Shown here piece by piece: positions 1 to 64,000 of a DNA stretch of 64,000 bases (its first letter is position 1; every line of letters starts with the position of its first letter). The position numbers and the translations under genes were made by a program. This stretch comes from Candidatus Poribacteria bacterium (GTDB lineage: Bacteria > Poribacteria > WGA-4E > WGA-3G): contig OZ240248.1 of assembly GCA_965198235.1 (NCBI GenBank), positions 3,168,001 through 3,232,000 on the forward strand, read 5' to 3'. The notes beneath the pieces are model-generated. The model saw only the letters and a program-made list of their open reading frames with translations, was not told where the DNA came from and did not search any database.

Positions 1-2
1 CG

Positions 3-3000
3 CTGCGTGTGCATTATTTCTTTAAAAACTTTGAAGGATTATGGGCATGTAGCAATCCAAATTGTCAAGATGGAAACGATGAAACGCCCATTGGAAAACT
101 GTTTGCGAATCGACGTGTCCTATGTGATGAGTGTGGTTCACGAGTCATGGAATTGTTAACCTGTGAAACGTGCGGGGACATCTTTCTTGGGGGATACAAA
201 CAAAAGATATCGGAAGATGCGCCAGGTTGGTATCTCAGCGGTGATTATCAAGATTTATCGGGTCTGCCTGAAAAGGGAATTAGAGATCGGAGTTATGATA
301 CCTATGCCGTTTTTTGGCAGAAGACGCAAACGCCGGTTCAAAAGAATCCTTGGACAAAAAACGGTATTAAAAGACAGTGGGCACCTGCTGTGTTTTCACA
401 TTCTGATGGGGCACTTATTCCGGATGCCTCGTCTAATGCTAACGGTTATTACTACAAAATTAATGATTCAGACGATTGGTGCTCGGAAATTCCTAAGTTT
501 TGTCCTAATTGTGGTGATTTACGGGATTACAAATCGGAAAAGATCCTTGTCAATGGAAAAGAACAAGCACCTTCCACGCTTCGAACCAGTAGAACAGGTT
601 TGCAAAAAATTATTCAAATTTTCACCCAAACCTTACAGACGACTATCAAAGAACAGTTAGATCGGAAAACGATTATCTTCTCTGATAGTCGGCAAGATGC
701 AGCGAAATATGCTGTGGGTATCCAGTGGTCGCATTACCAGGACATGATTCGGCTTATCGCTGTCGAAGCAATGAAAAGGCAGTCGGAAGATAAGGATCTG
801 GCAATCGTTCGTAATTTTCAAAATCCACGACCTGTTTTTAGAGAGTCAATTCGGCGGCTCCATAGAAGATTTCCCGATCAACGGGAATTGTTTGATTCAA
901 TTGAAGATGCTTTTTATGATGAAGAACCTTTGAAGTCTGATGATGAAAATCAACTTAGGGCACTTGGAGGCAATTATCCGTTCACGGCTCTTCAGGATGA
1001 CTGTTTTAATGCATTTATCAACCTCGGTATGAACCCTGGAGGCTATGGTAACAAAGTGGAAATCTCTCGGGAAAAGGGTAGACTGGGTACATGGATTGAG
1101 CATAAATGGGAGGAAGTCCTCAAGTGGGATGAACATCCAGTATCAATACGTCCGCCACATCTGCTTGAAAGTCATCAAAAACAACTTGTGACAAACATCC
1201 AAGCCGAATTAAAAAGAATGATAACGGAACAGCTTCTGTTCGCACGAAGAGATATGGGATTAGAGGGGCTTGGACTCGCTTGGTGTGAACCCTATACTGA
1301 TTCGGACAAATGGCAAATTAATGAAATTGATGTTTCTGAAATGATGTCCGCCGTTACCCGAATCCTTGCTGAACGCAGATATACAAGGATTTACTATCCC
1401 TATACCGACCAAATGAAAAATCCTGCGTTTCTCCGAGACTATGTCAGGAAATCAGCGGAACAAATTGGGTATCCTGAGGATGAACTCATCAGAGCAGTTG
1501 AGGAACAGCAAGAATCATCAGAGAGTTTTGAAAATTGTCTCGTTCTTGTTGAAAAACTCAATCTTCGTCTTTCCCAAGGAGACACGATCTTTCGGTGTTC
1601 CAAATGCCGGCGTAAACACCTTTACAAGGCAGGAGGAATTTGCACAAATACAGTGTGCTTGGGAAAATTGGAGGAAATTGATAAGAAGAAAGACTCGTTT
1701 GAAAAATATGGTGGTTACTACGCCATTCAAGCTGATGCAGATAGACCTGAGATTCAACCTTACCGTTTTCACTGTGAAGAATTGACGGCACAAACAGATT
1801 CAGAAGAACGTCCTACCCGGCAACGGTGGTTTCAAAATGTAATACTTGATGATGAAAATCAGAAAACGGACGAGATTGACCTACTTAGCGTGACAACAAC
1901 GATGGAAGCGGGTGTTGATATTGGTGCGCTCTCAATAGTTTTGTTGGGTAACGTTCCCCCTCAACGTTTCAATTATCAACAGCGCGTTGGGCGCGCTGGA
2001 CGGCGTGGAGAACCTGTTGCATCCTCTTTGACACTTTGCCGCCTTAGAACCCATGATGATCACTACTTTTCCCATACAGATGAAATTACAAATACCCCAA
2101 CACCCTCACCGTATCTGGACCTTCGGAGTCCGGACATTATCAGAAGGGTACTGGCGAAGGAAGTCTTGTTCCATGCTTTCCCGAAACAGTCCATTGAAAC
2201 TTTAAACGAGAGAAACGTCCACGGCGAATTTGGAAAAGTCTCAGATTGGTCTACTAATTGGGAAAAACTATCCGAATGGATCAAAACGCAACAAGGACAG
2301 ATTCAGCGAATCGTACGGGTGCTTACCGCACAAACGGAATTAGACCTCCAAAACGGGACAGATGAACTGATAAATTGGGTTACCAACGAACTTGAAACTG
2401 ATATTAACGATTGCATCGAGAATCATGAACATAAGGACGATGATTTAAGCCAAGTCCTTGCGGAATCCGGCTTGCTACCAATGTTTGGATTTCCAACAGG
2501 TGTGCGTTTATTGTATCATCAACAACCCCGTATTTCCAATTGGCCTCCAACATCAGGTGTCGTTGACCGCGACATTGAACTTGCGATCAGCCAATTTGCT
2601 CCCGGTTCAGAAACCATCAAGGATAAAAAAATCCATACCTCAATAGGTATTGTATCCTACAAACGAGAGCAAAACCAAGTCGTACCTGACAAAGGTATCG
2701 CGCATAAAAAAACGATAGGTTTCTGTGAAAATTGCAAAGCGGTTTTTGAGAATGCTGATAAAGATGATAATGTCTGTGAAATTTGTGGATATGAAAAATA
2801 TAAGCCAATTCAAGGGATTGAGCCAAAGGGATTTTTGACTAATTTCATGCCTGATGATGCCCATGAATCTTTCAATTGGACACCCCGTTCAACATATTCT
2901 CGCCTACCTTCGGACACACTTACAGACCTAAAACAGGAACGCAATTTCTTATGGGAAACAGCAGAAAAATTGAAACTGCTTTCAATTAACACGAACAGCG

Positions 3001-3914
3001 ATCGGTTGTTTACTCTGCAAAAAGTACGAAATAGCGAAGCACTTGTATCTCCTGAAGTCTGCCATGAATTGAATGTAGAACGCGATTTGGCAGAAGAAAA
3101 ATACGTAGCCGCACTTTACGCTGCTAAGACTACAGACGTTTTGTTAATCCAGGTTAACGAAATTCCAGCAGGTATTCTGCAAAATCAAGGTGAAGAATAC
3201 TGGCGAGCTGCGCTTTACTCTTTTGGGTTCCTGTTCCGACAATTTGTGGCAAGTCAACTGGATGTATCCCCTGACGAGCTGCGAGTTGAGATTCGACCCA
3301 TGCCTGTGGAAGAGGAAGGAACATACAAACAACAAATCTTCATCGCCGATGCTTTAGCAAATGGAGCAGGATACTGCCGTCATATTGGTGAGACTGATTC
3401 GGAAGGAAAACCATTCCGATTGGTTAAGTATTTACGTAATATGGTTGAGACTAAGAATGATTTTGCAAAAGGGTTGATTGCACACGGAAATGATTGCGAT
3501 TCTTCTTGTTACAACAAAGGTTGTATGCGTGATTACTCCAATATGCCTTACCATCCGTTTCTGGATTGGAGGTTAGGGCTTGATGTAGCACAGCTTTGCT
3601 TACAAGAAAACTATCAGATGGATCTCCAAAAAGACTATTGGTCTCCACTCGTAGACTTGGTTGAAAAGAACCTCAAAGAACTTCATCGAAGTCTTGACCG
3701 TAAGGATTATGACGGTATGCCTGTTTTTGAGGATCAAGAGCGGGCTTTTATTTTACATCATCCGTTGGCTGCAATCGGAGATTGGGCAGGGGCACACATT
3801 GCCTCTGTAATTGTTGATCTTGAGGACGCTGGATTTAAAGTAGGATATATTAACATTTTTGATGCTATTCGTAGGGTGAGTGTCGTGATGAATACACTGA
3901 ATGAAAAACGATAA
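3..3914 (+). CDS. DEAD/DEAH-box SF2 helicase with C-terminal DUF1998 (5' truncated by window edge)
   Basis: Frame open from the window start (LRVHYFFKN); motifs IFSDSRQDAA, TTTMEAGVDIG, NYQQRVGRAGRR; several CxxC pairs; C-terminal DALANGAGY...CDSSCY..CM.DY.N. Confidence 0.9.
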   Translation: MRVHYFFKNFEGLWACSNPNCQDGNDETPIGKLFANRRVLCDECGSRVMELLTCETCGDIFLGGYKQKISEDAPGWYLSGDYQDLSGLPEKGIRDRSYDTYAVFWQKTQTPVQKNPWTKNGIKRQWAPAVFSHSDGALIPDASSNANGYYYKINDSDDWCSEIPKFCPNCGDLRDYKSEKILVNGKEQAPSTLRTSRTGLQKIIQIFTQTLQTTIKEQLDRKTIIFSDSRQDAAKYAVGIQWSHYQDMIRLIAVEAMKRQSEDKDLAIVRNFQNPRPVFRESIRRLHRRFPDQRELFDSIEDAFYDEEPLKSDDENQLRALGGNYPFTALQDDCFNAFINLGMNPGGYGNKVEISREKGRLGTWIEHKWEEVLKWDEHPVSIRPPHLLESHQKQLVTNIQAELKRMITEQLLFARRDMGLEGLGLAWCEPYTDSDKWQINEIDVSEMMSAVTRILAERRYTRIYYPYTDQMKNPAFLRDYVRKSAEQIGYPEDELIRAVEEQQESSESFENCLVLVEKLNLRLSQGDTIFRCSKCRRKHLYKAGGICTNTVCLGKLEEIDKKKDSFEKYGGYYAIQADADRPEIQPYRFHCEELTAQTDSEERPTRQRWFQNVILDDENQKTDEIDLLSVTTTMEAGVDIGALSIVLLGNVPPQRFNYQQRVGRAGRRGEPVASSLTLCRLRTHDDHYFSHTDEITNTPTPSPYLDLRSPDIIRRVLAKEVLFHAFPKQSIETLNERNVHGEFGKVSDWSTNWEKLSEWIKTQQGQIQRIVRVLTAQTELDLQNGTDELINWVTNELETDINDCIENHEHKDDDLSQVLAESGLLPMFGFPTGVRLLYHQQPRISNWPPTSGVVDRDIELAISQFAPGSETIKDKKIHTSIGIVSYKREQNQVVPDKGIAHKKTIGFCENCKAVFENADKDDNVCEICGYEKYKPIQGIEPKGFLTNFMPDDAHESFNWTPRSTYSRLPSDTLTDLKQERNFLWETAEKLKLLSINTNSDRLFTLQKVRNSEALVSPEVCHELNVERDLAEEKYVAALYAAKTTDVLLIQVNEIPAGILQNQGEEYWRAALYSFGFLFRQFVASQLDVSPDELRVEIRPMPVEEEGTYKQQIFIADALANGAGYCRHIGETDSEGKPFRLVKYLRNMVETKNDFAKGLIAHGNDCDSSCYNKGCMRDYSNMPYHPFLDWRLGLDVAQLCLQENYQMDLQKDYWSPLVDLVEKNLKELHRSLDRKDYDGMPVFEDQERAFILHHPLAAIGDWAGAHIASVIVDLEDAGFKVGYINIFDAIRRVSVVMNTLNEKR

Positions 3915-5034
3915 TATGAAACTTCAACCACTCCCAAAACTTCAACCTATCACAAGATTGTCTCCAACACTCTTTTCAACTTTAAAACAGTGTCAGTTGA
4001 GGGCAGGATTAAGCCAAGCAAGAGCACAACGGACGACCAGAAGTTCAACAGCAGCACTGTTAGGGACGATCGCGCACCGCGTCTTAGAAAGGGCAGGTTC
4101 AATCAATGGAGATGAAGAGGATTTACGAATCCAAGCAGGAGCAATATGGGATAAGGCTGTAGAGCAAATGGAGGAAGATTTACAGACTTCACCCCTTGAC
4201 AGGAGTTTGTTGCCAATTAAAAGGTGGAAAAAATACTTCCTGTTGCAACAGCGGACCGTTCGCCGATACGAAGATATTGTATCAAGTCAGGGAAGGTCTG
4301 AAACGCAGGTTGTCGCGAGTGAACGTAAATTCGATAGTGTTAAAAATGGGTTTACTGGTAAACCTGATCTTATTCTCCGTAGAGAAATTGGTCTTGTGAT
4401 TATTGACTATAAGAGTGGCGAACTCCCTGATGATTCGGAAAGTCGGGAAGAGAAGATTGAGTTGTGGCAACACCAGATTTTGTTCTATGCCACAATTGTT
4501 AAGGAAGAATTTGGGGAATGGCCAGTGGAAGGGGAAATTAGATTACTGAACACAGAAGTAATCCCTATCCAAATTGACCGACAAAAAGCGGTCGCACTTG
4601 TAGAGGAAGTTCAGGCTTTAAAAGGAAATTATAACGCGAAAATTGCTGCAGGAGTGCCACTTTCAGAATTGGCACAATATTCTGTCGACAATTGTAGATT
4701 CTGCGAATTTAAAGGAGTTTGCGGCACATTCTGGAAAGAAAATCCACAGCCTGTTCCGGGAACCGACAAGTATGGATATTTGAGCGGTCGAGTCTTAAGG
4801 CTTACAATTGGTCAAAATAACAGACACTCTATAGTAATTGCCTCCGAAAAATTGGGCGAAACCTCACAGGAATGGCAAATTTCAGGTTTGTCAACTGAAC
4901 AATTTGGGAATTTAGAAGAACTGGGGCAAGGAACTCTTGTTCGATTGATTAATTTTAAAATAGAATCTGATGGATCCTACCGGGCAAAACCGACTCAAGA
5001 TTCTGTAATTTGGGAAGTTCCAGAGAGTTTCTGA
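3901..5034 (+). CDS. PD-(D/E)XK nuclease, RecB/Cas4-like, with probable Fe-S cysteines
   Basis: LSPT...C, GTIAHRVLE, GKPDLI...IIDYKSG, Q..FYA and CRFCEFKGVC motifs; start overlaps or abuts the helicase stop (alternative ATG at 3916). Confidence 0.85.
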   Translation: MKNDNMKLQPLPKLQPITRLSPTLFSTLKQCQLRAGLSQARAQRTTRSSTAALLGTIAHRVLERAGSINGDEEDLRIQAGAIWDKAVEQMEEDLQTSPLDRSLLPIKRWKKYFLLQQRTVRRYEDIVSSQGRSETQVVASERKFDSVKNGFTGKPDLILRREIGLVIIDYKSGELPDDSESREEKIELWQHQILFYATIVKEEFGEWPVEGEIRLLNTEVIPIQIDRQKAVALVEEVQALKGNYNAKIAAGVPLSELAQYSVDNCRFCEFKGVCGTFWKENPQPVPGTDKYGYLSGRVLRLTIGQNNRHSIVIASEKLGETSQEWQISGLSTEQFGNLEELGQGTLVRLINFKIESDGSYRAKPTQDSVIWEVPESF

Positions 5035-5053
5035 TACGCTCACGCATTTTAAT

Positions 5054-5083
5054 TTGACAAACCATTAACCCTTGTGGTATCCT
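5054..5083 (+). promoter_or_regulatory. sigma70-type promoter for the ankyrin gene
   Basis: TTGACA (5054-5059), 18 nt spacer, TGn extended -10, TATCCT (5078-5083). Confidence 0.6.
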
Positions 5084-5090
5084 ATTATTA

Positions 5091-5212
5091 GGTTCACAAG
5101 GAAACCTCCAGTCCGCGGGAAGGGTCCAACCTGCCTTGTTTCTACCGAACAACTCAAATCTTCTTTCTTTGCCTGTAAATGCGGACGATAGGTGTAACGA
5201 GAGGAGATTCTC
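5091..5212 (+). ncRNA. Candidate structured 5' leader RNA (pseudoknot)
   Basis: GTCCGC 5111-5116 is complementary to GCGGAC 5181-5186, which lies in the loop of hairpin GCCTGT/ATAGGT; CCTCC anti-SD at 5105-5109. Confidence 0.4.
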
Positions 5213-6748
5213 ATGCAACATAAGCAATTTCCCCCCAATCCGAGCCTTGAACATCTTAAGTCCCAAGCCAAGCAGCTCCTTAAGGCGCATAAGGAAGGCT
5301 CTCCTGATGTGCTCCAGCGTATTCGTTCATTTTTTCCAAAACTCTCCGATGCCACAGACGCAGAAATCCAGGATGCCGCATTCGGTTTGCAAGACGCACA
5401 ACTCGTCATTGCCCATGAATATGGGTTCGCAAGTTGGACGCGTTTAAAGGAAGAGATCCTGCATCAGGAACGAGAGACGGAATCAACATCCGCCGAAGAC
5501 CTCTTGTTCCAAATACTCCGCACCTCCGATCTAACGCAGGCGGATATTCAACGCGTAGACGATCTGCTAACTGCCGACCCCTCGCTTGTCTCTGTGAGAG
5601 ATGAGAGCGGACGAACACCGATCCAAGCCCTCGCTTCTCGCAAAATCATAGATTTCGGCAAAGAGCAGTGGTATAATCCGATACGGCAACTCTATCAGCT
5701 CCTTAGGGAACATGGGGCAGAAACGAATATCGTCGCGGCGATTCGAATGGATGACCGTGAACAGGTTCAAGCGGACATCAGAAACAACTCCCAAGTGCTT
5801 AAGCAAGGGTTTGACATTCCGGGGAACTGGCGGGGCATGAACCTCCTTGCAGTTGCCGCGGGATGCGCTCGCACAGAGATCGCCAAAATCCTGATTGAAG
5901 CAGATCCGTCGTTGGTGACGGGAGGACAGGCTGAAGGTAAAGCCCCGATGGATTTACTCGTGAAACCGTGGCACCACTCCGCTTTTGACGTTGAGCCGCG
6001 AAAACCGCTCTACGACCTCTTGATTGAAAACGGGGCAGTGCCGAATTTAGGTGCCGCAATTATAATGGATGATGAGGTCAGAGTTGTAGAATACATCTGG
6101 AGCGACCCCAAGCTGTTTGCGCAGCAGTTTGTTTGTGGCAATCAGATTGTATTTCGCCCCATTGAAATCGCTGCGGCTTATGGGCACGACTTCATCCTTG
6201 GTGTTCTGTGTAATCTCGCATCGGCGCACGAAGTAGACATTACACAGGATTTAGCATCCGCCTTGACGCAAACCTTTGCTTTGGACGTAACGGAACGACT
6301 GCTTGAAGCCACTAAACCATCAGCTCCAGTTTTGACGAATGCCCTTGCTTTTGCATGTGAGGTATATCAGCCTGAAAAAGTTCTCTTGTTGCTCAAATAC
6401 GGTGCCGATCCGAGCGCGCCCTTTAAGGCGAAGTTTCGCTACGATGTTGGGCAGAACTTGAAGCCGAGTGACAATGCGTCTGTACACATAGAGATGTCTC
6501 CGCTCCTTGTGGCGATTGGGACGTGGTATGGGGTGAGAGAGTCGGTACCCGCACTCGACGAATGTCTGGAAATCGTTGAAGCACTCCTCGAAGCGGGGGC
6601 AGATTTGCATCGGAGTTATAGGGTGGATATAGATGGTGAGATTTTGGAGCTGACACCGCTGACGTATACACAGAAACTCGCGTCCTTGTTCCCGGATAAG
6701 CCGTTTAAAAGGATAATCGAAGTTCTCTCCGCAGGTGATGCAACTTGA
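5213..6748 (+). CDS. Ankyrin-repeat protein with N-terminal LEHLKSQAK...AQLVIAHEYGFASW module
   Basis: SD GAGGAG; repeats such as GRTPIQAL, LLAVAA, LLLLKYGADP, LLEAGADL. Confidence 0.8.
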   Translation: MQHKQFPPNPSLEHLKSQAKQLLKAHKEGSPDVLQRIRSFFPKLSDATDAEIQDAAFGLQDAQLVIAHEYGFASWTRLKEEILHQERETESTSAEDLLFQILRTSDLTQADIQRVDDLLTADPSLVSVRDESGRTPIQALASRKIIDFGKEQWYNPIRQLYQLLREHGAETNIVAAIRMDDREQVQADIRNNSQVLKQGFDIPGNWRGMNLLAVAAGCARTEIAKILIEADPSLVTGGQAEGKAPMDLLVKPWHHSAFDVEPRKPLYDLLIENGAVPNLGAAIIMDDEVRVVEYIWSDPKLFAQQFVCGNQIVFRPIEIAAAYGHDFILGVLCNLASAHEVDITQDLASALTQTFALDVTERLLEATKPSAPVLTNALAFACEVYQPEKVLLLLKYGADPSAPFKAKFRYDVGQNLKPSDNASVHIEMSPLLVAIGTWYGVRESVPALDECLEIVEALLEAGADLHRSYRVDIDGEILELTPLTYTQKLASLFPDKPFKRIIEVLSAGDAT

Positions 6749-6813
6749 TGTGGGTTTGACTTAAGGGTTTACTAAGCTTTGGACAATCCGTATCACATTG
6801 CGGATGAGCGGAA

Positions 6814-6867
6814 ACACAGGCTAACAGCCTATGCTACACAGAGACACAGGCTAACAGCTTATGCTGC
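6814..6867 (+). repeat. Two tandem copies (30-bp period) of ACACAGGCTAACAGCyTATGCTrC
   Basis: Copies start at 6814 and 6844; each contains a GGCT-AAC-AGCy hairpin. Confidence 0.85.
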
Positions 6868-6939
6868 AAAGGGGGCAACTTGCGTTAGGAATTAGCAAAA
6901 CCTGTGAGTCTTTAGAGGAATCGGGGGAATCCGTAGAGG

Positions 6940-7038
6940 AAACACCCTATCAATACGCAGAAATACCCAAGCAAAAACACCCCAAGCAATACGCAGAAAC
7001 ACCCTATCAAAAACACCCCCAGCAAAAACACCCCTCCT
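6940..7038 (+). repeat. C/A-rich dispersed repeat (AATACGCAGAAACACCC / AAGCAAAAACACCCC units)
   Basis: Same units at 31972-32030 and, inverted, at 18891-18935. Confidence 0.8.
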
Positions 7039-7099
7039 ACACAGGTTTAGCGATTTTAGGCATGAGGAATTGTTATGGATCCGGGGTTGGATAGTCATA

Positions 7100-7921
7100 C
7101 TATTCAAGAATGCGCCATTCCCCGCTTTCTCGGAGTTCCAAGACGAAAATCATGCGTCCTGATGGATTGGACAGCCCATGCGCTGTAGAGGCGAGTTTGA
7201 GGTCGTAATCATAGTCAACTATAGCGAGCGTCTCACTCAAGAATTCGATATCTCCATTCTTAGAAAGACTCAGGTCGATGGTATGGTTGGCCTCGAACAT
7301 GTTCAATGCCCCTTCACGCTCCTGTGAACCGCCCCGAAATATTATATCATCACCGAGATTATCGGGTGTGCCCATATCACTGACATAGAAGAAGCCGTCA
7401 TCCGATATCGCGGACATATATCCTTCAATATCGTGAGTTTCGAGACTATTTCTCCATTGTTCCTCAATCACGGAGTTTATCACGGATTTCTCTAAATCGT
7501 AGTCGATTTCATCATCTTCTACATTGAAATTCTCCTGTTCTATTTCCTCAGTAGTATCCTCCTCAAGGATCGAAGAAAGCCATGCTTGAAATTCTCTGAT
7601 TTCATCATCGTTGCTCTGAGCCGTGGGCACGCTTTCTGGAACAGGAGGCGTTTCCATCTTAGAAAGCTCAATGTTTGTATCTTCTTGTGGTGTGTCCGTT
7701 ACCGTTTCATCGACGACTGTTTCTGGTATGTTTTTGACGAAAGGAGACATAGTGATTCGCCGACTCACTGGCCTTCGGGAATCGGAATTCCCTCCTACGA
7801 CGACATGTTGTGGTTCCTCTACGTCAGGCGACTGGACTTTCAGCACTTGAAACCCAATGAAACCGACAACAAGAATGCCAACGATACCAATGATGATTTT
7901 GGTGTTCGTTGCTACTTTCAC
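7100..7921 (-). CDS. Membrane-anchored protein with C-terminal NTF2/SnoaL-like domain
   Basis: GTG start at 7921 with AGGAGG SD; N-terminal hydrophobic helix; acidic linker; DIEGYMS...WRILE ending. Confidence 0.65.
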   Translation of the reverse strand: MKVATNTKIIIGIVGILVVGFIGFQVLKVQSPDVEEPQHVVVGGNSDSRRPVSRRITMSPFVKNIPETVVDETVTDTPQEDTNIELSKMETPPVPESVPTAQSNDDEIREFQAWLSSILEEDTTEEIEQENFNVEDDEIDYDLEKSVINSVIEEQWRNSLETHDIEGYMSAISDDGFFYVSDMGTPDNLGDDIIFRGGSQEREGALNMFEANHTIDLSLSKNGDIEFLSETLAIVDYDYDLKLASTAHGLSNPSGRMIFVLELRESGEWRILE

Positions 7922-7970
7922 GAAGACCTCCTGAAATCGATTCGCAAGCGTTGCGAATTTCGCGTCACAG

Positions 7971-10900
7971 CTACTTCCGCACGGCGATTTTTCCGACCTT
8001 TTGTTTCCGGACATCCCCTTTGCGAGCGGTAAATTTGTAGAGGTAAACCCCATTCGCAAGCGGTTCGCCGTCACCGTCGTAACCATCATAGTAGAATTCG
8101 TTGAAAGAGACGGACGCATCGAGTGTGTCAATGGCGATAATGCGGCGACCTGTAATCGTGTAGATTTTCAGACTGACCTCGTCTGCACTTTCCGTGAGGT
8201 AATAAGCGAAATGCGTGCCGCTTCCCGGTACAAATGGATTCGGGAAGTTGGCAATATTTTTGATTTCAAATTCCCCAGCTACAGTCGCAGTGCGATCGGT
8301 GTCTGAGATATTGCCGTTTGCGTCCTGTGCCTGTAACCGGATGCGGTATTCGCCGGGTTCCAAGACAGGGGTATAGGTGATCAGGAGTAAGTTATTGTTC
8401 GTAGGAGATGCCGCAATTACATATTCGTCTTGCGACACGTTTTCACCGTTTTTGGTGAGGATTATATTCTCCGGACGTGAATCAATCCCGTTTGCATCCT
8501 CAATCTGTGCCGAGATGGTTGGTGTATCAGAGACATAGTCGCCATCTACGAAACCTTGGTGGTCAAAGGTTAACGCAAGTGCGGGTGGACTTGTGTCACT
8601 GTGTGAGAGCAGAGCAAATGTCCCGGGCAGTTTTACCTCCGCAGAGATAAGGTCTCCACTCGTTGTTGCCTCGCCGACCCGAATCCAATTTCCGTTGTCA
8701 TTGTCCCGCCGATAGATATGGGCATCGCCGTTCCTTTCTTTTTGGAAAGTGGCGGTTACTGTCAGTGTAGGAGGGGTTTGCAACCCCGATTCCTCCAAGT
8801 CAAATTGATAGGCGAGTGCCGATGTTGAGAGTGCCGCTGTAATATCGGGCTGATTTGTAATGGTAAGGGCTTCTTCGGCATAAGTCAGAACGGTACTCGT
8901 TTGCACACTGCCGGACGGAACAGCGATACGAAAGATACCGTCTGGACTCTGAATCGGTTGATCGAGCGTTTCGGGTGTAAGAATAATACGGTTGCCCGAA
9001 AACCGCCGCGATGTCCAGTTATTCCTTTCACGTTCTTCAATGATACTTCCCTGTGGGTGTTCGGCGGATGGTGGATCTACGTAGACGGTGACGAGATATT
9101 CACCAGGGGGTGGTTGCCAAGGAACATGGACGACAACTTGGCTACCGGGTAGAACTTCGGGAAGTATTTGGAGATCCCCGATTGGAGTAGCGTTCTGGAG
9201 TTCTTGGAGTATCGCCGCAACGCTGACGTTTGTATTGGTGGGGGTATCGGTGTTACCGCTCAACGCTTTTACAAAGAACTGAACGGGTACGTTTCGAGCT
9301 GTTTGGTTCTCTCGGTTTCGGACTTGTGCTGAGAGTGTAAACGGAGGTGTTGTGTCCCATGTAAGGGTTTGATCCAAAACGACGAGGTCAATGTCAATTT
9401 CATCATATCCTACATCGTAGGTGACTAACTCTGTGTGAAATGTTCGCCCACTTTTAACTTTGATCTCGGCGTAATAATCGATAATTTCTCCGTAGGGATA
9501 TCCCGGAATAGGTCGCTCGCTTCTGTAGGTGGTGCCGGTATGCGGCACAACAGGAATCGTGAAAAATTCGTGACCATCCAGACTCCAAAACAGCGTCATT
9601 TCGTCAATAGCATTTTCGTCGGCGACTTCTACGTAAAGGTGCGCCGGTTGGTTCGGTGCAACAGGAAACGGAACAAGGCGTACGTTATTGACATATCGAG
9701 ATAGGATGTTGTAGGTTGCATGCCCCAAAGCCTCTTCATCTGCATTCCATGCGTAAATCTGGACAGCACCGACATCAAAGTCAGGATCAGCAGAGACTCG
9801 TATTTCTGTGCTAACCTGTCCATTGACGATAGAAACGATTTCCGGTTTCAGTTTTATGTTTTTTGAGATTGCGGTTTCAGTTGTCGGAACAACGGTAATT
9901 TCGGCATCTCCACTAAAGTTCCGATCGGGTAGCGTTCCAGAAACGGAGAGAAGGGTATCTCCTTGAGAAGCGTTTCGCCCTTGCTCGGCACTGATGTCGG
10001 CTGTGACTTGTATTTTGTTGCTCGGTATTTTCAAGTTTGTCGCTGGATCCCCGAAAAGCGTGAAGACCTCGGCGAGATCGAGGAATCTGGGTGTGTTGAT
10101 GAGGAACTGGGTTTTTGCCTGCGCAAGGATGGCACCGAAGTTGTACATTTCTTTGTTGAAGATAACGTCAAAAATTTCGGCGTTCAGATAATAGTCGCCA
10201 TCAAGCAGTCCGATACTGGTTGCGCCGATGACAGCGACGGCACCGCCATTTTCGGAGCGGAGGAGTTCTTCAGCGAGACTGTTTTTGTTCCCGTCAAACG
10301 AGCCGGTATAGCAGGTCATGCTGATAACCAAGGGGAGTTGTGAAATATTGGTTAAGTTCTGTTCCGGGTCTGCAAAGTCGAGCATCCGACTGGAAGCCCA
10401 TCTACCGCCACCGCCGTGTCCGATATAGTTGACGATACTGGCTCCGTCGTTAAAGCCGTCGATAACCCGTCTACCGATAGGTGTGAGGATATTGTCGTCG
10501 CTCAAAGTCGGTTCGTCCGTATGGGGCGCGTAGATACGTTGGGTTTCGTATCTGCCAATCAGCTGATTGTGGGAAATGAGTTGGGTGGTTTGCCAGTGGA
10601 ATCTCAAATCTGATCCTGCGAGCATGAGGAACCGCTTATGCCAAGAACCGACTGGCGCAGATGTCTCGTAGTTGATGGTGCGTTCGATAAATATGCGGAG
10701 ATCCACGCGATTATTAGCCGGCATTCTACCGATGAGCATGTCTGGAAAACTATCTTCTCCTCGAAATGTAACGAATTGGTGGTCCGATGCACCCGATCCG
10801 TAGCCTGGGATTTGCACCTGGATCGTTGGGACAAAATTGGGTTTATTTTTAATGTCGATATTTGTATCGCCTATGAGAAAGACATAGGTCGGAGCAGGAG

Positions 10901-13127
10901 GCTGCCAATTGTGGTAGGCGTAATTGAGGAATTCACGGATGGCTTTAGGATTGAGGATACCGTGGTTAAATTCATCGTAGATGTTTTGGACATCGACGAC
11001 TTTAGTGCGTAGTCCTTGTTGCGTGCGATGGTCGGCAAGGGGCTGAACGTCCTGAATAAAGTGATTATGTGTAATGATAATGTAGTCTGCTGCGTTGTGA
11101 GAGCTGCGCAGATCGGATGGAGCGTCTACCGAAATTTTCGGTTTTCGGAATTGGTTACGGGTAAGGGCAATGTATTGGATTGTAGGATCGCCCGTATCCT
11201 TAGGACGGATTTGGGTTGAACGGAAGGGAATTCTATAAGTACCAGGCACTTTAGGGTCAGTGAGCGCGGATAAGCCTACGTAGCGAGTGCCATCGATGCC
11301 GTAAATTTCGATGTCTGGTGTGGTAAAGTTTTTTAATTCGACTTTGAAGTTTGAGTTCACAGCACCTGTTTCGTCACGGAACGGAGTAATTGCAAAGGGT
11401 AGCACATCCGCTTTTGCTTTAAAATCTCGCCAGTAGTCGATTTGGAGCCAATTGAACAGGATGATATCGATAGGAGCTTCAGGGTTACCGGGATTTGTAA
11501 TCCGAATCGTGTTCTGTCCATTATTAAGAAAGGACTGCGGGATATCCTGATTATGAATTTGGTATTCGGTTTCGCCATTCCAGCGTGCTTCTCCAAATTC
11601 GATTTTATCGTTTAGCCAAATAGTGCATAGGTGCGGTGTATTGGATCTACCGTGGAGGCTGACTCGGACCCTTGTAGGTAGAGCAGTCTCGGAAACGCTG
11701 GGCAGATTGAAGTTAAATGTTTTTAATGCGGGAGCAGTCAGTTGTGCCCAGAACCAGCTGTCGTCTGGGAGGGGTGGCAGCTCCGTCAAACGGAACTGAC
11801 GCTGTAGTAACCCTTGACTAAATTCTGTATATGTCTGGCGTTCTGTAAGGTTTACATGACGGAAGTGCCTGAACTTTAGGTCTTTCTCGATATGTGCGCG
11901 CGTGAGGAAACGCTGGTAAGATTGCGTGTTACTTGTATTTGGGAGTGGCGTTTTCGTTCCCATCCGGATCCCTGGTCCCGCACCCCAGGAGAGCCAATAG
12001 ATGTTCTCATTGGAGTAAGGGTCGATGTAACTGGTCTCTCCGTGCTGGCGTTCGCCATAGAAAATAATTTCGTCTGTTGGGTTGAATCTTTGGGCGTCTT
12101 CGCCACGGACAAAAATTGGTATCTGCTTCCCTTTATTTGTTAGCGTTAAAGTCGCTGGAGCAATAGTCTCTAAATTGGCACCCGCAGCTGCGAGATCCTG
12201 CGCCGTAACGCTGTACATACCGGATTCGGTGACATTGATTTTATAACGCGGTCCTGTGAATGGAACGCTTGGTGCTGCAGGGGAACGCGCTTTTACAGAT
12301 GAAATGGGGGAAGAACGCCATTTAGTGGCACTCTGTGGGTTAACAAGCATATCGGCGAAGATTGCGTCATAAGCAGCAGATTCAGTATGTAAACCGCTTG
12401 GTATAGTAGATAACACAGTAGGCTGTGCAGACATCCCAGTTCTGCTAAAGCGTACCTCTACCACGAGTCGGTGGTAGAGTCTCACTTCACGGCGGGCAGG
12501 ATTGTACTGGACAGGATTCAGTTGGATCGGGAGGACGCGGTTCTCTCGGATCCAACCGGCTTTTCTGATTTCTACGAGACGCTCTGGGAAAAAACTATCT
12601 CTTTGCTTGCTTGAAGTGGACGCAATTGCTTCTATCTTACGCGTGCTAAAATCCCTATCGATCACCCGCAATTGGAAATCTACATCGGGTGGGACACTAA
12701 TGAGCGTAGATTGCATCGGAAGGCGCAGTGTTCCGAATTCGGTGGTGAAGTTACATCCGGGGAAAGATATGGTTGGACCTGCGGTGTTAGAGACCTGCAA
12801 GTTAGTGCCTAATTGCTCGGCTGATCCTATTCCGACACCACTATTATCGAAAAGGAAATCGGATTTAGGGATGACGAGTTGGATGGTTACGCCTTGCGAG
12901 GTACTACTGACTAATTCAATCTCTCTTTGGGTTTTTGCGCTGTTATTTGTTGAAGCACGAGCGCGTTGGTTTCTTAGGGTAATCGGTGCTGCAGCCGCGA
13001 TTCCAAAAGAGCGATCCGAGTTCGGGATAGGCAGCGGAGATGTTTTCAAGCAGAGGAAAAGAGCTATTAATAGTAGTGATAACCGTTTATAGGCAGGCGC
13101 GTGCAGTGCTATGGGACGAATTTGCAT
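7971..13127 (-). CDS. C25 (gingipain/PorU-like) cysteine peptidase with propeptide, CARDB-like and FlgD/T9SS-like C-terminal domains
   Basis: Signal peptide; ADYIIIT, IYDEF, YVFLIGD, IGRMP, catalytic YIGHG and MTCYTG, LFGDP; C-terminal NFPNPF...LANGVYLYK. Confidence 0.85.
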   Translation of the reverse strand: MQIRPIALHAPAYKRLSLLLIALFLCLKTSPLPIPNSDRSFGIAAAAPITLRNQRARASTNNSAKTQREIELVSSTSQGVTIQLVIPKSDFLFDNSGVGIGSAEQLGTNLQVSNTAGPTISFPGCNFTTEFGTLRLPMQSTLISVPPDVDFQLRVIDRDFSTRKIEAIASTSSKQRDSFFPERLVEIRKAGWIRENRVLPIQLNPVQYNPARREVRLYHRLVVEVRFSRTGMSAQPTVLSTIPSGLHTESAAYDAIFADMLVNPQSATKWRSSPISSVKARSPAAPSVPFTGPRYKINVTESGMYSVTAQDLAAAGANLETIAPATLTLTNKGKQIPIFVRGEDAQRFNPTDEIIFYGERQHGETSYIDPYSNENIYWLSWGAGPGIRMGTKTPLPNTSNTQSYQRFLTRAHIEKDLKFRHFRHVNLTERQTYTEFSQGLLQRQFRLTELPPLPDDSWFWAQLTAPALKTFNFNLPSVSETALPTRVRVSLHGRSNTPHLCTIWLNDKIEFGEARWNGETEYQIHNQDIPQSFLNNGQNTIRITNPGNPEAPIDIILFNWLQIDYWRDFKAKADVLPFAITPFRDETGAVNSNFKVELKNFTTPDIEIYGIDGTRYVGLSALTDPKVPGTYRIPFRSTQIRPKDTGDPTIQYIALTRNQFRKPKISVDAPSDLRSSHNAADYIIITHNHFIQDVQPLADHRTQQGLRTKVVDVQNIYDEFNHGILNPKAIREFLNYAYHNWQPPAPTYVFLIGDTNIDIKNKPNFVPTIQVQIPGYGSGASDHQFVTFRGEDSFPDMLIGRMPANNRVDLRIFIERTINYETSAPVGSWHKRFLMLAGSDLRFHWQTTQLISHNQLIGRYETQRIYAPHTDEPTLSDDNILTPIGRRVIDGFNDGASIVNYIGHGGGGRWASSRMLDFADPEQNLTNISQLPLVISMTCYTGSFDGNKNSLAEELLRSENGGAVAVIGATSIGLLDGDYYLNAEIFDVIFNKEMYNFGAILAQAKTQFLINTPRFLDLAEVFTLFGDPATNLKIPSNKIQVTADISAEQGRNASQGDTLLSVSGTLPDRNFSGDAEITVVPTTETAISKNIKLKPEIVSIVNGQVSTEIRVSADPDFDVGAVQIYAWNADEEALGHATYNILSRYVNNVRLVPFPVAPNQPAHLYVEVADENAIDEMTLFWSLDGHEFFTIPVVPHTGTTYRSERPIPGYPYGEIIDYYAEIKVKSGRTFHTELVTYDVGYDEIDIDLVVLDQTLTWDTTPPFTLSAQVRNRENQTARNVPVQFFVKALSGNTDTPTNTNVSVAAILQELQNATPIGDLQILPEVLPGSQVVVHVPWQPPPGEYLVTVYVDPPSAEHPQGSIIEERERNNWTSRRFSGNRIILTPETLDQPIQSPDGIFRIAVPSGSVQTSTVLTYAEEALTITNQPDITAALSTSALAYQFDLEESGLQTPPTLTVTATFQKERNGDAHIYRRDNDNGNWIRVGEATTSGDLISAEVKLPGTFALLSHSDTSPPALALTFDHQGFVDGDYVSDTPTISAQIEDANGIDSRPENIILTKNGENVSQDEYVIAASPTNNNLLLITYTPVLEPGEYRIRLQAQDANGNISDTDRTATVAGEFEIKNIANFPNPFVPGSGTHFAYYLTESADEVSLKIYTITGRRIIAIDTLDASVSFNEFYYDGYDGDGEPLANGVYLYKFTARKGDVRKQKVGKIAVRK

Positions 13128-13202
13128 TTTTTTAATTATTGGGTTTCTGCTCCGATTGGTCTTACAGCCCAATCGGGTTTTCGATGCATTTTTGAGGCAT
13201 CG
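13128..13202 (-). promoter_or_regulatory. Two-hairpin start-codon-anchored leader element (C25 copy)
   Basis: P1 GATGC/GCATC, GAAAAC, P2 CCGATTGG/CCAATCGG, 24 nt tail, ATG. Confidence 0.7.
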
Positions 13203-13446
13203 GTGGTGATTAAAGGGTTTAAAGGCTTACCGTCAATAATATATGTGCCTTAAGGCTAATGTGTGTATTTTATGGTTTTAGTTCCGATTATAGTCTTTGT
13301 TGTGGGTCGTCTCATTTTTCTTTAAGTAATGTGAGGGGTATAGAGAACCGAGAGGTAAATGCTCCTGACTTTAGACATATAGGATTGCTTGTTCGGCGCG
13401 CCTGCCGAGCGAGGTATTTCTGCGGATTTCTCCGGGGGTCTCGCTG

Positions 13447-13473
13447 GTAGGGGTTGGTTAACCCAACCCCTAC
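13447..13473. repeat. GTAG-type REP-like palindrome
   Basis: GTAGGGGTTGG-TTAAC-CCAACCCCTAC. Confidence 0.75.
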
Positions 13474-13500
13474 TGGTAGGTGTGCGATTGGAGGTCGCAC

Positions 13501-14094
13501 TTACTTGTTTTCAGCGAGATGATAGATCTCAATTTCTCGAATTTGGGCGATCGCGGGTTGCATGACGCGATAGTGTGGATAGTATTGACCCACAAGGGTC
13601 GTCCGACGATCGACGATTTTGTCTCCCGGTTCTGCCACTATTTTATTCACAATGACATCATCAACGGTTCGGGTAACGGCGACGCGAATCATTTTCGTCC
13701 GGAAGTTCAATCTATCAAAGATGAACTCGGCTTGCGCGCGGTCGTCGCCAATATTGCGCCGCTGAATGATTGTATCAAAAGTCTCCCATTCACCGGTTTC
13801 AGGGTTCAGATAGTCCATCTTGAACCGGAATAGGTTGCTGTTGTGAATAATGATTTTTCGGACGGGATGGACCTCAGCGAATCTGATGATGAAATTCCGT
13901 TCATTGCGCGCTGGGAGTGTTGCCAACGTTTTCAGATTTCCATCGTTCATGCCGGGGTGATTCGCTTCGGTGCCGTAGGCGGCACTCGCTATATTTTCAC
14001 TGTACTGTGTGGATAACACCTGTGCAACTCTACACGCATTGAGGTATAAGCCCATGGCTATGAGGCAGCAGATAGTTAAAGTCATGCGTTTCAC
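13501..14094 (-). CDS. Hypothetical lipoprotein, discoidin/galactose-binding-like
   Basis: Lipobox LNAC; MNDGN and IREIEIY motifs; 4-bp overlap with eutN. Confidence 0.6.
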   Translation of the reverse strand: MKRMTLTICCLIAMGLYLNACRVAQVLSTQYSENIASAAYGTEANHPGMNDGNLKTLATLPARNERNFIIRFAEVHPVRKIIIHNSNLFRFKMDYLNPETGEWETFDTIIQRRNIGDDRAQAEFIFDRLNFRTKMIRVAVTRTVDDVIVNKIVAEPGDKIVDRRTTLVGQYYPHYRVMQPAIAQIREIEIYHLAENK

Positions 14095-14378
14095 GTTAGT
14101 TCCTCCTGAAGTGTTATATCGACCCGATCAACAATCCCCATGACGAGTTCTCGGATAGGTGCATCTTCAATGCCGAATACCTCTTGTGCAACACCCGGAC
14201 CTGCACCGACTATCACTGTGTCTCCTTCGCCGGCACCGACATAGTCGACAGCAATCGTTGGGGTGCGAACGAGTTCAGATTTGACGCTCAACGGTTGGAT
14301 GAGCAGCAGTGTGCGGTTTTCGTATGCAGAATGTTTAACGATAGAAACGACTTTTCCGATTACTTTGGCGATGTACAT
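14091..14378 (-). CDS. EutN/CcmL bacterial microcompartment vertex protein
   Basis: MYIAKVIGKVVS..KH...AVDYVGAGEGD...IVD. Confidence 0.9.
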   Translation of the reverse strand: MYIAKVIGKVVSIVKHSAYENRTLLLIQPLSVKSELVRTPTIAVDYVGAGEGDTVIVGAGPGVAQEVFGIEDAPIRELVMGIVDRVDITLQEELT

Positions 14379-14445
14379 TTTTTAACTATGAGCCTCTGGA
14401 CATTGTTCCACTACGTTCCACAATGGTTTCTGGTTAATTCCAACG
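14379..14445 (-). promoter_or_regulatory. Two-hairpin leader element (eutN copy)
   Basis: AGAAAC, P2 CATTGT/ACAATG, 22 nt tail TCCAGAGGCTCATAGTTAAAAA, ATG. Confidence 0.7.
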
Positions 14446-14458
14446 CGACTGCTGATGG

Positions 14459-14761
14459 CTATTCTTCTGACTGCTGACCGCCATTCTTTGTGTCAACCAG
14501 CGAAATAGAATCGACGATGCCAACGATGGCAACATCGACCGGCATCCGCTTACCCGGGATGACACTGACTGCATCGCCACCGGTAACGAAATAGACGGTT
14601 TCACCAACGCCTGCGTCGTGTAGCGTATCCACAGCGACGAGTGGTTCAGAAATGGGGTTGCGTTTCTCGTCTAAGGGTTGCACGATGAGGAGACGTGAGC
14701 CTTCTAAGCTCGGGTCTTTTCGTGTTGCGACGACGGTTCCAATAACTTTTCCTAAATCCAT
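14459..14761 (-). CDS. EutN/CcmL bacterial microcompartment vertex protein
   Basis: GKVIGTVVATRKDPSLEG...AVD...AGVGE...DVAIVGIVD. Confidence 0.92.
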   Translation of the reverse strand: MDLGKVIGTVVATRKDPSLEGSRLLIVQPLDEKRNPISEPLVAVDTLHDAGVGETVYFVTGGDAVSVIPGKRMPVDVAIVGIVDSISLVDTKNGGQQSEE

Positions 14762-14815
14762 TTTTTTAAACGATAGCCTCTTGCTCTCAGCTTAGGTGTT
14801 AATAGTTTAAAATCA

Positions 14816-16237
14816 TCATGAAACGAGATTGTACTCAACAAGTTTTGTATGGAGCGTATTCCGGTTAATGCCGAGGATATCTGACGCTTTACTCCGATTT
14901 CCTTTGGTGTGCTCAAGCACGATTTTAAAGAGCGGCTTCTCAAAGATCGCTCGGATTTCAGCATAAAGCTCATCTGGCGATGTTTCGGACTCCATATAGT
15001 GTTGAACGTACGTTTGAAGCAGATTATAAATTTGTACGTCAAGATTTCCCGGCTCACTGGCAGGGGTCGATTTTTCGAGTATCGGATCGAAATGCTCGGG
15101 CAATAACATTTGTCCTGAGCACATCACGAGTGCTCGCTTGATTGCGTTCTCTAATTCGCGCACGTTCCCGGGCCACTCATGAGTCGTGAGAAGTTTAGCA
15201 ACTTCCGCGGAGATGCCGATTTCGGAAAGTTGGTATTCTTCGATGAACCGACGCGCGAACAAATCTATGAGTTCTGATATGTCCTCTTTTCGTTCTCGGA
15301 GAGGTGGCAAGGAGATGGGAATGACGTTGAGACGATAGTAGAGGTCCTCCCTGAAGGCTTTCTGCTCAATCGCGGTTTCAAGCCGTCGGTTGGTTGCAGC
15401 GATGATTCTGACATCGACAGCGTGGATCTCGGTTCCGCCCATCGGTTCGACCTCTCGTTCTTGGAGGACGCGCAACAATTTCATCTGAACTTCAATCGGC
15501 AGTTCTCCGATTTCATCGAGGAAGATGGTCCCGCTGTCTGCTTGTTGGAATTTTCCCTTCCTTGCGGTGTGCGCATCGGTATACGCACCTTTGACGTGTC
15601 CAAAGAGCGCACTTTCGATAAGACTCGAAGGCATGGCACCGCAATCGACGACGACGAACGGATTGTCGGCTCGGTCGCTGTTTTGATGGATGAGTTGGGC
15701 GACAAGTTCTTTACCTGTGCCGCTTTCACCGAAAACGAGGACGGTTTCGTCACTGACAGCGGCGCGTCCAATCTTATGGTAGACCTCCTGCATTGCCGGA
15801 CTCTGCCCGACCATTCTCCCCTGTCCCTCAACATCAATGGAGGTTGTGGATGTCTTGACGTTTTTCGTTTGGTTGCTGGCATCTGCAGCGCGCGAGACGA
15901 GGTCGAGCAAGTGCCGCTGATCGATCGGTTTTGTGAGGTATCCGTAGGCGCGTTGCTTTGCTGCGTCAATGGCAGTCTGTGTGGTTCCGTGTGCCGTGAT
16001 TATAATAATCGAGGCGGTGTTATTGTAACCCTGAATGTCCTCGATGAGTTCAATTCCGTTGGCATCCCCTAACCAAATGTCGAGCAGAATGACATCAACG
16101 TTCGTTTTCTTGATACAGGCAAGCGTCTCCGCTCCATTTCGGGCTTTTAGCGTCTCATAGCCTGCCCTCTGGAGAGTAGCGGCGAGTATTTGTCGGAGGC
16201 TGTCGTCATCGTCAGCGATAAGCACAAAATTTGACAT
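14816..16237 (-). CDS. Sigma-54-dependent response regulator (NtrC family)
   Basis: Receiver domain; GESGTGKE; GAYTDA (GAFTGA variant); WPGNVRELEN; C-terminal Fis HTH. Confidence 0.93.
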   Translation of the reverse strand: MSNFVLIADDDDSLRQILAATLQRAGYETLKARNGAETLACIKKTNVDVILLDIWLGDANGIELIEDIQGYNNTASIIIITAHGTTQTAIDAAKQRAYGYLTKPIDQRHLLDLVSRAADASNQTKNVKTSTTSIDVEGQGRMVGQSPAMQEVYHKIGRAAVSDETVLVFGESGTGKELVAQLIHQNSDRADNPFVVVDCGAMPSSLIESALFGHVKGAYTDAHTARKGKFQQADSGTIFLDEIGELPIEVQMKLLRVLQEREVEPMGGTEIHAVDVRIIAATNRRLETAIEQKAFREDLYYRLNVIPISLPPLRERKEDISELIDLFARRFIEEYQLSEIGISAEVAKLLTTHEWPGNVRELENAIKRALVMCSGQMLLPEHFDPILEKSTPASEPGNLDVQIYNLLQTYVQHYMESETSPDELYAEIRAIFEKPLFKIVLEHTKGNRSKASDILGINRNTLHTKLVEYNLVS

Positions 16238-16420
16238 TTTTTTAATTATTAAATCTGGTCACCGTTCCAAATGTAAAGCAAAGACAAATTATGCCATTTA
16301 AGGAAACCTAATTTCATTTCACGGTGGTGTCTGGTGAAGTCAGAAACCTTTCAGCACCTGGAGCTGGTTGGAATTCACCGATTCCCATAGTTAGCAAATC
16401 ATTTCATAGGGGTTTCTGGT
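16238..16420 (-). promoter_or_regulatory. Two-hairpin leader element plus upstream partial unit (regulator copy)
   Basis: P1 GGTGAA/TTCACC, AGACAC, P2 CACCGT/ACGGTG, 22 nt tail, ATG. Confidence 0.7.
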
Positions 16421-16442
16421 AGTCGGTGCTATGGATATATCT

Positions 16443-18014
16443 TCAATGGACAGGAAGGGACATAACAAACGCTGTACCGACTTCGAGGTTCGCATCGACT
16501 TCAATGCCGCCTCGGTGTTCGGCGAGAATTTTTTGGCTGATGTAAAGTCCCAACCCGGTTCCTTTCTGTTTAGTGGTATAAAACGGATCGAACAGCATCG
16601 GTATATCTTCAGGTGAAATCCCGGGTCCGTCATCTTGAACTCGTACATGCACAATTTCCGTTTCTGGAACGTATTCTGTCTGAATTGTCAAAATTCCGTC
16701 TGTGTCCATTGCTTCTATGGCGTTGTAAAATAGATTCAGAAGCACTTGTGTGATTCCGTCCTCATTTACATTGACCTCTGGACAGTCGCCGTATTGCGTG
16801 ATGACTGTGGTAGCGCGAAGCTCCAACTCTGGTCGGCAGATAGCCAGGCTATTATCAAGAAGTTGATGGATATCGCTCTGTTTTGCGACTTCCATTGTGG
16901 GTTTACTGAAGGCGAGTAATTGTTCAATGAATCGGTTCAGCCTGTCCACCTCTTTTATAATGATCCCTGTGTATTCCTTAATCTCATTTTGAGAGAGTTG
17001 GCCGTTTTTGAAATAAGTTTCGACTTGTGAACCGAACTCTACATCGCTGTGTTGGAGCAGTTGTGTGCCGAGTCGGATGCTACCTAAAGGATTTCGGACC
17101 TCGTGTGCTATAGTTCGGACCAACCGACCAAGGGTCGCCATCCGTTCAGATTCAACGAGGGCGTCGATGGTCTGTTGGATTTTGACGCGCTGTGCAATAA
17201 TAGAGGCGATAATTGTCAAGAGCCGCCGATCATCCTCTGCGGAAAATTCATCTGAGGCTTTGTCTATCGTTAGTGTACCGATGACGTTTTCTTCTACAAT
17301 AATTGGGATGCACCAAAAGGCGATCACATCTTTGGATTCAACCCGTTCCGGCTCGAAGAGTTTGACGTAGCTGCGTGGGCTTCGGGTTTGTGGGACACCC
17401 ATCGCTTTCCCGGATGCAAGTACCTGTTTCTGGATGTCTTCCATCTGATTGTCAGTACCACGTTTCATCTCTGCTGGTGTCAGTCCTAAAACGGCTTCTG
17501 TGGAAGTAACGATCTTCCCGTTTTCATAGAGATGCAGAGCCCCGCGATAGATACCGAGTCGCTTGGATAAAATTTCAATGATACGCTGAAAGAGTCCCTC
17601 CAGATCGAGGTTGGTGTTCGCTGATTGGCTCACCTCAAAAAGCGTGGAGATGTCTCGGACCTGTTTTTCTAAATTTGCGTTGACACTGTTGATCTCTTCT
17701 ATCTGTTCGACCCCACTGCGTCTCTGGATTTGGAAGTGACGGATAATGCGGATAACGCCATAGACCACAAACGGATAGAGCAATGCTATGATAATACTTT
17801 CAGTATGATTCGGATAGCGGAAGACGTAAATCCAATTGGCTACAGCAGTAATGCCAAACAAAACGTTCTGCCCGCGAGGTTTCGCGTAGAGAACTGAGAG
17901 AACGATCACCCCGTAGTAGCAGTGACTCACCGCGGGATAGTATTCCGATATCTGAAACAGATGCGTACTGACGTTAATGAGAAGCACAAAGAGTGCGAGA
18001 AAGAACGTTAGCAT
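16443..18014 (-). CDS. Membrane GAF-domain sensor histidine kinase
   Basis: N-terminal TM helices; GAF; AHEVRNPL H-box; NAIEA, DDGPG and GTGLGL boxes. Confidence 0.92.
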   Translation of the reverse strand: MLTFFLALFVLLINVSTHLFQISEYYPAVSHCYYGVIVLSVLYAKPRGQNVLFGITAVANWIYVFRYPNHTESIIIALLYPFVVYGVIRIIRHFQIQRRSGVEQIEEINSVNANLEKQVRDISTLFEVSQSANTNLDLEGLFQRIIEILSKRLGIYRGALHLYENGKIVTSTEAVLGLTPAEMKRGTDNQMEDIQKQVLASGKAMGVPQTRSPRSYVKLFEPERVESKDVIAFWCIPIIVEENVIGTLTIDKASDEFSAEDDRRLLTIIASIIAQRVKIQQTIDALVESERMATLGRLVRTIAHEVRNPLGSIRLGTQLLQHSDVEFGSQVETYFKNGQLSQNEIKEYTGIIIKEVDRLNRFIEQLLAFSKPTMEVAKQSDIHQLLDNSLAICRPELELRATTVITQYGDCPEVNVNEDGITQVLLNLFYNAIEAMDTDGILTIQTEYVPETEIVHVRVQDDGPGISPEDIPMLFDPFYTTKQKGTGLGLYISQKILAEHRGGIEVDANLEVGTAFVMSLPVH

Positions 18015-18112
18015 TCTTTTAATTATTGAGTTTTCGTTCCGTTTTGTCCCCCCTTCCCAGTAACGGGTGAGGACCCCTGTCCAAAACGGGTTTTCGATAA
18101 ATTTATGCTATC
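18015..18112 (-). promoter_or_regulatory. Two-hairpin leader element (kinase copy)
   Basis: P1 GATA/TATC, GAAAAC, P2 CCGTTTTG/CAAAACGG, 24 nt tail, ATG. Confidence 0.7.
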
Positions 18113-18140
18113 ATTGTAATGAATTAGCGGCTTTCTTTAG

Positions 18141-18761
18141 TTAAAGGGTCAAAAAGTTATTGAGCATCTTTAACCCGACGCGCCCACTTTTTTCAAGGTG
18201 GAACTGTGTTGCAATGAGATTATCGTGAGCAATCGCACTACAGAATTCAAGTCCATACTTCGTCCTTCCGATTATGATGTCCTCTGTCTCTGGCTCAGGA
18301 TAGTAGGAATTGACGAAATAGAAGTGTGCGGGGTTCGGAACACCTTCAAAGATTGCGTGCGGTTTTGTCTGATACACTTCGTTCCAACCGATTTGCGGGA
18401 CCTTTAGTGTCTCGGTTTGTGTTTCTGTATCAGTCGCTGGATATTTCTTTACACATCCCGGTAGCAGATTTAAGCATTCGGCATCCTCTTCCTCACTGTG
18501 TTCAAAGAGGATCTGGATACCGATACAGATACCGAGCATAGGTTTGCCGGTACGGAAGAAGTCTGCGAGGACCTGGTTCAATCCGCGTTTCTGCAACGTT
18601 TGCATCGTGGCTTTTGCGGCACCGACACCGGGAAAAATAATACGTTCAGCGTCGAGTATCGTTTCTGCGGTGGATGTAATCTCGTTTTTATAACCGAGGT
18701 GTGTCAAGGCTCTCGCAACACTCGTAAGGTTCCCCGCTTCGTAATCTATAATTGCAATCAT
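18141..18761 (-). CDS. hisH: Imidazole glycerol phosphate synthase glutaminase subunit
   Basis: MIAIIDY..GNL.SV, PGVG, GICIG, QFHLEKS. Confidence 0.93.
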   Translation of the reverse strand: MIAIIDYEAGNLTSVARALTHLGYKNEITSTAETILDAERIIFPGVGAAKATMQTLQKRGLNQVLADFFRTGKPMLGICIGIQILFEHSEEEDAECLNLLPGCVKKYPATDTETQTETLKVPQIGWNEVYQTKPHAIFEGVPNPAHFYFVNSYYPEPETEDIIIGRTKYGLEFCSAIAHDNLIATQFHLEKSGRVGLKMLNNFLTL

Positions 18762-18861
18762 ATTTTTAACTCTTAACTCTGGGCATCGTTCCATTACATT
18801 CCACGATGGTTCCTGGTGAAGTCAGAAACCTTTGAGCCCCTGGAGCAGTTTAACCCTCACC
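18762..18861 (-). promoter_or_regulatory. Two-hairpin leader element (hisH copy)
   Basis: P1 GGTGAG/TTCACC, AGGAAC, P2 CATCGT/ACGATG, 22 nt tail, ATG. Confidence 0.7.
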
Positions 18862-19042
18862 TCGCCTCCGTTATAAATGTTAAAGCACGAGTGTTTTTGC
18901 TTGGGGTTTTTGCTTGGGTGTTTCTGCGGATTTCTTCGATGGTTAACAGATTCCCAGAGTTAGAAAATTTCACGGTGGTTTCTGGTGTAGGAGTGAGGTC
19001 ACCTCGCCCTTACGACTGGATTATAAAAGATTTCTTAACGAT

Positions 19043-19522
19043 TCAGATTCCGGTTTTGTCAATCGCTTTATGAAGGTTAACTGTCTCAATTCCTGCGATA
19101 GCGGCTTCAGAGCCTTTGTTTCCTGCCTTGATGCCGGCGCGCTCAAGTGCTTGTTCTATGGTATCTGTGGTGATGACGCCGTAGATAACAGGGATGTTGG
19201 TGCTGGAGGATATGTTAGCGATTCCCTTCGCGCTTTCGGCGGCGACATAATCAAAATGGGGGGTCGCACCTCGGATAACAGCACCGAGGCAGAGGACAGC
19301 ATCATAGCGTTCGCTTTCTGCGAGACGTTTGGCAATTCCCGGAATTTCGAAGGCACCGGGGGTCCAGAAAACATCGACAGTGTCCAAGTCGACACCGTGC
19401 CGTTTCAGGGCATCCAGCGCACCCGCAAGGAGTTTTTCAGTAACGAAACTATTGAATCGACTGACGACAATACCGAATGTGAGACCTTCACCGAGGAGAT
19501 GTCCTTCATAAACGTTTGGCAT
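19043..19522 (-). CDS. ribH: 6,7-dimethyl-8-ribityllumazine synthase
   Basis: [29 protein letters not shown]. Confidence 0.96.
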
Positions 19523-19785
19523 TTTTTAATTTATGGCTCCTGGTCTGTTTTTTAATCATGGTACTCCTGGACTGCTCTCCACTTCGTTACGAGCAGGTTC
19601 TTAGTGAATTGCACGTTCCTTCAACCTGCCATATTCCCTTTATCAGCGGGCAGTCGGACGTAGGGTTCACCGAGAACCCCCGCGTAATGTAATGGAGCGG
19701 TGCACAGGTGGCTATAGTTAGAAAATTTCGCGCAGGTTTTCGGTTAATTCGCGACTGGATTTAGGAATCTGTTCGCGATTTATAA
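19523..19785 (-). promoter_or_regulatory. Composite leader element with duplicated tail and inverted unit (ribH copy)
   Basis: P1 GGTGAA/TTCACT, AAGAAC, P2 CTGCTC/GAGCAG, two tandem CCAGGAG...TTAAAAA tails. Confidence 0.65.
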
Positions 19786-19840
19786 CTTGGTTATGCTTTT
19801 CTAATTTTCCGTGCCGTTCCTTGCTGATGGTTCCCGACGG

Positions 19841-21073
19841 CTATTCCTCATGTAGGAGGAGGTGGCCGAGTTTGGAACGTTTTGTTTCTAAATATCGGCG
19901 GTTAAATGTATTCGGTTTGGTTTGCAAGGGAACACGCTCGACGATTTCAAGCCCGTGCCCGGACAATCCTGTAACTTTTTGCGGGTTGTTTGTCATGAGT
20001 CGCATCTTTTGAACCCCTAAATCGGCTAATATTTGTGCACCGATGCCGTAGTCTCGCAAATCTGCGGGGAACCCAAGATGTTCATTCGCTTCGACGGTGT
20101 CTAATCCATCGTTGTCCTGCAACTGATATGCCCTGAGTTTCTCTTTGAGTCCCATGCCTCTGCCTTCTTGCCGCATATAGACGAGTACGCCCCTGCCTTC
20201 CTTCTCAATAGTTTTAAGGGCGGTTTCGAGTTGTTCGCCGCAATCGCATCTGAGGGAGCCAAAGACATCGCCAGTGAGACATTGCGAGTGCACGCGGACT
20301 AAGAGTGGGGCTGGATCGGTGAGATCGCCTTTTGTGAGTGCAATATGCGTTTTATCTGCCTCAACGGTTTCACCCCCTGTATCGGTACTTTCGTAGGCAT
20401 AAAGTTTGAACTCACCGTGTGCGGTTGGTATATCAGCGGTTGCGATGCGTCTAATCAGTGTCTCTGTCTCACGACGGTATGCGATGAGGTCGGTGATCGT
20501 GATGATTTTGAGTTGATGTTGCGCGGCGAACTCCATCAGTTCAGGAACGCGTGCCATGGTACCGTCTTCGTTGAGTATCTCACAGAGGACACCCGCCGGG
20601 TATAGTCCAGCCATACGTGCTAAATCGACGGTGGCTTCGGTATGTCCTGCTCGCCGGAGGACGCCCCCCGGTTTCGCCTCTAAGGGGAAGATATGTCCGG
20701 GGCGGACGAAATCTGAGGGGACAGCGTCAGAATCAACGAATTTCTGGATGGTATAGGCGCGTTCTTGTGCGGAGATGCCGGTTGTCACCTCTTTCGCATC
20801 AATGGTGACCGTGAAGGCGGTCTGCATTTGCGCCGTGTTGGCTGCCACCATGGGGTGAAGTTCAAGTTCGGCGAGGCGTTCCGAACAGGTAGGTAAGCAT
20901 ATCAACCCCCTGCCGTATTTCGCCATGAAATTAATCTGCTCTGCTGTCACCTTTTCAGCCGCCATGATGAGATCGCCTTCGTTCTCGCGATCGGGTTCAT
21001 CAACGACGATGATCATATCCCCATTTTGGATTGCAGAGAGTGCTTCAGGAATGGTATTAAATGTATTTGGCAT
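19841..21073 (-). CDS. ribBA: Bifunctional DHBP synthase / GTP cyclohydrolase II
   Basis: [40 protein letters not shown]. Confidence 0.96.
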
Positions 21074-21076
21074 AAT

Positions 21077-21108
21077 GGCTATCGGCTATCGGCTATCGGC
21101 TGTCAGCC
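21077..21108. repeat. Heptamer tandem repeat (GGCTATC)n
   Basis: GGCTATC x3 plus GGCTGTC, just upstream of the ribBA ATG; related heptamers elsewhere in the window. Confidence 0.8.
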
Positions 21109-21235
21109 AGAGATCGTTGCGGGAATTGCAAGCGTTAGCAACTGCCACACACTCTACTGATTGCTGATTGCTCAGACGCTCCCACGCGCTTCAAAAGCTT
21201 TGTATCAGTAGGCGTGGGCGCGTCTGCTCTGACGG

Positions 21236-21907
21236 CTATTCGATATAGCCGTGTTTCGCTAAAAAATTCAAATTAAGGGTTTCGGAAGAGGACTGTTTGG
21301 TCCACTCCGTCTTATCTGCGGTATTTTTAAGTAGCGTTTCAAGATAACGCGCGACGATGTCGACTTCGAGGTTAACCTTAGCACCGTTCCGTTTCGTTCC
21401 GAAGGTCGTAACGTCCTTTGTATGCGGGATCAGAGTGACTTCAAAGGCATCTGCAAGCACGTTTGATACCGTTAAACTGACACCATCGATCGTGATGGAT
21501 CCTTTGTATGCGACATAGGGTTTGGTGGTGCTACTCATTGTAACCTGCATCACAGAGGCATCACCCTCATCTTTCCATGAACGGATTGTCGCGACCTCAT
21601 CGACGTGTCCCAGTACGAGATGCCCACCTAATCTATCGCTGAGCCGAAGTGAACGCTCTAAATTGACGTGCTCTCCTACCTTCCGTTCACCCAAGGTTGT
21701 GTGGCGTAAGGTCTCAGCGGATACATCCACAATGAATGTTTCCGATGTGAGAAAGCGGATCGTAAGACAGGCACCGTCAATGGCGATGCTATCGCCGACT
21801 TTCGCATCACTGAGAACGTCATTCGCCTGAATCTCAAGGGTCGCATCTTGAGATTTAACCTGAAGGCTTCTAATCGTTCCGAGTTCCTCAACGATCCCGG
21901 TGAACAT
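21236..21907 (-). CDS. ribE: Riboflavin synthase (alpha)
   Basis: MFTGIVEE, GDSIAIDGACLT, GGHLVLGHVD. Confidence 0.95.
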   Translation of the reverse strand: MFTGIVEELGTIRSLQVKSQDATLEIQANDVLSDAKVGDSIAIDGACLTIRFLTSETFIVDVSAETLRHTTLGERKVGEHVNLERSLRLSDRLGGHLVLGHVDEVATIRSWKDEGDASVMQVTMSSTTKPYVAYKGSITIDGVSLTVSNVLADAFEVTLIPHTKDVTTFGTKRNGAKVNLEVDIVARYLETLLKNTADKTEWTKQSSSETLNLNFLAKHGYIE

Positions 21908-21908
21908 G

Positions 21909-23009
21909 CTATAGATACCCCTCAATTAGAATGTCGTGTTCAGGAAGCGGTGTGACGCTAATTCGCCGTAGGTTCGCTGCATCGCTCAAACTGCGGATTC
22001 CTACACCGCCGATCGGTCCAGGTGCATTCTGTCCGCCGATGAGTCTGGGTGCGATGAAACACATAACCTTATCCACGATACCTGCTGCGAGAGCTGAGGC
22101 GTTGATTTCGCTACCACCTTCTATTAGGACGCTTGTTATCTCACGTTTCCCTAATATTTCCATCAAACTCTTGAAACAGACCTTACCGTATACCGCAGGA
22201 ACGGTTATCACTTCTGCGCCAGCCTTTTCGAGGACCTCAACGTTTTCAGAGGGTGCCTCTGGCGTTACAGCCACGATAACACCAGCCTCGCTTTCGGCGT
22301 TGAAAATGCGTGCATCCGTGCGCGTTCTCCCGTGTGAATCTAACACAATCCGGAGTGCGTCCTGTCCCTCTCTGCCCTGAAGCCGCGTTGTGAGTGCGGG
22401 GTTATCGCGTGCGACTGTACCTCTACCGACGAGAATCGCATCCACCGCGTCCCGAACCTCATGTCCCCGCTGTCGCGATGCTTCGGACGTAATCCATTGT
22501 GATTCCCCAGAAGCCGTGGCGATTTTCCCATCGAGGCTCATAGCGGTTTTGAGAATCACAAACGGTTTGCCGGTTTGAATGTATTTCCGATGCACCTCGT
22601 TTAGGTCTGACGCTTCTTGTCTGCGGACGCCTACGTGGACGTTTATACCCGCGTTTTGGAGTTGTTGAACACCCTTGCCGGCGACACTCGGATTCCGATC
22701 AACCTCTGCGACATAGACCTGCGCGATACCTGCGCGAATCAATGCCTCTGTGCAGGGGGGTGTCCGTCCCCAATGGCAGCACGGCTCAAGATTTGTGTAA
22801 AGCGTCGCGCCTTTGGCATCCTCGCCTGCGGCGTTAAGCGCATGGACTTCGGCGTGTGGAGTTCCTGCTTTCTGATGATATCCTTCACCGATAACCTTTC
22901 CGTTTTTTACAATGACCGCGCCAACGAGAGGGTTAGGACTCGTGCGTCCTTTTGCCCGCCGTGCTAAATCCAGCGCACGTTGCATAAAGGCTATATGTGT
23001 TTCGTCCAT
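21909..23009 (-). CDS. ribD: Riboflavin deaminase/reductase
   Basis: PNPLVG, HAE, LEPCCHWGRTPPC, SLDGKIA, LIEGG. Confidence 0.96.
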   Translation of the reverse strand: MDETHIAFMQRALDLARRAKGRTSPNPLVGAVIVKNGKVIGEGYHQKAGTPHAEVHALNAAGEDAKGATLYTNLEPCCHWGRTPPCTEALIRAGIAQVYVAEVDRNPSVAGKGVQQLQNAGINVHVGVRRQEASDLNEVHRKYIQTGKPFVILKTAMSLDGKIATASGESQWITSEASRQRGHEVRDAVDAILVGRGTVARDNPALTTRLQGREGQDALRIVLDSHGRTRTDARIFNAESEAGVIVAVTPEAPSENVEVLEKAGAEVITVPAVYGKVCFKSLMEILGKREITSVLIEGGSEINASALAAGIVDKVMCFIAPRLIGGQNAPGPIGGVGIRSLSDAANLRRISVTPLPEHDILIEGYL

Positions 23010-23084
23010 GGCGATGCGTTATCTACACCCGAAGATCTATTTTTTTAAATTATATCATATTTCGATAAGAAATCAAAATCATTT

Positions 23085-23576
23085 TTAAAGTACTGCGACC
23101 TCTTTCAGGGATTCGAGGATTTCTGTCTGTTTTGCGAGATCAAATTGATGCGTGCCGATATACATATATCTAATAATCCCTGTTTCGTCAATGATAAATG
23201 TTGCCGGACGTGCGATGTTGTAAGCCTCTAAACTGAGCCAGTGGTAGACCCCGTAGCTTTTGATGATGTTTCTTGTTTTATCTACCAGTAGCGGGAATGT
23301 GATGCCGTTTTTCTCGGCATAACCTCGAAGTTCACGGGGCCACTGCCCTGCAATGGCGAGCGGCGTGCCTGTATATGCTGCGTACGCTTTGAAGTTTTCT
23401 TGCACTGCTGTCAACTGACGACGGCTGTTCGGTCACCATGTCCCTCGAAAGAAGGTTAGGATGACGTGTTGCGTTCCGCGATACGTTTCAAGCGATACCT
23501 CTCCGCGTTGATGCGATGGGAGCGTGAATAGCGGCGCAGTATCGCCGATGTTGAGAACCTTGTTTTTCCGTGGCAT
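23085..23576 (-). CDS. AhpC/TSA peroxiredoxin-like selenoprotein (in-frame TGA, UxxS)
   Basis: ATG at 23576 reads IGDTAPLFTLP...TFFRGTW-TGA-PNSRRQL in frame with the 109-aa ORF (FPLLVD, ARPATFIID); TGA at 23433-23435. Confidence 0.8.
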
Positions 23577-23582
23577 AGGCAC

Positions 23583-23611
23583 ACTGTATCAAAAATTGCG
23601 GTGAATGTCAA
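23583..23611 (-). promoter_or_regulatory. Promoter for a leaderless selenoprotein mRNA
   Basis: TTGACA-17-TACAGT with extended TG, 6 nt before the ATG; no SD. Confidence 0.6.
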
Positions 23612-23664
23612 GCGTTTAGTAGATGGCTATCGGATTTCAGCAATCGGCGATTGGGTGTTTATTG

Positions 23665-23990
23665 TCAGAATCAGGATTTACAGGGTTATCTGAATCGCGG
23701 ATTTATCAGATTACACGGATTACGCGGATTTTGGGAGTTGTGTGTATTCTGGTGTCTTCAGCCTTGTAGGAATGGTATCTGTGTGAAGACAGGCAGAATG
23801 AAAAATAAGCCCCGTAGGGGCGGTATCTGTGTAGAAAAGATGTCCGCTCCGAAAAAATAGCTTTCTTCGCATTGGATTTTAGCGTTTGCGGGGCGACATG
23901 TGTATAGAAAAGCGTTTCAGAAAAGATAAAGCCCCAGCGGGGCGGCATGTGAGCAGATGCAGGATGCGCGAGGCACGGGCCCTAACAACT
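23665..23990. repeat. Cluster of rGATT nonamer repeats and GCCCC-n-GGGGC REP-like palindromes
   Basis: GCCCCGTAGGGGCGGTATCTGTGTAGAAAA and GCCCCAGCGGGGCGGCATG; inverted copies at 24655-24730 and 28020-28180. Confidence 0.75.
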
Positions 23991-23995
23991 CTGGT

Positions 23996-24217
23996 TTATG
24001 AAATTTTTTGCTGGTGCTCGGCGATGATTTTTCCTAATGCTCTCAAGGCATCGTTAACGGATTTCGCGTCCGGGAACATTTCGGCTACGTCGTCATCAAG
24101 CCGAATCAGGTTTGTTCCTGCGTGGTATCGCTCCGCATATTTGCCCCGAACCCCTTTACTGAAATCATATTCATCGAGCATATCTGGGTCATGTTGATTG
24201 GATGTTGCTTGACTCAT
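23996..24217 (-). CDS. BrnA-like antitoxin (no adjacent toxin)
   Basis: EYDFSKGVRGKY...IRLDDDV...VNDALR. Confidence 0.7.
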   Translation of the reverse strand: MSQATSNQHDPDMLDEYDFSKGVRGKYAERYHAGTNLIRLDDDVAEMFPDAKSVNDALRALGKIIAEHQQKIS

Positions 24218-24425
24218 AGGTTTTCCTTTATAGAAAAAGTCAACGGTATTTGCCCTGAATTATAGCAGATTCACTTATGGAAATCAAATTAGTATGGAAA
24301 TCAAATTAGGAGGTTCGGTTGGATTGCAGTCCTTCCTTGAATGCCCTCATCAAATATGCTATGCTTTTAAAAAGTAAGGATAACGATGTCCATGAATACT
24401 CTAAAGCTTATTTTGAGGGTAAGGA

Positions 24426-24641
24426 ATGAACAAAAAATCATATAGCAGATACCGAAAATCAAGACGATGGCAAACCAAACGCCAAACGGTTATGAAGCGT
24501 GCGGGCTACAAATGTCGGAAATGTGGAAACAGACGTGCAACGCAGGTGCATCACGAAACTTATAGACGCGTCGGCAGAGAACGACTCAGCGACCTAACCG
24601 CGGTGTGCGGCGGGTGTCATAAACGGATTCATGGGAAGTAG
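24426..24641 (+). CDS. Small HNH endonuclease
   Basis: CRKC...VHH...DL.AVCGGCH..IH; SD-like AAGGA and TTGAAT-17-TATGCT promoter upstream. Confidence 0.75.
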   Translation: MNKKSYSRYRKSRRWQTKRQTVMKRAGYKCRKCGNRRATQVHHETYRRVGRERLSDLTAVCGGCHKRIHGK

Positions 24642-24893
24642 CAGATAATCCTATAAACATGCCGCCCTTACAGGGCTTGTTTCTATCTACTGAGACGCGT
24701 TCTATAAACATGCCGCCCCTATGGGGCTGGTATTTATTAGATGTGTATGTGTTTTTTTCTATCCGGTGCGATTTCAAACCGCATCTACCGCGATTAAAAA
24801 CCGTTCGGATTTGGAAACCTCACCGATGAAAATGGGACAAGAAGAAGGCAAAGGGAGTCGGGGTTACAAACCCCTCCCACAAGAAGAATTCCG

Positions 24894-27800
24894 TTACAAT
24901 GGGGGTAACCCGTTAACAATCTGCACTGTCTTCAAACTGACGGTGATGACGCGGGCAATTAAATCCACAATATACCGTGGCTCCGACGCTCGGTTCGGAT
25001 CGTTGACAATCCCACTCCGCTTGTCTGTCTTGACACGATACTGATCCACCACCCACTCCAACGCAGAACGGTTACCGAGTTTATAGTCATAGACCTCTGG
25101 CGGGATGCCGTCCAGTGTGAGGAAATCGTTGTATTTCAACTGCGTCTTGTCTTTGGACAATCTCATCTTCTCGACGCGCCAATCTACGGTCATACCTTCC
25201 GTTTCGATGTATTTCAGTCCATCGTATTTTGGAGCGGATTCATAGTTGACGTGTAAATCTGCTAACGCCGCACCTGCATTGGCGAAGCCCCAGAAATCTT
25301 CGGCGAAGGGGATATGCGGGAGGTCGCGTTTGAGGTTCATCTCGTATTTCTCACGATAGGTCGGATGGTGCAGGAGACCGTAGTTGTAGTGGAAGATGTC
25401 CCACTTGGAGATGGTGTCGTCGCCGTAACGGGTTTGGAATTCCGTCAACGCCCAATCGGTGATGTTCTCTTGCCGGTTCGTGCCGTCCTCGTTGTAGGTG
25501 TAGAAAGGGAAGCATTGGGAATCGCCTGTAAGATGAAGATCTGGAATTACATCAACTATCAGTAATTGAAAAGGTTTGTCACTTCCAATGCCACTGACAC
25601 AGATTATCCGATTTTCTGATTCCGTCTCAGGTGTTGGTAAAATTCGGTGCTGTTGGTAACGTTCCTCATTCCAGAAATTATCAAAGTAGAGGTATTTCTG
25701 ACAGAAGGGACGATACAGCGATGTACGGAAGTGAGCCTCTTCATAACTACTTGACTCCAGTTTTTTTAGTGATGCTTTAACTTGGCGAGTCCATTTAATG
25801 CGCGGGTCAGTCGCGTCAATGAAACTGTCAACTGGGGCTTTAGGATTATGCCTTCGCTTCCGATCAACAGTAGTGTTGTATAGTTCAATAAATGTGTGAA
25901 CCCGCTCTTGTAGTAGTGCAAGGTCAAAAGAATAAGCCAAAATATCTCTGTTTGTAGCAACCCCCAGAGAATAGAGGTTAAAAATAGTCTTTCTATCCTT
26001 TGTGTTTTTCACTTCCTTACTTCCCATAGGGATAAAGGTGTCAAATTCGACATCAAGTCCTTCGGTGAGCCACGTATGCTTTTTGTCAATAGTAATCTGT
26101 TTCATCGGGACGTTTCTATAATCCCCAAAGTCGCTTAAAAATTTCTGCTTCTCACGTGCTTTCAGATAGTCGCTAACAGAATAAATCCATATCTCGGTTT
26201 CCGTGTCAGATGTTGCCCTTGCTTTTTTGATGAAGAAACTAATCCCTACACCGACCCGAATTTGATCGTCAAAAACGTTGCCTCCCTCTTTTCGTCGGCG
26301 TTCACCAGAGGTACGGGCATTTCCTTTGAAATTGATGTGATAAATTTTGGTGAAGTCCTGTGCGATGTGTTTCCGCATACCGTCGAACGCTATACCGTTG
26401 AGAAAACCGTTGTTCGTTACAAAGGCAACTACCCCTTCCTCGCCAATCCGGTCAGATGCCCATCGAATCGCTTTCACGTAGGGATCGTATAGTTTATTTC
26501 TGAGCGTCGCTTTAGAATCTGCAACATAAGTCTCCGCAATCCGCTTGTCCATCGCGGGGTACTTGCGATTTTTGTTGTTATCGTTCTCATTCACCTGCCC
26601 CATGTTGTAGGGCGGATTGCCGATGACGACGAACATATCCGCCGTCTTCTGTCGTTCCACGCGTTCTGTGTTTTCCTGTGTGAAGAGTTCCCCTTGCTGC
26701 TGCTCAAGCAACTCAAATGTGTCGGCAAGCGCGATCCCCTCGAACGGCAGATACGTCCCTGTCCGTTGGAAGTATTCCTGTTCGATGTTGAGACTGGCGA
26801 TGTAGTAGGGCAGGAGCATCACCTCGTTGCAATGCAACTCGTGGCGGTATTTCGCCTCCAACGTCGTGCCTTGGATGTCCTGCATGAGCCGGACGATGAA
26901 GTTGCCCGTCCCGACGAACGGGTCAATGATATGCACGCCGGTATCTGACAATGACCGACCGAATTCGGTTTCCGAGATGTGTGCGACGCTGTTCACCATG
27001 AAATCGACGATCGGTTGCGGTGTATAGACGATGCCGTGTGTGTCGGCTACGTCCTCAGAGAATCCTTGAAAGAATTTCTCGTAGAATGTGTTGAGGAAGT
27101 GCTGTTTTTGGGAGAAGTCTTTGCAGAGCATCGCGGCTTGTTCAATTGCGACATAGAACCGATCTAACGGTTTGAGAAATTCCTCGCGACTGAACGCCTG
27201 TCGGATGAGTTCATCCACGACGTTTTCAATCTCACGTGCGATAATATTTCGGCGGGTGAAGGCGGAGTTATTAAAGACGGTGCGGAAGATGCGTTCGGTG
27301 AGGATATGTTGGATGAGCATCTCCTCGACGGCGTCCTGTGAGAGTTCCGGGTTGATGGAGGTGCGGCAGGTATCGTAGAAATCGGTGAACGCCTTTTTGA
27401 AGGCTGGGTCGGTTTCGTGGCGTTGCTCAATGAGTTCTTTGAGTCTGTTGGCGAGGTCTGGCACATGTTCCCTGAAATCAGTGACGGCGGTCTGCCAGTT
27501 GTCGAGTGCGGGTGGGACGTAAGCGAATAGGTATTGAAGTGCGGCAATCAGGTTGGCGGGTTCGGTGATGTTGAGATCGAGCACCTCCGCTCCGTTCTGA
27601 TACAGGATGACGCGTTGCGGTGTTTGGAAGAGGATGTTGTCGAGCGGGTAGCCCGCTTCGCGTTTCTCTTGCACGGACTGTGATAGGTCGTCGTCTATGT
27701 CTTTCGCTTCCCAGTAGGAGAGCGGGAGTCCGTATTCGTCGATGATTGCGCCGTCAATAACGATGCGATTTCCTTTTGGGGCGCGCATCGGGTATTGCGG

Positions 27801-27962
27801 GATGAAGGTGGCGTTCACCTGTTTTGCGCAGGCGTGCAGGAGCGTATCAAAGGGTGAGCTGACCGCGCCTTCGTGTGTGATGTCGTGTTGTTCGTATTGC
27901 TGCAGTGTGGCGTAATAGTCTCGGATTGCTTTGTGATTGGGTTTGAGGTTGAGTTTCGGCAT
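24894..27962 (-). CDS. Single-chain restriction-modification enzyme: nuclease, N6-adenine MTase and Type ISP-like target recognition domain; no helicase
   Basis: IDG...WEAKD nuclease; GIVYTPQPIVDF; DPFVGTGNF; IGNPPY; GVATNRD, YRPF, LKRDLPHIP, GNRSALEW. Confidence 0.85.
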   Translation of the reverse strand: MPKLNLKPNHKAIRDYYATLQQYEQHDITHEGAVSSPFDTLLHACAKQVNATFIPQYPMRAPKGNRIVIDGAIIDEYGLPLSYWEAKDIDDDLSQSVQEKREAGYPLDNILFQTPQRVILYQNGAEVLDLNITEPANLIAALQYLFAYVPPALDNWQTAVTDFREHVPDLANRLKELIEQRHETDPAFKKAFTDFYDTCRTSINPELSQDAVEEMLIQHILTERIFRTVFNNSAFTRRNIIAREIENVVDELIRQAFSREEFLKPLDRFYVAIEQAAMLCKDFSQKQHFLNTFYEKFFQGFSEDVADTHGIVYTPQPIVDFMVNSVAHISETEFGRSLSDTGVHIIDPFVGTGNFIVRLMQDIQGTTLEAKYRHELHCNEVMLLPYYIASLNIEQEYFQRTGTYLPFEGIALADTFELLEQQQGELFTQENTERVERQKTADMFVVIGNPPYNMGQVNENDNNKNRKYPAMDKRIAETYVADSKATLRNKLYDPYVKAIRWASDRIGEEGVVAFVTNNGFLNGIAFDGMRKHIAQDFTKIYHINFKGNARTSGERRRKEGGNVFDDQIRVGVGISFFIKKARATSDTETEIWIYSVSDYLKAREKQKFLSDFGDYRNVPMKQITIDKKHTWLTEGLDVEFDTFIPMGSKEVKNTKDRKTIFNLYSLGVATNRDILAYSFDLALLQERVHTFIELYNTTVDRKRRHNPKAPVDSFIDATDPRIKWTRQVKASLKKLESSSYEEAHFRTSLYRPFCQKYLYFDNFWNEERYQQHRILPTPETESENRIICVSGIGSDKPFQLLIVDVIPDLHLTGDSQCFPFYTYNEDGTNRQENITDWALTEFQTRYGDDTISKWDIFHYNYGLLHHPTYREKYEMNLKRDLPHIPFAEDFWGFANAGAALADLHVNYESAPKYDGLKYIETEGMTVDWRVEKMRLSKDKTQLKYNDFLTLDGIPPEVYDYKLGNRSALEWVVDQYRVKTDKRSGIVNDPNRASEPRYIVDLIARVITVSLKTVQIVNGLPPL

Positions 27963-27968
27963 GGGGAT

Positions 27969-27997
27969 ATGATAGCAGATTTTGAGGTGTAAATCAA
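27969..27997 (-). promoter_or_regulatory. Promoter for a leaderless R-M mRNA
   Basis: TTGATT-17-TATCAT with extended TG, 6 nt before ATG 27962. Confidence 0.55.
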
Positions 27998-28498
27998 GGG
28001 AATTTGGGATGGAGGGACACACATGTCGCCCCTCTGGGGCTTGAGTGTATGGGGGCGCTTTTCTATAAACATATCGCCCCTACGGGGCTGGAGACGTAGT
28101 GGTACAAACCTGTGAAAATCCACGCAATCTGTGTAATCCGCGATTCAGACGAAAAATGACCATGTCGCCCCTCTGGGGCTTTGTTTTTTCAGGAGATGCG
28201 TTTCTACACAGATGGGGTTTCTCCGCTGGGGCTGAGGGAGTTCGGGGTTGGAAACCCCTCCCACAGGTCGTTCCTACAGCAGACGTGGTGTGACTACCAC
28301 TATGTTGTGTTTTGGAAGAGAGTTTTATTTAAAAATAATGGTGCTGGAACTGGCGGCAACCCTCTCTCAACCGCGTTGCAGCATAAGCATATTCATTACA
28401 AAATGATAACAGATTTAGGAAAAATAGTCAAAATCAAACCGCACCTACCTTATTAGGGGACCTGTGAACCAACGTTTATGAGATAGGTTCTATAAAGG

Positions 28499-29623
28499 TT
28501 ACATCAATTCGACGAAGACTTCGTTTGCGAGGAAGAGTCCGCGAGGTGTGAGGCGGAGATGGGTGGAGGTTTGTTCTAAAAGTTGTAAATCTAACCATTT
28601 TTTGAGGATGTTCCCGAACGCGGCTTCGATGTCTTCGCCGAAACGGTTTCGATACCCTGCCAGGGAGATACCTTCGCGCTTCCGAAGTGCGAGCATGAGC
28701 GTTTCTGCCTTCTCAGCGGGTCCTGTCATGCGTTCGGTGTCGGCGATCGGTTTATGACGTTGGGAGAGTTTGTTAATGTAGGGCGCGATACCCCGAATGT
28801 TGGTATAACGCACGCCGTTTATATACCCACACGCTCCCACACCGAGTCCGATGCACGGTTGATTGTTCCAGTAGACGAGGTTGTGCCTCGCGAAGTGGTT
28901 CGGTTTGGCGAAGTTACAGATTTCATAATGCGTATACCCGTGCATGGTGAGTGTCTCAATGGTGTATTGGAACATATCCGCTTCGGTGTCCTCGGTAGGG
29001 AGGTGGAGTTCACCGGCTTGCCACCATTCATAAAACGGTGTCGTTTCCTCCATGACGAGGTTATAGACTGAAATATGATTCGGTTCAAGGGAGATTACTT
29101 CGTTGAGGGTGTGGTGCCACGCTTCCATCGTTTGGTCAGGCAGTGCGAAAATGAGGTCGACGTTGATGTTCTCAAAGCCGCCTTCGCGGGCGAGGCGATA
29201 ACTCTGCAGAAATTCAGCAACAGTGTGGATTCTGCCTAACTGTTTCAAGGTGTCGTCTTGCATGGCTTGTAGCCCGAAACTGAGCCGATTCACGCCGTTG
29301 TTTTGCATCACCTTCAGCTTCTCACCATCGACGGTTCCCGGATTACATTCTACAGTGATTTCAGCGTTCGGGGTTATTTGGAAATGCCGGTGGATGTCGG
29401 CGAATAACTGTGCCAAAGCGTCCGCAGAGAGGATAGAAGGAGTGCCACCCCCGATGAAAACTGTTTGTAACGGGTCGGTTTCAGAGGCGTAGAGTTCCAT
29501 CTCTGTTCGGAGTGCCGCTAAGTATGCTTTCGCCTCGTCTTTATGGAAGGTATACGTATTGAAGGCGCAGTAGTAGCACTTCGTGGCGCAAAATGGGATA
29601 TGGATGTAGACGGAGGAAGCCAT
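28499..29623 (-). CDS. hemW: Radical SAM heme chaperone
   Basis: YIHIPFC..KC.YC.FN, GGGTPS, YEICNF, HNLVYW. Confidence 0.9.
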   Translation of the reverse strand: MASSVYIHIPFCATKCYYCAFNTYTFHKDEAKAYLAALRTEMELYASETDPLQTVFIGGGTPSILSADALAQLFADIHRHFQITPNAEITVECNPGTVDGEKLKVMQNNGVNRLSFGLQAMQDDTLKQLGRIHTVAEFLQSYRLAREGGFENINVDLIFALPDQTMEAWHHTLNEVISLEPNHISVYNLVMEETTPFYEWWQAGELHLPTEDTEADMFQYTIETLTMHGYTHYEICNFAKPNHFARHNLVYWNNQPCIGLGVGACGYINGVRYTNIRGIAPYINKLSQRHKPIADTERMTGPAEKAETLMLALRKREGISLAGYRNRFGEDIEAAFGNILKKWLDLQLLEQTSTHLRLTPRGLFLANEVFVELM

Positions 29624-29624
29624 T

Positions 29625-30728
29625 TTATTCTGTAAATTCCAACCCGACTCGGATTGCCTCGCCGCTATCGGCGTAAGAGAACGCTTCGTTAATGTCGCTG
29701 AACGGAAAGGTGTCAGAGATGATTTTGTGGAACGGATACCTGTCTCGTGTTCGGCTTAGGAAATCGAGGGCACGCGGGATGACCCACGGCTCATAAACGA
29801 TTATGCCGCGAATCGCTTTACTGCAGCGGACGATGTTACCGGGATCAATCTCTGTAGGGAATCCGAGATTGATGTTACCGATCCAGAGATAACGGCCACC
29901 CCATCGGAGCATCTCCACCCCTTCGGCAAGGACGCGCGGCGATCCGACAAACTCGGCGACGAGGTCTGCCCCGATGCCGCGGGTCTGGTCGAGGACGTAT
30001 TCGACACGTGATTTCATATCAACTTCGTCGACGTTGAGGGTCTCATCTGCGCCGAACTCCTGCGCGAGTGCGAGGCGTGCGGGTAGCCGATCGAAAACGA
30101 TGATTTTTCCGGCACCCATCTCCCGTGCGACCGCTGTCGCGTAGAGTCCGAGTCCGCCGGCACCTTGGATGACCACAGTATCACCGAGTGTGATACCGAT
30201 CTGGTTCAGTCCGTAAATGACTTCGGACAAGGCGCAGTTGATGGGGGATACGAGCGCGTCAGGGAGTGCGTCGGGAACTTTGAACACCCAATGTCCGGGT
30301 TTCATGTAGTAGTACTCACCGTAGGCACCGTGGAAATGAGGTGGCTGCTCGCTGGAGACACCGAGCCAATCTCGGTAGCGGTCAGGACATCCCGGTTTTC
30401 CGTTGAGACACATCCAACAGTGTTGACACGGTTTGAAATAGGAGTAGGCGATGCGATCGCCTTCGGTTAACGGTTGTCCAGTGCTATCCATTGTGATATT
30501 GCGTCCCATTGCTTCAATCGTGCCGATCATTTCATGTCCGAGCACTTGGGGGATACCGCTCTCGATTTTGGGTCCATGTCCGCGCCAAAAGTGTAGGTCG
30601 GAACCGCAGATATTTGCCATACGGATCCGTACGAGCAGGTCGTCGGGTGTGACGGATGGAATCGGGTATTCCCGGAATTCCATGGGCGTTTGCGCTTGTG
30701 TGAAGATGGCGACTTTTCCAGTTTTCAT
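29625..30728 (-). CDS. Zinc-binding alcohol dehydrogenase (MDR family)
   Basis: CGSD, GHE, CxxCxxC structural zinc, GAGGLG. Confidence 0.9.
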   Translation of the reverse strand: MKTGKVAIFTQAQTPMEFREYPIPSVTPDDLLVRIRMANICGSDLHFWRGHGPKIESGIPQVLGHEMIGTIEAMGRNITMDSTGQPLTEGDRIAYSYFKPCQHCWMCLNGKPGCPDRYRDWLGVSSEQPPHFHGAYGEYYYMKPGHWVFKVPDALPDALVSPINCALSEVIYGLNQIGITLGDTVVIQGAGGLGLYATAVAREMGAGKIIVFDRLPARLALAQEFGADETLNVDEVDMKSRVEYVLDQTRGIGADLVAEFVGSPRVLAEGVEMLRWGGRYLWIGNINLGFPTEIDPGNIVRCSKAIRGIIVYEPWVIPRALDFLSRTRDRYPFHKIISDTFPFSDINEAFSYADSGEAIRVGLEFTE

Positions 30729-30791
30729 TGTAAATCTCCAGAGAACAGCCGTGTTTTTTGTGTAGTGGTGGTTAGGCCTAAGCAGAATGTC

Positions 30792-31127
30792 TCAGACAGC
30801 AGTCGAGATGTTAATCTCGGCTGGAGGAGTATCAGCAGGCCTCTCTCGGACAACAATTTCAATGTCGCGATCCAATTGTCTGAGCAGGACAAATAGGCGT
30901 TCGATCGAAAAGTCGTCAAGCCTGCCGTTTAGAAGTGCCGTGACTTCGGACTTACTAATACTAAGCTGCGTAGCTGCCTTGCCAGGCTTAAGTTTCCTTT
31001 CGGTTATAATATCATAGATTATTAAGGCAAGACGGGTTTTCGCGAGGTATTCCTCTGGATTGGGAATTTCTAAATCCTTGAATACATTACCGCTGCCTAC
31101 TTCGTATTCAATTTTTTCCTTAGTCAT
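30792..31127 (-). CDS. XRE/HigA-like HTH antitoxin
   Basis: GSGNVFKDL...HTH...FSIERL. Confidence 0.85.
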   Translation of the reverse strand: MTKEKIEYEVGSGNVFKDLEIPNPEEYLAKTRLALIIYDIITERKLKPGKAATQLSISKSEVTALLNGRLDDFSIERLFVLLRQLDRDIEIVVRERPADTPPAEINISTAV

Positions 31128-31470
31128 TTTCGTTCTCCTTTTGAGCAAGTTCTTTTGCTGAGTTCAAACGCTTGCGAATTAGATCGATTTCCTTCTTCGG
31201 AGTTTTTATCCTAAATTTCGATTTTTTCTGGAAACAATGAAGCACATAAATCATCTCTCCCAGATTGACTGCGTAAATTGCCCGATAGGTGTCCCGATCA
31301 TAATTACTCACAATTTCATACACGCCCGAGAATCTTCGTAAGGGCTTTGCCTTGTGATGTGTTAAGCCAGCCTGTGCTCCTTCCAAGACAAAGCCAATCT
31401 CACGCCGCACATTGGCGGGAAATGTTAAAAGCCGCTTTTTGGAGTCCGCAACCCAGAAAACGGATTTCAT
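31120..31470 (-). CDS. RelE/HigB (Gp49-like) toxin
   Basis: GVYEI...YRAIY...YVLHCFQKKS..TPKKEI; toxin-first order. Confidence 0.88.
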   Translation of the reverse strand: MKSVFWVADSKKRLLTFPANVRREIGFVLEGAQAGLTHHKAKPLRRFSGVYEIVSNYDRDTYRAIYAVNLGEMIYVLHCFQKKSKFRIKTPKKEIDLIRKRLNSAKELAQKENEND

Positions 31471-31512
31471 TTTTTTTCTTGCATAGATACATTCCGTCAG
31501 AATTGTAACGCC

Positions 31513-31905
31513 TTAATACTCGTCGAAATTGACCACTTTCCATCGTCCATCAATCTGTTCGGTGTTAATAATGACGTTTCGGGTGTGCGTTGTCGTGCCT
31601 CTGGTTTTGATGGTGAGCCTGTAGTTGAATAATACGTGTGTTGAGTCCTCTTCTTTGCCGATAGGTTCGTATTCGATTTTCGGCATCTCATCCATCTGTT
31701 GCCCTGGAGACCGGACTTCACGCACACGAGCGATTTCATCTTCTAATTTTTCTGCCGCAAGCCCGTGGCTGAGTTGTAACGCCGCCGCTTGGTCAGCCCG
31801 CTGGTAGTAGTTATAGATAAAGTCTTCGCTGACACCGCGCGGTGTGTTTCTGTTTGAACACGCAAGTATTAACAGGATGAGCAGTAAGAGGTATCTCTGT
31901 TTCAT
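31513..31905 (-). CDS. Hypothetical lipoprotein (NTF2-like)
   Basis: Lipobox ILAC; ends GRWKVVNF. Confidence 0.6.
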   Translation of the reverse strand: MKQRYLLLLILLILACSNRNTPRGVSEDFIYNYYQRADQAAALQLSHGLAAEKLEDEIARVREVRSPGQQMDEMPKIEYEPIGKEEDSTHVLFNYRLTIKTRGTTTHTRNVIINTEQIDGRWKVVNFDEY

Positions 31906-32082
31906 TTTTCTAATTTACCTTGCGGCGTGCTGGCGTGGTTTTAGCAGGCACGTGCCTTTGAAAAATCTGAAGAAATACGCAGAAATACGCAGAAACACCC
32001 TATCAAAAACCCCTATCAAAAACACCCCTCCACTTCGTTACGGGCTACGTTTGAGATGTTGCTGATTGCTAATTGCTTTAGT

Positions 32083-33399
32083 TTATTTTTTGGTGCGAAT
32101 CATCGCGACGTTGAAAATACGGCGTTCGTAGCCGTGCGCGGGGTTGTTCGCAACTCTTCCGAGTGCCCATAATGTCGAGGAGCTTCCACCATCGAAGTTG
32201 ATGGCGTGTTTGATGCCGAGTTCACTGAAAAACGTTCCCATGTGATAGAGCGTCATCCCCATACTGTACCCAGGCTGTCTTCCGTCGACGGCGATGAGGA
32301 ACAGTTTTTCATCGTTAAATCCGAGAGCACTGCGCGGGTGACGGGACGCAGCGTTGCGATGCCTGTGGGCACTACGACCGCGTGACTCTCCAAACTCCAT
32401 GAGTTCAGGTTCGACCTTACCGTCCCGGACAAGCCGCAAGTTCCCGCCGATCCCCTGCTGAACACGTTGCCATTTTTTAGGCGTGAGGGCAATTTCTAAT
32501 GTGCCCGCTGTGGATTTGGTAATTTTGTCTGTCCAGTCGCGTGCCAAACCCGGTTCAATCGCAAGAACAACCCCATCAAACGGGATAATGCTGTTGCCGC
32601 GTGGGGTCACCGCAGTGACGACGAATCTGCTTGTGTATTTTCCGGTGATCGGGAGTTCAATTTGTCTGAGCGTAAACTCGTAGCATCGGCGCGTTAAGGT
32701 TCTGCGTCCGAAGCGTGGTGTATAGATTACGACGGGGCACGATGAATCGCAGATTTGGTTGACTGCCTCGATCGGAAGCGCGTCGGCGGTCCCACCCTCC
32801 ATACGGAGTTTACCGTTGAGTTTCACTCTATCCAAGAGAAACTCGCCGTCCGGAGTTACGCCGAAACTCGTTTCGCCCCACGCTGAGGGTGGCGAATATC
32901 CCCATCTGTCAAGCGGTGTCGGAATGCTAATAAGTTCACCGTTCTGGATATGCAGATTGAACATCATACCGCCACGTCCGCGATTGTCCTCTCGAATGCC
33001 GAAACTTCCGTTGACACCTGCGAGCGGTAACACGTCTTTTTCCATGAGTCGCCTTGTCGCATCGGTAATGGTTTCGCGTTCTAAGATTTGATCGTTGGCG
33101 AGTTCAACAGCGAATTGGAGGTTTTTCGCTGTGCGGTCCATTTCTGCGATATAGACCGCTGCGCCACCTGTCCACCAATACCGAAGCAGTCGAAAACCTT
33201 TGGACCATCGATTGCTTTGGAGTTCATCACGTCGTTTGACGGTGTCAGGAAGTGCCTCTCGGTTTTTACTGTTGCCAGCACCGATGCGAAAAAACGAGTG
33301 TTCTCGCGCACGCAGTGCCCCGATCACCAAGATAAAGAGCAGGATAAGCGCGCATACGGTAATGAGTCGCATGAAGTCAGGTCTGTTTTCTCTCATCAT
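32083..33399 (-). CDS. Phosphodiester glycosidase (NAGPA) family protein
   Basis: GVNGSF, HPRSALG, VDGRQ, AINFDGGSS. Confidence 0.85.
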   Translation of the reverse strand: MMRENRPDFMRLITVCALILLFILVIGALRAREHSFFRIGAGNSKNREALPDTVKRRDELQSNRWSKGFRLLRYWWTGGAAVYIAEMDRTAKNLQFAVELANDQILERETITDATRRLMEKDVLPLAGVNGSFGIREDNRGRGGMMFNLHIQNGELISIPTPLDRWGYSPPSAWGETSFGVTPDGEFLLDRVKLNGKLRMEGGTADALPIEAVNQICDSSCPVVIYTPRFGRRTLTRRCYEFTLRQIELPITGKYTSRFVVTAVTPRGNSIIPFDGVVLAIEPGLARDWTDKITKSTAGTLEIALTPKKWQRVQQGIGGNLRLVRDGKVEPELMEFGESRGRSAHRHRNAASRHPRSALGFNDEKLFLIAVDGRQPGYSMGMTLYHMGTFFSELGIKHAINFDGGSSSTLWALGRVANNPAHGYERRIFNVAMIRTKK

Positions 33400-33496
33400 T
33401 TCTCTATTTTTTTATTTCCTATCAGATTCAATTATTGTAAGGGTCGCGTCCTTCGGTACTGCTATAGACTGCGATTACTGACTGCTGACAACGGTT

Positions 33497-34600
33497 TTAC
33501 TTACTTGCCTTTAAACCGATACCGGTGAGGATGGAGACTGTCAAATCGCCCTCTTGGATGATACCTGACTCTTGGCATTTCTGATATGCTTTAACGACGA
33601 CAGCCGATGTAGGTTCCACATAAATCCCTTTGGCAGCAAGTGTTTTCATGCCTTCCTCGATGTCTGTGTCGTTGACTGTGGTGAATGTGCCGTTTGTAAT
33701 ACGGAGTGCCTCCAAAATATTATCGCCTCGGATAGGGAGTTCAGCGGTAATGCCTTCAGCAAGTGTCTCTCCAGTTTGTTTCATTCTTGAGACAGATGTT
33801 CCTTTGTCAACGTATGCGTTGTAAATTGGACAGCAAACATCGGGTTGGACACCAAGGAGCCGAGGAATCCTTTCGATAATCCCTTGTGTTTGCAATTCAC
33901 GGAATCCGATGGCGAGTCCCAAATAGATACTCCCGAATCCGACTGGACAAATGACGTGTGTCGGCGCACGCCATCCGAGTTGTTCGGTAATTTCATACGC
34001 GAGGGTCTTTGTGCCTTCTAAGAAAAACGGATGCCAGTTATGGGAGGCGTAGCAGGTGGTTTCTGCTGCGAGTTTTACTGCTTCTGTCGTTGCCATGCGG
34101 TTTCCTTCCACCAATTTTAACTCAGCACCGTAAGCGGAAATCTGTCTCAATTTGCCTTTCGAGGTAGACTCAGGACAGTAGATGGTGCAGTGGATGCCTG
34201 CCCTCGCGCTATAGGCGGCTATCGCGGCACCGGCGTTACCCGATGAATCCTCAACGATCGTCTCGACACCGAGTGCTTTGAGATGCGTGAGCAGGACGGA
34301 TGCGCCTCGGTCCTTATAAGAACCGGTCGGACAGAGATAGTCCAATTTTATGAAATGTTCAGGTGTGTTAGTGTCGAGTGGAACAAGTGGTGTCATGCCT
34401 TCACCGAGCGTGACAATCTCTGTCTTTTCACTGATCGGTAGTGCTTCGCGATACCGCCAGAGCGACATCGCCGCCGGGACCTGTGGATTTGGACAGATCT
34501 GTGAATCCGCGACGAGGTTCAGCGCGCTTCCACAGTCGCACTTATAGCGCAACGGTGAGATCTGATATACGTTGTTGCATTTGGCACATTGATACTGCAT
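33497..34600 (-). CDS. thrC: Threonine synthase-like PLP enzyme
   Basis: LGEGMTPL, PTGSYKDRG, DSSGNAG, VEPTSA. Confidence 0.8.
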   Translation of the reverse strand: MQYQCAKCNNVYQISPLRYKCDCGSALNLVADSQICPNPQVPAAMSLWRYREALPISEKTEIVTLGEGMTPLVPLDTNTPEHFIKLDYLCPTGSYKDRGASVLLTHLKALGVETIVEDSSGNAGAAIAAYSARAGIHCTIYCPESTSKGKLRQISAYGAELKLVEGNRMATTEAVKLAAETTCYASHNWHPFFLEGTKTLAYEITEQLGWRAPTHVICPVGFGSIYLGLAIGFRELQTQGIIERIPRLLGVQPDVCCPIYNAYVDKGTSVSRMKQTGETLAEGITAELPIRGDNILEALRITNGTFTTVNDTDIEEGMKTLAAKGIYVEPTSAVVVKAYQKCQESGIIQEGDLTVSILTGIGLKASK

Positions 34601-34618
34601 TATTCAAGTTCGTCCATT

Positions 34619-34900
34619 CTATTTCAAAATGAGCATACGCCGGGTTTGCTGGAAAGAAGGTGTTGTCAGTTGGTAGAAATAGATGCCACTTGCAACCGGT
34701 TCACCTAAGTCGTTACGTCCATCCCAATAGGCGGCACGTTCTCGATCCTGATAATAGCCTGTGGACTGATAACCGAGCGGAACTGACGACGAACGCCCAC
34801 GTCTGATTAAGGGGCATTGCAAACGGTGCTGCAGCGACCTGTGTCTGATTCGTCCATTTTGCGCCGACGAAGACGATGTCGCGTGCTTGTGGGACGTTGA
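34619..34900 (-). pseudogene. Remnant of a secreted protein's FlgD/T9SS-like C-terminal domain
   Basis: GYY....AAYWDGRNDLGEPVASGIYFYQL...TRRMLILK; the upstream VAAAP linker is in another frame and the NYPNPF segment is missing. Confidence 0.7.
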
Positions 34901-35076
34901 CGATGTATCCCTTCCCAAAGATTAGAATCTAAACCCTTAAGGATAATGTGAGTTAGACGTGAGAAGGAGTTGTGTTTCCAAGGGAGAACCGCTATGGTAT
35001 AATGAGGTATCTAAACCGATATCGAAACGAGTTCTCCATGAATATTATAGCACTTTTCTGTAATATTGACCACTTT

Positions 35077-36078
35077 TTATTCATCCCAGGGCAGTGGCAC
35101 ATCTAATCGTTCGCTGACCTCGCGTGCGGATTCCTGTTCCATCTCACCGTAACGGATACCTGCGCGGCGATGCTGTTCCGTACGTTCCATTTCGATGGCA
35201 CCGGGTAGCAGTGCCCTGTCGGTTCCCGGCATCGGCTCGTAAGTTTCGCGGACATCCCGCACCATGCGGTCGACTTCAGCGTGGAAAACATCAGGTGGCA
35301 CAACGGATTCAATGTCTATTGCGAGTACCATACCCCCCTGTGGAGGGTTCCATTTTGCGGTGTCTTCGGGTGGTGGTTCGGTGAAGCCGGTCAGTCCGCC
35401 ACCGAGGAGGTGTGCCAGAGCGGTATAGCCGATGCTCTTGAAGAAGGCAGCGGGGATGATCGAAAGCAGGGTGTCGAATTCGGGACCGCGCTGATAGTCA
35501 GCCATAATACAGGTGGCTGCGTCGAGCACGACCGGTGGTTCATCACCAGAAGGTATAGCGAAACAGATGGGCGGGTTGCCGAAGTAGCCAAGCTGCGGTT
35601 TGGAGTCTTGGTTTCCGGCATTGCCGTGGTTCTGGGAGCCCTGTACCGAAAAACCGATGCATCCGGCTTCGTTACACATCCGCGAGTAGTGGCCCGCGGA
35701 CCCGTAGTGCCCAATGTAGCGGACGAGTCCCATCCCAATACCTACCTCTTTCGCTTTGGCGATGGCGTGTTCGGTTGCACGCACCATCGGGAGATAGCCG
35801 AGTGTGCCGTTTCCATCCAGCACGACAGCCGTTGGTGTTTCATGGATGACGCGGATATTCGGGTTGGGATTGAGATTTCCGCTTTCAAAGCCAGCACAAT
35901 ACCTATTAACAGTCCGTGTACCGTGACTACGGACACCTCGCAGGTCGGAATTAACGAGCAAGCGGCTGATGAGTGCGGCGTGTTCATGTGGGAGACCTGC
36001 CTTCTCAAAGCAGGTGGTAGAGAAGTTGAGAAGTCGTTCCTCATCTACTAAGACGAAAGCTTCTGGTGGTCTGTTCAT
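35077..36078 (-). CDS. Ldh_2 family (malate/L-lactate/L-sulfolactate-type) oxidoreductase
   Basis: DLRGVRSHG, HYGSAGHY, GNPPI, LLPG. Confidence 0.88.
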   Translation of the reverse strand: MNRPPEAFVLVDEERLLNFSTTCFEKAGLPHEHAALISRLLVNSDLRGVRSHGTRTVNRYCAGFESGNLNPNPNIRVIHETPTAVVLDGNGTLGYLPMVRATEHAIAKAKEVGIGMGLVRYIGHYGSAGHYSRMCNEAGCIGFSVQGSQNHGNAGNQDSKPQLGYFGNPPICFAIPSGDEPPVVLDAATCIMADYQRGPEFDTLLSIIPAAFFKSIGYTALAHLLGGGLTGFTEPPPEDTAKWNPPQGGMVLAIDIESVVPPDVFHAEVDRMVRDVRETYEPMPGTDRALLPGAIEMERTEQHRRAGIRYGEMEQESAREVSERLDVPLPWDE

Positions 36079-36221
36079 GCCTTTTTCCTTCCTTGGTTGT
36101 GAACATGCGAGATTAGTGCCCTTTCCCAGTAACAGGTGGAGATCCCCTCGTCAATGACGGCAGTGCATTTTTGCGTCTATTTAATTCATTTTTAGTTTCG
36201 TTTCCTATAAGCGTGTGGAGG

Positions 36222-37226
36222 TTATTCGTCCCAAGGCAGTGGCACACCTAAGCGTTCACTGACCCCGCGTGCGGATTCCTGTTCCATTTCACCGTAACGG
36301 ATGCCTGCGCGGCGATGCTGTTCCGTACGTTCGGTTTCAATCGCTCCCGGTAGTAGTGCTCTGTCTGTCCCCGGCATTGGCTCATAGGTTTCACGAACAT
36401 CATGCACCATCCGATCGACTTCTGCGTTGAAAACAGCGGATGGCACAACGGATTCGATATCTATAGCGAGCACCATTCCTCCCAGGCTTCCACCATTCCA
36501 TTTTGCAGTATTTTCGGGTGGTGGTTCAGTGAAGCCAGTTAGCGCACCACCGAGCAGACTCGCAACTGCGGTGTAGCCGATGCTCTTGAAGAAGGCAGCG
36601 GGGATGACTGAAAGCAACGCATCGAAATCGGGACCGCGTTGGTAATCTGCCATGATACAGGTTGCCGCGTCGAGCACGACTGGTGGTTCATCGCCGGAGG
36701 GGATGGCAAAACAGATCGGCGGATTGCCGTAGTAGCCGAGTTGCGGTTTGGAATCTTGGTTTCCAGCGTTGCCTTGGTTCTGATACCCCTGTACTGAAAA
36801 ACCGATACAACCCGCCTCATTACAGATTCGTGCATAGTGTCCTGCAGATCCATAGTGCCCAATATAACGCACCAGTCCCATCCCAATGCCCACTTCTTTC
36901 GCTTTGGCGATGGCGTGTTCGGTTGCACGCACCATTGGAAGATAGCCGAGTGTGCCATTTCCATCCAGCACGACCGCCGTTGGTGTTTCATGGATGACGC
37001 GGATATCGGGGTTGGGATTGAAACTTCCGTTTTCAAAGCCAGCACAATATCCATTAACAGTCCGTGTGCCGTGACTGCGGACACCTCGCAGGTCGGAATT
37101 GACGAGTAAGCGGCTGATGAGTGCGGCGTGTTCGTGTGTGATGCCGGCTTTTTCAAAGCAAGTGGTCGAGAAGTTGAGAAGTCGTTCTTCGTCTACATGG
37201 ACGAAGGCTTCTGGTGGTCTATTCAT
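36222..37226 (-). CDS. Ldh_2 family oxidoreductase, tandem paralogue
   Basis: Nearly the same protein as 35077-36078. Confidence 0.88.
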   Translation of the reverse strand: MNRPPEAFVHVDEERLLNFSTTCFEKAGITHEHAALISRLLVNSDLRGVRSHGTRTVNGYCAGFENGSFNPNPDIRVIHETPTAVVLDGNGTLGYLPMVRATEHAIAKAKEVGIGMGLVRYIGHYGSAGHYARICNEAGCIGFSVQGYQNQGNAGNQDSKPQLGYYGNPPICFAIPSGDEPPVVLDAATCIMADYQRGPDFDALLSVIPAAFFKSIGYTAVASLLGGALTGFTEPPPENTAKWNGGSLGGMVLAIDIESVVPSAVFNAEVDRMVHDVRETYEPMPGTDRALLPGAIETERTEQHRRAGIRYGEMEQESARGVSERLGVPLPWDE

Positions 37227-37296
37227 AGCAATCTCCTATTTTTTGTAGTGGCACCAAGTGTTTTTGGAGCGTTTGGCTGAGAGGAAGGATTTGGAT

Positions 37297-39309
37297 CTAT
37301 TCCGCCTCCAAAGTCGGTTTGATCTCCCAGAGCGTCACCGTGCCATCCGTACTTCTGGTAGCGATGGTCTGTCCATCGGGTGAATACACGACAGAAACGA
37401 TGTCTGTATGTGCTGTGAATGTGGCTTTATGTTCCCCTGTGATCGCATCCCAGAACCGGACCGTGCCATCCGTACTCCCGGAAGCGATTGTCTTTCCGTC
37501 AGGTGAGTACACAACGGAAGCAACGGTCTTCGTATGTCCCCTCAGTCTGGTTTTGTGTTTCCCTGTTGTCGCATTCCACAATTGCACGATGTCATCGCGA
37601 TATCCTCCACCAGAAGCGATCGTCTTTCCATCAGGTGAATACACTAATGACTTGACCCCGCCTTTGTGTTTTGTGGATATTGCTTTAAGTTCCTCACCCG
37701 TTACGGTGTGCCACACTTGTATTTTGCCGTTCCAACTTCCAGTAGCGATCATTCTGCCATCTGGCGAATACGCTACGGAAGATATGTAATCGGGTCCTTC
37801 ATATATGATTTTGCGTTTCCTTGTCTGCGCGTGCCATAGGTACACTGTTCCTTTATGGTCTTTATAGTGTCCTCCGGCGGTAGCAAGAGTCTGTCCATCG
37901 GGTGAATATGCCACTGAGGATATGTCGTACCCGCGGTCTGCGTTGGCATGTTTGAATGTGGCTTTGTGTTTACCCGTTCCCGGACTCCACAACTGAACTG
38001 TATTATCGGACAAGTTCACCATAGCGATCGTCTTTCCATCAGGTGCGTACACTATGGAAGCAAGGGTGCTGTTCGTGTGTTCGGTATATGTAGTTTTGAG
38101 TTTCTTTGTCTTAACATCCCGCAATTGCAGTGAGTTGCTACGATAGTCCCCAACCGTAGCGATCGTCTTTCCATCAGGTGAATATGCGACAGCGTTAATA
38201 TGGATATATCCTGTGAGGACAGTTTTGGTTTCACCCGTGACAGCATCCCATAATCGCACAGTGTTGTCTTTCCAACCTCCAGCAGTAGCGATCGTGTTTC
38301 CGTCGGGTGAATATACTACCGAGTTTACTGGACCTGTATGTCCAGTTAGTGTAGATTTAAGTTTTGTTGTTCGTGTATCCCACAATCGTAACTTGCTGTC
38401 CTCACTTGCAGCAGCCACGGTGTTCCCATCAGGTGAATATGCGACAGAATTAACAGGTGCATTCAGCCACGGAAATAGGGAGTTAATCCAATTCGTCCGT
38501 TTCAGGATGGCTTTGTGTTTTCCGGTGGCGACATCCCACAACCGCACCATGCCATCCGTGCTCCCAGAGGCGATAATATTGCCATCGGGTGAATATGCAA
38601 CGGAATTGACTCGCTTCGTATGTCCAGTCAGTGTAGTTTTGTGGCCACCCGTTTGTGCGTCCCATAACTGTACAACGTTATCTGTCCAACCTCCAGCAGT
38701 AGCGATGGTGTTTCCATCGGGCGCATACACAAAAGACTGGACGCTACCTCTACCTACCCTCTCGAGTGTTCCTTTGGATTTTCCTGTAGCAGCGTCCCAC
38801 AAATATACCGTGTTGTCCCGCTTTCTTGCAGTCGCGATAGTGTTTCCGTCGGGTGAATATGCAATGGAAGCGGCCCTCTGTGTCTGTAGTCTGATGGTGG
38901 TTTTCTTTTCGCCACTGGTGCCATCTCTCAGTTGTACTGTATTGCCCGCAGTTGAAGGCAGTCTTGCCTCTCTTGTTCCTGTTACCACTATCATCTCGTT
39001 CGTGCTCCCATTGGCGATGGTGTTTCCATCGGGCGCGTATGCGAACGCAAAGGGAGCGACACCGTTTGTGTACAGCAACAAATCTAATTCTTTACCGGTC
39101 TGTGGATCATAAAACCAGATACCGATAGAACTGGAAACCGCAAGCCGGCTACCGTCCGGAGAAAAATGGACTTCGCCTAACGTTCCTTTACCGAGCCTTG
39201 CTATTGCCCCCTCGGGTAAACTGAATTGCGTGGAATCTTGGGCGATAGTCGAGAAACAGCAGATTAATAGTGTAAGTATTGTGCATCTCAGGAAAAGGGT
39301 AATTTTCAT
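37297..39309 (-). CDS. Secreted WD40-repeat protein
   Basis: Signal peptide; LPEGAIARLGKG; repeated V.YSPDG.TIA....D.TV.LWD. Confidence 0.92.
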   Translation of the reverse strand: MKITLFLRCTILTLLICCFSTIAQDSTQFSLPEGAIARLGKGTLGEVHFSPDGSRLAVSSSIGIWFYDPQTGKELDLLLYTNGVAPFAFAYAPDGNTIANGSTNEMIVVTGTREARLPSTAGNTVQLRDGTSGEKKTTIRLQTQRAASIAYSPDGNTIATARKRDNTVYLWDAATGKSKGTLERVGRGSVQSFVYAPDGNTIATAGGWTDNVVQLWDAQTGGHKTTLTGHTKRVNSVAYSPDGNIIASGSTDGMVRLWDVATGKHKAILKRTNWINSLFPWLNAPVNSVAYSPDGNTVAAASEDSKLRLWDTRTTKLKSTLTGHTGPVNSVVYSPDGNTIATAGGWKDNTVRLWDAVTGETKTVLTGYIHINAVAYSPDGKTIATVGDYRSNSLQLRDVKTKKLKTTYTEHTNSTLASIVYAPDGKTIAMVNLSDNTVQLWSPGTGKHKATFKHANADRGYDISSVAYSPDGQTLATAGGHYKDHKGTVYLWHAQTRKRKIIYEGPDYISSVAYSPDGRMIATGSWNGKIQVWHTVTGEELKAISTKHKGGVKSLVYSPDGKTIASGGGYRDDIVQLWNATTGKHKTRLRGHTKTVASVVYSPDGKTIASGSTDGTVRFWDAITGEHKATFTAHTDIVSVVYSPDGQTIATRSTDGTVTLWEIKPTLEAE

Positions 39310-39456
39310 GATGCCTGGACGCTTTTGTCGTGAATTATGTTGAGAATATATACCATTGGATTATGACATGTCGCATCCCTTATGAAAAAATAGCGGTCTA
39401 CTACAATTTTCAAATCAGAACCTGTTGAAGAAATCTTGCTCCATTACTGCGCGCAA

Positions 39457-40611
39457 TTAGAAAGGGTCGATCTGTTTATGGAACTGCTTTTCGCCGTTTT
39501 TGATGGTGAGTATGACAGAACTTTTGGTTGGATGCCGGTTTTCGTCATAACTTCCGATCCGAGTCGCGCCGGTGTAATTTTCAGTGGCACTCAATTGATC
39601 GCGAATTGCTTCGGGTGCGAGACTGCCTGCCCGTTCGATTGCTTCAAAAAGCAATTTGACCGCGTCATAATTGACAGCGATACCGCCTGTTGGCACCTCT
39701 CCGTGAATAGATTGGTAAGCGTCAATAAACGCTCGTGCTGCCGGTTCATCTGTGCTCGGTGAAAAGTGTGTCGTAAAAAAACTTCCCTCTACTTCAGCAT
39801 CTTCGTCGGCTAACAATACTTCGTTGTCCCATGTATCCGTTCCAAGAAATAGAGTCGGAGTACCTACGGCGTTTTGCAAGGGAATTGCCCTTGCCTGCTG
39901 TGTGATAGGACCGATGTCACGTGCGAAACTGGAGATGAAGAACGCTTCAGGTTGCGTCGCAGCAATGCTCGTCAACTGTTCTGTAAAATCCATTACCCCA
40001 CTTTCGTAGGATTCATTAGCGACGATCTCGCCGCCGAGTTTGCTGAAATTGCGTGCGAAAAATTCAGAGATGCCTTCCGTATAAACGTCCCCACTTAGTG
40101 TCAAAATGGCTGCAGTGGTTACGTCGAGTTCTGTAATTGCGAACTGTGCCAGGACCTTACCTTGAAACGCATCTGTAACGGATGCCATGAAGACGAAATC
40201 ACCGGCTTTTGTGACATCGGGGTTGCTTGCAGCGGTGGTAATCATTGGCACACGATATCGTTGTGCGATTGGACCTACGGCAACAGCGTGTGTAGAGCGG
40301 TTGGGTCCAATAATAGCGATTACTTTGTCTGTAAGAATCATGTCCTCAGCAGTTTGGATGGAAAGGGGTAATGATGCTTCTATGTTAATGAGGCTGACCA
40401 ATTCGATAGGTGTGCCGAAGATTCCGCCAAGTTCGTTAATTTCATCCACAGCGAGTTGGGCACCGTTCAGGTACGGAGCGCGGTCGCCCGCAACAATAAA
40501 ACCGATTTTCAGAGTTTGAACTTCTTCTGAGACGGTTATTTCTTGGATTCTTTCGCATCCAGCCAATGTTAGTAACGACACAATCAAACAGCATGCAAGA
40601 AATTTGAACAT
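39457..40611 (-). CDS. Branched-chain amino acid ABC substrate-binding lipoprotein (LivK/LivJ-like)
   Basis: Lipobox LAGC; AVDEINELGG; YDAVKLL; YTGAT. Confidence 0.88.
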   Translation of the reverse strand: MFKFLACCLIVSLLTLAGCERIQEITVSEEVQTLKIGFIVAGDRAPYLNGAQLAVDEINELGGIFGTPIELVSLINIEASLPLSIQTAEDMILTDKVIAIIGPNRSTHAVAVGPIAQRYRVPMITTAASNPDVTKAGDFVFMASVTDAFQGKVLAQFAITELDVTTAAILTLSGDVYTEGISEFFARNFSKLGGEIVANESYESGVMDFTEQLTSIAATQPEAFFISSFARDIGPITQQARAIPLQNAVGTPTLFLGTDTWDNEVLLADEDAEVEGSFFTTHFSPSTDEPAARAFIDAYQSIHGEVPTGGIAVNYDAVKLLFEAIERAGSLAPEAIRDQLSATENYTGATRIGSYDENRHPTKSSVILTIKNGEKQFHKQIDPF

Positions 40612-40880
40612 TATCTTTCCTTGTAAAAAATGGTTTGTTTTGTTTTACATATTTGCTACAATGTTTTTCAAGCAGTTGAAGATGGGAGTGGGTGAGTATC
40701 TGAGAGCAGTACGTGCCCTTTTCTATAATTATTATCCTTTATTTTACCAAAATAAACAAGCGAATTCTATGGAATGGCTGTCGGTTGTCGGTAAGAGGTT
40801 TTTGATTAAATTAGACATCTCTTTACTGAGGCTGACTGCCAATCGCCAACTCTCAAAACTATAATGTAACGCTATCTGCT

Positions 40881-41639
40881 ATGGAAAGTTTGATCACAGT
40901 GATTGGCCGCGGTCATTCTGGGACGCGCGCCATTTCTCATACGTTATACGCCAGTGGGGTTTTCATGGGAAGCCAGCTGAACCCCTCCGGCGATAAGATT
41001 CCACCGCACGCGATGTATGATGCATGTCGAGTGATGGCGCAATATGTCAAGTGGCAAGGCGAGTTATCGTGGGATTTTGAACCCCTGTTTACGATGCCGA
41101 TCGATCCGGAATTTGAGCACCTCATCAATATCTACCTTGAGGATGTGCTACAGGATCCGGCACCCTACAAAGGCTGGAAAATTCCAGAGACTACGTTAGT
41201 CTACCCGTGGATAATTCGGATGTTTCCTGAGATAAAGTTCATCCACTGGGTTCGGGATCCGCGGGATTGTATTCGGGGCGATCACAAAACCGACGATCTT
41301 CGGGATTTCGGGGTCGCCTATCCTGAAACAGACGACATCTATGAAAGACGAGCGATTTCATGGATCTATCAGTATAAGCTCATGCAAGCGACACCTATGC
41401 CCAAGAATGTTATCCAGATCCGCTTTGAGGACTTCGTTCTGAATCAGGAGGCGATACTCAAGGAGCTTGAAGCGTTCTTGGATATCCCGTTGGGGCGGAT
41501 TATCGTGCGTCCAGATGCAGTAGACCGCTGGAAGCGAGACGTTGCGGAATTGGAGCCGGGAGCATCGTTACCGCAGTACGAATTTGAGTTTCTGAAAAAA
41601 GCAATCGTTGAAAACGGTTATTCTTTAACAGCAACATAA
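40881..41639 (+). CDS. Sulfotransferase family protein
   Basis: GRGHSGT, GWKIP, VRDPRD, IRFEDFV. Confidence 0.85.
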   Translation: MESLITVIGRGHSGTRAISHTLYASGVFMGSQLNPSGDKIPPHAMYDACRVMAQYVKWQGELSWDFEPLFTMPIDPEFEHLINIYLEDVLQDPAPYKGWKIPETTLVYPWIIRMFPEIKFIHWVRDPRDCIRGDHKTDDLRDFGVAYPETDDIYERRAISWIYQYKLMQATPMPKNVIQIRFEDFVLNQEAILKELEAFLDIPLGRIIVRPDAVDRWKRDVAELEPGASLPQYEFEFLKKAIVENGYSLTAT

Positions 41640-41656
41640 CAAAGAAAGGAAATATT

Positions 41657-42676
41657 ATGTCAACTACTTACCGTGTTGGACTTGTCGGAGCAGGTGGGAT
41701 CGCCAATGCGCACGGCAACGCGTGTCAACAAGCACCGAGTGCTGAATTGGCGGCGATCTGTGATGTATCGGAAAATGCCTTAGCCAGTTTCGGTGAACGC
41801 TTTGACGTGGATCCTGAAAACCGGTATCTCTCTTTAGAAGAGATGTTAGACGCTGAGGATTTGGACATCGCTGTTATCTGTACTTGGGGTGCCTTTCACG
41901 CTGAGGTCGGTATCCAGCTTTCTGAATCCCGCCAAGTCAAAGCGATTTTGTGTGAGAAACCATTCACATCAACAGCTGCGGAGGCGGAAGCGTTCGTCGG
42001 TGCGGCGCAAGAGAATGGTGTGCTGGTGGCGGAAGCGTTTAAATTTCGGCATCATCCAATGCATCTCAAAGCGAAAGAACTTATTGATGCGGGGGCTATC
42101 GGGGACTTTAAGACGCTTCGAAGCACCTTCTGCACTGGCGGCGGTGGCGGCGGACCAGAAACGCGACGCCCTGAGATGAATTGGCGGTTTAATAAGGCGA
42201 AGGGTGGCGGTAGTATTTACGATTTGGCGTGTTACAATATCCATCACGCGCGATTTATGTTTGGTGCTGAACCGATTCGGGTATCGGGGATGTCTCAAGC
42301 CGGGTTAGAAGTCGACGATGGTTCCTATCTATTGTTAGTATTCCCGGGTGAACGTGTTGCGCAGATTTCTACCGGTTTTAATTGTGCTGGTGGACAGTAT
42401 GCTGAAATGTCAGGCACCGGCGGCATGTGTCGACTTGATCGGGTTTGGAACAATGAGAACTCAGCCGTCAATATTGAACTCACCACACGAGAGGGCAGAG
42501 AAGTCATTGATTTTGAACCGTGTTTCCAATTTGCGTTGCAATTAGAGTATATGTGCGAGGTTTTAGCGACCGGAAAACCGCACCGTATCTCACCCGAAAG
42601 CTGCGTGAATCAGATGCGTGTTATTGATGCCGCGTTTGAAGCGATGGCGACTGGGCGCACAGTCGAATTAGGGTAA
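41657..42676 (+). CDS. Gfo/Idh/MocA oxidoreductase
   Basis: GAGGIA, LCEKP, GGGSIYDLACY. Confidence 0.9.
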   Translation: MSTTYRVGLVGAGGIANAHGNACQQAPSAELAAICDVSENALASFGERFDVDPENRYLSLEEMLDAEDLDIAVICTWGAFHAEVGIQLSESRQVKAILCEKPFTSTAAEAEAFVGAAQENGVLVAEAFKFRHHPMHLKAKELIDAGAIGDFKTLRSTFCTGGGGGGPETRRPEMNWRFNKAKGGGSIYDLACYNIHHARFMFGAEPIRVSGMSQAGLEVDDGSYLLLVFPGERVAQISTGFNCAGGQYAEMSGTGGMCRLDRVWNNENSAVNIELTTREGREVIDFEPCFQFALQLEYMCEVLATGKPHRISPESCVNQMRVIDAAFEAMATGRTVELG

Positions 42677-42760
42677 CAGATTTAAATGGCTATCGGCTTT
42701 CAGTCTTCGGCTATCAGTAGGAATGGCTGACGGCTGATGGCTATTATTCTCACAACTATT

Positions 42761-43456
42761 ATGGCAAATTTTTCGGAGACGAAGGCTCTTACCTTTGACC
42801 TGTTCGGTACAATCTTGGATTTAGGGGGGAGTCTTACCCCCTTCATTGACGAATCACTGAAAGTACGTGCTGTCGATGGATCGGCGGATGAATTCTGGGC
42901 GCAGTGGCGGTACCGTCAGCGAATCGAGCAGTATCAAGATACGATTGTAATGCTCGGACATAGCGGTTACCTGGAAACGGTGCGCCGCGCCCTGCACTAC
43001 ACGCTGAGAGGGAACGGCATTGATGCTACGCCTGATACGGTAGCGGAATTTATGCGTGGCTGGCAGTCCCTCTCCCCTTTTCCAGAGGTGTTGGCTGCTC
43101 TCGCGAAGATGCAATCTCGGTATCAGTTGGTGGTGTTGTCCAACGGGGATCCGTCGTTTTTAGAATATCTCGTCACGGAACGGGTTGCATGGGATTTTGA
43201 CGATGTGATTTCGGTAACATCGGTTGGGGCGTTTAAGCCACATCCAGCGGTCTACCGTGCCGCGGCAGGGAAGTTAGGGCTTGAAGTTGACGAGTGCTTG
43301 ATGGTATCTGCGAATTCGTTTGACATCATGGGGGCGCGAGCGTGTGGCTTTAGAGGGGCGTTTGTGAACCGCTATCAACTTCCGTATGAGGATACACCCT
43401 ACCAACCCGACGTAACGGTGGGCGATTTCACGGAGTTAGCGGCAGCGTTGCTATAA
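42761..43456 (+). CDS. Haloacid dehalogenase, type II
   Basis: FDLFGTILD, WRYRQ, LSNG, FKPHP, VSANSFDI.GA. Confidence 0.88.
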   Translation: MANFSETKALTFDLFGTILDLGGSLTPFIDESLKVRAVDGSADEFWAQWRYRQRIEQYQDTIVMLGHSGYLETVRRALHYTLRGNGIDATPDTVAEFMRGWQSLSPFPEVLAALAKMQSRYQLVVLSNGDPSFLEYLVTERVAWDFDDVISVTSVGAFKPHPAVYRAAAGKLGLEVDECLMVSANSFDIMGARACGFRGAFVNRYQLPYEDTPYQPDVTVGDFTELAAALL

Positions 43457-43917
43457 GGGACATGAGACTGGTCTGCCCAGGTTTTCCTGGACACGATTAC
43501 TGATTTCAAAAGCACCATTGTCCTGAACCGCTACGATGTACCCGCCCCATTCGATGAACTGCTCATCCCATGCCCATAATTCTACGGTCATCCCTTCTGT
43601 GGGGAGTTCGGCTTTTTTGATGTCATCGGTCATTTGGACACGGGCACCCGCGCCACCACCCAACTGCACTGCTTCTCCAAACTTACCCTGGACGATTTGA
43701 AGTTTCCCTATCATCTCGGCATCTTGGTTGCCCCAGATATCCTTTACCGTATTGCCTTTTACAGTGTTTTTGTCAAAACTCCAGTAGCCAATTAACCCAT
43801 CTTCGATGACGACTGTCTGGGCAGCGACAGGAATTCCTATTCCCAATCCAGCGATTAAAACAACCGCTAAACTCAAAACCACTTTTTTCTTGTTGCGTTC
43901 ATAACAAACGGAAACAT
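43451..43917 (-). pseudogene. Frameshifted, truncated LamG/ConA-like secreted protein
   Basis: SD AAGGAG plus ATG 43917 is out of frame with the GLIGYWSFD...GKFGEA ORF, with the shift near the A6 tract at 43883-43888; similarity stops after QDNGAFE. Confidence 0.65.
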
Positions 43918-44074
43918 TTTTCACTCCTTTGGTTGACACCCTACCGCTTTTCGCACACACATTGTGTGGAGTGTTGGGTTTCGCTTTGTTTGGTTCCAAA
44001 GGTGTATCATCGACACGCAGGAACCTACTATGAAAACCTAATAGCATGTGTATTCCCGCTCAACCCAACCTACA

Positions 44075-44401
44075 CTACTTCGTTTGGCTTTTTACGTCGC
44101 CCCACGACGTGCTTAAGAGCGATGTTGACGGGGAAACAGGTAGTTGCTTCGGCGCGAACCAATTACCCGCATAATTGCTGCCATCTTTTGTAAGTTGTGT
44201 GGCCTTTTGACTTATCAGATTGATTTTGACAATTTGTGAATTGTTTCCAATAACACCTTCGGGATTCATTATATAGATTTCCCAATTACCATCGCGATTT
44301 GACGAAAACAGAATCTTTTCGCTGCTGAGTGGTTTTGCTGAAACAGGGCATAGCAGCCCGAAGATGAGGCAACAAAGAATGAAGATGTCTCGTCGTTTCA
44401 T
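44075..44401 (-). pseudogene. Internally deleted TolB/PD40-repeat protein
   Basis: Signal peptide and FSSNRDGNWEIY joined directly to the last repeat and the C-terminal VSP...LLSTSWGDVK motif. Confidence 0.6.
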
Positions 44402-44458
44402 GAGAAAACCCCCTATATCAATGATTTGTTTACATGCCAGTCCTCTTGGCGGGTTATC

Positions 44459-44575
44459 TATGGTAAAACCCACAATTACTTGGACATTGCGGGGAGGCGA
44501 GGATACAATCCTCGCCAGCGGGGGTGAGCAGTTCATTCACTGAGCAACTATCTGTATATTTTTAGGTTTTACATA
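44459..44575. mobile_element. MITE-like element with TAT(a/g)GTAAAACC termini
   Basis: Imperfect terminal inverted repeats; internal AATTACTTGGACATT and GCGAGG..CCTCGC shared with 57925-58039. Confidence 0.6.
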
Positions 44576-44728
44576 AATATTAAGGATATTAAATCAGATA
44601 GGTAGGGCTGAGGGATAGTCGATGGTTAACCTAAGGTTTATCCAAGTTCCACCTGTTTTTAGGCGCGCTTACAAGGCGCGCCTGTGGGAGATTGATATGC
44701 GCGGATTCAGGAAAGTAGAAAGTGAGGT

Positions 44729-45565
44729 TTACGACCAGACAAACACTTCGTTATCCTCAGGGGAATACCCAATAAACACCGCCAAGACGATTCGAGTGTG
44801 ATTGCCTTGAACGGGTGGTACTTCATGGATACACCGTGTATTGAAAAAGTAGAGGTCACCCTGCTCTAATTCGACTTCACAGTTCTGTATCCCGTTATCA
44901 GCAGCATATTGATCAAAAGTTTCCTCGGCGATATGGGGTTGAACTTCTTCGGACCAGAGACAGCGATGCAGGATAGCTTGCGTGCCTCTTCCATTCTCAT
45001 CGGCATTTTGGACGCACAACACACCTGCAAACTGATGTTCGAAGCGGTAAACTTCATAATTGGTGCGCTGTTCACGGTATTTGACGTGATCGATGTGGGG
45101 CTTATAACTGTGTGTTTCGTAATGGACACGGAAGATCGCGGGACCGTAGCGTGAACCGTCCTGTTCACGCGCCACCTTCACCTCTTTTCCCGGTGAAAGG
45201 GCAGTGAGCGAATCGTAGATGAGATCGACAGGATTATCAAATCCATCGAATAGGAATTTGAAGAGGTGTTCTGTCGCCTTGGCGTGTGCCAAAAATTTCG
45301 CTTTATCCACACCACGATTACCGAGGCTGGTGCCTATGTCGATACGAGTGCGTTTGTCGGCGGAGTTGATATCGGCTTCATCTCGCATCAGACCCATATT
45401 TGTGAACCGATTGATGAGCCCATGACATTGTGCGGGTGAATAGGCGTTCCGAAGGATGATGGCGGGCACTTCGGCTTGGGAGAGGGCATAAATCGGGTCG
45501 CTGTAGGTTTTACAAATTGTCTCAAGGTCAGGCTCAGCGGGGAGCCAGTTGGTTTGGGCGTTCAT
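44729..45565 (-). CDS. 2OG-Fe(II) oxygenase family protein
   Basis: PHID, GDLYFFN...HEV, R motif; GGAGG SD before ATG 45565. Confidence 0.75.
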   Translation of the reverse strand: MNAQTNWLPAEPDLETICKTYSDPIYALSQAEVPAIILRNAYSPAQCHGLINRFTNMGLMRDEADINSADKRTRIDIGTSLGNRGVDKAKFLAHAKATEHLFKFLFDGFDNPVDLIYDSLTALSPGKEVKVAREQDGSRYGPAIFRVHYETHSYKPHIDHVKYREQRTNYEVYRFEHQFAGVLCVQNADENGRGTQAILHRCLWSEEVQPHIAEETFDQYAADNGIQNCEVELEQGDLYFFNTRCIHEVPPVQGNHTRIVLAVFIGYSPEDNEVFVWS

Positions 45566-45616
45566 AGTAACCTCCGTCATGAACTCAGAGCGGTACTTGA
45601 CACCGCATGCACACAT

Positions 45617-46456
45617 TTAGAATCTCGGATTGAAGAGATAATTGTAATCATCTATTTTTTGATCAACGAAGTCAATGAACTCAGCATTATGGTCGAGATC
45701 GCTGTTTTCAAAAACGACTTCGCATCCAGTTTTATACTTCAGTCGGCGGTCGGATTTTAGCCAACTGACACGGTGAATCATAGCGATCATGTGGCGTGGT
45801 GCCTCGGATGGGTTAGGGACGCCTCGGTGCCACAGTCGCATATCTCGGATGAGTGTACTACCCTTCTTCGCATTTCCACGGATAGGGGGACAGATTTTAC
45901 GGCGTGCTTCCTCCTCTTCTGCCTCTATCCCTCGCCCACTGACATCCAGATGTGAGCCGGGCCAAAGTTCTACACTGCCGTTTTCCTCAGTTGTATCCTG
46001 TGGTGAAATATTAACGACAACTTCTGCTGTTGGGTGTGCTACTTCTTGGTCTGGCCACAGGTGAGCACCGTCTCTGTGGAGCGGTTGTGTTGTGCTACCG
46101 GGGCTGTTCGTGTTGCCGTTGTAAAAGTTATTATAGAGCCCATGACCCAGGAGTGCCTTCGTCACCTGCACGACGTAAGGGTTCGCGACGACATCTCTAA
46201 AAATGTAGGGAGCAAATGGTGGCGGTCCCTGTTGGAGATGCCCTATGAGTTTGCCTGCGCCACCCCATTTCTGGGCTTTAATCAGGATTTGCGAATCTGC
46301 ATCCATCCGTTCGCGAAGAATGTCCAAGTGTTCATAATTGATGACGTTCTCTAAAACAACGTACCCATCAACGCGGATCGCCTTAACGGCTTGCTCCACG
46401 TGTGCATCTGTCAGTTTTCCTGCTGCCAATTCTTTCGGTTGAACAGTTATTTCCAT
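45617..46456 (-). CDS. Phytanoyl-CoA dioxygenase (PhyH) family protein
   Basis: DGYVVL, QPLHRD, ENGS...PGSH, WHRG..N. Confidence 0.88.
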   Translation of the reverse strand: MEITVQPKELAAGKLTDAHVEQAVKAIRVDGYVVLENVINYEHLDILRERMDADSQILIKAQKWGGAGKLIGHLQQGPPPFAPYIFRDVVANPYVVQVTKALLGHGLYNNFYNGNTNSPGSTTQPLHRDGAHLWPDQEVAHPTAEVVVNISPQDTTEENGSVELWPGSHLDVSGRGIEAEEEEARRKICPPIRGNAKKGSTLIRDMRLWHRGVPNPSEAPRHMIAMIHRVSWLKSDRRLKYKTGCEVVFENSDLDHNAEFIDFVDQKIDDYNYLFNPRF

Positions 46457-46578
46457 GTTTTTAACGATTGAATTTTCGCTCCGTTTTTCCGTTTTGATTA
46501 TCAGCTCGTGCCTTTATAAAATGTGGAAGACGAGTTGATGGTCAAAAAACAGGTTTTCGATGAATATCAACGACATCG
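46457..46578 (-). promoter_or_regulatory. Two-hairpin leader element (phyH copy)
   Basis: P1 GATG/CATC, GAAAAC, P2 CTGTTTTT/AAAAACGG, 24 nt tail, ATG. Confidence 0.7.
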
Positions 46579-46670
46579 GTGATAATTCGGGCACGTGAGA
46601 GAGCAAAACTGTTTTACCGAGAAACTCTTCTGTTCTACGTCTCCCCAGTAGCTTCCAGCTCTCGGTTGAT

Positions 46671-48026
46671 TTAAGAATCAAAAAATTCGGTATAGAGTGC
46701 CTGAACGGCTGTCTCCATATCTTCGGATTTTATACCGAACATCATACTGACTTCGTTGGAGCCTTGATTAATCATTTCAATGTTGACTTTCGCGCCAGAT
46801 AACGCCTTTGTAGCACGCGAGGCGATGCCGACAGTGTGACGCATGCCTTCACCCACGACCATGATTAGAGAGAGTCCGCGTTCTACAGAGATGTCTTCCG
46901 GTGCAAGGGTCTGCCGAATCTGTTCGACAATTCTCTTCTCTTTTGCTGTAGATAGGTTATCCTCTCGGAGAATGACGGACATATTGTCTATCCCCGAAGG
47001 AACGTGTTCAAAAGAGATATCTTCGGTTTCTAATATCTGTAGCAGCCGCCGACCAAATCCGATTTGACGGTTCATTAGGTATTTACTGAGATAGAGACAG
47101 CAAACACTGTCCATCGCAGCGATACCGACAACCGGAATATCCGTTGACGTACGGCTTGGAACAATTAGCGTGCCGTCTGCTTTCGGGTTATTCGTATTGC
47201 GGATGTTGACTGGCACCTGTGCTCGGTAGACGGGTTCGAGTGCCTCATCGTGAAATACGGAAAAGCCTGCGTAAGAGAGTTCGCGCATCTCGCGGTAGGT
47301 TAACTCCGCGATCGGTACCGGATCTTTAACGATAGACGGGTTCGCGGCGAACACGGAATCGACATCTGTAAAGTTCTCATAGGCTTCCGCCCGAACAGCA
47401 CTGGCGAGAATAGCCCCTGTAATATCTGAACCGCCGCGCGAAAAGGTAACAACGTTGCCCTGTTTTGAGTAGCCGAAGAAGCCGGGAAAAATGGTGATGC
47501 CGGGACGCTCGTGTAAATCACGGAGTCGGTTGTATGCTTCGGGTAGCACTTGAGCGTTACCTGGCTCGTCCGAAAGTAGTAATCCAGCATCCTTTGGATT
47601 CACATAATGTGCGTCTACACCGCGTGCCTGTAGCACTTGTGCAATGAGGCGGGCGCAGTTGTCTTCACCTCCTGCCTTCATTGTGTCCATATAGAGGTCG
47701 GCATCGGTTGTGCTATTTTCCAAGCGTTCCGTTAGGTCACGAGCGATAGGCTCGGCAACCTCGGGTGGGAGGCATAATTCAGAGGCAATGCTCCTGTACC
47801 GTTCAATCGCTTCAGCACATTCCGAGGCACCGATTTTTCCCATGAGTCGTTGGGATGCCGCAGCGATGAGCAGGTCTGTTACTTTGATGTCTTGGCTATA
47901 TCGTTTTCCGGGGGCAGAGACAACAATGAGACGGCGTCCCGGATCGGCAGTGATGATGTCGCAAACACGGCGGACTTGCTCCGCTGACGCAAGGGAGCTT
48001 CCGCCAAATTTTGATACTTTTAACAA
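46671..48026 (-). CDS. lysC: Aspartate kinase
   Basis: KFGGSS, VVSAPG, RGGSDIT, C-terminal ACT domains. Confidence 0.9.
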   Translation of the reverse strand: MLKVSKFGGSSLASAEQVRRVCDIITADPGRRLIVVSAPGKRYSQDIKVTDLLIAAASQRLMGKIGASECAEAIERYRSIASELCLPPEVAEPIARDLTERLENSTTDADLYMDTMKAGGEDNCARLIAQVLQARGVDAHYVNPKDAGLLLSDEPGNAQVLPEAYNRLRDLHERPGITIFPGFFGYSKQGNVVTFSRGGSDITGAILASAVRAEAYENFTDVDSVFAANPSIVKDPVPIAELTYREMRELSYAGFSVFHDEALEPVYRAQVPVNIRNTNNPKADGTLIVPSRTSTDIPVVGIAAMDSVCCLYLSKYLMNRQIGFGRRLLQILETEDISFEHVPSGIDNMSVILREDNLSTAKEKRIVEQIRQTLAPEDISVERGLSLIMVVGEGMRHTVGIASRATKALSGAKVNIEMINQGSNEVSMMFGIKSEDMETAVQALYTEFFDS

Positions 48027-48065
48027 TCCGGATCCTCCAATTTTTTGTGCTATTTAGTAACTCAC

Positions 48066-48164
48066 AGGACTTACGCAAATTGCGCACACGGTGGTAGATT
48101 TTGCCTTTCAAACCCCCTAAATCCCCCTTATCAGGGGGACTTATGAACGCGCTGCGTAAATCCT
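48066..48164. mobile_element. MITE-like element
   Basis: TIRs AGGACTTACGCA / TGCGTAAATCCT; flanking direct repeat TAACTCA; internal TCCCCCT-TATC-AGGGGGA hairpin. Confidence 0.65.
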
Positions 48165-48230
48165 AACTCAGATAAAGTAGCGGGTACACTCTATACGCCG
48201 TAAGCAGTTTAGGACTTGAAGGTAACCAAA

Positions 48231-48950
48231 CTATTTTTTGAGATGTGAGACGTGTGTTCCTTCAACTGGCTCAAACCGTTGCGAATTCTCACCCATATAG
48301 TGACATATAAAACTCCGCCGCCACCGGTCGCGCGTCTTATTCATGTAAGAACCGTGAATAACCTTACCATCAAAGAAAAGCGTATCACCGGGTGACATGT
48401 CTATTCCCAGTTCTTTAGCGTTTTCAGGTTTGACGGCTTGTACGTTTGTAAACGAAATAGCGGTGTCAGCTGTTTCAACAGATAGCAGTCCACATTGATG
48501 AGAACGTGGGATAAGCACCATACGCCCAACAGCTTCGTCCGATGTATCTAATGCTACCCAAACGCCGATGATTGGATCTATAGTGATGTATTGTTCATCT
48601 TGGTGTAGGGCTTGACCTCGTGCGCCGGGCGGTTTGAAATAGAGCATCGTTTGTAACAACACCGGCGTATCATTAATCAGTTGTTCCGTAACGTCAAGTA
48701 AATCGGTATCCGCTGCCCATTCTTGGGTTAATTCGTCCCAGTTGTGCATATTAATCATGCGTGGGAATTGATGGTTTGGGTCGTCGGTGTGGTCGGTTGT
48801 GCCGCCGCTGTCGCCGGGTTTCGGACCTTCTGCGCGGCGTTTCATATAATGCTCGCTCATCAATGTTACTGTGGCTGTGCTAAAGAGATTCGGAATTACC
48901 ACGAAACCCTGATCTTTATAGTAGTCTTGCTGTTGAGGGGTTAAGTCCAT
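48231..48950 (-). CDS. Phytanoyl-CoA dioxygenase (PhyH) family protein
   Basis: YFKPPG..GQALHQD, WVALD, HGS..N. Confidence 0.88.
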   Translation of the reverse strand: MDLTPQQQDYYKDQGFVVIPNLFSTATVTLMSEHYMKRRAEGPKPGDSGGTTDHTDDPNHQFPRMINMHNWDELTQEWAADTDLLDVTEQLINDTPVLLQTMLYFKPPGARGQALHQDEQYITIDPIIGVWVALDTSDEAVGRMVLIPRSHQCGLLSVETADTAISFTNVQAVKPENAKELGIDMSPGDTLFFDGKVIHGSYMNKTRDRWRRSFICHYMGENSQRFEPVEGTHVSHLKK

Positions 48951-49157
48951 AGATAGTTTCTCCCGCAGGTTGCCGGTCCGTTTTGGATAATGTTTTCAAG
49001 CCTGTCTTTATAATTTTATGGTAACTTCGTGTATTTGTCAAAGTTTTTTCTGTATGTATACAGAACATTTGGGTCTCCATAAACAGATTCTACGTGACTT
49101 TCTCGGCAAAATGTGCTATACTTATGCAAAATCTTATTGTATGGAGTTTATTTTTTG

Positions 49158-50093
49158 ATGAAAAACGAGTGGGTTGTTTACGAAGGAAACGAAGGTCCCG
49201 GAAAGGGCAAGCATATTGTTCTCGTCGGTGGCGATGAAGAGTATCGCTCTGAAGAGGCTTTGCCGATGTTGGGTAAGATGTTAGCCAGGCACCATGGGTT
49301 TACATGTACGGTGCTGTTTGCTATTGATCCGGAAACAGGCGAGATCGATCCGGAGGTGCAGACGAACATCCCGGGACTCCACCATTTAGAATCCGCGGAT
49401 ATGATGGTGCTGTTCACGCGTTTCCGCGAACTGCCCGATGAACAGATGAAATATGTCGTTGACTATACGAACGCTGGCAAACCTGTGATGGGTCTCCGCA
49501 CAGCCACACACGCTTTCAGTTATAGCCGAAACCTCGGTAGCCCGTATGCAAAATACAGTTTTAACAGTGAGGAATTTGAGGGTGGATATGGCAGGCAGGT
49601 GCTCGGCGAGACGTGGGTTAACCACCATGGACATCACGGCAAAGAGAGTGCACGTGGCGTAATTGACGAAGCGATGCAGGACCATCCAATTTTCAAAGGC
49701 GTTGACGATGTCTGGGGACCCTCCGATGTCTACGGCGTTAATGACTTGACGGGAGACGCACAGGTGCTTATCCATGGGCAGGTGCTGGTCGGTATGGATC
49801 CAACAGATGCCCCAAAACCGGATACCGTCACAATGCCGATGGTGTGGATTAAGACCTATACGGGCGATGAAGGCAACACCTCACGCGTCTTCAATACAAC
49901 GATGGGTGCCTCCGTTGATTTAGAGAGCGTAGGGCTTCGCCGTCTCCTCGTCAACGGCTGCTATTGGTGTATGGGGATGGAGGATGCAATTCCTGATAAA
50001 AGCGTTGTCGATTATGTCGGCGATTATGCACCGACGTTCTTCGGTTTCGGCACTTTTACAAAGGGTGTCCGCCCAGAAGATCACGCGCAATAA
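49158..50093 (+). CDS. ThuA-like domain protein
   Basis: DEEYRSEE, GLRTATHAF, RVFNTTMG. Confidence 0.75.
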   Translation: MKNEWVVYEGNEGPGKGKHIVLVGGDEEYRSEEALPMLGKMLARHHGFTCTVLFAIDPETGEIDPEVQTNIPGLHHLESADMMVLFTRFRELPDEQMKYVVDYTNAGKPVMGLRTATHAFSYSRNLGSPYAKYSFNSEEFEGGYGRQVLGETWVNHHGHHGKESARGVIDEAMQDHPIFKGVDDVWGPSDVYGVNDLTGDAQVLIHGQVLVGMDPTDAPKPDTVTMPMVWIKTYTGDEGNTSRVFNTTMGASVDLESVGLRRLLVNGCYWCMGMEDAIPDKSVVDYVGDYAPTFFGFGTFTKGVRPEDHAQ

Positions 50094-50229
50094 AAAGTAA
50101 CTGACTATAGTGAAATATAAGAGTATGTAGACCCCTATTGGTAGGCGCGCTTTGATGAAGATTCAGAATTTAATTCGGTAATGTGTGATGTCTGCCCCAT
50201 ACGCTAATCGCTATGGGGACCCCTGTCAG

Positions 50230-50267
50230 AAGCAGGATTTTCAGGATTCTAAGGATTTTCAGGATTG
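50230..50267 (+). repeat. Nonamer tandem repeat (CAGGATTTT-like)
   Basis: caggatttt caggattct aaggatttt caggatt. Confidence 0.7.
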
Positions 50268-50564
50268 TGTATCCTTGTTGACTGGAATTCCCATTATAGC
50301 ATTACCGAAATATTTATTTAAACTTCATGTAAGCGCGCCGATCTATGGTGTATTGCTAATTGTGAGTCTACTACAATAGATTTTTCGTGTCTTACTTGTT
50401 GTATTACTGTGAGCAAAGGTAAGGCACGAAACTTTTTAGAAGCGCGCGGTCAGAAACTTTACAAATTTATGACAAAAATGTGTCATAAATTTGACAGAAC
50501 GCAATAGATGCTGTATCCTATATACCTGTCCTCAACTATAAACAACAAATAAAAGGAAATTACC

Positions 50565-51683
50565 ATGGTAAATACAAAAAGAGTCCGAAACGCACAGGAT
50601 AGGATGAAACAGCAGGGCATTGATGCTTATCTCATTCTGACGCATGATGATTATATCTACTTTTTCGGAGAGGATCGGTATCAACCCCGCGCTATCATTC
50701 CAGCAGAGGGTGTGCCTATTGTTGTAACATTCGCAGGTGAGGAAGACGAGGTGAAGGCATCTTTGGGGGTTGAAGATGTCCGAATATTCGGTTCCGTGGG
50801 ACAACAGATCAAAGATGTCGTTCAGGTGATGCGTGGTATGATAGGCGAGAAGGAGAAACTCACAATCGGGGTGCAGATGTGGTTTTCAACGCCTGCCTTC
50901 TTACTGAACATGTTCCAAAGAGCGAATCCACGCGTCAACGTCGTAGATGTCGCTCCTGTTATGGACGAACTCCGTATGGTGAAGGACACCTCTGAGGTAG
51001 CACTCATGAAGCGTGCATCGGAAATTGCTGGCATCGGTATGGAAACAGCAGTCAAGACGCTCAAGCCCGGTATAACGGAAAACGAGGTCGCAGCAGAAGT
51101 GGAATATGCCATGCGAAAAGCGGGTGGACATGGTGTTGCAACGCCCGTGTTCGTGAATTCTGGCGTTCGTTCAGGATGGCTGCACGGAACAGCCTCCGAC
51201 AAGGTAATTGAGAGCGGGGACCTCGTTGTCCTTGACCTGGTGCCGCGTTATAAAGGTTATTGTGCGAACCTCTGCCGAACCTTTGTCGTTGGTACACCCT
51301 CTGCTAAACAGTCGGAGATGTTTACAACTTATAAACAGGCACAAGCCGCGGGAATAGAAGCCTTAAAACCGGGTGCGAAAATGCGGGATATTGATGCTGT
51401 GGCAAAGAAAGTTTTCACTGAGAATGGTTACGGAGAATTTTATGTTGCCGGTATCAGCCATAGTATTGGATTAGGTTTTGAAGAGACACCGGCACCGACG
51501 ATTCACCCCGGCGATTCTGGTATTCAGATTTGTGACGGAATGACGGTAACCGTCGGACATCCAGTCCTCTCTGTTCCTGGAACAGGCGGCGTACGGTTAG
51601 AGGATACATTCCACATTTCGGAAGGGATAGCACAGCTCTTGACGGTTTTTCCTTCGGAGTTCGCGTTATCTAATTACACTTAA
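50565..51683 (+). CDS. Xaa-Pro aminopeptidase, M24 family
   Basis: Creatinase N-terminus; LRMVKD..E; HSIGL; GVRLED. Confidence 0.88.
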   Translation: MVNTKRVRNAQDRMKQQGIDAYLILTHDDYIYFFGEDRYQPRAIIPAEGVPIVVTFAGEEDEVKASLGVEDVRIFGSVGQQIKDVVQVMRGMIGEKEKLTIGVQMWFSTPAFLLNMFQRANPRVNVVDVAPVMDELRMVKDTSEVALMKRASEIAGIGMETAVKTLKPGITENEVAAEVEYAMRKAGGHGVATPVFVNSGVRSGWLHGTASDKVIESGDLVVLDLVPRYKGYCANLCRTFVVGTPSAKQSEMFTTYKQAQAAGIEALKPGAKMRDIDAVAKKVFTENGYGEFYVAGISHSIGLGFEETPAPTIHPGDSGIQICDGMTVTVGHPVLSVPGTGGVRLEDTFHISEGIAQLLTVFPSEFALSNYT

Positions 51684-51792
51684 GTTATGGAACGTGTGCA
51701 GCGGATGCTTTGGGCGGGACTGGTTAAGCTGTTCAGACTTAATGAGTGATAACAAAAAAGCCGTCGAATTGTGGAAACCGACGGCGTGCTTA

Positions 51793-52050
51793 TCAGATCC
51801 GCCTATCGTACTCACCATGTTTTCCGATCCAAATCCAAGTTAAAATGCCCTCATGTTCAATTGCTAATGCTCGATAGTTATCATTAACTCTTGCGGACCA
51901 ATAATTGCCGTGCTGAGTCTTCTTTAACATGAGTGAAGGATGGTCAGGGTTTTGCTTTAGGAGTTCAAATTGCTTATCTGCGCGTCTTTGAATGTCTCGT
52001 GGAAGTCTGCGATAATAATCCCAAAACTTACGGGTTGTTTTATAAATCAA
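51793..52050 (-). CDS. RelE/ParE-like toxin
   Basis: F...Y..LP..IQ..ADKQF.LL..NP.HPSL...WSARV...YRAL...W.WIG.H..YD. Confidence 0.8.
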   Translation of the reverse strand: MIYKTTRKFWDYYRRLPRDIQRRADKQFELLKQNPDHPSLMLKKTQHGNYWSARVNDNYRALAIEHEGILTWIWIGKHGEYDRRI

Positions 52051-52402
52051 TAACCCTTCCAGCCTTTATCTCTTCGAGTGCTTCCTCGCGTAGATAATCC
52101 AGTTTTCCGGCTTTTATATCTTCTTCGAGTTGTTTATCCCAAGCTTCCTCGCGAGCCTCTAAAGCTTCACGGAGTTGTGCTGTGAGACGTTTCAACAGTT
52201 CTGTTTTTGTCTTTCCTTCACACTCAACTTCTGGAACATCTGGAATCCATCCGCGCCATCCAGCAGACTTTTTTGCTACATGGGCAGTGTAGGTTTCCTC
52301 AAAGACGGGATCTATTATTTCAACAGACTGAAGCCGTGTGTGTTCAACGGTTTGTTCGGACACATCATCGGCGGCAATCCGCTCATTTGTGATACGTGTC
52401 AT
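52040..52402 (-). CDS. Antitoxin with HicB-like segment and C-terminal WDKQLEED..AGKLD motif
   Basis: GW.GWIPDVP....G.T..E followed by the acidic antitoxin tail; overlaps the toxin start. Confidence 0.65.
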   Translation of the reverse strand: MTRITNERIAADDVSEQTVEHTRLQSVEIIDPVFEETYTAHVAKKSAGWRGWIPDVPEVECEGKTKTELLKRLTAQLREALEAREEAWDKQLEEDIKAGKLDYLREEALEEIKAGRVIDL

Positions 52403-52547
52403 ATATGTTCACCCCCAACATAGAGCAATCTTTACTTGCTATAAACATGGGATCACTTGCAACTGGCTCGCTACCGTCCAGCGGTAGGAACAGGACTCGA
52501 CCCTTGTGCGCGCCGAGGTAAAGCCGCTACCCCGCAAATCGTATATA

Positions 52548-52576
52548 ATAATACCACTTGTTGTCAGCAAAGTCAA
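52548..52576 (-). promoter_or_regulatory. sigma70 promoter of the TA operon
   Basis: TTGACT-17-TATTAT with extended TG. Confidence 0.6.
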
Positions 52577-52701
52577 ACTTTTTCTTTACTAATGTATCTA
52601 ATTTGATGTTATGTAAAGCAGAACGAATATCGTGCGGAAACTAAGGGTATTTTGTATGTGTCCGCACGATATTCAAACGTTTGTAGAGTAAATAACGGCT
52701 C

Positions 52702-55700
52702 TCAACGTTTAGGACGACGCAGCACAACGCCTCCTTGCCCAACAACCCACAATGTATCTCCATCTTTGCCACGCGTGATTGTATACAGATCGTTTTCAGT
52801 GCTGGTATGCTCTTGTTCCCATGTTTCGCCCCCATTTGTCGAATGAATGATGGTTCCAGAGGCACCCACTGCGTAGAGTTCCTGTTCAGAGAGAGCCAAA
52901 ATATCGTAAAGCGTTTCTGGCACCTTGTTCAATTTCGACTTCCAAGTGAATCCGCCATCGGAGGTGGATAGGATAATTCCTGCACGTCCGACAGCCCATC
53001 CTCTTCGTTTCGTAATGAACGATACTCCGTATAGGTCGTAGCCAGCGTATGTTTCATGGAACTTCCAGTATTCACCACCATTGACGGTTCTCTGGATGAC
53101 CCCGTTGGTCCCAACCGCCCAACCGAGGGGTGCAAATTTCATGTCAATGCTCGTGAGGGTTTTACCGGTTGAGGTGCGCTGTAGCTTCCAAATCGGACCG
53201 CCATCCAGATTGTGGATAATTTCTCCATTCTCACCGACCGCCCATCCTTCAGAAAACTTGCCAAAGGCAACCTCATTTATGGAGAGTGGAGGTAGTTGAT
53301 GCTGGGGAAGCAGAGGTAGTTCGCGCTGTGGAAGTTCTTGGTTGTCGTCTGTTGACCAGTCATCCCCATCGGTAGTGTAAAGCAAGGTTCCATCCCTTTC
53401 CATCGCCCACCCCCATTTCGGATCAAGACTGATAAAGTGAACATCGACGATACGATCCGTAGTACCGCTCTCCAAACGCTTCCAATTTTCTCCGCCATCT
53501 TCTGTTGACAGCAAGACCCCGTTATCCCCGGCAATCCAACCGTTTTGCTCATCAAGGAATTGCACATCACGGAAGTTATCAAGGGGTTCACCGAGTTGAT
53601 GCTGCCAGGTCTTTCCGCCATCTGTGGTGGCGTAAATCTGACCGGTAGATGCACCTGATTCGTTGGAACCACCAATATCAGCTCCGGTCAGTTCTCTATC
53701 GTGAATTTGTTCTCCGGCGACTAACCAACCGTGACCATTAGGTAGGAAATGCGCGTTGGTAATTCGGATTAAGAATCCAAAAGAACGATCTGCTGCCATT
53801 CTTTCTATCCAACTTTCCGATTCACCGTTTGCAGTTTCCCTCTCAGGCAAGGAATAGGAATACGTTACTTCCCAATTCTTACCTTGGTTTTGGGTTGTAA
53901 GAATTGTATGTCCGCCATCAATTGCCCAAGCCTCAGTGTGATTGTGGAATTTCACGGTAAGCAGATGGATATCCAAATTCGTTCCTTTGATATCTCGTTC
54001 TGCTTCCAAATCCCGTTTCCAACTTTCTCCGCCATCTGTGGTAAGGAGTGAGGTTCCGTTTTCCAGGACCGCCCATCCGGATGTGGCATTCAGAAAGTGG
54101 ACCCCGATGCAACGGTGATGGGTTTTGGCTTGGATTTGCCAGTAATCACCACCATCAACCGTGTGCAGAATAAATCCACCGGTCCGCCGTTGTGGTGCAA
54201 CTGCCCATCCCTCTTTACTATTGATAAAATGTAAGTGCGTAATTGGGTGCTGAGTTGTTCCTGTTTGCTGAAGCGTCCAGGTTTTGCCACCATCGCTTGT
54301 ACGCAGGATTTGTCCTCTATCAGCACCGAGCCATCCTTCTTTCGGGTTGATGAAGTGTAACGCACGGATATTGTGGAAGTTTTTCAACCCGTTACGGATA
54401 ATTTGCCAAGTTTTACCGCCGTTTTCGGTTCGCAGTAGCACGCCTTCACCGCTAATCCAACCGTATTTTTCATCAATGAAAACAATCCGTTGCAATGTTT
54501 CTGATACACCACTCTGTTGCGGCTGCCACGCTTTGCCACCATCTGTGGTCCGTAAAATGGTGCCGCCGCTACCCACTGTCCATCCGTGCTGTGCAGACAG
54601 AAAATAGGTGTCGGTAAATTCGGCTTGCCAGTTCCCCTGACGGACGATTTCCCAGTAGTATTCAATTGCTTCAATCGGTTTCTCATCCGTTTCCATTTCT
54701 TGCGCAACAGGTGGCAATTCGACAATAAATTTCTCCGTGTCCACAGAGTAGCGCATCGCAATGCCGCCCTCACCGACAGCGAGGATACCATCAGGAGAAA
54801 GCGAAAAGCTATAGAGATCATTGGACGTGCCACTGTTCTGTAACTCCCATGTAATGCCGCCGTTGATAGTCGTCAAAATGACACCTTCGTCCCCTACAAT
54901 TAACCCGTGATTTGCATCGGCAAAGTAGACTTTGTTCAGATTCGCCTGCGTCCCACTTCGTTGGAATTTCCACGTTTTTCCGCCATCGAGGGTATGTAAA
55001 ATCTCGCCGAATTGTCCGACCACCCAACCGGTGTGCCTGTCGATGAAGTAAGCGGCGTAGAGTTCGTTGTAACTGTTGCTGTTCTGTCGTTTCCACGTCA
55101 GTCCACCATCTTCGGTGTGGAAAACAATACCGGGCCAACCGACGACCCAACCCTCCGTTTCATTGAGGAAAAAGATCCCTTTAATCATTTCGTGAAAGTA
55201 TCGTGGTGCTTGTTGTATCCACGTTTCGCCACCGTCTGTTGTATGAAGCACTGTCCCCAAATCGCCAACGATCCAGCCTTTCTGCGGATTGATGAAATGG
55301 AGGGCATTGAGAGTATACCACCATCCGCTGGTTTGCCGCTCCCACGTCTGACCGGCATCGGTTGTGTGAAGGATAAACCCGCCGTCGCCAACCGCCCAGC
55401 CTTCCCTGTCAGTGACGAAAGATAGATTACGGATACGGTGCCAAGTGTCCGTCTCAATGTTGGTCCAGGTTTTACCACTGTCGTCACTTGTCGCAATTGT
55501 GCCCTTCTCTCCAACGGCAACCGCACGGTTTGCATCCGCAAATGCGACACTCTGCAGTGCATCGGCTGTCGTGCCGCTTCTCATGTTCCATGTTACCCCT
55601 CCGTCTGTCGAATGTAGGAGGGTGCCGTTCCAACCGACTGCCCATGCCTCTTTAGGAGTCGCAAAATGAACACCCATCAAGTCATTCTTGGTCTGGTTTT

Positions 55701-56577
55701 CTGTTAATTTCCAGTTGTCCCCACCATCTTCGGTTCGGATGATAAACCCGCCCTGCGCGACCGCCACGCCGTAGTCATCGTTAATGAAATGGAAGTCATT
55801 GACGGTTGGACGGACATGTCCATAAATCATTGGAAGTCGACTGTACTGTGAACGCCATTCTACCCCACCGTTGGTAGTATGAAAAATGGTCCCATCTGTA
55901 CCACCGCTCCACCCCTCATAAGGAGTCGCAAAAAATACAGTGTGGAGGTTGCAAACCTCCGATGTATCATGTTCCATTCTCACAAGCTCATTCTGTCTAT
56001 GCCAAGTTTGGCTGCCGTCTCTGGTGACAAAGATCCTGTCGTAATCTCCGACTATCCATCCGCGCTGCTTTTCTGTAAACCAGATACCGCCGAGTCCGAA
56101 TTCGCTCGCTTCCTGATGGTTCCACGTTTTTCCACCGTTTTTCGTATATAACAGCCCATCCTGTCCGGTGATCCAGCCGGTCTTTGAATTGGTGAAAAAG
56201 ACATCCATAAGCAGTCCGTAAGATTGAGTCTTTTGAAGAGTCCAATGTCGTCCACCGTCGTCAGTCGTGGCAATTAACCCTTTGTCCCCAACCGCCCAAC
56301 CGTTACGGAGATTTGTGAAATAAACCGCTTTGAAATCCTCATTCGTATTCACCGTCTGTTTTTCCCAATTCTCGCCTCCGTCAGCGGTATGGAGAATCCA
56401 CCCTTGATGTCCGACAATCCATCCGTATTTAGCATCCGCGAAGTAGATGTCCGTAAAATGGGTTTGCCAGTCGGCTATGCGCGTAACCTCCTTTTTTACA
56501 CAACCAGTCAACAGGAAAGGAGTTCCAAAAAGAGTTACTATCCAAAAGCAAGTGATGTGTTGAAGAATCTTTTTCAT
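52702..56577 (-). CDS. Large YCF48/BNR-repeat multi-propeller lipoprotein
   Basis: GAGGT SD; lipobox LTGC; many repeats of F....GW.VG..G.I..T.DGG.TW. Confidence 0.88.
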   Translation of the reverse strand: MKKILQHITCFWIVTLFGTPFLLTGCVKKEVTRIADWQTHFTDIYFADAKYGWIVGHQGWILHTADGGENWEKQTVNTNEDFKAVYFTNLRNGWAVGDKGLIATTDDGGRHWTLQKTQSYGLLMDVFFTNSKTGWITGQDGLLYTKNGGKTWNHQEASEFGLGGIWFTEKQRGWIVGDYDRIFVTRDGSQTWHRQNELVRMEHDTSEVCNLHTVFFATPYEGWSGGTDGTIFHTTNGGVEWRSQYSRLPMIYGHVRPTVNDFHFINDDYGVAVAQGGFIIRTEDGGDNWKLTENQTKNDLMGVHFATPKEAWAVGWNGTLLHSTDGGVTWNMRSGTTADALQSVAFADANRAVAVGEKGTIATSDDSGKTWTNIETDTWHRIRNLSFVTDREGWAVGDGGFILHTTDAGQTWERQTSGWWYTLNALHFINPQKGWIVGDLGTVLHTTDGGETWIQQAPRYFHEMIKGIFFLNETEGWVVGWPGIVFHTEDGGLTWKRQNSNSYNELYAAYFIDRHTGWVVGQFGEILHTLDGGKTWKFQRSGTQANLNKVYFADANHGLIVGDEGVILTTINGGITWELQNSGTSNDLYSFSLSPDGILAVGEGGIAMRYSVDTEKFIVELPPVAQEMETDEKPIEAIEYYWEIVRQGNWQAEFTDTYFLSAQHGWTVGSGGTILRTTDGGKAWQPQQSGVSETLQRIVFIDEKYGWISGEGVLLRTENGGKTWQIIRNGLKNFHNIRALHFINPKEGWLGADRGQILRTSDGGKTWTLQQTGTTQHPITHLHFINSKEGWAVAPQRRTGGFILHTVDGGDYWQIQAKTHHRCIGVHFLNATSGWAVLENGTSLLTTDGGESWKRDLEAERDIKGTNLDIHLLTVKFHNHTEAWAIDGGHTILTTQNQGKNWEVTYSYSLPERETANGESESWIERMAADRSFGFLIRITNAHFLPNGHGWLVAGEQIHDRELTGADIGGSNESGASTGQIYATTDGGKTWQHQLGEPLDNFRDVQFLDEQNGWIAGDNGVLLSTEDGGENWKRLESGTTDRIVDVHFISLDPKWGWAMERDGTLLYTTDGDDWSTDDNQELPQRELPLLPQHQLPPLSINEVAFGKFSEGWAVGENGEIIHNLDGGPIWKLQRTSTGKTLTSIDMKFAPLGWAVGTNGVIQRTVNGGEYWKFHETYAGYDLYGVSFITKRRGWAVGRAGIILSTSDGGFTWKSKLNKVPETLYDILALSEQELYAVGASGTIIHSTNGGETWEQEHTSTENDLYTITRGKDGDTLWVVGQGGVVLRRPKR

Positions 56578-56641
56578 TTGTTCTACCTCTTTTGTTGATG
56601 TCTCTGTGTTAAGAAGTACTGAAGAATTTTCGTATTTTCGA

Positions 56642-57880
56642 TTAATTGCCTGAGTTTTGAGATGGGAGATAAACCCCGACTGCGGCACCGGCATCCGTAG
56701 CGAACCAGAGTTTACCACTGCTGTCCTCAAATACCGACCAGACACGGTTGCTCGGCAGACCGTCGTCTTTGTTGAAGTTTTGGAACGTCTCACCGTTATA
56801 TACACTTACGCCGGATTCAGCTTCAGGAAAAATCATGCTGATATTGTCCTCAGTTTCATGCCTCTTCGGAGGTAGTTTCTTAACACCTGTAAACCAGAGG
56901 TTGCCGCTGCTGTCCTGCATGATGTTGTTAACGCTATTCATTGGAAGTTCATCACTTTGTGGAAAAGTCGTCAGTTTTTTGCCGTTGTATTGACGAATGC
57001 CAGAGTTCTCCTCGTCCATCCCATCTTGACTCATCCAGAGATTTTCCTTCGCATCGAACTGCAGATCTATTATGTGAGCGGTTCCTGATTTCCCCATCTC
57101 TTGGAAAGGGGTGAAATCCGAATCAACACCGAAATAACGGAAACCGGACGTTTGGACATTGTAGTAGGTAATGCCAGCTGTGCTTCCAAACCAAAAATTT
57201 CCTGCTGTATCCTGTGCAATTGCTGTGACTTCATCCCACCAATCGGGTAATACTTCCATCCCCATGGGTCCGTTCATAATAATATTGCTGAACTTTTCGC
57301 CGTCGTAACGACTCACACCCGACGATGTTGCGAACCAAAGTGTGCCTGCCTTGTCCTCAACTATATCTTTAACGGTATCATAAGCGAGGCCGTCGGCTGT
57401 CGTGAAAATTCTGAACGCATGTCCGTCGTAGCGACTCACGCCTTTTAACGGGATGGGCTTTATTGTTCTTGCCGGTGTTTCATTGTGTGGCGTGATATCG
57501 AGTTCACTCAATGGCGTTTCCATCCATGACATGTCCATAGCCTTTTCTCTTTCCAAGACGCTTGAAAGCACGCCGTCACCGAACCAGAGCATTCCTCGCT
57601 GGTCTTCAAAGATAAGCCCTATCGTGTTCTGTACTAATCCGTCTTCTGTTGTAAAGGTTTGGAAATTCTCTCCATCATAACGGGTGAGTCCATTGGTCGT
57701 TCCAAACCACAGAGTGCCGTGGCTGTCTTCAAAAATGGTAAGCACTGTATTTGATGCCAAACCGTCTGCTTCGGTCAAGGTTTTTTCGATTTTGAGTTTT
57801 GCTGCGTGGATAACGGATATTGTCCAGTTTGACAGCAGGAATGCAATTAGTATTATGAGACACGATCGTTGACTTTTCAC
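56642..57880 (-). CDS. Secreted two-component-regulator propeller (Reg_prop) repeat protein
   Basis: Repeated DGL....V..I.ED..G.LWF.T..G..RYDG. Confidence 0.85.
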   Translation of the reverse strand: MKSQRSCLIILIAFLLSNWTISVIHAAKLKIEKTLTEADGLASNTVLTIFEDSHGTLWFGTTNGLTRYDGENFQTFTTEDGLVQNTIGLIFEDQRGMLWFGDGVLSSVLEREKAMDMSWMETPLSELDITPHNETPARTIKPIPLKGVSRYDGHAFRIFTTADGLAYDTVKDIVEDKAGTLWFATSSGVSRYDGEKFSNIIMNGPMGMEVLPDWWDEVTAIAQDTAGNFWFGSTAGITYYNVQTSGFRYFGVDSDFTPFQEMGKSGTAHIIDLQFDAKENLWMSQDGMDEENSGIRQYNGKKLTTFPQSDELPMNSVNNIMQDSSGNLWFTGVKKLPPKRHETEDNISMIFPEAESGVSVYNGETFQNFNKDDGLPSNRVWSVFEDSSGKLWFATDAGAAVGVYLPSQNSGN

Positions 57881-57924
57881 TGAGGCGACTCCTTTCGTTA
57901 AAACTACGGTTGAAATGTTAGATT

Positions 57925-58039
57925 TATAGTGAAGCCTATAATTACTTGGACATTCTGAATAAGCGAGGTTACAAACCCCGCCAGCGCAGGAGGGGTTGTT
58001 ATTCCCAGAAGTATCAACTTATTTTTGGGTTTTACTATA
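57925..58039. mobile_element. MITE-like element (second copy)
   Basis: TATAGTGAAGCC ... GGTTTTACTATA termini; same internal motifs as 44459-44575. Confidence 0.6.
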
Positions 58040-58399
58040 AGTATATGCAATTTATGTGCCAATCCGAAAAGGAGAATATCTGGAAAACACTGCACCAAAT
58101 GGGGCAGATAAAATAAATAGATGCACAAATTTGGGCAGGGAGCGAGGTTAGGAAACCTCGTCACCGAGGAGCGGACGCGTATACGTTATTCTGTCTACGT
58201 GATTTTTCCATTGTAATATCTATCATATCAATATATATGACGCGGGTTAGGGGCGAAACGGTTGCCTAATTCTCGAAAAATTGGGGAAGTTGTAATAAAG
58301 GGATAGATTAAATCTATCCCTTTTGGTGTCCTGAAAGGAAAGTATAGGAAGGGATATGCTTGAAAGACTAAACCTCGCCGGCGAATTGCCAGATGCCGT

Positions 58400-59164
58400 T
58401 TAAAGCGAGAGGATTCCACCCTCAACGAGCATCGGGGCACCCGTCATGTATCTGGATTCATCGGAGGCTAAATAGACTGCCGCCCAAGCGATGTCTTCGG
58501 GTTCGCCGATGCCTAACGGATGCATCTCTTTGATTTCTTTGTTGATCGCTTCTGGATCGGGTTGCTTCGATAGGAATTCTTGGTAGAGTTCGGTGTTAAT
58601 TGTACCCGGACAGAGGCTGTTGACCCGGATGTTGTCTTCAGCATACCGAACCGCCATGCTTCGTGTGAGATGTACCACAGCGGCTTTGGAAGAGGTATAG
58701 GCGGGGTGCATCGGGAATCCAACATAGGCGGATTCACTCGCCATATTGATGATCGAACCGCCACCAGATTCGCGCATCAGTGGTATTATCGCCCGAGAAA
58801 CGAGATAGATGCTCTTCACATTGACAGCGTATTGGTGATCCCAGTCTGCTTCGGAGATTTCTTCTAATTCGCCTACGACGGCAATACCGGCGTTGTTAAA
58901 CAACACATTTGGGGTACCAAGTTCAGATGTGACTTGGGCAACGGCACTCTCGATCTGTGCAGTGTCGGTTACGTCGCACTCGCAAAAAAGGGCGGTCCCA
59001 CCGGAGGATCGAATCTGCTGCGCGGTTTCTTCACCGCGTTCTGCGTTCAAGTCCCAGATAGCCACAGCTGCGCCTTCACCTGCAAAGAGTTCAGCACTTT
59101 TCGCTCCGATTCCGCGAGCTGCCCCGGTAATAACGGCGATCTTATCTTTAAGTCGGTTTGCCAT
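58400..59164 (-). CDS. SDR family oxidoreductase
   Basis: TGAARGIG, NNAG, YTSSK. Confidence 0.92.
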   Translation of the reverse strand: MANRLKDKIAVITGAARGIGAKSAELFAGEGAAVAIWDLNAERGEETAQQIRSSGGTALFCECDVTDTAQIESAVAQVTSELGTPNVLFNNAGIAVVGELEEISEADWDHQYAVNVKSIYLVSRAIIPLMRESGGGSIINMASESAYVGFPMHPAYTSSKAAVVHLTRSMAVRYAEDNIRVNSLCPGTINTELYQEFLSKQPDPEAINKEIKEMHPLGIGEPEDIAWAAVYLASDESRYMTGAPMLVEGGILSL

Positions 59165-59174
59165 GCGTATTCCT

Positions 59175-60005
59175 TTAGAGTCCGTGCAGGAGAGATACCC
59201 ATCGCTCCCATGCGGCTTTGGTGGCAGCTTTCTGTGCTTCGTTGGCATCTTCTGCCATACCGCGTCTCAGGAAGGCGTGACCGACACCTTCATAGATGAC
59301 GGGTTCGTAGGTGACGTTTACGGCATCAGCGGCTGCTTTTGTGGCATCAATCGTGGCATTGATACGGTTGTCGCTCTCGCCATAAAAGCCGTACACGGGT
59401 GCTGATATTTTGGGGACATCTTCCGTTGAAGGTGCACGACCGTAAAACACGAAGCCAGCGGCTATTGTGTCGGAATTGACGGCGTAACTAAACGTTTGAC
59501 CGCCTCCCCAACAGAATCCGGAGACTCCAACTTTTTCGTTGGTTGAAGGTAGATCGCGGACATATTTCTGGACGGCATCCAGATCCGATGTGACTTGGGA
59601 GGGTGAGAGTTCACGGATAGTCCGTCGGACATCATCACCGGCGTCGAAACTTTCTGTGCCGCCACCGTCAGGACCCATACCAGAAAGCAGATCCGGACAA
59701 ATTGCGACAAACCCTTCAGCGGCGAGCGTGTCTGCCACGAGCCGAATCCAATCGGTGAGTCCGAAAATCTCGTGGATAACGATGATAGCCGTTGCGGGTT
59801 CTTTCACTTCTGGATAAACAACAAAGGCATTGACGGTACGGGCATCAGAGGTTGTTACTTTCACCCATTCGCCGTGGCGTGGTGATGCTTCGAGTTGAGA
59901 TTTTATACTATCAGCCTCTGCGTCGGCAATGGACAATAAACCGGTAACAATAATACCCAGCATGAGGGCATGGCATATCTGCATAGTTTTCTCCTTATTT
60001 TTCAT
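59175..60005 (-). CDS. Dienelactone hydrolase family protein
   Basis: HEIFGL, GFCWGG, GHAF. Confidence 0.9.
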   Translation of the reverse strand: MKNKEKTMQICHALMLGIIVTGLLSIADAEADSIKSQLEASPRHGEWVKVTTSDARTVNAFVVYPEVKEPATAIIVIHEIFGLTDWIRLVADTLAAEGFVAICPDLLSGMGPDGGGTESFDAGDDVRRTIRELSPSQVTSDLDAVQKYVRDLPSTNEKVGVSGFCWGGGQTFSYAVNSDTIAAGFVFYGRAPSTEDVPKISAPVYGFYGESDNRINATIDATKAAADAVNVTYEPVIYEGVGHAFLRRGMAEDANEAQKAATKAAWERWVSLLHGL

Positions 60006-61095
60006 TTGCTTTGTGAATAATGGATTCTACTACTTTCTGCATTTCGGTGGCAGGCATTGCGCCGAACAGGAAAAAGTGAATATCCGAACTGGACCAGCTG
60101 AAGGCATGGGTCGGTCCGCGCTGGTATTTATGAACGCGGGTGCCGTCAAGTTCAATTACATCTGATTCTCTATGTCTTTCACTGCCACGACGCGCTCGCT
60201 TGTCTGTTGTTTCAAATATAGAAAAACCCAACAGACCGTCTGTATAAATTAGGTGAATTGTATTCTTTTGGTCCTTTATGCTGTGAACATCCTCCAGCTG
60301 AAACCCCGGGGGCAGGTACTCAGGCTGGATGGGTTCGATTTCAAGTATCTTTTCTCCTTCGGCGATCGAAATTGAATGGCTGCGTGGGGGTCGCGGTTTA
60401 ATGTCTTTTTCAAAGACCTTCCATTTGCGCTCCACGGTTTCGGGATCGAAACTAATTCGGTTGTAGACAAACATCTCCCGAAGCACACCTTCAGCGTCCA
60501 GGTCCTCTACTCGCAAGATAACACCGTTTCCGCGGGCAAAAAAGATTCGCTTTGTGGGCCTACCGGCGAATTTGGGTGTGATCGTTAGGATGTTAGTTTC
60601 ATAATTCGCTGTTTTTTCTGTGGATACCGATTCTTCCAAGTTATAATTTTCGGCAATCAACTCGATCTCTTTCTTTGAAAATTGACTCCTAACTTGTCGC
60701 CATTCGTTCCGGTCCCGATTTCTTTCCCGACGGTCTCTGCGATTCTCGTTGTTGTCTCTTTGCCTGTTATCGTTGCGGCGTTCGTTTCTGTCTCGTGAAT
60801 CTTCGGACGATTGTCGTTCGCCGACTACGGATACCACCTTCCGGTACGAAGCATCTACAGATTTGTGAATGACCACTTCTTCAAAAGTACGTGTGCCTCT
60901 TGACGAGCTAAACGTCTTCAAGCGTAATCCTACGTAACTGACTTTGTGTTCGGCTTCTGCAATGCGTTCAAGCGTACTGATGTCAGCAAAAAGTATTTGA
61001 GGCATCCAGAGCAAGGAGGCTAAAACTGAAATGCAAAGGCGGTGATGTTTAGATTGCAAACCTTTATGAAGGATTAAATATGTGGGCATTCGCAT
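59995..61095 (-). CDS. MucB/RseB-like periplasmic anti-sigma regulator
   Basis: Lies after the ECF sigma and anti-sigma genes; VSYVG; P.YLPPGF; YTDGL..FSIF. Confidence 0.7.
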   Translation of the reverse strand: MRMPTYLILHKGLQSKHHRLCISVLASLLWMPQILFADISTLERIAEAEHKVSYVGLRLKTFSSSRGTRTFEEVVIHKSVDASYRKVVSVVGERQSSEDSRDRNERRNDNRQRDNNENRRDRRERNRDRNEWRQVRSQFSKKEIELIAENYNLEESVSTEKTANYETNILTITPKFAGRPTKRIFFARGNGVILRVEDLDAEGVLREMFVYNRISFDPETVERKWKVFEKDIKPRPPRSHSISIAEGEKILEIEPIQPEYLPPGFQLEDVHSIKDQKNTIHLIYTDGLLGFSIFETTDKRARRGSERHRESDVIELDGTRVHKYQRGPTHAFSWSSSDIHFFLFGAMPATEMQKVVESIIHKANEK

Positions 61096-61126
61096 AGATT
61101 CACCTGTCTGGTTCCTATTGGACAAT

Positions 61127-61897
61127 TTAATTCCCTACATCTTCCAGATAGAGGTCGAGAATTTGTTCGATGTCGTCAGCCGCTTCTATAACGACAGATT
61201 CCTCTGGCTGTGTTGTACTGAGCGGTGTGCTGACGTTTGATTTCAATGGGTTGTCTTCGAGTTGTTCAGTATAAAGCCCGAAGTAAAAGTCGAGCGTTTC
61301 TTCATGTTGCGGAGCAGTTGGATAAAAATAGAGGGCACCCAAAATCAGTACGAGCGTCAGAATACCGGTCGCGCCTGCGGTAACGGGACGGAAAAACCAG
61401 CGTCCAAGATCAGGCATCCATCGCCCTATATCGGGTATCCATCCGGCACGAGTAGGTTCCTCTTCGCGTGCCTGTGCTGCTTGTTGGCGTATTTTCGCCA
61501 TCACTGCGTTTTCAATAGATGACGGTGCGGGATGCTCAAAACTTTTGATCTGCTCTCGGTTTTGGCGAAACGCTGCCAGCATATCGGAACACTCACCGCA
61601 GGCGTGGAGGTGTGCTTCAATTCGATCGCGCATCGCAGGAGCCAATTCGTTGTCGAAATAGGCAGATAATTCATCTTGAAACTGCGTGTGTATTTTTGCC
61701 ATCACTCCGTCTTTGAGCGTTGATGGCACTGGACGCGCGATGTTTGTGACTATCTGGCGGTTCGTTTGAAACGTTGCCAGCATATCAGAACACTCGTCGC
61801 AGGAACGCAGATGTGCTTCAATCTGCTTATGTCTGCTTGGGCTTAATTCGTTATCTAAGTAGGCTGATAATTCCTCTTGGATTCTTTGGTGGTTCAT
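61127..61897 (-). CDS. Transmembrane anti-sigma factor with two zf-HC2 (ZAS) domains
   Basis: Two LSAY.DNEL.......IEAHL..C.EC repeats plus one TM helix. Confidence 0.85.
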   Translation of the reverse strand: MNHQRIQEELSAYLDNELSPSRHKQIEAHLRSCDECSDMLATFQTNRQIVTNIARPVPSTLKDGVMAKIHTQFQDELSAYFDNELAPAMRDRIEAHLHACGECSDMLAAFRQNREQIKSFEHPAPSSIENAVMAKIRQQAAQAREEEPTRAGWIPDIGRWMPDLGRWFFRPVTAGATGILTLVLILGALYFYPTAPQHEETLDFYFGLYTEQLEDNPLKSNVSTPLSTTQPEESVVIEAADDIEQILDLYLEDVGN

Positions 61898-61928
61898 GTC
61901 TTCAATCGAGGATAGTGGTAGAAGGTGT

Positions 61929-62549
61929 TTACCACTCAACTCGCTCCAGTTCTTTTTTCAGTGCTTTTCGGGCTTCATGTAACCGGGATTTAACGCGTCC
62001 GAGTGTGCATCCCAGGATTTCAGATATTTCTTCATAAGGCAGATCTCGCAGTTCTCTTAGCACCAGGATCTCTCTATGGCTGTTCTTGAGCTTTGCGAGG
62101 GCGGCGTGAACGATTTCTTTTTCTTCAGTACGTAGTGCTTCTTCTTCAGGTGTTACTGTATCAAGGGGTACCCACGGTTGTGAGTCATCAATCTCTGTTG
62201 GGTCGGTTTTTCGGCGTTGATACTGATCGATGTGATTAAGACACTTATTTTTCACGATACGGTAGAGCCATGTGGAAAATCGGGAGCGAAATTGAAATTT
62301 CTCAATGTTTTCCCATGCGGAGAGGAAAGCATCTTGCGCGACATCTTCAGCATCTTGGTGATGACCGAGCATACCGTAAGCGATGTTATAAACCCAGTGT
62401 TGATATTGAATCACAAGGGTTCCCATTGCATCGGCATCGCCTTTTTGACAGCGCAAAACAATCTCACGTTCCTGTGTGAGATCTAATTCTTCTGTCTTGC
62501 TTATCGCCGAATAGGTTTCCATAGTAGCTGTAAGGGTTGCAACGGACAT
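61929..62549 (-). CDS. ECF RNA polymerase sigma-70 factor (RpoE/SigW-like)
   Basis: DAEDVAQDAF, FSTWLYRI, YEEISEILG...GRVKSRLHEAR. Confidence 0.92.
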   Translation of the reverse strand: MSVATLTATMETYSAISKTEELDLTQEREIVLRCQKGDADAMGTLVIQYQHWVYNIAYGMLGHHQDAEDVAQDAFLSAWENIEKFQFRSRFSTWLYRIVKNKCLNHIDQYQRRKTDPTEIDDSQPWVPLDTVTPEEEALRTEEKEIVHAALAKLKNSHREILVLRELRDLPYEEISEILGCTLGRVKSRLHEARKALKKELERVEW

Positions 62550-62629
62550 ACTTCTTCTCCAAACTGCCGGGATAAAGAACATGCTTTTATTCAATTAGAC
62601 ATCTAAGAAAACAAAAGGTTCGTTTTGTT

Positions 62630-64000
62630 TTATTTCAGCACGTTTTTTTTACCCGGTGTGGTTTGGACCTGTTTGAGTTTGCCACTACCATTCGGCCATC
62701 TGCCGAGGGCAACATCCTTCTCCTGTTTATCAAACGTCACTGTATCAAGTACTTGGTTACCGCGTATATCGGTATCAACGAGCATCACGGTTTCGCCGTT
62801 ACGGGACAACTTGAAGTTCGCATGGAGTCCCACGTCGGCTTTACCGTCTTCATCTAACCACACAAGGAGATAGCCCTGTGCTGGAATTGTTGTATTCTCA
62901 GGAAATGCCCATTTTTTTAGATTGTTCATCTTATCTGTTAGATACATCCCGGAGAGATTCACTACGTTGCTGGTGAGGTTGTGCAGCTCAAGCCAGTCTT
63001 CGTGGTGCCCTTGCGGATCGGTAAGGCTTTTGGTATTGAACGCCATTAGTTCGTTAATAACGATTGGTGTATCTTTTGCAACGGAAACACCAATTCGGTA
63101 CTGTGCCGCGCCTTGCTCTGATCTTGCAGGTGAAAAGTCAGTTGTGCCGTGTGTCTTGACCGCGTTCGCCTCTACATAATAGTAAACTGTGGTGTCTGCG
63201 GGAAAACCGGGGATGTGTCCAACATAACTATCCCTTTCTTTTGTCATCGTCACCTGATTGAAAACGATGGACCGATCGGTACTATAATGCAACAAAACCG
63301 AATCAACGGCAATTGATTTGTCGAGTGTTGCTTTAACCGAGACAGATTGATTCGCTACCGGAGGCGTTTCAGATCCGACTTCAACCGAAACAATCTTTGG
63401 CACCGGTCTGCTAAGTTCCGGGTGATTGCTCAGATGCTCGCGTCTTTCGATAACAAAACGCTTGAGATCCATGGGCGTGTCAGTTGCAAAGTCTGCATAT
63501 CCATAAAGTTTCTTATCGTCTTGCTGAACTTCGGCATCAATAAGCGTTTGATATTCCTTAATAATCGGTTCAAACACTTCCCAATCGAGCCATTCATCCA
63601 CGACGGTTCGGACGTGTGCGAGATACCGTGCCCGCCACTGCGGGTTTGAGAGCAACCGCTTAATAAGTGGACGGAAAGCATTGTCTTCATGGGCGATAGG
63701 AGATACCATTCCATTCGTTAAGTCTCCCCATGACCAACCACCGGGACCTCCACCACCAGGACCCCCTCGCCCTGATCGACCAAATCTGAAACTTTCATTG
63801 TTGTCGTGGGGTATGAGGTGGAATCTGCCGTTGACATCTTGATAGAGGGCGTAGTCACCGCCTTTGTGGATGTAGCCGTCGTCATCCATAAAGACGTTTG
63901 AAACGGCGAGTTGCCACAGTACTTGATCGATATTAAGAACGGGTGGGAGATTTTCCACGAGTTCCGTATCAGGTGTGGAATCATCAAGCATTTTAGTGAG
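62630..64000 (-). CDS. CotH kinase family protein with C-terminal lamin-tail domain (5' truncated)
   Basis: DDGY...DY.LY...IPHDNNESF; IVINELMA.N...DWLELHN. Confidence 0.8.
   Translation of the reverse strand, partial: LTKMLDDSTPDTELVENLPPVLNIDQVLWQLAVSNVFMDDDGYIHKGGDYALYQDVNGRFHLIPHDNNESFRFGRSGRGGPGGGGPGGWSWGDLTNGMVSPIAHEDNAFRPLIKRLLSNPQWRARYLAHVRTVVDEWLDWEVFEPIIKEYQTLIDAEVQQDDKKLYGYADFATDTPMDLKRFVIERREHLSNHPELSRPVPKIVSVEVGSETPPVANQSVSVKATLDKSIAVDSVLLHYSTDRSIVFNQVTMTKERDSYVGHIPGFPADTTVYYYVEANAVKTHGTTDFSPARSEQGAAQYRIGVSVAKDTPIVINELMAFNTKSLTDPQGHHEDWLELHNLTSNVVNLSGMYLTDKMNNLKKWAFPENTTIPAQGYLLVWLDEDGKADVGLHANFKLSRNGETVMLVDTDIRGNQVLDTVTFDKQEKDVALGRWPNGSGKLKQVQTTPGKKNVLK

Follow-up and report, generated by a model that had tools for sequence, protein, structure and literature searches.

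Results

Seven leaders with A-rich tails

Seven genes on the minus strand of a Candidatus Poribacteria sponge-symbiont genome, located between 13.1 and 19.7 kb of a 64-kb stretch of DNA (64,000 nucleotides; the window), are preceded by leaders that are probably copies of genus-specific, non-coding, hairpin-bearing interspersed repeats, a new family resembling MITEs and REPINs. The tail upstream of each gene ends in TTAAAA(n)ATG, with the ATGs at 13127, 14378, 14761, 16237, 18014, 18761, and 19522, and the first-pass annotation was correct in reporting such tails at all seven. The motif TTAAAA-N0-3-ATG occurs 12 times in the window, seven of them at these leaders, compared with 3.35 ± 1.9 in shuffled sequences (0/100 shuffles reach 12). 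Pfam matches back the gene names (DMRL_synthase, GATase, GAF/HisKA/HATPase, Sigma54_activat with Response_reg, EutN_CcmL twice, and Peptidase_C25), and an eighth gene, with a GTG start at 14094, does overlap the eutN stop as described. The features are listed below; P1 and P2 are the upstream and downstream stems proposed earlier, and family A is the principal repeat.

13128..13202, minus strand: leader of the C25 peptidase, a variant subtype sharing the frame of the other leaders; P1 13202-13197 with 13187-13182, P2 13176-13169 with 13159-13152, tail 13151-13128, ATG 13127
14379..14443, minus strand: family A copy filling the spacer between two eutN genes (nhmmer E 5e-17, model positions 2-65); P2 14425-14420 with 14406-14401, 13-nt loop 14419-14407, tail 14400-14379, ATG 14378
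14762..14785, minus strand: tail-only remnant before eutN, from sequence; ATG 14761
16238..16344, minus strand: family A copy before the sigma-54 regulator (nhmmer halves 16344-16311 and 16269-16240); P2 16326-16321 with 16265-16260, tail 16259-16238, ATG 16237
18015..18089, minus strand: histidine-kinase leader, variant subtype, from sequence, with P2 in the predicted fold; P2 18089-18082 with 18046-18039, 35-nt loop, tail 18038-18015, ATG 18014
18762..18826, minus strand: family A copy before hisH (nhmmer E 1e-15, and fold); P2 18808-18803 with 18789-18784, tail 18783-18762, ATG 18761
18827..19042, minus strand: ribH-hisH spacer, a mosaic made up of a family A copy with an interrupted loop, a palindromic element, and short tandem repeats
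19523..19751, minus strand: nested ribH leader (nhmmer and sequence), ATG 19522; outer family A copy with 5' half 19751-19725 and leftover tail 19547-19523; doublet with reversed copy 19664-19723 (plus strand) and forward copy 19611-19550, the latter with P2 19596-19591 and 19577-19572

P2 is perfectly Watson-Crick paired in six leaders, as proposed, and the exception is the eutN gene at 14761, which retains only the tail and gives no family A nhmmer match at 14762..14785. The supposedly shared stem P1 does not correspond to a single structure: at the C25 gene alone it is a private hairpin, at hisH (where an inverted-copy stub lies immediately upstream) and at the regulator it is a head-to-head junction with a truncated inverted copy, and the remaining leaders lack it. 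Two leaders are interrupted within the P2 loop: the regulator leader is split at the loop apex by a mini-element of ~41 nt (about 16310-16270), which has the identical loop position in about 30 other copies, and the outer copy of the ribH leader has its loop broken by an inverted doublet. Parts of the ribH-hisH spacer match many sites in genome G000 and in congeneric genomes. Overall, the sequence features described in the first-pass annotation are real, with the exception of a single P1, a G-U bias in the stems, and a universal anchoring to start codons.

Hairpin architecture and covariation

The half-unit is ~65 nt long. Its head ends ..TTAACC; next come the linker AGAAAC, rich in purines, and a stem of 6 bp whose two arms are complementary but otherwise free in sequence, topped by a conserved loop of 13 nt; last is a tail of the type CCAGGAGCC-CATAG-TTAAAAAA, in which the second T and the A's of TTAAAA are invariant. 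The loop closes into a mini-hairpin of its own, with two pairs and a three-base loop. Among 285 genomic family A copies, 1603/1710 P2 cells are Watson-Crick and there are 25 distinct perfect stems. The observation that P2 differs between copies yet stays paired extends to a larger scale: when 113 copies taken from the window and from further Poribacteria records are compared, 98.6% of P2 cells are paired compared with 71.1% after shuffling (0/500 shuffles), and cells changed on both sides number 278 as against 101 in shuffles, with six of the eight pairs showing such changes.

Covariation this strong is equally expected of a functional RNA, and an alternative explanation is that the element is a dedicated structured RNA leader, acting in SD-independent initiation or as a binding site for a protein or a processing enzyme, set at constant distance from the start codon, with inverted copies as by-products. 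Folding predictions leave the A-rich tail unpaired in all seven window leaders, which fits this explanation, but only the C25 leader, with both hairpins, folds better than its shuffles (z -3.75), and the other six are no better (z +0.53 to -0.83). The report that stem mismatches are G-U on the mRNA strand fails genome-wide; among non-Watson-Crick P2 cells of the 285 copies, G-T (23) and A-C (29) are equally represented, and selection at the RNA strand is therefore unsupported. Perfect stems are also equally common in copies that face gene starts (117/154) and in those that face stops (102/131). We consider a dedicated RNA leader unlikely in view of these findings and of the placement and turnover described below.

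Intrinsic termination was considered as a role for the hairpin and rejected: whichever way the element is read, CCCAGG.. or GGTTTCTGG.. follows the stem, with no T-run, and none of 11 terminator-like matches in the region coincides with a P2 hairpin.

Placement relative to genes

Searching the genome with nhmmer yields 360 matches to family A at E<=1e-3, 285 of them nearly full length, and 251 to family B. The elements are almost exclusively between ORFs. With respect to the neighboring genes, the A-rich tail points toward a gene start in 154 of the 285 copies and, in the other 131, toward the stop of a gene on the opposite strand. In 155/285 copies no more than 5 nt separate the tail from an ORF boundary, whereas uniform placement within the same spacers predicts 16.2 ± 3.4, and the head end is this close in just 6/285. 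Simple random insertion does not explain this tail-to-ORF polarity. The genome scan of orientation and distance proposed earlier thus has a divided outcome, with orientation close to random and boundary distance far from it, and 'start-codon-anchored' is true of about half of the genomic copies, the other half abutting stops. Family B behaves similarly, with 190 of 249 tails toward starts and 59 toward stops, and 114 start-facing and 38 stop-facing copies within 5 nt of the boundary, overlaps included.

An ATG is located 0-5 nt after the TTAAAA end of the model in 94/324 copies, and the distances peak sharply at 2 nt (61 copies), as a dedicated RNA leader would have it; against this, the 131 inverted copies have their A-rich end equally tight against the stop codon of the adjacent ORF, and orientation is thus not constant as a leader RNA would require. 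In 39/131 stop-facing copies the called stop begins 3-6 nt inside the TTAAAA end, and only two of the 131 have an ATG after the A-run, so the ATG is not part of the element. In 23/154 start-facing copies the longest-ORF rule set the start deeper than 10 nt into the element.

By spacer type, 249/285 copies are in tandem spacers, compared with 196 expected by bases, and 17 are in divergent spacers, where 60 are expected.

Doublets, nesting, and turnover

Half-units occur either solo or as tails-out inverted doublets of ~150 nt; among consecutive family A matches less than 600 nt apart there are 72 tails-out pairs, three tails-in, and 14 tandem. The two halves of a doublet never have a common P2 stem (0/46, with about 4.5 expected), and their mean identity (0.62) is not above that of random copy pairs (0.65), so that doublets do not resemble units copied whole. 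Nesting is frequent, with loop insertions of 36-315 nt in 55/184 perfect-stem hairpins. The 41-nt mini-element seen in the regulator leader is, at another site in the genome, present in C1 and missing from the 99-100% identical C2 haplotype, and filled and empty sites can be compared across Poribacteria genomes, for example TAGAATG in G000 as against a 259-nt repeat block in L048.

Turnover is also apparent before orthologous genes. The ATGs of ribH and hisH are unchanged in 12 loci, and the leader belongs to family A, family B, family D, or another type according to species. Conservation of the leader is accordingly poor: ribH has a family A leader in 4/12 loci, and hisH has a full copy in 2/12 plus a tail remnant in L006, and at the remaining loci that same ATG follows a repeat of another family or unrelated sequence. 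The orthologous hisH copy is retained in one sister genome (L002), and other repeats substitute for it in others. This replacement by unrelated repeats in sister species is difficult to reconcile with a dedicated RNA leader, as is the presence of only 1-5 copies in some congeners.

The doublets raise the possibility of an exapted intercistronic coupling module, in which the tails-out doublet would form one long mRNA hairpin with its U-rich left tail paired to the A-rich right tail. The upstream stop and downstream ATG would then lie side by side at the stem base, which a terminating ribosome would melt, handing over to the downstream start, so that coupling could survive a 150-nt insertion without an SD. 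Consistent with this, 27/54 intact doublets fill the entire spacer from stop to ATG of co-directional genes, with a modal length of 149-153 nt, and ViennaRNA folds of nine such doublets mostly join the tails in an outer stem (C1:1195908 is an exception). One filled site matches an empty site with a 1-nt spacer, TAGAATG, the excess in tandem spacers agrees, and never sharing a stem would avoid a perfect long palindrome. However, an inverted partner is missing from most start-facing copies (360 matches include 72 pairs), and five of the seven leaders in the window stand alone. A paired A-run would also just prevent initiation, and any palindrome inserted into a tiny spacer trivially yields the same geometry. 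We regard such coupling as improbable.

Distribution

Family A is present in 44/44 genomes of the genus, 2/32 of the sister genus, and 0/44 others in our sample of the phylum, in accord with the lineage specificity first suggested, and copies per genome within the genus range from one to at least 43. As also suggested, no known family is recognizable: Rfam gives no matches at gathering thresholds across the 64-kb window, and only chance-level matches under relaxed conditions (E<=10 for 12900-20000, and E<=1 for four related loci), the best being to unrelated families with E values of 0.025-3.4, far under their cut-offs.

Translation starts and transcription

The 16S 3' end contains CCTCC, the canonical anti-SD, and a normal SD precedes most genes. 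Of the 1252 ATG starts that are well defined, 369 have GGAG ending 5-10 nt upstream and 120 have TTAAAA ending 0-2 nt upstream. It is therefore accurate, as noted earlier, that the seven leaders lack an SD at normal spacing and that other genes have one; this absence fits an RNA leader as well. In one ortholog comparison AAGGAG-N8-ATG in G000 corresponds to a family B tail in L047. With the A-rich end directly against gene starts, the usual ribosome-binding site is replaced at some genes. Many copies have AGGAG ~15 nt upstream, and GGAG is found in the tails of 48/154 start-facing compared with 19/131 stop-facing copies (Fisher p 0.001, although copies are not independent). This enrichment, which an RNA leader would also predict, and the depletion from divergent spacers hint at selection on function, not selfish spread alone.

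RNA-library contigs run from coding sequence into the leaders. Contig X1 record 6 (16396-18740) spans the kinase leader, X1 record 8 extends from inside ribH to 19599, and contigs reach 32-77 nt upstream of the regulator and ribH ATGs.

These contigs bear on two further explanations. The tail could be an outward promoter giving leaderless mRNAs, with an ATAGT/ATAAT-like box ~7 nt before the ATG and TGGA in the loop as a weak -35. The fixed spacing of tail and ATG and the missing SD agree with this, as does a consensus promoter match that stops 8 nt short of the kinase ATG. The region's promoter-like sites, though, number 10 compared with 8.1 ± 2.7 in shuffled sequence and just 1/7 tails scores (the sigma-70 consensus may not be that of this phylum), the invariant tail bases are not where a -10 box expects them, the contigs cross the kinase leader and continue upstream of the ATGs of ribH and the regulator, and copies are depleted from divergent, promoter-containing spacers. 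We consider a tail promoter very unlikely.

The second is that, in the manner of REP/BIME or Correia repeats, the element would govern RNA stability or processing: hairpins or doublets in transcripts, in either orientation, would act as 3' stabilizers or as targets of double-strand RNases that segment operon mRNAs. Occurrence in both orientations, mainly between co-directional genes, the long duplexes predicted for doublets, and coverage of the elements by the contigs are all compatible with it, but an RNA stem of 6 bp closing a 13-nt loop is weak, contact of ORFs with the tail and not the head is left unexplained, and the contigs do not reveal 5' or 3' RNA ends. We consider this role very unlikely.

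Relationship to known mobile elements

Several findings count against the interpretation as dispersed repeats. No enzyme that might mobilize them came to light. No family A copy is within roughly 1 kb of any of the six Y1-transposase (Y1_Tnp) genes, and the three of these that are RAYT-like are flanked by another palindromic repeat. No autonomous insertion sequence with A-like ends was seen among 16 long repeated segments inspected in this one genome, and no reverse transcriptase turned up. From comparisons at 75-91% identity a consistent target-site duplication could not be read, the junctions lying in A-runs or beside TAA or ATG. A RAYT-mobilized REPIN was considered and rejected: inverted doublets are present, but the RAYT-like genes lack family A and doublet halves are not close copies.

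REPIN doublets are mobilized by RAYT transposases (Bertels and Rainey 2011; PMC3116915, PMC3337134). The Poribacteria repeat resembles REP/BIME and REPIN elements in being a short extragenic palindromic hairpin of hundreds of copies, with frequent inverted doublets, intergenic sites in operons, and lineage restriction. It differs in its longer unit, non-palindromic head, A-rich tail, strict tail-to-ORF polarity, lack of a RAYT link, and doublet halves that never share a stem.

The elements also have several properties of MITEs, being small and non-coding, with terminal inverted repeats and A-rich tails at both doublet ends, and with presence/absence polymorphism at orthologous sites. Bacterial MITEs such as Correia, ERIC/IRU, RUP, and BOX are co-transcribed with their neighbors. 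Like these, the repeat is non-coding and ~65-150 nt, with an inverted-repeat architecture, nesting, and presence/absence between close genomes, and can join 5' or 3' untranslated regions. Unlike them, it has no identifiable target-site duplication or parent insertion sequence, it ends 0-3 nt from start or stop codons far above chance, and its copies replace the SD region of ordinary housekeeping genes. To our knowledge, tail-to-ORF polarity, apex-specific nesting, and never-identical doublet halves are features of no described REP or MITE family.

SD-independent initiation occurs on A-rich, unstructured leaders of Bacteroidota-type or S1-dependent systems. The likeness here is one of mechanism and not of family: co-oriented copies place unpaired, A-rich sequence at -1 to -8 and lack an SD 5-10 nt from the start. 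The difference is that the host keeps its canonical CCTCC anti-SD along with a normal SD at most genes, and the A-rich leader is a minority class delivered by the repeat.

Discussion

Inverted doublets, nesting, copy numbers from one to at least 43 per genome, and leader replacement are properties of dispersed DNA that is, or formerly was, mobile. The earlier interpretation stands in respect of lineage specificity, the lack of an Rfam match, the covarying stem, and the absence of a normally spaced SD, but not in that of a dedicated leader family. We suppose that the elements spread, or once spread, as DNA, and that the hairpin may be kept up at the DNA level or through the spreading mechanism. 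A copy pointing at a downstream gene would become its 5' leader, presenting an unpaired A-rich tract in place of a normal SD, such that the gene would start translation in an SD-poor, A-rich mode; an inverted copy would supply or abut the stop codon of the gene that it faces. Because co-oriented copies must serve as leaders, SD-independent initiation is a reasonable consequence of the element and not the reason for it.

A bolder and rather unlikely proposition is that the repeat is a portable gene-boundary cassette on which one Poribacteria genus relies for SD-independent starts, for re-initiation between stop and ATG at doublets, and, in inverted copies, for stop codons. Ribosomes would then re-initiate across ~150 nt in a bacterial analogue of shunting, and the tail-only contact with ORFs would be explained either by selection for such functions or by a targeting mechanism able to recognize the boundaries of ORFs.

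The polarity, apex-specific nesting, and never-identical doublet halves point to some mechanism of insertion or maintenance. In practical terms, the repeats break assemblies and, in Poribacteria MAGs, can misdirect both the calling of start codons and searches for RNA motifs. If the leaders are indeed copies of a dispersed repeat, it would have rewritten the initiation region of a few hundred ordinary genes, roughly 5-8% of a crude gene set and with ribH and hisH included, in an otherwise canonical-SD organism, and would constitute a natural experiment on the importance of SD pairing and on the tolerance of a genome to insertions at ORF boundaries.

Leaders upstream of the ribH to C25 genes

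The run of genes whose leaders are considered here lies on the minus strand of the window and was identified with Pfam:

minus strand: ribH, hisH, a GAF histidine kinase gene, a sigma-54 response regulator gene, two eutN genes, an unnamed ORF and a C25 peptidase gene

The first-pass annotation described seven of these eight genes as sharing a start-codon-anchored leader of two hairpins, P1 and P2, in place of Shine-Dalgarno (SD) sites. Its description of the sequence is largely right, since the tails, the P2 stems, the absence of SD sites and the overlap of the eighth gene are all found, and its interpretation is partly supported. On the minus strand a tail ending in TTAAAA(n)ATG precedes seven of the eight genes, P2 differs in sequence yet is perfectly paired in six leaders, no SD is present at 5–10 nt, and the remaining gene overlaps the eutN stop as proposed. 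The pattern TTAAAA-N0-3-ATG occurs 12 times in the window against 3.35 ± 1.9 in shuffled sequence, and seven of the 12 are these leaders. P1 does not hold up as a shared stem, and corresponds to more than one structure; at hisH and the regulator it is a head-to-head junction with a truncated, inverted copy of the repeat that we call family A, a hairpin of about 65 nt composed of a head, a purine-rich linker, the 6-bp P2 stem with a 13-nt loop, and an A-rich tail. At ribH the leader consists of an outer family A copy with its loop interrupted by a whole doublet (two inverted half-units with their tails outward), which accounts for its 'duplicated tail'. Folded as RNA, the C25 leader alone does better than shuffles (z −3.75), the other six having z from +0.53 to −0.83.

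The two EutN/CcmL vertex-protein genes (window 14091–14761, minus strand) are directly downstream of the sigma-54 regulator and kinase pair, and no shell-hexamer gene is present beside them within the examined ~13.0–19.9 kb of the window. Short tandem repeats of the GCTTGGGTGTTTCT / GCGGATTTCT type are located at window 18880–18960 (minus strand) and at many genomic sites, and are also found inserted within copies of families A and B.

Repeat families and their distribution

The elements are dispersed, polar, nested and variable DNA repeats restricted to one genus. In the source genome (5.17 Mb, 96% complete, two contigs referred to as C1 and C2), a genome-wide list of ORFs preceded by TTAAAA-N0-3-ATG shows that the 'leaders' recur hundreds of times and fall into a few families. 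Family A is the type present at ribH, hisH, the regulator and eutN, and the C25 and kinase leaders are variants sharing its frame; an nhmmer profile built on 120 seed copies gives 360 matches, 285 of them near full length. Family B is a longer element with a ..CCGCAAGGAAAATTAAAAAA end and 251 matches, one of which is in the window, outside the stretch reported in the first-pass annotation:

31901–32051, minus strand: the window's single family B copy (nhmmer E 3e-13)

Family D consists of long hairpins made of GTTATCAG/CTGATAAC-like heptamer runs and ending ..CTATAAAAAA directly at the ATG (e.g. at C1:1061095).

No Rfam family matches the element, and the literature searched, outside subscription journals and supplements, gave no description of these Poribacteria repeats; among the papers listed on palindromes in Poribacteria, titles and abstract openings concern subjects such as sponge metagenomes and CRISPR/defence. 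A core-motif pattern is present in at least 102 stretches of the genome collection, and those listed are MAGs labelled either Candidatus Poribacteria or 'uncultured bacterium'. With a covariance model, family A is found in all 44 genomes of the genus, 2 of 32 from the sister genus and 0 of 44 others in the phylum sample, with from 1 to at least 43 copies per genome.

Orientation and position relative to genes

Genes were called with our own crude ORF and codon-usage method (4093 calls), and every distance to 'starts' given here depends on it. The A-rich tail of family A points toward a gene start in 154 of the 285 near-full-length copies (start-facing) and toward the stop codon of an opposite-strand gene in the other 131 (stop-facing). 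It is the tail that meets the gene: it lies within 5 nt of an ORF boundary in 155/285 copies, against 16.2 ± 3.4 predicted for uniform placement in the same spacers, and the head end does so in only 6/285. In start-facing copies the ATG directly follows the A-run, most often 2 nt past the end of the model (61 of 324 intact-tail copies); in stop-facing copies the called stop begins 3–6 nt inside the TTAAAA end of the model in 39/131, and is at +2 or +3 after the A-run in 17. The ATG is part of the gene and not of the element, as only 2 of the 131 stop-facing copies have one. Family B is placed similarly but favours starts (190/249).

Spacers between co-directional genes contain more family A copies than their share of bases predicts (249 observed, 196 expected), and divergent spacers contain fewer (17 observed, 60 expected). 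Neither the variant of the stem nor the combination within a doublet shows a pattern with respect to facing a start or a stop. There is no replication-strand bias (forward strand leading 177, lagging 177), although this test is weak because the GC-skew curve of the MAG is odd. The cumulative GC skew of C1 has its minimum at ~0.3 Mb and its maximum at ~4.0 Mb, and the very unequal arms may reflect rearrangement or misassembly.

Pairing within the hairpin

P2 pairing is strongly maintained. Among the 285 copies Watson-Crick pairs make up 1603 of the 1710 P2 cells, 25 different stems are perfectly paired, and four of the six pairs are represented by three or four Watson-Crick pair types. A set of 113 copies, taken from the window together with other Poribacteria records, has 98.6% of its cells paired, compared to 71.1% in shuffles (0/500) and 19–58% when the partners are slid. 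We see no sign that the pairing is maintained on one RNA strand, since G-T and A-C mismatches are nearly equal (23 and 29 cells) and stems are as often perfect in start-facing (117/154) as in stop-facing copies (102/131). The 13-nt loop contains a covarying C-G (171 copies) or T-A (95 copies) pair, together with an A-T pair, a G-N-A three-base loop and flanking purine-purine oppositions; with either of the first two pairs closing it, the G-N-A loop is reminiscent of very stable DNA mini-hairpins.

Doublets, nesting and haplotypes

Where consecutive family A matches are no more than 600 nt apart, 72 pairs are inverted with their tails outward, 3 have their tails inward and 14 are in tandem. Both tails are intact in 54 pairs, which have a modal length of 149–153 nt, and 27 of these take up the entire spacer between the stop of one gene and the ATG of the co-directional gene that follows. 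An attractive idea is that the RNA of such a doublet would fold so that the stop of the upstream gene is placed next to the ATG of the downstream gene at the base of the stem, and translational coupling would be preserved; the papers retrieved on MITEs in connection with ribosome binding and coupled translation deal only with coupling in general. The two halves of a doublet have a stem in common in 0 of 46 cases, with about 4.5 expected.

Nesting is common. Among 184 hairpins with perfect stems, 127 have the 13-nt loop and 55 carry insertions of 36–315 nt, about 30 of which are one mini-element at an identical apex position. This 41-nt loop element is present in C1 and absent from the 99–100% identical C2. 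Contig C2 (43.9 kb) is a second haplotype of C1:775767–815774 (99.3–100% identical), and its positions 16419–16648 are a 230-nt segment with a family B copy, a stop and a new ATG that is missing from C1 (792054/792055), where two ORFs would be fused without it.

Turnover among relatives

In 11 congeneric loci the ribH and hisH products are 84–97% identical, the first coding codon is unchanged (CCA follows the ribH ATG), and the hisH start codon is GTG in two of the loci (L008 and L009). The sequence abutting their start codons varies by species and can be family A, B or D, a GTAG-type palindrome, or unrelated; some of the family A copies have different loop inserts. Among sister species family D is found more often than any other leader at ribH/hisH, and is upstream of one or both genes in L004, L005, L007–L010 and L012.

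Filled and empty sites are seen when the source genome is set against 8-kb stretches from other Poribacteria genomes. Where the source genome has a spacer of 1 nt (TAGAATG), L048 has a repeat block of 259 nt; where it has an AAGGAG-N8-ATG start, L047 has a family B tail; and in L096 and L095 a repeat lies upstream of a retained SD. No clean target-site duplication is readable in these comparisons.

Translation signals and RNA

The 16S rRNA 3' end has a canonical CCTCC anti-SD. Among 1252 well-defined ATG starts, GGAG ends 5–10 nt upstream in 369 and TTAAAA ends 0–2 nt upstream in 120, with a secondary GGAG peak at −14/−15 contributed by the family A tail. GGAG is present in 48/154 start-facing and 19/131 stop-facing tails (33/81 and 11/74 for abutting copies), although p-values for this enrichment overstate the case because the copies are related. 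All seven predicted folds leave the tail unpaired. Promoter and terminator scans are both at chance level.

Metatranscriptome contigs (four runs of one study) reach from coding sequence into the leaders, and also span the kinase leader; they break at repeats, and cannot show RNA ends, strand or level or exclude DNA carry-over, and the high depth in repeat bins is an effect of copy number.

Mobilisation and relation to known repeats

The genome has six Y1 genes that are candidates for mobilisation of the RAYT or IS200/IS605 kind:

C1:3853757–3854101, 606918–607262 and 1898775–1899119: three RAYT-like Y1 genes (159–163 aa)
C1:119838–120191, 4381488–4381841 and 4792784–4793137: three IS200/IS605-type TnpA genes (139–149 aa)

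None of the six is associated with family A. The RAYT-like genes have a different palindrome on both sides (GCACCCC-GTAG-GGGTGC, then TATGTCTATAG), and with it resemble a classical REP/RAYT system of their own; the GTAG palindrome also precedes hisH in L003 and has copies between ribH and hisH in L006. Two of the TnpA genes are in a 1848-bp repeat, with a second ORF directly after each. Retroposition was considered because of the A-rich tail, but there is no RVT_1 match in the 96%-complete genome, and 5'- and 3'-truncated nhmmer matches are about equal (32 and 36). Nor did we find a parent insertion sequence: self-megablast gives 24 long repeated intervals, and none of the 16 whose ends were read resembles the family A tail.

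The nearest known systems in kind are REP/BIME and REPIN repeats and bacterial MITEs. Family A differs from REPINs in RAYT association and in the likeness of the doublet halves, and of two MITE hallmarks, no parent element is seen among the 16 long repeats whose ends were read and no clean target-site duplication is readable at the sites compared. We infer that the repeats spread, or once spread, as DNA, and that co-oriented copies would act as passive, SD-poor, A-rich leaders; the genes must use the repeat as a leader, since nothing else lies between it and the ATG.
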